From the UHGV virus genome UHGV-0341486: a stretch of DNA of 34,556 nucleotides. One strand, given 5' to 3'. Origin of the DNA: a virus. The translations under genes and the position numbers were made by a program. Shown one piece after another: positions 1 to 34,556 of this stretch. Under the pieces are notes generated by a model. That model was not told the DNA's origin, searched no databases, and saw only the letters and a list, made by a program, of their open reading frames with translations. Within the stretch, counting starts at the first letter, position 1. Each line of letters opens with the position of its first letter.

Positions 1-98
1 ATTCGTCACCGATGTTTGCGCCAGGGGCGATACCGATACCACCAACCTGCGCTGCCAGGGCGTCAGAAATGTAGTCACCGTTCAGGTTCATACAGGCG
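1..98 (-). pseudogene. icd: Internal icd fragment in inverted orientation (minus strand encodes ...[34 protein letters not shown], the isocitrate/isopropylmalate dehydrogenase signature)
   Basis: Minus-strand translation of positions 1-104 gives the IDH signature motif; the orientation is opposite to the icd 3' end that follows at 104-175. Confidence 0.7.
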
Positions 99-103
99 AT
101 ATC

Positions 104-175
104 GAACGTCTGATGGAAGGCGCTAAACTGCTGAAATGTTCAGAGTTTGGTGACGCGATCATCAAGAATATGTAA
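104..175 (+). CDS. icd: 3'-terminal coding segment of icd (…[23 protein letters not shown], stop TAA at 173-175), probably the prophage-supplied replacement 3' end
   Basis: Plus-frame translation matches the Icd C-terminus; a terminator follows; not in the ORF track because there is no start codon in the window. Confidence 0.8.
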
Positions 176-198
176 TCACTACATGTGTTAAATATTGA

Positions 199-227
199 AA
201 CGGGCGTATAACACGCCCGTTGTTTTA
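199..227 (+). terminator. Rho-independent terminator after icd (9-bp stem AACGGGCGT / ACGCCCGTT, loop ATAAC, then GTTTTA)
   Basis: Perfect inverted repeat followed by a T-rich run immediately after the icd stop. Confidence 0.7.
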
Positions 228-242
228 TGATGATGTAAAATC

Positions 243-278
243 TTCCCCAAAACTTTCCCCAAAACCCTTCCCCAAAAC
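243..278 (+). repeat. Three tandem 11-bp direct repeats TTCCCCAAAAC (243-253, 255-265, 268-278); candidate arm-type integrase binding sites
   Basis: Exact triple repeat between the icd 3' end and the int stop codon, the position where lambda carries its P' arm sites. Confidence 0.55.
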
Positions 279-288
279 TGGCTATTTT

Positions 289-1431
289 CTATGCTGTTTT
301 GATATCTACGATAATCCAGTCTTTACCACGATCATCATTGTATCGGTCGGTCATTTTTCTGGATTTATGGCCTAACAACTTTTGCGTATCCAGACCCTGT
401 TCCCGATATAACCGTTCTGACAGAGATCGCTGCTCATGAAATGTGGGCGCAGTTCCTTGCTCCCATTTTATGCCACATTTTTCCCGGGCCTTTTTAAAAG
501 CCGTTGTCAGAGTATTTGCAGAAACCTGGTCTCCTCTGTTTGCTTGAGAGGTAGTGTGACGGTAATGGACCAGATATTTACTAACAACAGCATCCCTGCA
601 CTGAGATATAACTTCACGAAGGGTAATATTCAGAGCATCGCATTTCAGGTTAAGCGGAATAGCAAGTTTTGAACCGGTTTTTTCCTGAGTAATGTGCAAC
701 ATGTCGTCCCATATATCAGAGAATTTCAAATTGCAGATATCGCCTAAACGTTGTCCAGTAACAAGAGCAAGTAGCATGCCGCATTTTAAATAGGGCTGCC
801 GTCTGCTTACGCTGTCAAATATTGCCTGCCATTCGGGCAGTGACAATCTTTGGCGGTTTACTCGATTTCGCGGTTGTTTTGTTGCCTGCGCTGGGTTAAA
901 TCCTGGCGGAACATGTCCTGCGTGTTGTGCTTCTTTGAAGACGTCGATCAACACCATTCTCACGACTTGCGCCATCCTGTTATGACCTTCAGCCTTTACA
1001 GCATCAATTATTTCGGCAATATCAAGTGCGGTAATATCCTTGAGGTGTTGCATTCCACAATGCTCACGGAAAAGACGAATGGGTTTGCCTTTTTGCCGAT
1101 AGGAGTTGGGTCTTAGTTCATTATGTTGCAGCCTGTCCTCTTGGATAGAAATATATTTATCAAGCCATTCTGTCACCGTAATGTCTGAGCGCCTGCCTTT
1201 CATTCTTTCCAGACGCTCATTGACGCTTAATATTTGTCTGGTACGTTGTTCAGCAATAATGGTATTTGCTTCAGTAGCAACTTGTTTTGCTTCATTCTCA
1301 TCAGTTCCTAAGCTATGAAAACGACCGGATAGTGGATGTTTGTATTGCCAATATACCTTTCCGGTTCGCTTATCTAATTTGCAATATAAATTGGGTATAG
1401 AGATTTTGTGAGATCGGGGTCTAGCAGCCAT
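289..1431 (-). CDS. int: Phage integrase, tyrosine recombinase (380 aa)
   Basis: ORF with C-terminal catalytic region (…HKSRKMTDRY…); adjacent to the attachment region; 11-nt overlap with the upstream xis ORF. Confidence 0.92.
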   Translation of the reverse strand: MAARPRSHKISIPNLYCKLDKRTGKVYWQYKHPLSGRFHSLGTDENEAKQVATEANTIIAEQRTRQILSVNERLERMKGRRSDITVTEWLDKYISIQEDRLQHNELRPNSYRQKGKPIRLFREHCGMQHLKDITALDIAEIIDAVKAEGHNRMAQVVRMVLIDVFKEAQHAGHVPPGFNPAQATKQPRNRVNRQRLSLPEWQAIFDSVSRRQPYLKCGMLLALVTGQRLGDICNLKFSDIWDDMLHITQEKTGSKLAIPLNLKCDALNITLREVISQCRDAVVSKYLVHYRHTTSQANRGDQVSANTLTTAFKKAREKCGIKWEQGTAPTFHEQRSLSERLYREQGLDTQKLLGHKSRKMTDRYNDDRGKDWIIVDIKTA

Positions 1432-1657
1432 CAGCGATTATCCTTTGGAGTTTTGGGTTTGCGTTTATTGGGAGTTGCGGTTCTGCAAGCGTTCCTACAA
1501 AACGGGAATTTCGGTCAATCATCCAGTAGCGACCAACTTTTATAGCGGGTGGGGCCATCATTTTCCCTTGCGCGTATTTTTTCAGAACTCGCTCACTTGG
1601 TGCTAAGTCCCCAAATTCTTCTTTAGCCCAGTCCTGTAAAGTGATTAGTCGAGACAT
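1421..1657 (-). CDS. xis: Excisionase-like DNA-binding protein (78 aa)
   Basis: Small ORF immediately upstream of and overlapping int; size and position typical of Xis. Confidence 0.7.
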   Translation of the reverse strand: MSRLITLQDWAKEEFGDLAPSERVLKKYAQGKMMAPPAIKVGRYWMIDRNSRFVGTLAEPQLPINANPKLQRIIADGC

Positions 1658-1796
1658 TTGTCCTCCTCTTAGCTGCTGAGGGAGTTTGTGACCGATATAT
1701 CTGACATGATATTAAGCTCATGGCAGGTACATCTCTTGACTGGTCATAGAGATAAATTTAATGCTGAGAAATGCAGTATTGAATTTATCAATTTTT

Positions 1797-2036
1797 CTAT
1801 TTCCTGCGCATGTCACGTAACTTCTTAATGTGTTCTGCCGTTTCGATCTCTTCTGCTATCCGATCTGCATCAGCTTTATTCACAGGTTCAAAGTCATGAT
1901 TAAAGCGGAACATGCTGGCGATACATGTTCTGCCTTTTCGGATGTAGTGAACTTTGTTGTGGGTAGAACGCAGGATTTTGCAGGGAGTGCCGTGGTGGTC
2001 GACGTACCAGGTGTTAGGGTCAATCACTCTGAACAT
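1797..2036 (-). CDS. Hypothetical early-left protein (79 aa)
   Basis: ORF in the leftward early operon; no motif recognised. Confidence 0.45.
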   Translation of the reverse strand: MFRVIDPNTWYVDHHGTPCKILRSTHNKVHYIRKGRTCIASMFRFNHDFEPVNKADADRIAEEIETAEHIKKLRDMRRK

Positions 2037-2346
2037 TCTTGACCTTGTGTTGTGCGGATTGATATTCAGTGCTGATATTCACCTTTATAGCGAACACCTT
2101 TACCGGTTTATCGCCAAAGTGCGGATGTGTGATTGTCTTCACTTCATATCCGTCATACGGAACATCAATTCTGCGACTGGAATCGTCGCGCTTCGGATAT
2201 CCCTTTGTGATAATCAGGCGGTCATATTCCCGGAACATAATTCGCTTATTCCAGTAGTCATTACACAAGCGATACTCTTCCGTTTTCTCTCCGCGAATCA
2301 TGGCATCGAAGTATTCACTTTTAACAGCAAGTTGCAGGTTAGCCAT
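2020..2346 (-). CDS. Hypothetical protein with ASCH/PUA-like signature (…LAVKSEYFDAMIRGEKTEEYR…); start probably the second ATG
   Basis: N-terminal motif resembles ASCH/DUF3850-type domains; overlaps neighbouring ORFs as in compact phage operons. Confidence 0.45.
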   Translation of the reverse strand: MANLQLAVKSEYFDAMIRGEKTEEYRLCNDYWNKRIMFREYDRLIITKGYPKRDDSSRRIDVPYDGYEVKTITHPHFGDKPVKVFAIKVNISTEYQSAQHKVKNVQSD

Positions 2347-2567
2347 CACTTAATCCCCCTTTGTTTGCGGATAAGCTCCAGATCTTGCTGGCAACTGGCG
2401 CAAGTCCGACAACCCTGAACGGCCAGGCGTCTTCGTTCATCTATCGGATCGCCACACTCACAACAATGAGTGGCAGATACAGCCAGGTAGTTCAGGCGGC
2501 GCATTTTTATTGCTGTGTTGCGCTGTAATTCTTCTATTTCTGATGCTGAATCAATGATGTCTGCCAT
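2346..2567 (-). CDS. TraR/DksA-family C4 zinc-finger protein (73 aa; size and motif match lambda Orf73)
   Basis: CxxC…CxxC motif (…CCECGDPIDERRRLAVQGCRTCASCQ…) typical of TraR/DksA zinc fingers. Confidence 0.7.
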   Translation of the reverse strand: MADIIDSASEIEELQRNTAIKMRRLNYLAVSATHCCECGDPIDERRRLAVQGCRTCASCQQDLELIRKQRGIK

Positions 2568-2665
2568 CTTTCATTAATCCCTGAACTGTTGGTTAATACG
2601 CTTGAGGGTGAATGCGAACAATAAAAAAGGAGCCTGTAGCTCCCTGATAATTTTGCTTTTCATGT

Positions 2666-2947
2666 TCATCGTTCCTTAAAGACGCCGTTTAACATGCCGA
2701 TTGCCAGGCTTAAATGAGTCGGTGTGAATCCCTTCAGCGTTACCGTTTCGCGGTGCTTCTTCAGTACGCTACGGCAAATGTCATTGACGTTTTTATCCGG
2801 AAACTGCTGTCTGACTTTTTTGATTTCAGAATTAGCCTGACGGGCAATGCTGCGAAGGGCATTTTCTTGCTGAGGTGTCACTGAACAAGCCCCATGTCGG
2901 CAAGCATAAGCACACAGAATATGAAGCCCGCTGCCAGAAAAATGCAT
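2666..2947 (-). CDS. Hypothetical early-left protein (93 aa; possibly lambda orf61-like)
   Basis: ORF in operon context; start uncertain. Confidence 0.4.
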   Translation of the reverse strand: MHFSGSGLHILCAYACRHGACSVTPQQENALRSIARQANSEIKKVRQQFPDKNVNDICRSVLKKHRETVTLKGFTPTHLSLAIGMLNGVFKER

Positions 2948-2957
2948 TCAGTGGTTG

Positions 2958-3149
2958 TCATACCTGGTCTCTCTCATCTGCTTCTGCTTTCGCCACCATC
3001 ATTTCCAGCTTTTGTGAAAGGGATGTGGCTAACGTATGAAATTCTTCGTCTGTTTCTGCTGGTATTGGCACAAACCTGACTCCAATTTGAGCAAGGCTAT
3101 GTGCCAAATCAATACTCGTTCTTAACTCAACAGGAGATGCTTTGTGCAT
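2958..3149 (-). CDS. Hypothetical early-left protein (63 aa; lambda orf63-like)
   Basis: Size and position upstream of exo match lambda orf63; recalled similarity only. Confidence 0.5.
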   Translation of the reverse strand: MHKASPVELRTSIDLAHSLAQIGVRFVPIPAETDEEFHTLATSLSQKLEMMVAKAEADERDQV

Positions 3150-3310
3150 ACCGCCCCCCGTTTATTATTTATCTCCTCAGCCAGCCGCTGGGCTTTCAGC
3201 GGATTTCGGATAACAGAAAGACCGTGAAATACCCAGCCTCGCTTTGTAACGGAGTAGACGAAAGTGATCGCGCCTACCCGGATATTATCGTGAGGATGGG
3301 TCATCGCCAT
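3122..3310 (-). CDS. Hypothetical early-left protein (62 aa; lambda orf60a-like)
   Basis: Size and position immediately upstream of exo; overlaps both neighbours. Confidence 0.5.
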
Positions 3311-3981
3311 TGCTCTCCAAATACAAAACCAATTTCAGCCAGTGCTTCGTCCATTTTTTCGATGAACTCCGGCACCATCTCGTCAAAACTCGCCATGTAC
3401 TTTTCATCCCGCTCAACCACGACATAATGCAGGCCTTCACGCTTCATTCGTGGGTCATAGTTGGCAAAGTACCAGGCATCTTTTCGTGTCACCCACATGC
3501 TGTACTGCACCTGGGCCATGTAAGCCGACTTTATGGCCTCGAAACCACCGAGCCGGAACTTCATGAAATCCCGGGAGGTAAACGGGCATTTCAGCTCAAG
3601 GCCATTGCCGTCACTGCATAAACCATCGGGAGAGCAGGCGGTGCGCATACTTTCGTCGCGATAGATGATCGGGGATTCAGTAACATTCACGCCGGAAGTG
3701 AATTCAAACAGGGTTCTGGCGTCGTTCTCGTACTGTTTTCCCCACGCCAGCGCCTTAGCATTAACTTCCGGAGCCACACCGGTGCAAACCTCAGCCAGCA
3801 GGGTGTGGAAGTAGGACATTTTCATGTCAGGCCACTTCTTTCCTGAGCGGGGCTTTGCTATCACGTTGTGAACTTCTGAAGCGGTGATGACGCCGAGCCG
3901 TAATTTGTGCCATGCATCATCCCCCTGTTCGACAGCTCTCACGTCGATCCCGGTACGCTGCAGGATAATGTCCGGTGTCAT
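3301..3981 (-). CDS. exo: Lambda exonuclease (Red alpha), 226 aa
   Basis: Near-identical to recalled lambda Exo ([50 protein letters not shown]…). Confidence 0.95.
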
Positions 3982-4763
3982 GCTGCCACCTTCTGCTCAG
4001 TGGCTTTCTGTTTCAGGAATCCAAGAGCTTTCACTGCTTCGGCCTGTGTCAGTTCTGACGATGCGCGAATGTCGCGGCGAAATATCTGGGAACAGAGCGG
4101 CAATAAGTCGTCATCCCATGTTTTGTCCAGGGCAATCAGCAGAGTGTTAATCTCCTGCATGGTTTCATCGTTAACCGGAGTGATGTCGCGTTCCGGCTGA
4201 CGTTCCGCAGTGTATGCAGTATTTTCGACAATGCGCTCGGCTTCATCCTTGTCATAGATACCAGCAAATCCGAAGGCCAGACGGGCACACTGAATCATGG
4301 CTTTATGCCGTAACATCCGTTTGGGATGCGACTGCCACGGCCCCGTGATTTCTCTGCCTTCGCGAGTTTTGAATGGTTCGCGGCGGCATTCATCCATCCA
4401 TTCGGTAACGCAGATCGGATGATTGCGGTCTTTGCGGTAAATCCGGCACGTACATGATTCATTGTCCTGCTCAAAGTCCATGCCATCAAACTGCTGGTTT
4501 TCATTGATGATGCGGGACCAGCCATCAACGCCCACCACCGGAACGATGCCGTTCTGCTTATCAGGGAAGGCGTAAATTTCTTTCGTCCACGGATTAAGGC
4601 CGTACTGGTTGGCGACGATCAGCAATGCGATGAACTGCGCATCGCTGGCATCACCTTTAAATGCCGTCTGACGAAGAGTGGTGATCAGTTCCTGTGGGTC
4701 GACAGAATCCATGCCGACACGTTCAGCCAGCTTCCCAGCCAGCGTTGCGAGTGCTGTACTCAT
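3978..4763 (-). CDS. bet: Recombination protein Bet (Red beta), 261 aa
   Basis: Near-identical to recalled lambda Bet; start overlaps the exo stop region (ATGA-type coupling). Confidence 0.95.
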
Positions 4764-4768
4764 CCGTT

Positions 4769-5065
4769 TTATACCTCTGAATCAATATCAACATGGTGGT
4801 GAGCAATGGTTTCAACCATGTACCGGATGTGTTCTGCCATGCGCTCCTGAAACTCAACATCGTCATCAAACGCACGGGTAATGGCTTTTTTGCTGGCCCC
4901 GCAGCGTTGCAAATGATCGATGCAGAGTGATTCAAACAGGTGCTGTGGAAGACCTTTTTCCATGTCGTCTGCCAGTTCTGCCTCTTTCTCTTCACGGGCG
5001 ATCTGCTGGTAGTGACGCGCCCAGCTTTGAGCCTCAAGACGATCCTGAATGTAATAAGCGTTCAT
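4769..5065 (-). CDS. gam: Host-nuclease (RecBCD) inhibitor Gam, short 98-aa form
   Basis: [21 protein letters not shown]… matches lambda Gam from its internal start; AGGAG ribosome-binding site upstream. Confidence 0.92.
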
Positions 5066-5140
5066 GGCTGAACTCCTGAAAATGGCTGTGAAAATATCGC
5101 CTGCGAAATGCCGGGCTGATTAGGTAAACAGGAAAGGGGA

Positions 5141-5431
5141 TTAGTGATTCAGGCCGTTGCCGCGTCCGTCGAGAAAAACTTCCACGAGCAAATCACGGGT
5201 ATAAGTGCGCTCGATGCCGCGATGCAGATAAAGCCGTCCGCGTAAATTAGCTGATGCAGTCCAGGTACCATCTTTGTGTTTGACCAGCATTCCTGGCATG
5301 ACCGCACCGCGATTAACGGTCTGCGTTCCGTAATGTTGATGAACCATAAAAACTCCTGCCCGTAAGCTGGGCTGCTGAACATATAGAGACTTCTGCGCGT
5401 ATTCAGGCGGTGGATGGCCGCCGGTTGTCAT
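5141..5431 (-). CDS. Hypothetical protein (96 aa) in the position of lambda kil/cIII
   Basis: First ORF downstream of the leftward promoter; GAGG ribosome-binding site; no recognisable motif. Confidence 0.5.
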
Positions 5432-5619
5432 AACTAAGCCGCCTCGTTGAAGCGACTAAGGTATGAAATGTTGAGTTAATTTCAGCTGGTCACACCGACG
5501 TTCACGCGTCCGTTTCACCCCTCGCACTCCCCGAAGCCTGCTGAAATTCAAACTGCGGATCTAAGCGGTCATCGCAACGGTGAATCAGGTAGTTGCCGTA
5601 TCGTTGTGTTGTTGCGATG

Positions 5620-5700
5620 AACTTATTTAAAACTATAGTTGTTTTATCGTCAACAACAAAAGTTGTTTTATTGGTTGTTTTAGATATAACTGGTTGTATT
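5620..5700 (-). promoter_or_regulatory. Leftward early promoter/operator region (PL/OL-like): -35 TTGACG (about 5648-5653), -10 about 5625-5630, several GTTGTT/AACAAC half-sites
   Basis: Minus strand reads GTTGTTGACGATAAAACAACTATAGTTTTAAATAAG, closely parallel to the rightward element GTTGTTGACTAAAAACAACCATAGTTTTAATCTTG at 6678-6712. Confidence 0.55.
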
Positions 5701-5789
5701 TAGGATGGATTTATTTTGTGACTTGAATCGCATAGCGATAACTGAAGCGAGGTTATGGTGGTTTTTTTAACGGTGTGTGTGATGAGGGG

Positions 5790-5821
5790 AGGGCAAAAGA
5801 AAACCCGGCACGGTGACCGGG
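5790..5821 (-). terminator. Rho-independent terminator downstream of the repressor gene (stem CCCGG/CCGGG, then TTTTCTTTTG on the minus strand)
   Basis: GC stem-loop followed by a T-rich tract on the minus strand, about 120 nt past the cI stop. Confidence 0.55.
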
Positions 5822-5942
5822 ATTCTTACGCCGTTAGGTAAAGATATTATTGCGGTGGCTTAATATTACTACCTAGAGCAAAGATAGGAATTAGTTCTTT
5901 ACTGAATGAGCACAATGCCCAGTTGATAATTTTTAATTGGTA

Positions 5943-6632
5943 CTACCCATGCTTCCTATATGTCTGCGGCATGCTCCCAATAACCTTACCGAAGATGAAC
6001 ACCCGGTTCATCTCGTCTTTCTCGATCGGGTCCCACGGTGAGTAGCTTTTGTTATCAGAGATGACCAGCAGCTTATCCTTCATCATTTGCAGGCGCTTTA
6101 CATGGGCTGTGTCGTCGTACAGAAACGCATAGATACCATCACCGTCGAAAGATTTAACTGTGATATCAACGAACAGCAGATCACCTGGTTCGATCGTTCC
6201 TGACATGCTGTCACCACGCACGTTAATGATGCGGATATTTTCCGCCTTCCTACCATCGAACATGTGACGAGCATCGTCAAACGAGTACTCAACCGAGCGT
6301 AGAACTTCTACAAACTCACGGTTGATGACTCCCGGCCCAGCACTGACTTCTATATCAAGAACGTCAATCTTGAAGTATTTGGAATGGCTGACAGTTGATT
6401 GTATTGGTTGCACTGTACTGTCTGACATATTTCCAACGCCAGAAGATAACCATTCTGCGCGCACACCCAAAGCGTTCGCGATCTCCACGATTTTAGTTGT
6501 TTGATTAGCTTTCCCTGTTTCGATTTTCTGAATAGCAGCCTGGCTAACCCCGACCAAATCCCCAAGCGCCTTTTGTGTAAGGCCTCGCGCTAATCTGGCT
6601 TCTTTAAGTCTTTCTGAGAGTGTTGTTTTCAT
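5943..6632 (-). CDS. cI: Prophage repressor, CI-like: N-terminal XRE helix-turn-helix plus C-terminal S24 (LexA-like) autopeptidase domain; probable start MKTTLSERLKE, 229 aa
   Basis: HTH motif (…LTQKALGDLVGVSQAAIQKIETGK…), Ala-Gly cleavage site (VSAGPG), Ser (GDSMSG) and Lys (VKRL) catalytic dyad; divergent from the cro-like gene across an operator region. Confidence 0.88.
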   Translation of the reverse strand: MKTTLSERLKEARLARGLTQKALGDLVGVSQAAIQKIETGKANQTTKIVEIANALGVRAEWLSSGVGNMSDSTVQPIQSTVSHSKYFKIDVLDIEVSAGPGVINREFVEVLRSVEYSFDDARHMFDGRKAENIRIINVRGDSMSGTIEPGDLLFVDITVKSFDGDGIYAFLYDDTAHVKRLQMMKDKLLVISDNKSYSPWDPIEKDEMNRVFIFGKVIGSMPQTYRKHG

Positions 6633-6639
6633 AGTCCAA

Positions 6640-6736
6640 ATGTACAACCAAGGTTTTATTCCATCAAACGAAAATGGTTGTTGACTAAAAACAACCATAG
6701 TTTTAATCTTGATTCAAATTAACCACGGAGGTTGTT
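6640..6736 (+). promoter_or_regulatory. Rightward operator/promoter region (OR/PR-like): perfect 25-bp palindrome ATGGTTGTT-GACTAAA-AACAACCAT (6674-6698) overlapping -35 TTGACT (6681-6686); further GGTTGTT half-sites at about 6645-6650 and 6730-6736
   Basis: Inverted repeat with 9-bp arms read directly from the sequence, in the divergent cI/cro intergenic region. Confidence 0.7.
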
Positions 6737-6967
6737 ATGAACCCAGCTATCAAAACAGCGATCAATATCGTTGGTTCACAAAAGAAACTGGGCGCTGCTT
6801 GCGAAGTTTCACAGCAGGCCGTCTATAAGTGGCTTCACAACAAAGCAAAGGTATCCCCTGAACATGTCGGCAGCATTGTTACGGCTACTGGTGGAGTAGT
6901 GAAGGCATACCAGATTCGCCCGGATCTTCCGAAGTTGTTTCCACACACCGAAAAGAACGCAGCTTAA
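6737..6967 (+). CDS. cro: Cro-like early regulator (76 aa), YdaS/DUF1019-type HTH
   Basis: Small HTH protein (…GSQKKLGAACEVSQQAVYKWL…) divergent from the repressor; GGAGG ribosome-binding site 6 nt upstream. Confidence 0.8.
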   Translation: MNPAIKTAINIVGSQKKLGAACEVSQQAVYKWLHNKAKVSPEHVGSIVTATGGVVKAYQIRPDLPKLFPHTEKNAA

Positions 6968-6979
6968 ATTTCCATTTCA

Positions 6980-6993
6980 CGCTCTTTAACAAT
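6980..6993 (+). promoter_or_regulatory. boxA-like antitermination element CGCTCTTTAACAAT
   Basis: Matches the boxA consensus (rrn boxA GCTCTTTAACAAT) just downstream of cro, where lambda has nutR. Confidence 0.5.
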
Positions 6994-7036
6994 AAGCAAT
7001 CAACTTAACAGTCAATTCAAACTAAAGGAGTCAATT

Positions 7037-7576
7037 ATGCAACCACTTACATACCAACAGACTAGCGGATTTAGCCCGACTGCGGTGATAAATCGTTCTC
7101 AAACAAAACAGGTGCCAGGCCACGAAAAAATCCGTGATGCCGTCCGCGCCTGGTCGGCTGTAGATAATCAGGATGTCGTTGCCACACTCATTGTGAATGA
7201 GTATCTGGAGCAGGGCGGCGGCACCATCGATTTCCCTGATGATGTCAGCCGTGCACGCCAGAAGCTGTTCCGCTTCCTCGATAACAAATTCGATTCTGAA
7301 AAATACCGAAATAACGTGCGTGAACTGACCCCGGCAATTCTGGCGGTACTACCGCTGGAATATCGCGGTTACCTGGTTGAGCAGGATAGCTTCATGGCTA
7401 GGTTGGCTGAAATGGAAAAGGAACTCAGTGAGGCAAAACAGGCTGTCATTCTCAACGCACCACGCCACCAGAAACTGAAGGAAATTAGTGAAGGTATTGT
7501 GTCGATGTTTCGTGTGGACCCAGATCTGGCTGGTCCATTGATGGCGATGGTTACTACCATGCTGGGGGCGATATGA
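7037..7576 (+). CDS. CII-position regulatory protein, YdaT-like (179 aa)
   Basis: Position between cro and O; motifs EYLEQGGG and PAILAVLP recalled from Rac YdaT-family proteins. Confidence 0.5.
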   Translation: MQPLTYQQTSGFSPTAVINRSQTKQVPGHEKIRDAVRAWSAVDNQDVVATLIVNEYLEQGGGTIDFPDDVSRARQKLFRFLDNKFDSEKYRNNVRELTPAILAVLPLEYRGYLVEQDSFMARLAEMEKELSEAKQAVILNAPRHQKLKEISEGIVSMFRVDPDLAGPLMAMVTTMLGAI

Positions 7577-16890: not shown

Positions 16891-16914
16891 GCCAGCTACA
16901 TGCTGGCTTTTTTA
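16891..16914 (+). terminator. Rho-independent terminator (tR'-like, second): stem GCCAGC / GCTGGC, loop TACAT, then TTTTTTATT
   Basis: Perfect 6-bp stem followed by six T. Confidence 0.75.
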
Positions 16915-17030
16915 TTCCAGGCTTGCGGGGAGCATCAACTCCGTGCTTTGTCGTTAAATTACCCCGTGAGCCTGATTTCTGACATTTAACGTCCCGGCCT
17001 TTTGTCGGCGGCGAAACATTGGCTATTCAT

Positions 17031-17336
17031 ATGCACGAAAAAGAGAGCCTTGCCGGAGCGTTCTGGCTCGTTTTGCTGATCATCGCAGGTTGGGGCGGTC
17101 TGGTCCGCTACCTGATAGATGTGAAGCAGAGTAAAGCAACGTGGAGTTGGATAAATGCTCTGGCTCAAATAGTGGTATCAGGATTCACCGGTGTTATTGG
17201 TGGCCTGATCAGCATCGAAAGTGGATTCAGTATTTACATGATTCTCGCGACAGCGGGGATTAGTGGTGCGATGGGTTCGGTTGCACTGACGTACTTCTGG
17301 GAACGACTGACAGGGGTGAAAAATGCAAAATCTTAA
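17031..17336 (+). CDS. S: Class I holin with three transmembrane segments (about 101 aa from the ATG at 17031; in-frame upstream TTG at 17019 may give a dual start)
   Basis: Three hydrophobic segments, charged C-terminus, immediately upstream of the endolysin. Confidence 0.8.
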   Translation: MHEKESLAGAFWLVLLIIAGWGGLVRYLIDVKQSKATWSWINALAQIVVSGFTGVIGGLISIESGFSIYMILATAGISGAMGSVALTYFWERLTGVKNAKS

Positions 17337-17799
17337 TCCTCAGCGTAAAGCCTTCCTCGATATGTTGGCGTGGTCAGAAGGAACGGATAACGGGCGACAA
17401 CCGACACGTAACCACGGTTATGATGTTATTGTTGGCGGCGAACTGTTTACTGATTACTCCGATCACCCTCGCAAACTTGTCACGCTACACCCCAAACTCA
17501 AATCAACAGCCGCCGGACGTTATCAGCTTCTTTCACGCTGGTGGGATGCTTACCGTAAACAGCTTGGTTTGAAAGACTTCTCCCCCAAAAGCCAGGACGC
17601 AGTGGCATTACAGCAGATTAAAGAGCGTGGTGCTTTACCGATGATTGATCGCGGTGATATCCGTCAGGCAATCGACCGTTGCAGCAATATCTGGGCTTCA
17701 CTGCCGGGCGCTGGTTATGGTCAGTTCGAGCATAAGGCTGACAGCCTGATTGCAAAATTCAAAGAAGCTGGCGGAACGCTCAGAGAGAGTGAGGTATGA
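17323..17799 (+). CDS. R: Endolysin R (lytic transglycosylase), 158 aa
   Basis: Near-identical to recalled lambda R (…[49 protein letters not shown]…). Confidence 0.95.
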
Positions 17800-18257
17800 G
17801 CAGAATAACCGCGATTATCTCCGCTCTGGTTATCTGCGTCATCGTCTGCCTTTCATGGGCGGTTAATCATTACCGCGATAACGCGATTACCTACAAAGCC
17901 CAGCGCGACAAAAATGCCAGAGAACTGACGCTGGCGAACGCGGCAATTACTGACATACAGATGCGTCAGCGTGATGTTGCTGCGCTCGATGCAAAATACA
18001 CGAAGGAGTTAGCTGATGCGAAAGCTGAAAATGATGCTCTGCGTGATGATGTTGCCGCTGGTCGTCGTCGGTTGCACATCAAAGCAGTCTGTCAGTCAGT
18101 GCGTGAAGCCACCACCGCCTCCGGCGTGGATAATGCAGCCTCCCCCCGACTGGCAGACACCGCTGAACGGGATTATTTCACCCTCAGAGAGAGGCTGATC
18201 ACTATGCAAAAACAACTGGAAGGAACCCAGAAGTATATTAATGAGCAGTGCAGATAG
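17796..18257 (+). CDS. Rz: Spanin inner-membrane subunit Rz (153 aa)
   Basis: N-terminal transmembrane segment plus coiled-coil; matches recalled lambda Rz. Confidence 0.92.
18016..18198 (+). CDS. Rz1: Spanin outer-membrane lipoprotein subunit Rz1 (60 aa), embedded in the +1 frame of Rz
   Basis: Lipobox (…VVVGC), proline-rich stretch; entirely nested within Rz as in lambda. Confidence 0.9.
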
Positions 18258-18261
18258 AGCT

Positions 18262-18277
18262 GCCCATATCGATGGGC
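18262..18277. other. Palindrome GCCCAT-ATCG-ATGGGC between the convergent Rz and bor genes (possible bidirectional terminator hairpin)
   Basis: Perfect 6-bp inverted repeat; no strong T-tract on either side. Confidence 0.4.
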
Positions 18278-18288
18278 AACTCATGCAA

Positions 18289-18582
18289 TTATTGTGAGCA
18301 ATACACACGCGCTTCCAGCGGAGTATAAATGCCTAAAGTAATAAAACCGAGCAATCCATTTACGAATGTTTGCTGGGTTTCTGTTTTAACAACATTTTCT
18401 GCACCACCACAAATTTTTGCTGCATCGACAGTTTTCTTCTGCCCAATTCCCGAAACGAAGAAATGATGGGTGATGGTTTCCTTTGGTGTTACTGCTGTAG
18501 GTTTGTTTCCAACAGTAAACGTCTGTTGAGCACATCCTGTAATAAGCATTGCCAGAGCGGCAGAAAACAACATTTTTTTCAT
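18289..18582 (-). CDS. bor: Bor lipoprotein (serum-resistance outer-membrane lipoprotein), 97 aa from MKKMLFSAALAMLITGC…
   Basis: Near-identical to recalled lambda Bor; lipobox LITGC. Confidence 0.92.
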   Translation of the reverse strand: MKKMLFSAALAMLITGCAQQTFTVGNKPTAVTPKETITHHFFVSGIGQKKTVDAAKICGGAENVVKTETQQTFVNGLLGFITLGIYTPLEARVYCSQ

Positions 18583-19062
18583 CTTATTATCCTGCATTGT
18601 TAAAAACGGCAGAATCCTATGTGACAACAATTAAACGATAGTTAAATGGATTGATGAAAATTAAAACTACACAGGTGGGCTCAGACTATTGGAGGAAGTT
18701 GGGGACACTCAGAATCCTGTGGAATGAAATAAACCGGTCTATCCGTCCATTACCCTTTTAGCTGCGCTGTATCGTCGCCGTATTCCCGCATTAACCATGA
18801 CCGTAGCCCGACGGGGAATTCCTTCTGCGTGAGTGTGCGGGAATAATTAAAAACGATGCACACCGGGTTTTTACCGCGTTAATGATTCGCGGGTTTATCC
18901 CGGTGCGATGGTGGAAGAAACAGGAAGCTGTATTACAGAAAGTGCTACTACTGTATCCCGATGCGATGTATGTAATGTGAGTCAGATAATGGCACAGGAT
19001 GTGGTGATGTGGCAGTCTGGAACACAGGATATATTGTCAGAATAAGACCCGTAGGAATAAAA

Positions 19063-19389
19063 ATGAAAAGACGCCTTTTACTACTTTTTCTGTTATCTGT
19101 CCTGGCAGTGGGATGCTCGCAGCAAAAAGCTGATGAGCCCCGGCAATTAGTGACGGTGTATCCACGATATCCGGAATATGCTGCAGCAAATTATATCAAG
19201 GGGCTGGTTGAGGTTAAGTTCGATATTGGTGCTGATGGGACTGTGACACGGATCGTTTTTCTCCGCTCAGAGCCTCATAATTTGTTTCGTGATGAAGTGG
19301 TGAAGGCCATGGCGAAATGGCGATTTGAAAAGAATCGCCCCTGTCAGGGAGTGAAGAGACAATTTATCTTTACGCCGTCACGTCCTTGA
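19063..19389 (+). CDS. Probable lipoprotein with a TonB C-terminal-like domain (108 aa from MKRRLLLLFLLSVLAVGC…)
   Basis: Signal peptide with Cys lipobox; C-terminal region (…VTVYPRYPEYAAANYIKGLVEVKFDIGADGTVTRIVFLRSEPHNLFRDEVVKAMAKWRFE…) resembles the TonB C-terminal domain fold motif; AGGAA ribosome-binding site. Confidence 0.6.
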   Translation: MKRRLLLLFLLSVLAVGCSQQKADEPRQLVTVYPRYPEYAAANYIKGLVEVKFDIGADGTVTRIVFLRSEPHNLFRDEVVKAMAKWRFEKNRPCQGVKRQFIFTPSRP

Positions 19390-19511
19390 TGCTTCCAGGT
19401 AGAGAGGGGCTGGAAGCAGGAGAAAAATGAAAGAGCCAGCGGTTATATTTTTGTCATGGCTGACGAGGAATGATGGAAGAAGGCGTTGTATGCCACACAA
19501 CGCCTCACTGT

Positions 19512-19691
19512 TCATTTCTTCTTTTTCTCTGGTGGAACCCGATGAATAAGAGTTGCACTGGTTTCCGATGAGATGGCGATATACTCGGGCAAAGTATGCT
19601 GGCAGTTTTCCAACTGGTCAAAAATACCTGCTCTCGTCTGTTGCAATGCCTGCAGCATGCGGCGGCAATGCGCCTTGCTTTTACTAACCAT
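19512..19691 (-). CDS. Small hypothetical protein (59 aa from MVSKSKAHCRRM…, poly-Lys C-terminus)
   Basis: Strong ribosome-binding site (GAGGAAGGAAAG) before the internal ATG; the longer 117-aa form in the ORF track overlaps the neighbouring gene. Confidence 0.4.
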   Translation of the reverse strand: MVSKSKAHCRRMLQALQQTRAGIFDQLENCQHTLPEYIAISSETSATLIHRVPPEKKKK

Positions 19692-19752
19692 CTTTCCTTC
19701 CTCTATCAGTCGCTGCGTGAACTCATCATGGAATACCAGGTAAATGCGGATG

Positions 19753-20004
19753 TTATCGGTTTTGGCTACGCAGCATAGTACAAAACGGACAGGTGCATCC
19801 CGGGACGGGGGAGGCGTCACATGTCCCTGTGATGGTTGTTCCGGGTAATGTACTGTGTGGGGCATAAAAATGTCCGATAATTTTACTTTCTACCGCAGTT
19901 AGTTGATTCGTTGGTCCTGGTAGCACATTGGGCGAGGATTTAAATGCCAGGCAACTGAAGGATGATGTCGCAAGGGAGATAGCGAGAATATTTCTGATTT
20001 TCAT
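19753..20004 (-). CDS. Small secreted Cys-containing hypothetical protein (83 aa from MKIRNILAISLATSSFSCLA…)
   Basis: N-terminal signal peptide; GAGG ribosome-binding site; the upstream 23 codons of the tracked ORF are probably not translated. Confidence 0.5.
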   Translation of the reverse strand: MKIRNILAISLATSSFSCLAFKSSPNVLPGPTNQLTAVESKIIGHFYAPHSTLPGTTITGTCDASPVPGCTCPFCTMLRSQNR

Positions 20005-20099
20005 TTGATGATGCCTCTGTGTGAAATGACGGTAAACGACGCACTTGTGCCGGCACATAATAGCAAGCACCATAATAGATCAGATTCGATTCTTGCTGT

Positions 20100-20340
20100 A
20101 AGTGATAATTATTCTCGTTTTCGGGTCCTTTCCGTCGATCCAACAGGTTACGGGGCGGCGACCTCGCGGGTTTTCGCTATTTATGAAAATTTTCCGGTTT
20201 AAGGCGTTTCCGTTCTTCTTCGCCGTAACTTAATGTTTTTATTTAAAACACTCCCTGAAAAGAAAGGAAACGACAGGTGCTGAAAACGGGCTTTTTGGCC
20301 TCTGTCGTTTCCTTTCTCTGTTTTTGTCCGTGGAATGAAC
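20100..20340 (+). other. cos: Cohesive end site cos: cosN 12-nt cohesive end GGGCGGCGACCT at 20153-20164, flanked by cosQ (upstream) and cosB (downstream)
   Basis: Sequence …CAACAGGTTACG|GGGCGGCGACCTCGCGGGTTTTCGCTATTTATGAAAATTTTCCGG… matches the recalled lambda right-end/left-end junction. Confidence 0.9.
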
Positions 20341-20341
20341 A

Positions 20342-20861
20342 ATGGAAGTCAACAAAAAGCAGCTGGCTGACATTTTCGGCGCGAGTATCCGTACTATTCA
20401 GAACTGGCAGGAGCAGGGAATGCCCGTTCTGCGAGGCGGTGGGAAGGGTAATGAGGTGCTTTATGACTCTGCCGACGTCATAAAATGGTATGCCGAAAGG
20501 GATGCTGAAATTGAGAACGAAAAGCTGCGCCGGGAGGTTGAAGAACTGCGACAGGCCAGCGAGACAGATCTCCAGCCAGGGACTATTGAGTACGAACGCC
20601 ATCGACTTACGCGTGCGCAGGCCGACGCACAGGAGCTGAAAAATGCCAGAGACTCCGCTGAAGTGGTGGAAACCGCATTCTGTACTTTCGTGCTGTCGCG
20701 GATCGCAGGTGAAATTGCCAGTATTCTCGACGGGATCCCCCTGTCGGTGCAGCGGCGTTTTCCGGAACTGGAAAACCGACATGTTGATTTCCTGAAACGG
20801 GATATCATCAAAGCCATGAACAAAGCAGCCGCGCTGGATGAACTGATACCGGGGTTGCTGA

Positions 20862-20887
<26 letters not shown>
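20342..20887 (+). CDS. nu1: Terminase small subunit Nu1 (181 aa)
   Basis: Near-identical to recalled lambda Nu1. Confidence 0.97.
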
Positions 20888-24568
<3,681 letters not shown>

Positions 24569-24588
<20 letters not shown>

Positions 24589-25888
24589 TCTCCCGCATAT
24601 TGCCAGTATGGCCTTTAATGAGCCGCTGATGCTTGAACCCGCCTATGCGCGGGTTTTCTTTTGTGCGCTTGCAGGCCAGCTTGGGATCAGCCGCCTGACG
24701 GATGCGGTATCCGGCGACAGCCTGACTGCCGGAGAGGCACCCGCGGCGCTGGCGTTATCCGTTGATGATGACGGACCACGACAGGCCCGCAGTTATCAGG
24801 TCATGAACGGCATCGCCGTGCTGCCGGTGTCCGGCACGCTGGTCAGTCGGACGCGAGCGCTGCAGCCGTATTCGGGGATGACCGGTTACAACGGCATTAT
24901 CGCCCGTCTGCAACAGGCTGCCAGCGACCCGATGGTGGACGGCATTCTGCTCGATATGGATACGCCAGGCGGGATGGTGGCAGGGGCATTTGACTGCGCT
25001 GACATCATCGCCCGTGTGCGTGACATAAAGCCGGTATGGGCGCTGGCCAACGACATGAACTGCAGTGCAGGTCAGTTGCTTGCCAGCGCCGCCTCCCGAC
25101 GTCTGGTCACGCAGACCGCCCGGACAGGCTCCATCGGCGTCATGATGGCTCACAGTAATTACGGTGCTGCGCTGGAGAAACAGGGCGTGGAAATCACGCT
25201 GATTTACAGCGGCAGCCATAAGGTGGATGGCAACCCCTACAGCCATCTACCGGATGATGTCCGGGAAACACTGCAGTCCCGGATGGATGCAACCCGCCGG
25301 ATGTTTGCACAGAAGGTGTCGGCATATACCGGCCTGTCCGTGCAGGCTGTGCTGGATACCGAGGCTGCAGTGTACAGCGGTCAGGAGGCCATTGATGCCG
25401 GACTGGCTGATGAACTTGTTAACAGTACCGATGCGATCACCGTCATGCGTGATGCACTGGATGCACGTAAATCCCGTCTCTCAGGAGGGCGAATGACCAA
25501 AGAGACTCAATCAACAACTGTTTCAGCCACTGCTTCGCAGGCTGACGTTACTGGCGTGGTGCCAGCGACGGAGGGCGAGAACGCCAGCGCTGCGCAGCCG
25601 GACGTGAACGCGCAGATCACCGCAGCGGTTGCGGCAGAAAACAGTCGCATTATGGGGATCCTCAACTGTGAGGAAGCTCACGGACGCGAAGAACAGGCAC
25701 GCGTGCTGGCCGAAACCCCTGGTATGACCGTGGAAACGGCCCGCCGCATTCTGGCAGTTGCACCACAGAGTGCACAGGCGCGCAGTGACACTGCGCTGGA
25801 TCGTCTGATGCAGGGGGCACCGGCACCGCTGGCTGCAGGTAACCTGGCATCTGATGCCGTTAACGATTTGCTGAACACACCAGTGTAA
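24569..25888 (+). CDS. C: Head maturation protease/minor capsid protein C (439 aa), GTG start
   Basis: VTAELRNLPHIASMAFNEPLML… matches recalled lambda gpC; GGAGG ribosome-binding site; overlaps the end of B. Confidence 0.95.
25493..25888 (+). CDS. nu3: Scaffolding protein Nu3, in-frame internal start within C
   Basis: Internal ATG preceded by an AGGAGGG ribosome-binding site, in frame with C, as in lambda. Confidence 0.75.
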   Translation: MTKETQSTTVSATASQADVTGVVPATEGENASAAQPDVNAQITAAVAAENSRIMGILNCEEAHGREEQARVLAETPGMTVETARRILAVAPQSAQARSDTALDRLMQGAPAPLAAGNLASDAVNDLLNTPV

Positions 25889-25897
25889 GGGATGTTT

Positions 25898-26230
25898 ATG
25901 ACGAGCAAAGAAACCTTTACCCATTACCAGCCGCTGGGCAACAGTGACCCGGCTCATACCGCAACCGCGCCCGGCGGATTGAGTGCGAAAGCGCCTGCAA
26001 TGACCCCGCTGATGCTGGACACCTCCAGCCGTAAGCTGGTTGCGTGGGATGGCACCACCGACGGTGCTGCCGTTGGCATTCTTGCGGTTGCTGCTGACCA
26101 GACCAGCACCACGCTGACGTTCTACAAGTCCGGCACGTTCCGTTATGAGGATGTGCTCTGGCCGGAGGCTGCCAGCGACGAGACGAAAAAACGGACCGCG
26201 TTTGCCGGAACGGCAATCAGCATCGTTTAA
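25898..26230 (+). CDS. D: Head decoration protein D (110 aa)
   Basis: [27 protein letters not shown]… matches recalled lambda gpD. Confidence 0.97.
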
Positions 26231-26247
26231 CTTTACCCTTCATCACT

Positions 26248-26272
26248 AAAGGCCGCCTGTGCGGCTTTTTTT
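26248..26272 (+). other. Stem-loop with T-tract between D and E (stem GCCGC/GCGGC, loop CTGT, TTTTTTT)
   Basis: Hairpin plus seven T in the D-E intergenic region; probably read through in the late transcript. Confidence 0.45.
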
Positions 26273-26285
26273 ACGGGATTTTTTT

Positions 26286-27311
26286 ATGTCGATGTACACA
26301 ACCGCCCAGCTGCTGGCGGCAAATGAGCAGAAATTTAAGTTTGATCCGCTGTTTCTGCGTCTCTTTTTCCGTGAGAGCTATCCCTTCACCACGGAGAAAG
26401 TCTATCTCTCACAAATTCCGGGACTGGTAAACATGGCGCTGTACGTTTCGCCGATTGTTTCCGGTGAGGTTATCCGTTCCCGTGGCGGCTCCACCTCTGA
26501 ATTTACGCCGGGATATGTCAAGCCGAAGCATGAAGTGAATCCGCAGATGACCCTGCGTCGCCTGCCGGATGAAGATCCGCAGAATCTGGTGGACCCGGCT
26601 TACCGCCGCCGTCGCATCATCATGCAGAACATGCGTGACGAAGAGCTGGCCATTGCTCAGGTCGAAGAGATGCAGGCAGTTTCTGCCGTGCTTAAGGGCA
26701 AATACACCATGACCGGTGAAGCCTTCGATCCGGTTGAGGTGGATATGGGCCGCAGTGAGGAGAATAACATCACGCAGTCCGGCGGCACGGAGTGGAGCAA
26801 GCGTGACAAGTCCACGTATGACCCGACCGACGATATCGAAGCCTACGCGCTGAACGCCAGCGGTGTGGTGAATATCATCGTGTTCGATCCGAAAGGCTGG
26901 GCGCTGTTCCGTTCCTTCAAAGCCGTCAAGGAGAAGCTGGATACCCGTCGTGGTTCTAATTCCGAGCTGGAGACAGCGGTGAAAGACCTGGGTAAAGCGG
27001 TGTCCTATAAGGGGATGTATGGCGATGTGGCCATCGTCGTGTATTCCGGACAGTACGTGGAAAACGGCGTCAAAAAGAACTTCCTGCCGGACAACACGAT
27101 GGTGCTGGGGAACACTCAGGCACGCGGTCTGCGCACCTATGGCTGCATTCAGGATGCGGACGCACAGCTCGAAGGCATTAACGCCTCTGCCCGTTACCCG
27201 AAAAACTGGGTGACCACCGGCGATCCGGCGCGTGAGTTCACCATGATTCAGTCAGCACCGCTGATGCTGCTGGCTGACCCTGATGAGTTCGTGTCCGTAC
27301 AACTGGCGTAA
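26286..27311 (+). CDS. E: Major capsid protein E (341 aa)
   Basis: MSMYTTAQLLAANEQKFKFDPLFLRLFF… matches recalled lambda gpE. Confidence 0.97.
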   Translation: MSMYTTAQLLAANEQKFKFDPLFLRLFFRESYPFTTEKVYLSQIPGLVNMALYVSPIVSGEVIRSRGGSTSEFTPGYVKPKHEVNPQMTLRRLPDEDPQNLVDPAYRRRRIIMQNMRDEELAIAQVEEMQAVSAVLKGKYTMTGEAFDPVEVDMGRSEENNITQSGGTEWSKRDKSTYDPTDDIEAYALNASGVVNIIVFDPKGWALFRSFKAVKEKLDTRRGSNSELETAVKDLGKAVSYKGMYGDVAIVVYSGQYVENGVKKNFLPDNTMVLGNTQARGLRTYGCIQDADAQLEGINASARYPKNWVTTGDPAREFTMIQSAPLMLLADPDEFVSVQLA

Positions 27312-27313
27312 TC

Positions 27314-27340
27314 ATGGCCCTTCGGGGCCATTGTTTCTCT
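27314..27340 (+). other. Stem-loop after E (stem ATGGCCC/GGGCCAT with UUCG-type tetraloop, then T-rich TGTTTCTCT)
   Basis: Perfect 7-bp stem with TTCG loop directly after the E stop, before the FI ribosome-binding site. Confidence 0.45.
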
Positions 27341-27352
27341 GTGGAGGAGTCC

Positions 27353-27751
27353 ATGACGAAAGATGAACTGATTGCCCGTCTCCGCTCGCTGGGTGAACAA
27401 CTGAACCGTGATGTCAGCCTGACGGGGACGAAAGAAGAACTGGCGCTCCGTGTGGCAGAGCTGGAAGAGGAGCTTGATGACACGGATGAAACTGCCGGTC
27501 AGGACACCCCTCTCAGCCGGGAAAATGTGCTGACCGGACATGAAAATGAGGTGGGATCAGCGCAGCCGGATACCGTGATTCTGGATACGTCTGAACTGGT
27601 CACGGTCGTGGCACTGGTGACGCTGCATACTGATGCACTTCACGCCACGCGGGATGAACCTGTGGCATTTGTGCTTCCGGGAACGGCGTTCCGTGTCTCT
27701 GCCGGTGTGGCAGCCGAAATGACAGAACGTGGCCTGGCCAGAATGCAATAA
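27353..27751 (+). CDS. FI: DNA-packaging protein FI (132 aa)
   Basis: MTKDELIARLRSLGEQLNRDVSLTGTKEELALRVAEL… matches recalled lambda gpFI; GGAGGAG ribosome-binding site. Confidence 0.95.
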   Translation: MTKDELIARLRSLGEQLNRDVSLTGTKEELALRVAELEEELDDTDETAGQDTPLSRENVLTGHENEVGSAQPDTVILDTSELVTVVALVTLHTDALHATRDEPVAFVLPGTAFRVSAGVAAEMTERGLARMQ

Positions 27752-27762
27752 CGGGAGGCGCT

Positions 27763-28116
27763 GTGGCTGATTTCGATAACCTGTTCGATGCTGCCATTGT
27801 CCGCGCCGATGAAACGATACGCGGGTACATGGGAACGTCAGCCACCATGACATCCGGTGAGCAGTCCGGCGCAGTAATACGTGGTGTTTTTGATGACCCT
27901 GAAAATATCAGCTATGCCGGACAGGGCGTGCGCGTTGAAGGCTCCAGCCCGTCCCTGTTTGTCCGGACTGATGATGTGCGGCAGCTGCGGCGCGGCGACA
28001 CGCTGACCATCGGTGAGGAAAACTTCTGGATAGACCGGATTTCGACGGATGATGGCGGAAGCTGTCATCTCTGGCTTGGGCGTGGCGTGCCGCCTGCCGT
28101 TAACCGTCGTCGCTGA
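27763..28116 (+). CDS. FII: Head completion protein FII (117 aa)
   Basis: Matches recalled lambda gpFII. Confidence 0.95.
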   Translation: MADFDNLFDAAIVRADETIRGYMGTSATMTSGEQSGAVIRGVFDDPENISYAGQGVRVEGSSPSLFVRTDDVRQLRRGDTLTIGEENFWIDRISTDDGGSCHLWLGRGVPPAVNRRR

Positions 28117-28127
28117 AGGGGGGATGT

Positions 28128-28706
28128 ATGGCCATAAAAGGTCTTGAGCAGGCCGTTGAAAACCTCAGCCGTATCAGCAGAACGGCGGTGCCCGGTGCCG
28201 CCGCAATGGCCATTAACCGCGTTGCTTCATCCGCGATATCGCAGTCGGCGTCACAGGTTGCCCGTGAGACAAAGGTACGCCGGAAACTGGTAAAGGAAAG
28301 GGCCAGGCTGAAAAGGGCCACGGTCAAAAATCCGCAGGCCAGAATCAAGGTTAACCGGGGGGATTTGCCCGTAATCAGGCTGGGTAACGCGCGGGTTGTC
28401 CTGTCCCGACGCAGGCGTCGTAAAAAGGGGCAGCGTTCATCCCTGAAAGGTGGCGACAGCGTGCTTGTGGTGGGAAACCGTCGTATTCCCGGCGCGTTTA
28501 TTCAGCAACTGAAAAATGGCCGATGGCATGTCATGCAGCGTGTGGCCGGGAAAAACCGTTACCCCATTGATGTGGTGAAAATCCCGATGGCAGTGCCGCT
28601 GACCACGGCGTTTAAACAGAATATTGAGCGGATACGGCGTGAACGTCTTCCGAAAGAGCTGGGCTATGCGCTGCAGCATCAACTGAGGATGGTAATAAAG
28701 CGATGA
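28128..28706 (+). CDS. Z: Tail completion protein Z (192 aa)
   Basis: Matches recalled lambda gpZ. Confidence 0.95.
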   Translation: MAIKGLEQAVENLSRISRTAVPGAAAMAINRVASSAISQSASQVARETKVRRKLVKERARLKRATVKNPQARIKVNRGDLPVIRLGNARVVLSRRRRRKKGQRSSLKGGDSVLVVGNRRIPGAFIQQLKNGRWHVMQRVAGKNRYPIDVVKIPMAVPLTTAFKQNIERIRRERLPKELGYALQHQLRMVIKR

Positions 28707-29098
28707 AACATACAGAACTCCGTGCAGCCGTACTGGATGCACTGGAAAAACATGACACCGGGGCGACGCTTTTTGATGGTCGCCCCGCTGTTTTTGATGA
28801 GGAGGATTTTCCGGCAGTTGCCGTTTATCTCACCGGCGCTGAATACACGGGCGAAGAGCTGGACAGCGATACCTGGCAGGCGGAGCTGCATATTGAAGTT
28901 TTCCTGCCTGCTCAGGTGCCGGATTCAGAGCTGGATTCGTGGATGGAGTCCCGGATTTATCCGGTGATGAGCGATGTCCCGGCACTGTCAGATTTGATCA
29001 CCAGTATGGTGGCCAGTGGCTATGACTACCGGCGCGACGATGATGCGGGCCTGTGGAGTTCAGCCGATCTGACTTATGTCATTACCTATGAAATGTGA
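28703..29098 (+). CDS. U: Tail terminator protein U (131 aa)
   Basis: Matches recalled lambda gpU. Confidence 0.95.
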
Positions 29099-29105
29099 GG
29101 ACGAT

Positions 29106-29846
29106 ATGCCTGTACCAAATCCAGTAATGCCGGTGAAAGGGGCCGGGACCACCCTGTGGGTTTATAAGGGGAACGGTGACCCTTATGCGAACCCGCTTTC
29201 AGACGTTGACTGGTCGCGTCTGGCTAAAGTTAAAGACCTGACGCCCGGCGAACTGAGCGCTGAGTCCTATGACGACAGCTATCTCGATGATGAAGATGCG
29301 GACTGGACTGCGACCGGGCAGGGGCAGAAATCTGCCGGAGATACCAGCTTCACGCTGGCGTGGATGCCCGGAGAGCAGGGGCAGCAGGCGCTGCTGGCGT
29401 GGTTTAATGAAGGGGATACCCGTGCCTATAAAATCCGCTTCCCGAACGGCACGGTCGATGTGTTCCGCGGCTGGGTCAGCAGTATCGGTAAGGCGGTGAC
29501 GGCGAAGGAAGTGATCACCCGCACGGTGAAAGTCACCAACGTGGGACGTCCGTCGATGGCAGAAGATCGCAGCACGGTGACGGCGACAACCGGCATGACG
29601 GTGACACCCGCCAGTGCTTCCGTAGTGAAAGGGCAGAGCACTACGCTGACCGTGGCATTCCAGCCGGAGGGCGCAACCGACAAGAGCTTCCGTGCGGTGT
29701 CTGCGGATAAAACAAAAGCCACCGTGTCGGTCAGCGGTATGACCATCACCGTGAACGGCGTTGCTGCAGGCAAGGTCAACATTCCGGTTGTATCCGGTAA
29801 TGGTGAGTTTGCTGCGGTTGCAGAAATCACCGTCACCGCCAGTTAA
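29106..29846 (+). CDS. V: Major tail protein V (246 aa) with C-terminal Ig-like domain
   Basis: [22 protein letters not shown]… matches recalled lambda gpV; GAGG ribosome-binding site. Confidence 0.95.
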
Positions 29847-29861
29847 TCCGGAGAGTCAGCG

Positions 29862-34556: not shown

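What the first reader, a model, noticed from the sequence alone, without database searches (positions are those of the whole stretch)
1..104. Left window edge: icd internal fragment in inverted orientation, joined to the icd 3' end at a palindromic junction
The minus strand of positions 1-98 encodes the isocitrate dehydrogenase signature region (about codons 305-338), whereas the plus strand of 104-175 encodes the last 23 codons of icd. The junction is the palindrome CGATATCG (about 97-104). An intact attL should have icd codons reading continuously on the plus strand into the phage-supplied 3' end. The observed arrangement implies a local inversion or deletion, which would disrupt icd unless another copy exists, or a chimeric assembly. 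A comparable inverted fragment occurs at the opposite window edge in gene K.
Basis: seen in the sequence. Interest (0 to 1): 0.5.

Follow-up and report, generated by a model that had tools for sequence, protein, structure and literature searches.

The report
Chimeric contig ends, not icd inversion
The last ~100 bases at both ends of this window are nearby sequence attached backwards, most likely a sequencing or assembly artefact at the ends of a contig and not a real rearrangement of the isocitrate dehydrogenase gene.

Summary
Window 1-101 is the exact reverse complement of internal icd sequence (codons 299-331). From 102 the window is colinear with icd codon 393 to the stop codon, followed by a phage-21-type integrase. 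183 nt of icd are skipped.

The right edge mirrors this. Gene K runs forward to codon 58 (34454). Then 34452/5-34556 is the reverse complement of K codons 86-121, with 85 nt skipped.

Between the two blocks, 102-34454 matches ST131-type icd prophages at 99.97-100% identity. None of 5,426 complete E. coli genomes contains either junction, nor do the three contig collections scanned. All 16 public contigs fetched with the same integrase or the same autotransporter allele show normal icd.

Both joints are effectively blunt (0 and 3 nt overlap). There is no pre-existing inverted repeat at either site. The joint itself creates the palindrome CGATATCG, which happens by chance in about 3% of simulated joins.

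Two mirror-image blocks of about 101 nt, each exactly terminal and each taken from 190-285 nt further on, on the opposite strand, have the geometry of an Illumina read pair or strand-split chimeric read used to extend a contig end.

Verdict: technical artefact, low interest. Raw reads were not available, so a real rearrangement is unlikely rather than excluded.

The parts
1..101 (-). Terminal inverted block. Exact reverse complement of host icd codons 299-331, the region reading [20 protein letters not shown]. It is displaced 183 nt from where the colinear part begins.
   Evidence: 101/101 identity to L001 1817-1717. The same result was obtained in 14 of the 16 further loci; L010 showed 3 mismatches and L012 had no listed match. 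The region lies upstream of the 164-nt phage-borne icd fragment, so it is host-only DNA.
97..104 (.). CGATATCG, an 8-nt palindrome created by the blunt joint at 101|102. It is incidental.
   Evidence: it is absent from both parental sequences; 2.9% of simulated inverted joins give a palindrome of 8 nt or more; microhomology here is 0 nt.
102..175 (+). Phage-supplied 3' end of icd: part of codon 393, codons 394-416, and the stop codon at 173-175. Colinear with normal attL.
   Evidence: The matches in phage records also cover 102-600. The stretch lies inside the 95-nt exact attL/attR repeat of the reference.
199..221 (+). 9-bp stem, 5-nt loop hairpin (AACGGGCGT..ACGCCCGTT) downstream of the icd stop codon. 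Terminator-like and conserved at attR.
   Evidence: Its function is inferred, not tested.
237..279 (+). Three direct repeats with the core TTCCCCAAAAC, spaced 12-13 nt apart, between the icd terminator and the end of int. Possibly integrase arm-type sites.
   Evidence: The role is inferred from position only.
289..1431 (-). Phage-21-type tyrosine integrase (380 aa). Part of the genuine, colinear prophage.
   Evidence: Pfam Arm-DNA-bind_1 and Phage_integrase; phage 21 int/icd record AF017626.1, 99.2% identity.
34283..34454 (+). Genuine 5' part of tail gene K (C40 peptidase), codons 1-58. Colinear with the reference.
34452..34556 (-). Terminal inverted block at the right edge. Reverse complement of K codons 86-121, with 85 nt skipped and a 3-nt ambiguous overlap CAG at 34452-34454.
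   Evidence: 105/105 identity to L002 2688-2584.

Best explanation
The window is most likely a whole short-read contig. Its real content is 102-34454: a phage-21-type lambdoid prophage integrated in icd of an ST131-like E. coli, running from the phage-supplied icd 3' end to codon 58 of tail gene K.

The outermost ~101 nt at each end are not part of the organism's genome arrangement. Each is a piece of the sequence that truly lies 85-183 nt further out, attached bluntly in reverse-complement orientation.

This is the product expected when a contig end is extended by a chimeric read. The best-fitting variant is a read pair treated as one sequence: read 1 followed by read 2 in its raw orientation. 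That puts the start of the mate, from the far end of a ~290-385-bp insert and pointing back at the contig, directly against the 3' end of read 1, and adds about one read length.

Shown: the anatomy, the exact identities, the absence of the junctions elsewhere, and the blunt joints.
Inferred: that the window is a whole contig, and the read-level mechanism.
For: 1. Symmetry. Both window termini carry an exact inverted block of 101 nt (left) and 102-105 nt (right). Each was taken from within 190-285 nt beyond the breakpoint and faces the contig.
2. The interior is ordinary. 102-34454 is colinear with strain 4/1-1 at 99.96-99.98% identity except for a 714-nt repeat-number difference. It is 100.000% identical over 22,990 nt to GCA_024391605.1.
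3. The junctions are unique to this window. The best coverage of either 600-nt end query in 5,426 complete E. coli genomes is 83%, the colinear part only. The same holds in 50,697 phage records. There are zero exact matches to either junction in viral contigs, genome contigs or metagenome contigs.
4. Where the gene table reaches that far (10 loci), icd is called intact at 416 aa in normal orientation next to the same integrase. All 16 loci fetched with the same integrase or autotransporter allele align colinearly across the point where the window breaks, and 15 also hold the 101-nt block in normal orientation 184 nt upstream.
5. The joints are blunt: 0-nt and 3-nt overlap, which is what random joins give (56% and 3.6%). 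The longest inverted repeat at the parental sites is 5 and 4 nt, against a null mean of 5. An annealing-driven or recombinase-driven event is therefore not indicated.
6. Geometry. With 101-nt reads the implied inserts are about 385 bp (L001 1717-2101) and about 290 bp (L002 2398-2688), and the two pieces are in forward-reverse orientation. This is arithmetic. That these are typical paired-end insert sizes is my own knowledge.
7. The left colinear end lies inside the 95-nt exact attL/attR repeat, a place where short-read contigs naturally stop.
Against: - No reads, coverage data or assembly metadata were available, so the artefact is inferred, not observed.
- The two blocks are not identical in length: 101 versus at least 102 nt. 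A fixed 101-nt mate does not explain the right end exactly without a base error or a few extra bases from another read.
- A compacted de Bruijn graph should merge the inverted block with the true path and not stop after ~100 nt. The assembler behaviour that let these tips survive is therefore unexplained.
- In many ST131 genomes K is single-copy (2 places per record, which are the colinear and inverted pieces). The right contig break is therefore not obviously repeat-driven.
- I could not identify the source record.
Confidence: 0.87

Rival explanations
1. The artefact is physical, not informatic. Strand-split or inverted chimeric DNA fragments formed during library preparation or whole-genome amplification, by fold-back or template switching of a single-stranded 3' end onto the nearby opposite strand. 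Reads from such fragments then extended the contig ends. This is still an artefact; only the sub-mechanism differs from the best explanation.
For: Chimeric reads whose two parts map close together on opposite strands are a documented artefact class: SSARs (PMC6344851) and the PDSM model (PMC10908179). MDA chimeras are mostly inverted, with a preferred distance of 80-280 nt between segments (PMC5372508). The distances here are 284 and 187-190 nt.
Against: These mechanisms rely on annealing at short inverted repeats. More than 95% of MDA chimeras have a 3-13-nt overlap and only 0.4% have none. The SSAR and PDSM junctions sit at natural inverted repeats or palindromes. Here the left joint has 0 nt and the right 3 nt, and no inverted repeat above chance exists at the parental sites. 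It would also be a coincidence for two such rare fragments to end the same contig with blocks of nearly equal length.
Confidence: 0.3
2. Two genuine small inversions exist in this isolate: about 284 bp inside icd (codons 298-392) and about 190 bp inside K. The first would inactivate isocitrate dehydrogenase and the second the tail-tip protein.
For: The visible half of each junction is formally what one breakpoint of an inversion looks like. The inverted DNA is 100% identical to the local gene, so it comes from the same genome.
Against: - The sequence stops 101-105 nt after each joint. It does not continue through the rest of the inverted segment to the second breakpoint.
- Two independent events would each have to lie about 100 nt from a window edge.
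- Neither junction occurs in 5,426 complete genomes or in three contig collections.
- No inverted repeats or recombinase crossover sites lie at the breakpoints.
- Loss of icd causes glutamate auxotrophy (own knowledge), so it would be selected against.
Confidence: 0.04
3. The window is a real sub-genomic linear DNA species, for example a broken prophage replication product. Its two ends would have been healed by fold-back (snap-back) synthesis, giving inverted duplications at both termini.
For: Fold-back healing yields the order 'colinear - short overlap - reverse complement of sequence further out', as seen at both ends. The symmetry of the two ends would follow naturally.
Against: Fold-back priming needs terminal complementarity, and there is none at the left end (0 nt). 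The molecule would mix host icd DNA with a prophage truncated in K, with no known process cutting at these points. A minority species would not normally win in an assembly. Nothing similar exists in any collection searched.
Confidence: 0.03

Closest known systems
attL of phage-21 / e14-type lambdoid prophages integrated in icd
   Same: The colinear part has the known arrangement: a phage-supplied icd 3' end, a terminator, then a tyrosine integrase on the opposite strand. It is 99.2% identical to the phage 21 int/icd record AF017626.1 and 100% identical to ST131-type genomes. Free phage Perceval carries the same 164-nt icd 3' fragment.
   Different: In every reference the host icd 5' part runs continuously into this fragment. 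Here only 74 nt of it are present before the joint to an inverted internal icd piece.
Unsplit paired-end spots (read 1 followed by raw read 2) or mate-based contig extension in the wrong orientation
   Same: The two pieces face each other, lie one insert length apart (about 290-385 bp), are joined bluntly, and the added block is about one read length. That such concatenated spots occur in public read archives is my own knowledge and was not tested here.
   Different: The block lengths differ slightly (101 versus at least 102 nt). No read data were available to show that the joint coincides with a read boundary.
Strand-split artefact reads (SSARs), PDSM chimeras and MDA inverted chimeras
   Same: Two segments from opposite strands of the same locus a few hundred nt apart. 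The distances of 190-284 nt fall in or next to the 80-280-nt preference reported for MDA chimeras.
   Different: Those classes characteristically show junction overlap at pre-existing inverted repeats. Here the overlap is 0 and 3 nt and there is no such repeat.
Site-specific DNA inversion switches (for example Pin of e14, Hin, Gin)
   Same: A DNA segment in inverted orientation within or next to a prophage that integrates at icd.
   Different: There are no inverted crossover repeats at the breakpoints. The breakpoints lie inside coding sequence of icd and K. The arrangement is absent from all other genomes.

Membership tests
Intact icd::prophage attL (phage 21 / e14 type) | A tyrosine integrase gene lies immediately downstream of, and convergent with, the icd 3' end. 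| tested here: met
   int is at 289-1431 (-) and the icd stop codon at 173-175.
Intact icd::prophage attL (phage 21 / e14 type) | Host icd 5' sequence is continuous on the same strand with the ~164-nt phage-borne 3' fragment. | tested here: not met
   Only 74 nt of the fragment (102-175) are present, and upstream of them is inverted sequence. The feature is met in every comparator.
Genuine chromosomal inversion | Both breakpoints are present and the inverted segment is read through completely. | not testable with these tools
   The window ends 101-105 nt after each joint, and no reads or longer source sequence are available.
Genuine chromosomal inversion | The junction is recoverable in independent genomes or assemblies of related strains. 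| tested here: not met
   0 of 5,426 complete genomes. 0 hits in viral, genome and metagenome contig collections. 0 of 16 fetched contigs.
Site-specific invertase switch | Inverted-repeat crossover sites flank the invertible segment. | tested here: not met
   The longest inverted repeat at the parental breakpoints is 5 and 4 nt, against a null mean of 5 and a 95th percentile of 7.
Annealing-mediated strand-split or MDA inverted chimera | Two segments on opposite strands lie within a few hundred nt of each other. | tested here: met
   The distances are 284 nt (left) and 187-190 nt (right). Compare the 80-280-nt preference in PMC5372508.
Annealing-mediated strand-split or MDA inverted chimera | Junction overlap at a pre-existing reverse-complementary sequence (3-13 nt in more than 95% of cases). 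| tested here: not met
   Left 0 nt; right 3 nt, which is borderline. No inverted repeat above chance.
Read-pair concatenation or mis-oriented mate extension at a contig end | Forward-reverse geometry: the appended block starts at the far end of an insert-sized interval and points back to the contig. The joint is blunt. | tested here: met
   The implied inserts are about 385 and 290 bp for 101-nt reads.
Read-pair concatenation or mis-oriented mate extension at a contig end | The appended block equals the read length and is the same at both ends. | tested here: inconclusive
   The left block is exactly 101 nt and the right is 102-105 nt. The read length of the source run is unknown.
Read-pair concatenation or mis-oriented mate extension at a contig end | The joint coincides with the read 1/read 2 boundary in the raw data and has only minimal support. 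| not testable with these tools
   No access to reads or to the source accession.

The most novel reading that the evidence does not exclude
The two inverted termini are real. On this reading the window represents a discrete linear DNA species in the cells: host icd DNA plus a prophage truncated in K, with both broken ends healed by fold-back synthesis. Alternatively, the isolate carries two private micro-inversions, one of which knocks out icd.
Probability: 0.05. Interest if true: 0.45.

Novelty: not a real feature. Interest (0 to 1): 0.05.

Why it matters
If it were real, an inversion inside icd at a prophage attachment site would mean a lysogen without functional isocitrate dehydrogenase and an unusual rearrangement at attL. 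The evidence says it is a contig-end chimera, so its value is practical.

- Terminal blocks of about 100 nt in inverted orientation can mimic rearrangements, truncated genes or novel ORFs. Examples here are the chimeric 57-aa icd-like ORF and the chimeric K product.
- Such blocks should be trimmed or masked before att-site, prophage-boundary or gene-disruption calls are made.
- The symmetric signature at both ends is a simple diagnostic: an exact reverse complement of sequence 100-300 nt further out in a reference, joined bluntly.

Tried and rejected
1. Tracing the source contig.
- An exact look-up of the chimeric 57-aa ORF found nothing.
- Exact junction scans of viral contigs, genome contigs and metagenome contigs for both junctions found nothing.
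- Look-ups of the integrase and of the 1183-aa autotransporter returned only long contigs with normal icd.

2. The palindrome as a mechanistic clue, including the embedded EcoRV site GATATC. Rejected: neither parent contains it, the break is off-centre at 101|102, and its chance frequency is 2.9%.

3. Fold-back priming on an inverted repeat. Rejected for lack of complementarity.

4. One large inversion of the whole 34-kb segment. Rejected: that would place K sequence at the left edge and icd sequence at the right edge, the opposite of what is seen.

5. A free-phage (attP) origin for the left end. Rejected: the inverted block is host-only icd sequence, upstream of the 164-nt phage-borne fragment.

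6. Inferring the assembler's k from the position of the colinear end inside the 95-nt attL/attR repeat. This gives k of about 75-77 but is not conclusive, because the sample's own attR is unknown.

7. The Logan assembly paper, checked for a described artefact of this kind. It reports none.

8. Collapse of the autotransporter repeats as an assembly error. Not supported: the same 1183-aa allele occurs in complete genomes.

Full report
**1. Checking the observation**

Six-frame translation of the first 180 bases gives two readings. The minus strand reads ...[35 protein letters not shown], the conserved isocitrate dehydrogenase region. The plus strand reads ...[23 protein letters not shown], the C-terminus of Icd.

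I aligned the left edge with a complete genome that matches best, E. coli strain 4/1-1 (NZ_CP023844.1).
- Window 1-101 is the exact reverse complement of L001 1717-1817, which covers complete icd codons 299-331.
- Window 102-400 is exactly colinear with L001 2001-2299, from the second base of codon 393 through the stop codon (window 173-175) into the integrase gene.
- 183 nt of icd (L001 1818-2000) are absent.

The block is 1-101, not 1-98, and covers codons 299-331, not 305-338. The palindrome CGATATCG does sit at 97-104.

K (C40 peptidase) starts at 34283 and is colinear to codon 58 (34454). After that, 34452-34556 is the exact reverse complement of K codons 86-121 (L002 2688-2584), with 85 nt skipped and a 3-nt ambiguous overlap CAG.

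**2. What lies between the two blocks**

Window 102-34454 is an ordinary lambdoid prophage integrated in icd. Its gene order is int, xis, exo/bet/gam, repressor, O/P, an inverse autotransporter, nin region, Q, lysis, bor/iss, terminase, head and tail genes up to K.
- It is colinear with strain 4/1-1 at 99.96-99.98% identity. The only structural difference is 714 nt (two 357-nt repeat units) in the inverse autotransporter gene.
- It is 100.000% identical over 22,990 nt to GCA_024391605.1.
- The integrase and icd end match the phage 21 int/icd record AF017626.1 at 99.2% identity.
- Free phage Perceval carries the icd 3' fragment from L003 1911 to 2074, 164 nt.

Two conclusions follow. The window's colinear part starts 90 nt inside the phage-borne fragment. 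The inverted block (L003 1717-1817) is host-only DNA, so it came from a lysogen's attL region and not from a free phage genome.

**3. Is the junction found anywhere else?**

No.
- In 5,426 complete E. coli genomes the best coverage of the left 600-nt query is 83% (positions 102-600 only). The best coverage of the right 600-nt query is also 83% (1-498 only).
- The same limits apply in 50,697 phage records.
- Exact scans for 27-41-nt junction-spanning words found nothing in the viral, species-representative genome or metagenome contig collections, for either junction.
- The integrase occurs in more than 30,000 blocks of the assembly collection. All ten places returned show an intact 416-aa icd next to it.
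- The six places carrying exactly the same 1183-aa autotransporter allele also show icd in normal orientation beside int, cut only by the locus edge.
- All 16 loci align colinearly across the point where the window breaks, and 15 also hold the 101-nt block in normal orientation 184 nt upstream (L012 gave no listed match for the block).

**4. Anatomy of the joints**

The left joint is unambiguous at 101|102 with zero shared bases. The right joint has 3 shared bases.

I simulated 200,000 inverted joins of the same loci.
- 56% of joins have 0-nt microhomology and 3.6% have 3 nt.
- 2.9% have a palindrome of 8 nt or more spanning the joint.
- The longest inverted repeat between the two parental neighbourhoods is 5 nt (left) and 4 nt (right), against a null mean of 5.

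The palindrome is absent from both parents (GGCGATA|ACATC and ATGACT|TCGAACG) and is off-centre to the break. It is a by-product of the joint and not a cause. Nothing points to an annealing-based or recombinase-based event.

**5. Most likely explanation**

The decisive feature is the symmetry. Both extreme ends of the window carry an exact inverted block of about one hundred bases (101 and 102-105). Each comes from 190-285 nt further out, points back at the contig, and is joined bluntly.

A window cut at random from a genome with two real micro-inversions would not have both junctions about 100 nt from its edges. A real inversion would also be read through to its second breakpoint. The simplest reading is that the window is a complete short-read contig whose ends were each extended by one chimeric sequence.

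The geometry is that of an Illumina forward-reverse read pair.
- If read 1 ends at the colinear breakpoint and read 2 is appended in raw orientation, the block starts at the far end of the insert and adds one read length.
- With 101-nt reads the implied inserts are about 385 bp (left) and about 290 bp (right). This is arithmetic.
- That unsplit read 1 + read 2 spots and mis-oriented mate-based end extension occur in practice is my own knowledge.
- The left colinear end also lies inside the 95-nt exact attL/attR repeat of the reference, a natural stopping point for short-read contigs.

I put about 0.87 on 'technical artefact' overall. I put roughly 0.5 on the read-pair variant specifically.

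**6. Rival explanations**

(a) Physical strand-split or inverted chimeric fragments.
- The documented classes are SSARs (PMC6344851), PDSM (PMC10908179) and MDA chimeras (PMC5372508).
- The opposite-strand geometry fits, and so do the distances, given the reported MDA preference of 80-280 nt.
- These classes normally show overlap at pre-existing inverted repeats. More than 95% of MDA chimeras have 3-13 nt and only 0.4% have none. That fits poorly with 0 and 3 nt here.
- This rival is still an artefact.

(b) Two genuine micro-inversions. The visible half-junctions allow this formally. It requires the double edge coincidence, has no support in any other genome, has no repeats at the breakpoints, and would inactivate icd.

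(c) A real linear DNA with fold-back-healed ends. This explains the symmetry but lacks the terminal complementarity at the left end and has no known biological basis.

**7. Weak points**

- No reads, depth data or assembler metadata were available.
- The two block lengths are not identical.
- I cannot explain why a graph assembler kept ~100-nt inverted tips instead of merging them with the true path.
- K is single-copy in many related genomes, so the right break is not obviously repeat-driven.
- The source record could not be traced.

**8. Comparison with what is known, and verdict**

The genuine part is a known kind of element, a phage-21/e14-type prophage at icd in ST131-like E. coli. The feature flagged is not a biological feature. 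It fails the tests for a real inversion that could be applied, and it fails the test for a site-specific inversion switch. It matches the geometry of read-pair-derived or chimeric-read contig-end artefacts.

Interest is low. The practical lesson is to trim such termini before interpreting att sites, gene disruptions or edge ORFs.

Noticed in passing
window 34452-34556: The right window edge carries the mirror image of the left-edge anomaly. It is an exact reverse complement of K codons 86-121, joined after K codon 58 with 85 nt skipped. This creates a false chimeric K open reading frame that runs off the contig.
   Followed up: yes
window 9540-13091 (+): A prophage-borne inverse autotransporter (IAT_beta, Big_1 and Invasin_D3 repeats) of 1183 aa. 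The allele in strain 4/1-1 is 1421 aa. The difference is exactly 714 nt, two 357-nt tandem repeat units. The 1183-aa allele also occurs in complete genomes, so it is a real length variant and not an assembly collapse.
   Followed up: partly
window 237-279: Three direct repeats with the core TTCCCCAAAAC, spaced 12-13 nt apart, between the icd terminator and the 3' end of int. They are plausible integrase arm-type binding sites of the att region. This was not tested further.
   Followed up: no
window 199-221: A perfect 9-bp stem, 5-nt loop hairpin (AACGGGCGT ATAAC ACGCCCGTT) just after the phage-supplied icd stop codon. It is also conserved at the attR icd' remnant of the reference, so it is the likely icd terminator.
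   Followed up: partly
L003 1981-2075 versus L004 ~2031-2125 (reference strain 4/1-1): attL and attR share a 210-nt stretch at 95% identity with a 95-nt exact core. attR lies about 48 kb downstream, beyond the sitABCD operon, so the icd-flanked island is larger than the lambdoid prophage itself.
   Followed up: partly
window 5943-6698 (-) compared with L015 and L020: The window's ORF list has the S24-peptidase (CI-like) repressor at 251 aa. In other records of the same prophage the called product is either 229 or 251 aa. This looks like a difference in start-codon calling and not in sequence.
   Followed up: no
window ~18289-18582 (-) and 13128-14171 (-): The prophage carries cargo genes annotated in the reference as iss/bor (increased serum survival lipoprotein) and an alpha/beta hydrolase. 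In one related genome the hydrolase is interrupted by an IS66 element.
   Followed up: no

What the first reader, a model, noticed from the sequence alone, without database searches (positions are those of the whole stretch)
5432..5942. No N-like antiterminator ORF between the repressor and the recombination genes; compact leftward promoter region
Lambda has N, rexAB, sieB, ral and cIII between cI and gam. Here there are only about 510 bp without any ORF of 60 aa or more, then a 96-aa unknown protein, then gam. The leftward promoter/operator cluster (about 5620-5700) is separated from the repressor gene by a terminator (5790-5821), and the roughly 190-nt leader (5432-5617) contains inverted repeats, for example CATCGCAAC…GTTGCGATG at about 5570-5617. 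Either antitermination is protein-independent (a structured RNA element of the HK022 put type), or a factor is encoded elsewhere, or the early-left operon has no terminators to bypass.
Basis: inference. Interest (0 to 1): 0.5.

Follow-up and report, generated by a model that had tools for sequence, protein, structure and literature searches.

The report
N-less leftward control region, lambdoid prophage
This is the leftward promoter and a conserved non-coding leader of a common, viable family of E. coli lambda-like phages that have no N antiterminator gene and no HK022-type antiterminator RNA, so their cell-division-inhibitor and recombination genes are probably read straight from the promoter.

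Summary
Between the repressor gene (5943-6632, minus strand) and gam there is no ORF of 60 aa or more. There is only a terminator, the operator/promoter cluster, a non-coding leader and a Kil gene.

The "96-aa unknown" is a KilR-type cell-division inhibitor. Its real start is probably ATG 5347, which gives 68 aa.

The leader (5618-5348) is shared almost unchanged by phages of three immunity types. It varies less than silent sites of the neighbouring genes.

A covariance model of HK022 put RNA recovers known and unseen put sites but finds nothing here. The leader has no boxA or boxB, and no second copy exists in the rightward operon. The 31-codon Arg-rich ORF is not maintained among relatives.

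One leader hairpin (5457-5437) shows strong covariation. It is homologous to the hairpin upstream of lambda cIII.

Compared with lambda, the whole N-to-cIII segment with its terminators is absent. The most likely reading is therefore an N-independent early-left operon. How these phages pass the terminators further along both early operons is still open.

This is an ordinary member of a known kind, with a modest open question.

The parts
5943..6632 (-). cI-type repressor (HTH plus S24 peptidase). The mechanical ORF extends to 6698, inside OR.
   Evidence: Pfam HTH_3 and Peptidase_S24. Annotated cI in PhiR34_1.
5847..5915 (-). Relic of the 3' end of a gevA/ASCH-type cargo gene (...ALGSNIKPPQ, then a stop). 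It is a scar of a lost rex-position cargo module.
   Evidence: The 22-aa ORF matches the C-terminus of GevA of PhiR47_2. DNA homology to gevA-carrying phages runs up to 5901 (hits H3-H9).
5794..5821 (-). Intrinsic terminator of the immunity (cI) transcript.
   Evidence: Conserved in all class A relatives and in 4A7.
5627..5700 (.). OL operator cluster, the immunity-specific block.
   Evidence: Motifs shared with OR. The hypervariable block 5712-5619 differs between immunity types.
5625..5653 (-). PL promoter: -35 TTGACG (5653-5648), 17-nt spacer, -10 TTAAAT (5630-5625). Inferred start at A5618.
   Evidence: Read from the sequence. In register with TTGATA-17-TATTAT of 4A7, which the scan tool finds. 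The immunity block ends at 5619. The start site is an inference.
5569..5620 (-). 5'-terminal stem-loop of the PL transcript: 8 bp from the first transcribed base, 10 bp in the DNA repeat, 32-nt loop.
   Evidence: pair I8. Kept in three immunity types; type 3 uses AUUGCA/UGCGAU. Small 5' hairpins follow AUCG in other genera.
5466..5568 (-). Clade-specific, G-rich middle part of the leader. It holds the 31-codon Arg-rich pseudo-ORF (5551-5456) and an imperfect 12-bp inverted repeat (5548-5537 with 5489-5478).
5437..5465 (-). Conserved CAUACC motif plus a 9-bp hairpin (AGUCGCUUC-AAC-GAGGCGGCU). Its 3' arm carries an invariant GAG(G), a Shine-Dalgarno-like sequence, at 5445-5442.
   Evidence: Covariation: 97.6% of cells paired, 6 of 9 pairs changed on both sides, score 0.763 against 0.267 in shuffles, 0 of 500 shuffles as high. 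Homologous to lambda 33522-33483, upstream of cIII.
5406..5431 (-). AUG followed by the conserved block GGCGG-CCAUCCA-CCGCC. It is conserved as nucleotides, and relatives read it in different frames.
5141..5347 (-). kil (KilR-type FtsZ inhibitor), 68 aa, with Shine-Dalgarno AGGAG at 5357-5353.
   Evidence: PHROG 294. Codon periodicity begins only at 5347. 4A7 is annotated with the 68-aa form.
6981..6993 (+). rrn-type boxA (GCTCTTTAACAAT), 14 nt after the cro stop codon. No boxB follows it.
   Evidence: the only match in the window. Present in 18 fetched loci that share this cro-cII spacer and absent from the 4A7 spacer.
2627..2645 (-). First good intrinsic terminator of the leftward operon, downstream of exo and before the TraR-like gene, xis and int.
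   Evidence: Conserved in 4A7 at 30867-30853.

Best explanation
The interval is the left boundary of the immunity region of a lambdoid prophage of the Bievrevirus-like group. That group has no N gene and no nutL.

After the repressor is inactivated, RNA polymerase starts at PL, at about A5618. It transcribes a conserved non-coding leader of about 271 nt and runs directly into kil, gam, bet and exo.

The lambda segment that holds N, sieB, ral, ea10, cIII and the terminators tL1 and tL2a is simply not there. These genes therefore need no dedicated processive antiterminator.

The leader is a regulatory RNA region, not an antiterminator.
- A stem that begins at the first transcribed base probably protects the message.
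- A covarying hairpin is homologous to the one upstream of lambda cIII. It buries a Shine-Dalgarno-like GAGG just before a short, non-conserved upstream ORF. It probably tunes translation, or weakly attenuates transcription, ahead of the toxic kil gene.

Shown: the anatomy, the conservation, the covariation, the absence of N, nut and put, and the lack of strong intrinsic terminators before exo.
Inferred: the start site, the roles of the two hairpins, and that read-through suffices further along.
For: - No ORF of 60 aa or more in the interval.
- The first gene is Kil.
- The same leader occurs in 16 sequenced phages and in 2239 of 5426 complete E. coli genomes. It occurs with three different operator/promoter sets.
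- Phages 4C10 and 4A7 carry this leader, and 4A7 has no annotated N. Both are SOS-inducible plaque formers (bioRxiv 10.64898/2026.05.26.727859).
- Leader sites vary less than fourfold-degenerate sites of kil, gam and bet: 28 of 221 against 56 of 169 segregating, Fisher p = 1.7e-6.
- The put model is negative while its positive controls score. Rfam finds nothing. The leader has no boxA and no motif shared with the rightward operon.
- Between PL and exo only one weak terminator-like site is found. Lambda has two good ones upstream of kil.
- Hairpin covariation and its lambda homology.
- In Citrobacter, Kluyvera, Silvania and Enterobacter, kil relatives also sit 80-200 nt from a repressor-controlled promoter, with no N.
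- In Rac, the kilR 5' UTR yields the small RNA KilS (PMC8175672), and kilR expression rises when the termination factor NusG is lowered (PMC5793797). Control of kil by transcription termination therefore has a precedent.
Against: - A good intrinsic terminator (2645-2627) lies between exo and xis/int.
- Strong terminators lie between P and Q, here at 13103-13123 and in viable 4A7 at 39589-39614 and 41663-41684. Some way of passing terminators, or internal promoters, must exist and is not identified.
- The conservation of the middle of the leader (5568-5466) is not explained by the two hairpins.
- A 271-nt untranslated leader should be exposed to Rho, and nothing here shows how that is avoided.
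- The predicted -10 (TTAAAT) lacks the usual A at its second position. The start site is not measured.
Confidence: 0.5

Rival explanations
1. The conserved leader, or its CAUACC-hairpin-GGCGG...CCGCC module, is a new cis-acting RNA, unrelated in sequence to put. It would make RNA polymerase resistant to terminators without a phage protein.
For: - The leader is under constraint.
- It sits immediately after PL, as putL does.
- It contains a hairpin proven by covariation, followed by a second conserved GC hairpin.
- Viable relatives have terminators downstream in both early operons and no known antiterminator other than Q.
Against: - No counterpart exists in the rightward operon, where terminators lie between P and Q.
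- Overall folding energy is ordinary, z = -0.52.
- The covarying hairpin is also present in lambda, which needs N. In phi80-type phages it lies after a terminator, not before it.
- Leaders of kil-first operons in other genera are not homologous and can be only about 80 nt long.
Confidence: 0.12
2. Antitermination is supplied in trans. The source would be either an unrecognised phage protein encoded elsewhere, or host Nus factors recruited by the rrn-type boxA after cro (a host-only, rrn-like complex acting against Rho).
For: - A perfect 13-nt rrn boxA lies where nutR would be.
- In mEp021 the N-like gene lies in the right operon, so position is not fixed (PMC11893012).
- Terminators exist downstream.
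Against: - boxA is absent from the PL leader, and absent from the cro-cII spacer of the other immunity type that shares the same leader.
- No Arg-rich motif lies in any real gene frame of the window.
- No antiterminator other than Q is annotated in 4A7.
- rrn-type complexes act mainly on Rho-dependent terminators, not intrinsic ones (established knowledge).
Confidence: 0.15
3. The Arg-rich ORF is a miniature N-like peptide. It would be either the 31 codons found here, or the N-terminal extension of a 128-aa long Kil found in most relatives.
For: - It contains RLRGVRGVKRTRERR, which resembles the lambda N motif TRRRERR.
- In 18 of 30 distinct relatives it is in frame with kil.
- PhiR47_2 is annotated with a 128-aa Kil.
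Against: - It has a TTG start with no Shine-Dalgarno sequence.
- An in-frame stop is present in 8 of 30 distinct sequences and frameshifts in 4 of 30.
- Changes are 5 synonymous to 9 non-synonymous, as expected without coding constraint.
- There is no tblastn match to any N protein in 50,697 phage records and no PHROG match.
- No boxB-like hairpin is repeated in both operons.
Confidence: 0.05
4. The arrangement is a recent deletion in a decaying prophage that has lost N.
For: - The rex-position cargo was indeed deleted here, leaving the gevA relic at 5847-5915.
- The homology boundary with phi80-type phages lies inside the T-tract of their first terminator.
- The middle of the leader weakly resembles the lambda N leader: score 35 against 20.7 +/- 4.0, reached by 1 of 300 shuffles.
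Against: - The same leader is present in thousands of genomes and in plaque-forming phages, and it is under constraint.
- No relative with this leader carries N.
- The gene in the phi80 N slot is one of many unrelated genes and has no Arg-rich motif.
- The 130-nt middle part is not a subset of the phi80 leader: score 27 against a shuffle mean of 25.5.
Confidence: 0.03

Closest known systems
Lambda PL-nutL-N early-left region
   Same: - The order is the same: repressor, immunity terminator, OL/PL, a leader of about 200 nt, then genes leading to gam-bet-exo.
- gam, bet and exo resemble the lambda genes.
- The hairpin at 5457-5437 with its flanks is homologous to lambda 33522-33483, upstream of cIII.
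   Different: - There is no N, nutL (boxA plus boxB), sieB, ral, ea10 or cIII.
- The terminators that lambda has upstream of kil are missing.
- Kil is of the KilR type, not the lambda Kil type.
HK022 / HK639 put RNA (protein-independent antitermination)
   Same: There is no N-type antiterminator, and a structured RNA starts at or near the first base of the PL transcript.
   Different: - There is no match to a put covariance model that finds unseen putR sites.
- There is no second copy in the PR operon.
- The conserved put core, GGCGGG.TCAGGA.GA.CGGCAAT, was not seen when I read the leader by eye.
Rac prophage racR-kilS-kilR region of E. coli K-12
   Same: - A KilR-type gene lies in a repressor-controlled leftward operon with no N.
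- In Rac the non-coding kil leader yields a small RNA (PMC8175672).
- kilR expression rises when NusG is lowered (PMC5793797).
   Different: [quoted passage not shown]
- Rac has sieB, ydaF and ydaG between racR and kilR.
- Rac uses recET, not gam-bet-exo.
phi80 early-left region (X13065)
   Same: - The operator/promoter layout is similar, and the first 21 nt or so of the transcript are similar.
- The CATACC-hairpin-ATGACAACCGG junction is nearly the same (85% over 62 nt, with 4 gap positions).
   Different: - phi80-type phages have a leader of about 410 nt, which carries an rrn-like boxA (CUGCUUUUUAACAA) in 23 of 60 loci examined. A variable first gene and a terminator then precede the junction.
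- Here 130 unrelated nucleotides stand in their place.

Membership tests
Lambda-type N/nut antitermination | A small N protein with an Arg-rich motif, encoded as the first gene of the PL operon. | tested here: not met
   No ORF of 60 aa or more. The 31-codon Arg-rich ORF has no Shine-Dalgarno sequence, is polymorphic for stops and frameshifts, and has no N homologue.
Lambda-type N/nut antitermination | nutL in the PL leader (boxA followed by a boxB hairpin), with a matching nutR. | tested here: not met
   No boxA within 2 mismatches in the leader, and none in 40 of 41 class A upstream stretches; the one match lies outside the leader. No motif is shared between the leader and the right operon. 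A boxA without boxB lies after cro.
HK022 put RNA | A two-stem RNA of about 70 nt with the conserved put core, detectable with a covariance model. | tested here: not met
   Model R1 scores 52-100 bits on put sites, including three not used in training (L131, L128). The best window hit is 9.5 bits at 2072-2148.
HK022 put RNA | Related copies downstream of both PL and PR. | tested here: not met
   No significant similarity between the leader and 6700-17000 on the plus strand.
HK022 put RNA | Activity depends on the zinc-binding domain of the RNA polymerase beta' subunit. | not testable with these tools
   This needs genetics or biochemistry.
rrn-type (boxA / Nus factor) antitermination | A consensus boxA in the nascent transcript, promoter-proximal. 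| tested here: inconclusive
   Met for PR (GCTCTTTAACAAT at 6981-6993). Not met for PL. Absent from the other immunity type that shares the leader.
Rac-type kil-first early-left operon | A KilR-type inhibitor as the first gene after a repressor-controlled leftward promoter, with no N. | tested here: met
   PHROG 294, E = 1e-38. The same layout occurs in other genera.
Rac-type kil-first early-left operon | A leader homologous to the KilS small RNA, or Rho-dependent silencing of kil. | tested here: not met
   No similarity to the Rac kilS region. Rho dependence cannot be tested here.
Conserved lambdoid PL-operon hairpin (upstream of lambda cIII) | CAUACC, then a hairpin with a CUUC/GAGG top, then GUUAUG. 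| tested here: met
   Alignment score 32 against 18.1 +/- 3.3 in shuffles, 0 of 500 as high, and it is the best match in the lambda PL operon. Covariation in 28 variants.

The most novel reading that the evidence does not exclude
The conserved leader is a new kind of cis-acting RNA that lets host RNA polymerase pass the terminators of the early operons without any phage protein. The candidate parts are its clade-specific middle part, or the CAUACC-hairpin-GGCGG...CCGCC module shared with phi80-type phages. It would be a second, put-unrelated solution to early antitermination in lambdoid phages.
Probability: 0.1. Interest if true: 0.7.

Novelty: new member of a known kind. Interest (0 to 1): 0.33.

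Why it matters
Lambda-like phages without N are usually dismissed with "perhaps put-like", as was done for phage LLS (PMC12315714). Here that guess was tested for a very common E. coli lineage and fails.

Viable members nevertheless carry good terminators before xis/int and between P and Q. The lineage is therefore a clean, tractable case for asking how early gene expression proceeds without N or put.

The covarying hairpin shared with lambda and phi80-type phages is a defined, testable RNA element next to a toxic gene.

Tried and rejected
- Rfam at E up to 10 over 4700-7100: only chance hits.
- Minimum-free-energy folding of the leader: z = -0.52, and the predicted structure changes between runs. 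Global structure prediction was therefore not used.
- Covariation in the middle of the leader: relatives are 94-100% identical, so there is no power.
- More distant leader homologues. Distant blastn against phages gave only the same clade. Kil-anchored loci in other genera have non-homologous leaders.
- Arg-rich motif scan in six frames: hits only in non-gene frames, apart from the leader ORF and a short open frame at 15904-15939 that was not followed up.
- Rac KilS homology: none.
- Pairing of the common polymorphisms 5534 and 5513 as a compensatory pair: checked by hand against several candidate helices, with no fit.
- Similarity of the middle of the leader to the lambda N leader: weak. I kept it only as a lead.
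- Literature searches for descriptions of N-less lambdoid phages or of GevAT gave nothing useful. The phi80/Lula genome paper is not held.

Full report
**What the window is**

The window is a lambdoid prophage of E. coli.
- On the minus strand it carries int (289-1431), xis, exo (3301-3981), bet (3978-4763), gam (4769-5065), a Kil gene (5141-5431 as a mechanical ORF) and a cI-type repressor (5943-6632).
- On the plus strand it carries a YdaS/Cro-type gene (6737-6967), a YdaT-type gene in the cII position (7037-7576), lambda-like O and P, and a Q gene at 16020-16709.
- The stretch 5100-6000 is 100% identical in many complete E. coli genomes. It matches 2239 of 5426 genomes.
- It is 99% identical to phages PhiR34_1 and Turner. 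It is 88-98% identical over most or part of its length to 14 further sequenced phage records, including Bievrevirus 4A7 and 4C10.

**Check of the observation**

- No ORF of 60 aa or more lies in 5432-5942.
- The terminator (stem 5821-5804, minus strand, then a T-run) is found by the scan. It is conserved in relatives.
- The operator cluster shares its repeats with OR.
- The "96-aa unknown protein" is a Kil-family protein (PHROG 294, E = 1e-38).

**Comparative anatomy**

An exact-pattern scan for the start of the 96-aa ORF returned 120 viral contigs.

About 44 of them ("class A") share the whole stretch from the terminator to kil.
- Within class A there are two operator/promoter types. They differ strongly at 5712-5619 and become nearly identical from 5618 onward.
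- A third type (L051, L119) joins at about 5584.
- The immunity module therefore ends at 5619.
- The hexamers TTGACG (5653-5648) and TTAAAT (5630-5625), 17 nt apart, lie in register with TTGATA-17-TATTAT of 4A7, which the scan tool reports. They place the start at A5618. This is an inference.

Between cI and the terminator, relatives carry many unrelated cargo genes: GevAT, a kinase, a PP2C phosphatase, a PIN protein and others. This window has only a 3' relic of gevA at 5847-5915. That deletion is why the region looks so compact.

**The true extent of the leader**

- Codon periodicity of variation begins only at ATG 5347. Segregating sites by codon position are 1, 3 and 14 of 68.
- That ATG has a good Shine-Dalgarno sequence (AGGAG, 5357-5353).
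- The 84 nt from 5431 to 5348 show no periodicity (3, 2 and 5 of 28).
- The same nucleotide blocks are read in other frames in relatives.
- Kil is therefore most likely 68 aa, as annotated in 4A7. The leader is 5618-5348, about 271 nt.
- It varies less than fourfold-degenerate sites of kil, gam and bet: 28 of 221 against 56 of 169 segregating sites, Fisher p = 1.7e-6. It is under constraint, although different segment histories could contribute to this result.

**Test for N**

The only candidate is a 31-codon ORF (5551-5456) that encodes RLRGVRGVKRTRERR.
- It starts with TTG and has no Shine-Dalgarno sequence.
- Among 30 distinct relatives, 8 have the in-frame stop, 4 have frameshifts and 18 are open into kil.
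- Changes are 5 synonymous to 9 non-synonymous.
- tblastn against 50,697 phage records finds only the same clade, and PHROGs finds nothing.
- No other Arg-rich stretch lies in a real gene frame.
- 4A7 has no annotated N.

The gene called N in the old phi80 record has no Arg-rich motif. It is one of many unrelated genes that occupy that slot in phi80-type contigs.

**Test for nut**

- The only boxA in the window is GCTCTTTAACAA at 6981-6992, just after cro.
- None lies in the leader. Of 41 class A upstream stretches, 40 have no boxA-like match, and the one match lies outside the leader.
- No sequence is shared between the leader and the rightward operon.
- The boxA is present in 18 fetched loci that share this cro-cII spacer, and absent from the 30-nt cro-cII spacer of 4A7.

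**Test for put**

I aligned putL and putR of HK022 with putL-like sites of HK639, phiEt88, CobraSix, S9-5, UPF_BP1 and PdC23.
- The consensus shows the published two-stem structure, with covariation in stem II.
- A covariance model built from it scores 93-100 bits on five training putL sites and 65.5 and 54.8 bits on the other two training sites.
- It scores 52-55 bits on putR sites of UPF_BP1 and phiEt88 that were not in the training set.
- It finds nothing in the leader or near cro. The best window hit is 9.5 bits, elsewhere.
- Rfam gives nothing.
- Folding energy of the leader is ordinary, z = -0.52.

**What the leader does contain**

First, a stem that starts at the first transcribed base: AUCGCAAC with GUUGCGAU.
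- It is kept in all three immunity types. In the third type a different 5' arm, AUUGCA, pairs with the same 3' arm.
- In Silvania, Enterobacter, Kluyvera and Citrobacter, kil-first operons also begin with AUCG followed by a small hairpin.
- It is established for E. coli messages such as ompA that a 5'-terminal stem protects mRNA. Its role here is an inference.

Second, the motif CAUACC plus a 9-bp hairpin at 5457-5437.
- In 28 distinct variants, 97.6% of cells pair, against 72.9% in shuffles.
- Six of the nine pairs change on both sides.
- The covariation score is 0.763 against 0.267, with 0 of 500 shuffles as high. Slid controls are at most 0.11.
- The top of the stem (UUC/GAG) never varies on the GAG side. 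That GAG(G) lies 10 nt before AUG 5431.
- The ORF from that AUG is 15-21 codons in most phi80-type contigs and has no conserved product.
- The following block, GGCGG-CCAUCCA-CCGCC, is conserved whatever the reading frame.
- The element is homologous to lambda 33522-33483, just upstream of cIII. The alignment score is 32 against 18.1 +/- 3.3 in shuffles, with 0 of 500 as high.
- In lambda the hairpin is followed by a better U-tract and by a three-codon ORF ending in the cIII Shine-Dalgarno sequence. The scan tool lists it as terminator-like. From memory, this lies in the tL2 region of lambda. One paper places tL2a between ea10 and ral (bioRxiv 10.1101/2024.10.31.621285).
- In phi80-type contigs the element directly follows a terminator. 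Homology with class A begins inside that T-tract.

**Are there terminators to bypass?**

- Between PL and the end of exo, the scan finds only one weak site, inside kil (5198-5182). The same scan on lambda finds two good ones upstream of kil.
- Further left there is a good terminator at 2645-2627, conserved in 4A7.
- In the rightward operon, strong terminators follow inserted cargo genes between P and Q. Here this is 13103-13123; in 4A7 they are 39589-39614 and 41663-41684.
- 4A7 and 4C10 are nevertheless inducible plaque formers.

**Conclusion**

The early-left recombination and kil genes of this lineage most likely need no dedicated antiterminator, because the lambda N-to-cIII segment with its terminators is absent. 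The leader is a constrained regulatory RNA region, not a put element and not a nut site.

How transcription passes the distal left terminator and the terminators before Q is not explained by anything found here.

Precedent for control of kil by termination exists in Rac. There the kilR 5' UTR yields the small RNA KilS (PMC8175672), and lowering NusG raises kilR expression (PMC5793797). The Rac leader is not homologous to this one.

Noticed in passing
window 6981-6993 (+): A perfect rrn-type boxA (GCTCTTTAACAAT) lies 14 nt after the cro stop, with no boxB hairpin after it. It is present in 18 fetched loci that share this cro-cII spacer and absent from the 30-nt cro-cII spacer of 4A7. It may recruit host Nus factors without N.
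   Followed up: partly
window 9540-13123 (+) and 13128-14171 (-): A 1183-aa invasin/intimin-like gene sits between P and the nin genes. It is followed by a strong bidirectional terminator (13103-13123) and a reverse-oriented esterase gene (BD-FAE / alpha-beta hydrolase). The terminator lies across the path from PR to Q.
   Followed up: no
L002 4729-6157; L003 4724-6140; many IMG/VR loci: The slot between cI and the immunity terminator (the lambda rexAB position) holds many unrelated cargo modules in relatives: GevAT, a Ser/Thr kinase, a PP2C phosphatase, a PIN protein, membrane proteins. This suggests a defence-gene hotspot.
   Followed up: partly
L005 (phi80 X13065) 729-1139 (-) and about 60 IMG/VR loci: phi80-type phages share a PL leader of about 410 nt. 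Its first 46 nt are almost invariant. In 23 of 60 loci it contains a hairpin followed by an rrn-like boxA (CUGCUUUUUAACAA). The first gene after it is highly variable, and the phi80 'N' is just one of many.
   Followed up: partly
L006 (lambda) locus 2513-2484, lambda coordinates about 33512-33483: Upstream of cIII, lambda carries the homologue of the covarying hairpin. It is followed by GUUAUG, which starts a three-codon ORF (AUG UAU AAA UAA). The stop of that ORF overlaps the cIII Shine-Dalgarno sequence.
   Followed up: partly
L136-L142, about 100-330 nt upstream of kil (locus position 2501): In Citrobacter, Kluyvera, Silvania and Enterobacter, kil leaders share a different conserved block, GUUCCGCCAGCCUGGCGACAAGG. 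Some also have a long hairpin (GAGCUUCGCGGUGGUG...CACCACCAGCGAAGUUC). Neither was studied further.
   Followed up: no
window 5551-5141 (-); L002 4042-4428: In most relatives the Arg-rich ORF, the short upstream ORF and kil form one open frame of 128 codons, annotated as Kil in PhiR47_2. In this window a TAG at 5458-5456 breaks that frame.
   Followed up: yes
window 2346-2567 (-): A TraR/DksA-type zinc-finger protein (73 aa) is the first gene after the left terminator at 2645-2627. Proteins of this family bind the secondary channel of RNA polymerase. Any link to transcription control of the phage is untested.
   Followed up: no
window 15904-15942 (+): A short open frame with an Arg-rich stretch ([12 protein letters not shown]) and a terminator-like hairpin lie between rusA and Q.
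   Followed up: no

What the first reader, a model, noticed from the sequence alone, without database searches (positions are those of the whole stretch)
6980..6993. rrn-type boxA (CGCTCTTTAACAAT) downstream of cro without an evident boxB hairpin
A near-consensus boxA lies where lambda has nutR, but no boxB-like stem-loop follows it and no N gene is present. This suggests a host-factor (NusB/NusE) processive antitermination site of the rrn type, or a remnant nut site.
Basis: partly seen in the sequence, partly recalled or inferred. Interest (0 to 1): 0.4.

Follow-up and report, generated by a model that had tools for sequence, protein, structure and literature searches.

The report
Orphan boxA in N-less prophage
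A perfect copy of the host-factor binding motif boxA sits just after the cro gene of a very common E. coli prophage. It is most likely the surviving half of an antitermination (nut) site whose hairpin partner and N protein are gone, so it is a modest curiosity rather than a new system.

Summary
CGCTCTTTAACAAT lies at 6980-6993 (+), 12 nt after the cro stop codon and 45 nt before the start of the YdaT-type cII gene. An exact match of this kind is not expected by chance. No hairpin follows or precedes it. The window has no N-like protein, no second boxA in the pL transcript, and no HK022-type put site.

Comparison explains where it came from. Cro homologs in other Enterobacterales are followed at the same spot by one of three things. 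Some have a full nutR (boxA plus boxB hairpins) with an arginine-rich N gene left of cI. Some have an HK022-type putR. Some have nothing. The window's 69-nt spacer aligns to those nutR spacers with the ~60-80-nt hairpin block missing.

Sister phages share the pL leader, kil, cII, O and P genes but have a different cI/cro. They have no boxA, so it is dispensable.

My verdict is an orphan nutR half-site (about 0.55). It probably still binds NusB/NusE. A working host-only Nus site cannot be excluded: it could protect against Rho like rrn boxA, or damp cII translation like suhB boxA. A second immunity type also carries a lone boxA.

In passing: the pL leader is an undescribed, covarying, pseudoknotted RNA family.

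The parts
6980..6993 (+). boxA, CGCTCTTTAACAAT. It matches GYTCTTTAANA at 6981-6991. I read it as an orphan half of an ancestral nutR.
   Evidence: homologous position of nutR boxA in cro relatives
6737..6967 (+). cro, YdaS/P22_Cro-type HTH protein of 76 aa. The boxA travels with this gene's 3' end.
   Evidence: 80 IMG/VR loci encode an identical Cro; those copies that contain the cro 3' end anchor have a near-identical spacer.
6968..7036 (+). 69-nt cro-cII spacer. It is unstructured, C-rich and G-poor (A27 C15 G6 T21). It contains the boxA, the direct repeat AGTCAATT (7011-7018 and 7030-7037) and the SD AAGGAG (7025-7030).
   Evidence: Homology to phage 4C10 starts only at 7036.
7037..7576 (+). 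YdaT-type cII-like gene (179 aa). This is the first gene downstream of the boxA.
   Evidence: Pfam PF06254 9e-30 and phrog_163; distant match to 8bt1
6681..6709 (+). Predicted pR (TTGACT, 17 nt, TAATCT) inside the operator inverted repeat ATGGTTGTT..AACAACCAT. This places the boxA at about +265 of the transcript.
   Evidence: Read from the sequence; inverted repeat listed. The promoter is inferred, not mapped.
5943..6632 (-). cI-type repressor (S24/LexA-like), followed by its terminator at 5804-5821.
5625..5653 (-). Predicted pL (TTGACG, 17 nt, TTAAAT).
   Evidence: Read from the sequence; inferred.
5466..5619 (-). Structured pL leader RNA: P1 hairpin, ACCGCUUAGAUCC, P2, GAGUGCGAGGGGUG, P4, GUGACCA, and the P3 pseudoknot arm. 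It occupies the place where nutL/N or putL would be. There is no boxA here.
5141..5431 (-). kil (phrog_294). This is the first gene of the pL operon, so no N gene lies between pL and the recombination genes.
   Evidence: alignment with phi80, HK225 and HK639
13103..13123 (+). Strong intrinsic terminator (9-bp stem, 7 G-C pairs) after the inverse-autotransporter moron. It lies between pR and Q (16020-16709).

Best explanation
The motif is a genuine boxA by descent. It is the 5' half of the nutR site that accompanies this family of cro genes in N-dependent lambdoid phages. In this prophage lineage the other parts of the N system are gone: the boxB hairpin block, the N gene and nutL. What remains is a boxA embedded in a short, unstructured, C-rich spacer between cro and a YdaT-type cII gene that was joined on at its start codon. 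The boxA is still transcribed, at about +265 of the pR message, and by sequence should still bind NusB-NusE. It has no phage partner and is not needed for the early programme. Any remaining effect depends on host Nus factors only and is probably small. Shown: the sequence, the absence of boxB, N, nutL and put, the homologous nutR sites in relatives, and the absence of boxA in sister phages. Inferred: that the element is transcribed from pR, that it binds NusB/NusE, and that it has no essential role.
For: (1) The exact consensus boxA lies 12 nt after the cro stop codon. (2) In 14 Cro-homolog loci from other Enterobacterales species (63-79% identity) and in phages PA28 and PSTCR7lys, cro is followed 5-25 nt later by boxA (mostly CGCTCTTTAAC-type) plus one or two hairpins. 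All 13 of these loci that were examined encode an arginine-rich N-like ORF left of cI, or further left in the case of PSTCR7lys; in PA28 it is annotated as N. (3) In alignment A5 the window spacer matches the cro end, the boxA and the SD-proximal part of those spacers, but lacks the ~60-80-nt hairpin block. It is 69 nt long against about 115-150 nt. (4) The window has no boxB, no N, no boxA in the pL transcript and no put. (5) Phage 4C10 and its relatives share the pL leader, kil, YdaT-cII, O and P with the window but have another cI/cro. They have a 30-nt cro-cII spacer with no boxA. These are deposited as phage genomes, so the boxA is dispensable for that backbone. (6) The same cro family is also found followed by an HK022-type putR (UPF_BP1, phiEt88) or by nothing (HK639 and 10 genome loci). 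The cro 3' boundary is therefore a frequent mosaic joint. (7) There is no sign of special constraint. In a second immunity group the homologous spacer of L364 carries a degenerate boxA, CGTTCTTTAACGG.
Against: The boxA is still a perfect consensus and meets the published BoxA criteria: GYTCTTTAANA within 50 nt of a start codon. A second, unrelated cI/cro type in the same N-less phage group (L337, L361, L365) also has a lone boxA 8 nt after cro with no boxB. That is either a second remnant or a hint of function. All copies of this module are near-identical, so the lack of decay is uninformative, and so is the polymorphism count. rrn boxA alone is reported to suffice against Rho-dependent termination (established knowledge, not tested here). 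The spacer has a rut-like composition (C15, G6), so Nus binding could matter there.
Confidence: 0.55

Rival explanations
1. A working rrn-type site that uses host factors only. NusB-NusE bind the boxA in the nascent pR transcript and, with NusA, NusG and SuhB, make RNA polymerase resistant to Rho. This would secure delayed-early transcription without N.
For: The site is a perfect consensus boxA in the right place on the pR transcript. The phage lacks N and put. The boxA sits in an unstructured, C-rich, G-poor, rut-like tract. A second immunity type of the same N-less group has the same arrangement. It is established knowledge, not tested here, that rrn boxA alone confers read-through of Rho-dependent terminators.
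Against: Sister phages with the same downstream genes lack it. cII-O-P overlap and are translated, which leaves little room for Rho. The obvious barrier before Q is a strong intrinsic terminator at 13103-13123 followed by a convergent gene. rrn-type complexes are not known to overcome this efficiently. There is no matching site on the pL side. The boxA is degenerate in L364.
Confidence: 0.2
2. A suhB-like BoxA. The Nus factor complex assembled on the boxA damps translation initiation of the YdaT-type cII gene 45 nt downstream. This would lead to Rho-dependent polarity and so tune the lysis-lysogeny decision.
For: The site meets the search criteria of Baniulyte et al.: GYTCTTTAANA within 50 nt upstream of a start codon. 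In suhB, repression persisted with up to 100 nt between BoxA and SD (PMC5725501). Here the boxA is 31 nt from the SD. The precedent of lambda N-nutL repressing N translation is cited in that paper.
Against: There is no conservation of this arrangement upstream of ydaT-type cII genes in relatives such as 4C10, HK639, L211 and L216. The SD AAGGAG with 6-nt spacing is strong. The site is intercistronic, not a 5' UTR. No entry for this junction was seen in the E. coli rows read from that paper's dataset (part 2 of 5).
Confidence: 0.1
3. The conserved sequence serves at the DNA level, for example as part of a PRE-like leftward promoter or a YdaT operator. On this reading its identity to boxA is incidental.
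For: In CP-933P the ydaS-ydaT interval holds a YdaT-activated PRE and YdaT operators, TTGATTN6AATCAA (PMC9986795 and PMC8630535). The window spacer has AATCAA at 6998-7003 and two AGTCAATT repeats.
Against: Phage 4C10 has the same YdaT gene sequence from 1 nt before its start codon but a completely different 30-nt spacer. YdaT's targets should therefore lie elsewhere. The window YdaT is only distantly related to the CP-933P protein (E = 7e-4). The 12/12 match to boxA at the homologous nutR position in relatives is not plausibly incidental.
Confidence: 0.05

Closest known systems
nutR of N-dependent lambdoid phages (lambda, P22, 21/933W type)
   Same: Same position, just after cro in the pR transcript. 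Same boxA sequence as the nutR sites of Cro-homolog phages and prophages (PA28: CGCTCTTTAACA; L214 and L219: CGCTCTTTAAACAAT). It is embedded in a C-rich tract upstream of cII.
   Different: There is no boxB hairpin, no N protein and no nutL. The spacer is about half as long. The downstream gene is a YdaT-type cII, not a lambda-type cII.
rrn operon leader boxA (Nus factor / SuhB antitermination complex)
   Same: The sequence is identical to the rrn boxA core (GCTCTTTAACAA). It depends only on host factors if it is active. boxA alone is reported to be sufficient in rrn.
   Different: It lies in a translated phage operon rather than an untranslated rRNA leader. There is no flanking boxB or boxC. 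There is no evidence of a downstream Rho-dependent terminator that needs suppressing.
suhB 5' UTR BoxA (Baniulyte et al. 2017, PMC5725501)
   Same: A lone BoxA that matches GYTCTTTAANA within 50 nt upstream of a start codon, in a pyrimidine-rich, rut-like context.
   Different: It is intercistronic in a phage operon and is not conserved upstream of orthologous genes.
HK022/HK639 put RNA antitermination
   Same: An N-less lambdoid phage. Cro relatives (UPF_BP1, phiEt88) carry an HK022-type putR exactly where the window has its boxA. HK639 (Cro 62% identical) has an annotated putL-like RNA.
   Different: The window has no sequence resembling put on either side. Its pL leader is a different, pseudoknotted RNA, and nothing comparable exists on the pR side.

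Membership tests
lambdoid nut site (N-utilisation site) | boxA sequence (CGCTCTT(T)A...) | tested here: met
   Exact CGCTCTTTAACAAT at 6980-6993.
lambdoid nut site (N-utilisation site) | boxB stem-loop a few nucleotides downstream of boxA | tested here: not met
   The MFE of 6960-7060 is -4.1 kcal/mol with z = 0.19 and an unpaired centroid. The 55 nt downstream fold to -3.7 kcal/mol, against values stronger than about -7 kcal/mol for most of the intergenic phage contexts listed in the output.
lambdoid nut site (N-utilisation site) | cognate N protein with an arginine-rich motif encoded in the early left operon | tested here: not met
   The pL operon is kil-gam-bet-exo plus small PHROG families of unknown function. 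The arginine-rich-ORF scan found no candidate. The 13 nutR-bearing relatives examined all have one.
lambdoid nut site (N-utilisation site) | second site (nutL) in the pL transcript | tested here: not met
   There is only one boxA-like match in the window at up to 2 mismatches. No GCTCTTWA occurs in 5100-5650.
rrn-type Nus-factor antitermination site | BoxA consensus GYTCTTTAANA in a transcribed region downstream of a promoter | tested here: met
   GCTCTTTAACA at 6981-6991. The pR promoter is predicted from the sequence only.
rrn-type Nus-factor antitermination site | binding of NusB-NusE (and SuhB recruitment) to the nascent RNA | not testable with these tools
   Needs EMSA or ChIP.
rrn-type Nus-factor antitermination site | downstream Rho-dependent termination that is suppressed | tested here: inconclusive
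   The spacer is rut-like (C15, G6), but cII-O-P are overlapping translated ORFs. The clear barrier before Q is an intrinsic terminator.
suhB-type BoxA-mediated repression | BoxA within 50 nt upstream of the regulated start codon | tested here: met
   45 nt to the ATG at 7037.
suhB-type BoxA-mediated repression | conservation of the BoxA upstream of orthologous genes | tested here: not met
   ydaT-type cII genes in 4C10, HK639, L211 and L216 have no boxA upstream.
HK022-type put site | sequence and structure similarity to putL/putR downstream of pL and pR | tested here: not met
   No similarity of the pL leader to the HK022 region. The cro-cII spacer differs from the putR seen in UPF_BP1, phiEt88 and HK022. 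No covariance model for put was built.

The most novel reading that the evidence does not exclude
The lone boxA is a working, N-independent loading site for the host Nus complex on the pR transcript. Together with the undescribed pseudoknotted leader RNA at the 5' end of the pL transcript, it would form an early elongation-control system that needs no phage protein. The prophage module concerned is present in about 28% of complete E. coli genomes. The same pairing (leader RNA on the left, lone boxA on the right) recurs with an unrelated cI/cro in L337, L361 and L365.
Probability: 0.15. Interest if true: 0.7.

Novelty: new variant of a known kind. Interest (0 to 1): 0.3.

Why it matters
If the boxA is only a remnant, it is a clean example of how lambdoid mosaicism leaves half-sites behind. 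It is also a warning that a consensus boxA next to cro does not imply an N system or any antitermination. If it works with host factors alone, it would extend BoxA/Nus regulation from rRNA and suhB into the early operon of a prophage module found in 1515 of 5426 complete E. coli genomes. It would also give a natural system for asking whether the Nus complex protects from Rho or represses translation in a translated operon. This can be tested directly, because near-identical phages such as PhiR34_1 are recorded with E. coli K-12 MG1655 as host.

Tried and rejected
(1) Chance match: rejected, because no shuffle contained the exact 12-mer.

(2) A hidden boxB: rejected by folding and by comparison with other phage boxA contexts.

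(3) A hidden N: the Pfam, PHROG and NCBIfam scans of the left-operon ORFs and the arginine-rich-ORF scan found none. My first kil query used out-of-frame coordinates (5149-5355) and gave no hit. The correct ORF, 5141-5431, is phrog_294 Kil.

(4) A put site: BLAST of the pL leader against the HK022 immunity region found nothing. BLAST of the leader against the window found no second copy. Rfam has no put family and gave no hit above threshold in the window or in HK022.

(5) Conservation as a test of function: the 80 IMG/VR loci returned for Cro all encode an identical Cro and have near-identical spacers, so they carry no information. The polymorphism count has no power.

A 3-sequence alignment worked.

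(7) King et al. 2011 (PMC3187212), which describes the HK639 antiterminator RNAs, is not held.

(8) The Baniulyte supplementary list: no entry for this junction was seen in the E. coli rows read, which were part 2 of 5.

(9) The E. coli variant with a longer spacer (L366) was checked as a possible 'missing link' that keeps boxB. It is only a triplication of a 19-nt unit.

(10) Adjacent intrinsic terminators downstream of the pL leader RNA in L361 and L312: none found. A put-like role for that RNA is therefore unsupported by that criterion.

Full report
WHAT IS THERE. The window is a lambdoid prophage of E. coli. Over 5000-7700 it is 99.7% identical to phage PhiR34_1 (PV340559), whose recorded host is K-12 MG1655.

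The early region reads as follows:
- int, 289-1431 (-)
- small ORFs of unknown function
- exo, 3301-3981 (-); bet, 3978-4763 (-); gam, 4769-5065 (-)
- kil, 5141-5431 (-), phrog_294
- a ~190-nt leader, then predicted pL at 5625-5653 (-)
- the cI terminator, 5804-5821 (-), and cI, 5943-6632 (-)
- operators and predicted pR, 6681-6709
- cro, 6737-6967 (+), YdaS/P22_Cro type
- a 69-nt spacer
- a YdaT-type cII, 7037-7576
- O, 7573-8592, and P, 8589-9290
- an inverse-autotransporter adhesin moron, 9540-13091
- a strong terminator, 13103-13123
- a convergent esterase gene, 13128-14171 (-)
- ninB, ybcO and rusA
- Q, 16020-16709

THE OBSERVATION. CGCTCTTTAACAAT is at 6980-6993 (+). That is 12 nt after the cro stop codon, 31 nt before the SD AAGGAG (7025-7030) and 45 nt before the ATG at 7037. 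The exact 12-mer core occurs once in the window and in none of 100 shuffles. It matches the BoxA consensus GYTCTTTAANA that Baniulyte et al. derived for gamma-proteobacteria (PMC5725501).

The stretch 6960-7060 is essentially unstructured: MFE -4.1 kcal/mol, z = 0.19, centroid unpaired. I also scanned IMG/VR for the same 14-mer and folded the flanks of every hit. The window's context has one of the weakest downstream structures (-3.7 kcal/mol) and none upstream. Most of the other intergenic phage contexts listed have a clear hairpin on one side.

There is no second boxA. One site is found at up to 2 mismatches to the 13-mer, and no GCTCTTWA occurs in the pL leader. There is no N. The first pL gene is kil, and the other left-operon ORFs hit gam, bet, exo or PHROG families of unknown function. 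An explicit scan for arginine-rich ORFs found only NinE, a 46-aa ORF just upstream of Q, and ORFs that overlap longer ORFs in other reading frames.

WHERE IT COMES FROM. Close relatives say nothing about selection. The 80 IMG/VR loci returned for this Cro all encode an identical protein. The junction is present in 1515 of 5426 complete E. coli genomes.

More distant relatives are informative. I collected Cro homologs at 46-86% identity from GenBank phages and from one genome per species. Just after their cro stop codon they fall into three classes.

(a) boxA plus one or two hairpins, that is, a normal nutR. Examples are Stx phage PA28 (CGCTCTTTAACA followed by TCACCTCTAACAGGGTGA), Providencia phage PSTCR7lys, and 14 chromosomal loci from species assigned to Erwinia, Pantoea, Buttiauxella, Xenorhabdus, Photorhabdus, Providencia, Rouxiella, Izhakiella and Arsenophonus, among others. 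All 13 class (a) loci that I checked encode a small arginine-rich protein to the left of cI, or further left in the case of PSTCR7lys. Examples are MNRNQRRMAAYNA......GNAKTRRHERRR... and PA28's annotated N.

(b) A putR like that of HK022. This occurs in Salmonella phage UPF_BP1 and Erwinia phage phiEt88.

(c) Nothing: cro abuts the next gene. This occurs in HK639, 4C10 and 10 chromosomal loci.

The window is the odd one out, with boxA only. In an alignment with class (a) spacers it matches the cro 3' end, the boxA and the A/T-rich segment before the start codon. It lacks the ~60-80 nt that hold boxB and a second conserved hairpin (CAGTGGC...GCCACG). Its spacer is 69 nt against about 115-150 nt.

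Homology to the 4C10 group starts at 7036, one base before the ATG. That group carries the same YdaT-cII, O and P. The present arrangement is thus a mosaic. A cro module kept the first element of its nutR and was joined to a cII module from an N-less backbone.

IS IT NEEDED? Phages of the 4C10, 4A7, 1W, 3W, D2 and Perceval group share the pL leader, kil, gam-bet-exo, YdaT-cII, O and P with the window but have a different cI/cro. In 4C10, whose sequence I read, the cro-cII spacer is 30 nt with no boxA. For the other members of that group, alignment to the window likewise begins only at the cII start. These are deposited as phage genomes, so this backbone does not require a boxA.

Downstream of the boxA, cII/O and O/P overlap by 4 nt. 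That leaves little untranslated RNA for Rho to act on. The obvious obstacle on the way to Q is a strong intrinsic terminator followed by a convergent gene. To my knowledge rrn-type complexes do not overcome this kind of barrier efficiently.

The few polymorphisms seen do not spare the boxA. There is one A-to-G change in the boxA. Elsewhere in the spacer there is one substitution, one deletion, one 12-nt insertion and one repeat expansion.

WHAT SPEAKS FOR RESIDUAL FUNCTION. The motif is a perfect consensus and by sequence should bind NusB-NusE (inference). It sits in a C-rich, G-poor (C15, G6), unstructured tract with rut-like composition.

It also fits the criteria under which Baniulyte et al. 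found functional BoxAs outside rRNA. In suhB the Nus complex represses translation and thereby promotes Rho termination, and this persists with up to 100 nt between BoxA and SD. So 'active' could mean protection from Rho or the opposite.

Most suggestive is a second case. In another subgroup of N-less phages that carry the same kind of pL leader RNA (L337, L361, L365), an unrelated cI/cro pair is followed 8 nt after cro by a lone CGCTCTTTAACGG and no hairpin. However, the homologous spacer in L364 has CGTTCTTTAACGG. Most other members of that RNA-bearing group have no boxA to the right of the immunity region. This pattern fits sporadic remnants better than an obligatory partner.

A DNA-LEVEL ALTERNATIVE. 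In CP-933P the ydaS-ydaT interval contains a YdaT-activated PRE and YdaT operators (PMC8630535 and PMC9986795). The window's YdaT is only distantly related to that protein. The same YdaT gene in 4C10 is preceded by an unrelated spacer. I therefore do not think the boxA is conserved as a YdaT or PRE element.

VERDICT. The best-supported reading is an orphan nutR half-site (about 0.55). It is a real boxA by descent, it probably still binds Nus factors, and it has no phage partner and no essential role. A functional host-only site is not excluded. That could be rrn-like protection from Rho (about 0.2) or suhB-like damping of cII (about 0.1).

The label 'rrn-type' adds nothing. CGCTCTTTAAC(A) is the ordinary boxA of this cro family's nutR sites; as I recall it, lambda's own boxA (CGCTCTTA) is the variant form. 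Interest is low to moderate.

A SIDE FINDING THAT BEARS ON THE QUESTION. In place of nutL and N, the pL transcript begins with a conserved structured RNA (window 5619 to 5478, - strand). Its architecture is:
- a 5' hairpin, P1
- the near-invariant sequence GA(U)GACCGCUUAGAY
- helix P2
- the invariant sequence (C)GAGUGCGAGGGGUG
- a 4-bp hairpin, P4, with loop UGAGAG (CGUGAA in the window)
- GUGACCA
- a 3' arm that pairs with the loop of P2, forming an H-type pseudoknot, P3

Pattern scans of IMG/VR recovered about 25 divergent members in addition to the E. coli copies. These include members in G+C-rich sequence. In the two loci whose gene context I checked (L312 and L256), the RNA lies just after a promoter-like sequence that follows the cI-type repressor gene on the same strand.

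The helices covary strongly:
- P2: TCCG/CGGG, TCACA/TGTGA, CTGAT/GTCAG, CTACGA/TCGTAG, CCCCAG/CTGGGG, CCAGAC/GTCTGG, TACAGC/GTTGTA
- P3: AATTTCAGC/GCTGAAATT, TATCAG/CTGATA, ATCTCAA/TTGAGAT
- P4: GACG/CGTC, CATG/CATG, GTAG/CTAC, TACG/CGTA

On alignment A4, P2 is 89% paired with 4 of 5 pairs changed on both sides. P4 is 95% paired with 3 of 4 pairs changed on both sides. No shuffle reached the observed covariation score.

A covariance model finds one copy in the window and none on the pR side. It finds none in HK022, HK639, phi80 or the Cro-homolog loci. The RNA has no Rfam match and underlies no annotated RNA feature in the GenBank phage hits. I found no paper on it.

Its position suggests a cis-acting elongation or antitermination element. 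Against that, I saw no intrinsic terminator just downstream in two members. Its function is therefore open.

Noticed in passing
window 5466-5619 (- strand); also L248, L256, L257, L283, L298, L312, L321, L337, L350-L365: An apparently undescribed structured RNA family at the 5' end of pL-type transcripts of N-less temperate phages. It has invariant ACCGCUUAGAY and GAGUGCGAGGGGUG blocks. Helices P1, P2 and P4 covary, and there is an H-type pseudoknot (P3). It has no Rfam hit and no GenBank RNA annotation. The window holds a single copy. It sits where nutL/N or putL would be; its function is unknown.
   Followed up: partly
L337, L361, L365 (boxA 8 nt after cro; about 1074 nt right of the leader RNA 5' end); L364 homologous spacer: A second, unrelated cI/cro type in the same RNA-bearing phage group also has a lone boxA (CGCTCTTTAACGG) with no boxB between cro and a cII-like gene. 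In L364 the same spacer carries CGTTCTTTAACGG.
   Followed up: partly
window 5395-5455 (- strand); phi80 L235 1500-1560; HK225 L236; HK639 L204 105-160: A conserved leader just upstream of kil is shared with phi80, HK225 and HK639. It contains a hairpin with compensatory changes (GTCGC/GCGGC, GAGTCA/TGGCTC, GGCAGA/TCTGCC) whose loop and 3' arm hold the kil SD. It is followed by the invariant ATGACAACCGGCGGCCATCCACCGCC. Those three phages have an intrinsic terminator (tL1A in phi80) immediately before it; the window does not.
   Followed up: partly
window 7011-7037; L366 400-475; L025 and L092: The cro-cII spacer contains the direct repeat AGTCAATT. One E. coli blood isolate has the 19-nt unit AGTCAATTCAAACTAAAGG in three tandem copies. 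Two IMG/VR contigs have a 12-nt insertion (ACTGATTAACAG) at 7010. The spacer is therefore prone to slippage, while the boxA is untouched.
   Followed up: yes
L205 (Salmonella phage UPF_BP1) 2740-2815; L208 (Erwinia phage phiEt88) 2745-2820: An HK022-type putR sequence (nearly identical in UPF_BP1; one substitution within the core in phiEt88) lies directly after Cro homologs 66-68% identical to the window's. This shows that nutR, putR and 'nothing' are interchangeable cassettes at the cro 3' boundary.
   Followed up: partly
IMG/VR loci L011, L017, L028, L036, L038, L072, L106, L114 (and L042, L116, L123): In several unrelated viral contigs the same 14-mer boxA is immediately preceded, not followed, by a hairpin (for example AAGCGCCCTATAGGACGCTT-CGCTCTTTAACAAT). 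In some of them an SD and start codon follow within about 15-60 nt. This is the boxB-boxA order seen in rrn leaders.
   Followed up: no
window 9540-14171: A moron block lies between P and ninB. It consists of a 1183-aa inverse autotransporter (IAT_beta plus Big_1/Invasin_D3 repeats), a strong bidirectional terminator (13103-13123) and a convergent BD-FAE/alpha-beta-hydrolase esterase gene. PhiR34_1 has ren, an SMR-family transporter gene and ybcK there instead.
   Followed up: partly
relatives of window 5440-5940: Between cI and pL, or just after pL, related phages carry variable cargo annotated as GevT/GevA, HipD/HipA and others. The window has none. This interval looks like an accessory-gene (possibly defence) hotspot.
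   Followed up: no

Follow-up and report, generated by a model that had tools for sequence, protein, structure and literature searches.

A small gene of a lambda-like Escherichia coli prophage encodes a 108-amino-acid (aa) predicted lipoprotein built on TonB's C-terminal domain, and this gene is under purifying selection. From its sequence and a structure model, the protein is certainly a TonB C-terminal domain and is not a TonB. We judge the chances evenly balanced that it acts as a decoy near the outer membrane, where it would compete with TonB for TonB boxes.

The window, that is, the whole stretch of 34,556 nucleotides that was analyzed, is a lambda-like prophage of E. coli, with integrase (289-1431), repressor, O/P replication genes, Q, S, R, Rz/Rz1, terminase, and tail genes. 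The TonB_C gene is co-directional with the late operon. The original prediction of an open reading frame (ORF) of about 108 aa between bor and cos was exact in its limits, with the ATG at 19063 and the stop codon ending at 19389, and correct in its placement, the bor/iss gene lying to the left on the opposite strand and cosN to the right (Table 1). The translation of the bor/iss gene was a 100% match to a site annotated as iss by PGAP in strain NGF1. In phage 21, cosQ is annotated just 5' of cosN; the nu1 start in the window is at 20342.

Table 1. Features of the TonB_C lipoprotein gene and its surroundings in the window
Feature	Position	Strand	Basis
Rz spanin gene with embedded Rz1 (18016-18198)	17796-18257	+	ORF list; phage 21 i-spanin/o-spanin annotation
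bor/iss lipoprotein gene, left neighbor of the TonB_C gene	18289-18585	-	Pfam Lambda_Bor, E = 1e-30
Conserved noncoding block, possible structured 5' leader	18763-18936	+	75-80% identity between two E. coli clades
Ribosome-binding site AGGA, 6 nt 5' of the ATG	19053-19056	+	Sequence reading; phage 21 annotates an RBS at the equivalent place
108-aa TonB_C lipoprotein CDS, stop included	19063-19389	+	ORF, translation, Pfam TonB_C (E = 7e-13)
Predicted lipoprotein signal peptide, residues 1-18, MKRRLLLLFLLSVLAVGC, lipobox L-A-V-G-C with Cys18, Ser at +2	19063-19116	+	PROSITE-type pattern match
Short tether of residues 19-25 (SQQKADE), modeled with low confidence	19117-19137	+	pLDDT <50 for residues 17-21, ~52 for block 11-20
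TonB C-terminal domain, residues 26-103 (E. coli TonB 153-230)	19138-19371	+	phmmer alignment, model superposition
cosN cohesive-end sequence GGGCGGCGACCT, right limit of the cargo region	20153-20164	+	Exact match

Other features of the prophage were also recorded. The early/nin region holds two cargo genes, one for a 1,183-aa inverse autotransporter, an adhesin of the intimin/invasin type (9540-13091, + strand; IAT_beta, E = 4e-101, plus Big_1 repeats), and the other for a 347-aa alpha/beta hydrolase (13128-14171, - strand; BD-FAE), so that the prophage is loaded with envelope and virulence-type genes. Directly 3' of the TonB_C stop codon, at 19391-19417, there is an 8-bp inverted repeat (GCTTCCAG...CTGGAAGC), which was rejected as a canonical terminator, given that neither strand has a T-run 3' of the repeat. 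Between the gene and cos, the annotations of the segment 19515-19778 are in conflict: on the + strand, a 60-aa ORF (19596-19778) is annotated by PGAP and in the phage 21 record, and a match to PHROG 4843 (E = 3e-46) falls on the overlapping 59-aa product of the - strand (19515-19691). A match to the Fur-box consensus at 15 of 19 positions, a score reached by 2 of 300 shuffles, was located beside cosQ at 20104-20122. This site is about 100 nt 5' of a - strand ORF (19756-20007) for an 84-aa protein with a signal-peptide-like N terminus, for which no Pfam, PHROG, or PADLOC match was obtained.

The resemblance of the C-terminal segment to TonB, put forward in the original prediction, was clear in profile searches. 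The protein scored 49.2 bits against Pfam PF03544 (TonB_C; cutoff, 24.6 bits) and 47.4 bits against TIGR01352 (cutoff, 27.1 bits). Its best NCBIfam matches were the enterobacterial TonB equivalogs, which were matched over their last ~85 positions only (about 150 to 240 of the model) and with no more than 69 bits against cutoffs of 265 to 448. A phmmer search of all PDB sequences aligned residues 23 to 103 with residues 150 to 230 of E. coli TonB without a gap (E, ~1e-14), 33 of the 81 aligned positions (41%) being identical.

Structure prediction was in agreement with this assignment. The AlphaFold model obtained with 26 sequences reached a pLDDT of 86.7, with values above 90 over most of residues 28 to 105, and it superposed closely on TonB bound to its transporters (rmsd of 1.1 Å and TM score of 0.92 for BtuB-bound TonB, 2GSK_B; 0.9 Å and 0.91 for FhuA-bound TonB, 2GRX_C; TM scores normalized to the target). 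Over 2GRX_C, 2GSK_B, and 1U07 together, the Foldseek comparisons gave target-normalized TM scores of 0.90 to 0.92 and rmsd values of 0.9 to 1.5 Å, and the model has the alpha/beta fold of the solved TonB domains. A first model, built on six closely related sequences, was of low quality (pLDDT of 61), and its best PDB matches were nonetheless all TonB domains. Superposition on the intertwined TonB dimer 1IHR failed (rmsd, 18 Å). The hallmarks of TonB_C are also present, namely, the YP motif Y36-P37 (Y163-P164 in TonB) and G59 (G186 in TonB); G59 is invariant in all the family alignments, and Y36 and P37 vary little or not at all. To judge from its sequence, the protein cannot transduce energy, because it has neither an N-terminal transmembrane anchor for coupling to ExbB/ExbD nor a proline-rich spacer, and thus has no link to the proton-motive force.

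Cysteine scanning of TonB residues 150 to 239 had identified only seven functionally important residues, Y163, F180, G186, F202, W213, Y215, and F230, of which the last three are poorly conserved among TonBs generally and well conserved in enteric bacteria (PMC3005593). The equivalents in the phage protein are Y36, F53, G59, F75, W86, F88, and F103, and we counted all seven as kept. None of them varies in the close E. coli family; among exported relatives of 30 to 44% identity, six of the positions are invariant or nearly so, and F53 alternates only with Tyr. In contrast, the side chains that contact FhuA or BtuB in the crystal structures are not conserved (Q160 to Y33, V225 to K98, V226 to R99, K231 to T104, R204 to D77, and N208 to K81), with conservative changes at two other contacts (L229 to I102 and R212 to K85). 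The fold and the functional aromatic core have thus been preserved, whereas the side chains contacting the TonB box and the barrel have not. Binding to TonB boxes is nonetheless plausible, because it occurs by backbone strand addition to beta-3, and its specificity may differ; given the divergence of the contact side chains, it would depend on strand pairing through the backbone or on an altered specificity.

The N terminus has the features of a lipoprotein, in accordance with the original prediction of a LAVGC lipobox. A positively charged n-region, a hydrophobic core, and the lipobox cysteine are all present, and residues 8 to 18 matched a PROSITE-type lipobox pattern. Sorting of the lipoprotein to the outer membrane is predicted from the Ser at position +2. 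All the family members seen have Ser, Thr, Ala, or Val at that position, and never Asp. The lipobox cysteine is kept in most members, including the lipobox-bearing clades of prophage contigs, while in a few relatives the lipobox gives way to an ordinary signal peptide, so tethering to the outer membrane would not be universal.

An identical gene is present in the classical phage 21 (CPT_21_73, annotated "TonB C-terminal domain protein"), in phages ev017 and Perceval ("TonB fragment"), and in the ECOR prophages PhiR47_2, PhiR57_1, and PhiR63_2, the first of which matched the window at 99.8% over the region. The gene was found in 1,225 of 5,426 complete E. coli genomes (~23%), with at least 99% identity in 1,203 of them, and PGAP names the identical protein "TonB family protein" (WP_000830178.1). 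The object is therefore already public and annotated, and the kinds of protein concerned, TonB-domain proteins and phage lipoproteins aimed at TonB-dependent transporters, are known. In PHROGs, the protein falls in phrog_1267, labeled "Rz-like spanin" and placed in the lysis category. This label is probably a misannotation, because the phage has a true Rz/Rz1 pair upstream and the protein is a TonB_C lipoprotein of globular form.

Another E. coli clade, with about 70% identity, occurs in Stx1a-converting phages and many prophage contigs. An exhaustive profile search added further proteins of ~107 to 133 aa that align from the signal peptide through the C terminus, the distant relatives coming from IMG/VR viral contigs and one Klebsiella prophage, with Rahnella, Erwinia, and Serratia also among the source names. 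In the E. coli loci with matchable flanks and in the Klebsiella prophage, the gene lies on the late-operon strand, after holin, endolysin, and spanin and before terminase, a position that is constant although the flanking lysis and terminase genes are diverse. A collection of species-representative genomes gave a single match, a 418-bp contig of an actinobacterial (Modestobacter) assembly with a 100%-identical E. coli-type sequence, which is probably contamination. Since this was the only match in that collection and a fold search of BFVD with the model gave no significant structural match, the family is essentially a prophage family of Enterobacterales. The dN/dS ratio was 0.11 to 0.13 between the two E. 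coli clades and 0.06 to 0.26 within clades. The gene is thus genuine and under constraint from purifying selection, rather than a fragment in decay. In the prophages of strains NGF1 and M45, the tail-fiber genes are broken (as is Rz in NGF1), and the TonB_C gene and sitABCD are intact, together with iss, which is annotated in NGF1.

Regarding the wider prophage, sitABCD was located at the icd attachment site, 3' of the tail-fiber genes, in all four informative records of the phage 21-type prophage (PV340567.1, 41857-45306; locus L136, 7485-10934; locus L137, 6822-10271; and OL657228.1, from 21967, with sitD, sitC, and sitB, read to 24000). Decay was apparent in sampled E. coli prophages (L003, 1234-1695; L136, 4752-6456; L137, 4128-6149), in the form of an internal stop in rzpD and truncated tail-fiber genes. 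The svsR small RNA of an icd-integrated lambdoid prophage was set aside as a different element, sited in cI.

The promoter of its own that had been attributed to the gene was not confirmed. A sigma-70 scan of positions 18200 to 20400 gave no site on the + strand, but it was also empty where the bor promoter is expected and is therefore insensitive. Likewise, no Fur box was found within three mismatches across the window, the best match 5' of the gene (11/19) being at the level of chance. In both E. coli clades, the gene is accompanied by about 300 nt of upstream sequence, the left edge of which, at ~18762, is a mosaic boundary where the flanks diverge. This segment includes the conserved block of Table 1, ~130 to 300 nt 5' of the gene, which may be a structured leader: the + strand folds into two hairpin domains, better than shuffled sequences do (z = -2.6), and the changes between clades are one-sided wobble changes of the C-to-U type that keep pairing on the + strand, with no compensatory pair. 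In an nhmmer search, the block was found in the two E. coli clades only and was absent from the other clades, and Rfam returned only subthreshold chance matches over 18200 to 20400. A small ORF on the - strand (18750-18863) was rejected as coding, as the changes by codon position (12/6/8) show no third-position bias and two loci carry a frameshift.

The best-supported hypothesis for this gene is a periplasmic mimic of the TonB C-terminal domain that would occupy TonB boxes and so keep out TonB-dependent phages or colicins or change the uptake of siderophores. It is favored because the fold matches that of transporter-bound TonB, because the seven functional residues are kept, and because the periplasmic TonB domain is reportedly inhibitory when overexpressed: as summarized in PMC9841981, which cites Howard, Herrmann, Stratilo, and Braun (2001), overexpression of this domain inhibits iron import via TonB-dependent transporters. 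In this decoy model, the domain would be held at the outer membrane on a tether of ~8 to 10 residues and would dock nonproductively on the TonB boxes or the periplasmic face of TonB-dependent transporters or, alternatively, on the TonB boxes of group B colicins as they enter. Such docking would compete with the scarce, energized TonB of the host, lowering sensitivity to agents that need TonB energy, such as T1/phi80-type phages, colicins B, D, Ia, and M, several microcins, and albomycin. The price would be some loss of siderophore and B12 uptake, and, on balance, the gene would favor the lysogen as cargo for exclusion or immunity of broad spectrum. The presence of the intact gene in decaying prophages and its near identity in 1,203 genomes also argue for such a benefit.

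Some considerations weigh against the decoy. Among them are the divergence of the contact side chains, the plain signal peptide of some relatives, and the failure to find a + strand sigma-70 promoter or an upstream Fur box for a gene co-directional with the late operon, which makes expression in the lysogen only putative. Blockade of TonB would be paid for in iron uptake, and the inhibition by the TonB domain, in the account given in PMC9841981, required overexpression.

Many phages that use TonB-dependent transporters as receptors need no TonB energy, so the antiphage spectrum could be narrow. A literature search found no experiment or study on the function of this TonB_C lipoprotein; a 2024 review of superinfection exclusion lists Cor and nothing TonB-like, and the PADLOC-DB 2.0 defense models gave no match to the 108-aa protein at E ≤ 0.1.

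Other explanations were weighed against the same evidence. The TonB machine itself is an unlikely target, although the phenotype would be the same as that of a decoy and only the partner would differ: the protein would bind host TonB at its C-terminal domain, or ExbD at its periplasmic domain, and hold TonB unproductively at the outer membrane. TonB C-terminal domains homodimerize in vivo and in crystals and contact ExbD, and the residues involved in the dimer and ExbD contacts (F202, W213, Y215, F230, and G186) are kept in the phage protein, whereas those facing the transporters have diverged. Nevertheless, the short outer-membrane tether makes ExbD an improbable partner, and the model resembles the monomeric, transporter-bound form rather than the intertwined dimer. 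There is little probability, in our estimation, that the protein is a late envelope factor associated with lysis, which would bind peptidoglycan or outer membrane proteins and modulate envelope breakdown, or would be a spanin-like factor. The position directly after holin, endolysin, and spanin on the same strand, conserved in the E. coli and Klebsiella loci examined, would fit such a role, as would the filing of PHROG 1267 under lysis and the failure to find a separate promoter. Yet the phage already has a complete Rz/Rz1 pair, the globular TonB_C fold differs from that of an unstructured, proline-rich o-spanin, and the Rz-cos interval is a classic cargo site that also houses bor/iss; furthermore, persistence of the intact gene in prophages with broken Rz and tail-fiber genes is hard to explain by lysis.

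A modulator of iron traffic that serves host fitness or virulence, by damping or rerouting TonB-dependent uptake or FecA-type signaling, seems improbable as well. Its appeal lies in the company that the gene keeps: the TonB-independent Fe/Mn importer sitABCD in the same prophage (phage 21, PhiR47_2, and both of the informative E. coli genomes in the sample), the serum-resistance gene iss as immediate neighbor, and the inverse-autotransporter adhesin in the window. But the pairing with sit is known from the phage 21-type clade only, no Fur box precedes the gene, and it is not obvious how reduced siderophore uptake would help in the host. Finally, the idea that the gene is a nonfunctional remnant of a captured tonB is strongly disfavored and very improbable. 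Older records do carry annotations such as "partial tonB-like" and "TonB fragment," and two thirds of TonB is missing; against this stand the low dN/dS values within and between clades, the grafting of a new lipoprotein signal peptide that has been kept across clades, a length of ~107 to 133 aa conserved in several genera, and the near identity of the gene in so many genomes.

The decoy can be extended to the family as a whole, in a form that we find possible but rather doubtful: this widespread family of prophage lipoproteins would consist of outer-membrane-tethered, energy-dead TonB mimics that bring about a pan-transporter shutdown, protecting lysogens against TonB-dependent phages, group B colicins, and microcins, with the iron cost offset by SitABCD in the phage 21-type prophage. 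The sitABCD genes may offset a TonB blockade. Mimics of this kind would add to Llp and Cor a third, mechanistically distinct class of phage lipoproteins that target TonB-dependent transporters, and would be a case of a phage turning part of a host machine into a dominant-negative inhibitor. The gene is present in about 23% of complete E. coli genomes, beside the virulence-associated iss and sitABCD. If the decoy operates, prophages would have a simple and broad route to alter host sensitivity to TonB-dependent phages, colicins, microcins, and siderophore-linked antibiotics, iron acquisition would be affected in pathogenic strains, and the protein would represent an inhibitor, evolved in nature, of the contact between TonB and its transporters, itself pursued as a drug target. 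If there is no such effect, this would be an ordinary cargo gene with a recognizable domain.

Compared with known systems, the phage protein is most readily set beside the C-terminal domain of E. coli TonB (about residues 150 to 239; 1U07, 1XX3, 2GSK, and 2GRX), which it resembles in fold, in the YP motif, and in the seven residues, while its C terminus is four residues shorter. Full-length TonB differs in having an uncleaved N-terminal transmembrane anchor (with His20) for ExbB/ExbD, in place of which the phage protein has a cleavable lipoprotein signal peptide, and a proline-rich, periplasm-spanning spacer, whereas only residues 19 to 25 separate Cys18 from the domain here. Engineered periplasmic TonB fragments (Howard et al., 2001, as cited in PMC9841981) are likewise periplasmic TonB domains without the energy-coupling anchor; they are laboratory-made, soluble, of E. 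coli TonB sequence, and overexpressed, whereas the phage protein is natural, predicted to be lipid-anchored, and 59% diverged. With Rz1-type o-spanins it shares a small lipoprotein gene in the lambdoid lysis region, but those proteins are short, proline-rich, and unstructured and work with an i-spanin partner, and the globular phage protein is encoded by a gene neither embedded in nor paired with an i-spanin gene. Llp of phage T5 and Cor of phi80, N15, HK022, and mEp167 are small outer membrane lipoproteins that act on FhuA from the periplasmic side, and the protein studied here is also a small predicted outer membrane lipoprotein. By analogy, they may serve as a precedent, phage lipoproteins on the periplasmic face of FhuA being an established exclusion strategy. 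In fold and sequence, Llp and Cor are unrelated to the TonB_C fold of the phage protein, for which the profile scans gave no Llp or Cor family, and their action is FhuA specific and allosteric, whereas for a TonB mimic one would expect action on many transporters via their TonB boxes.
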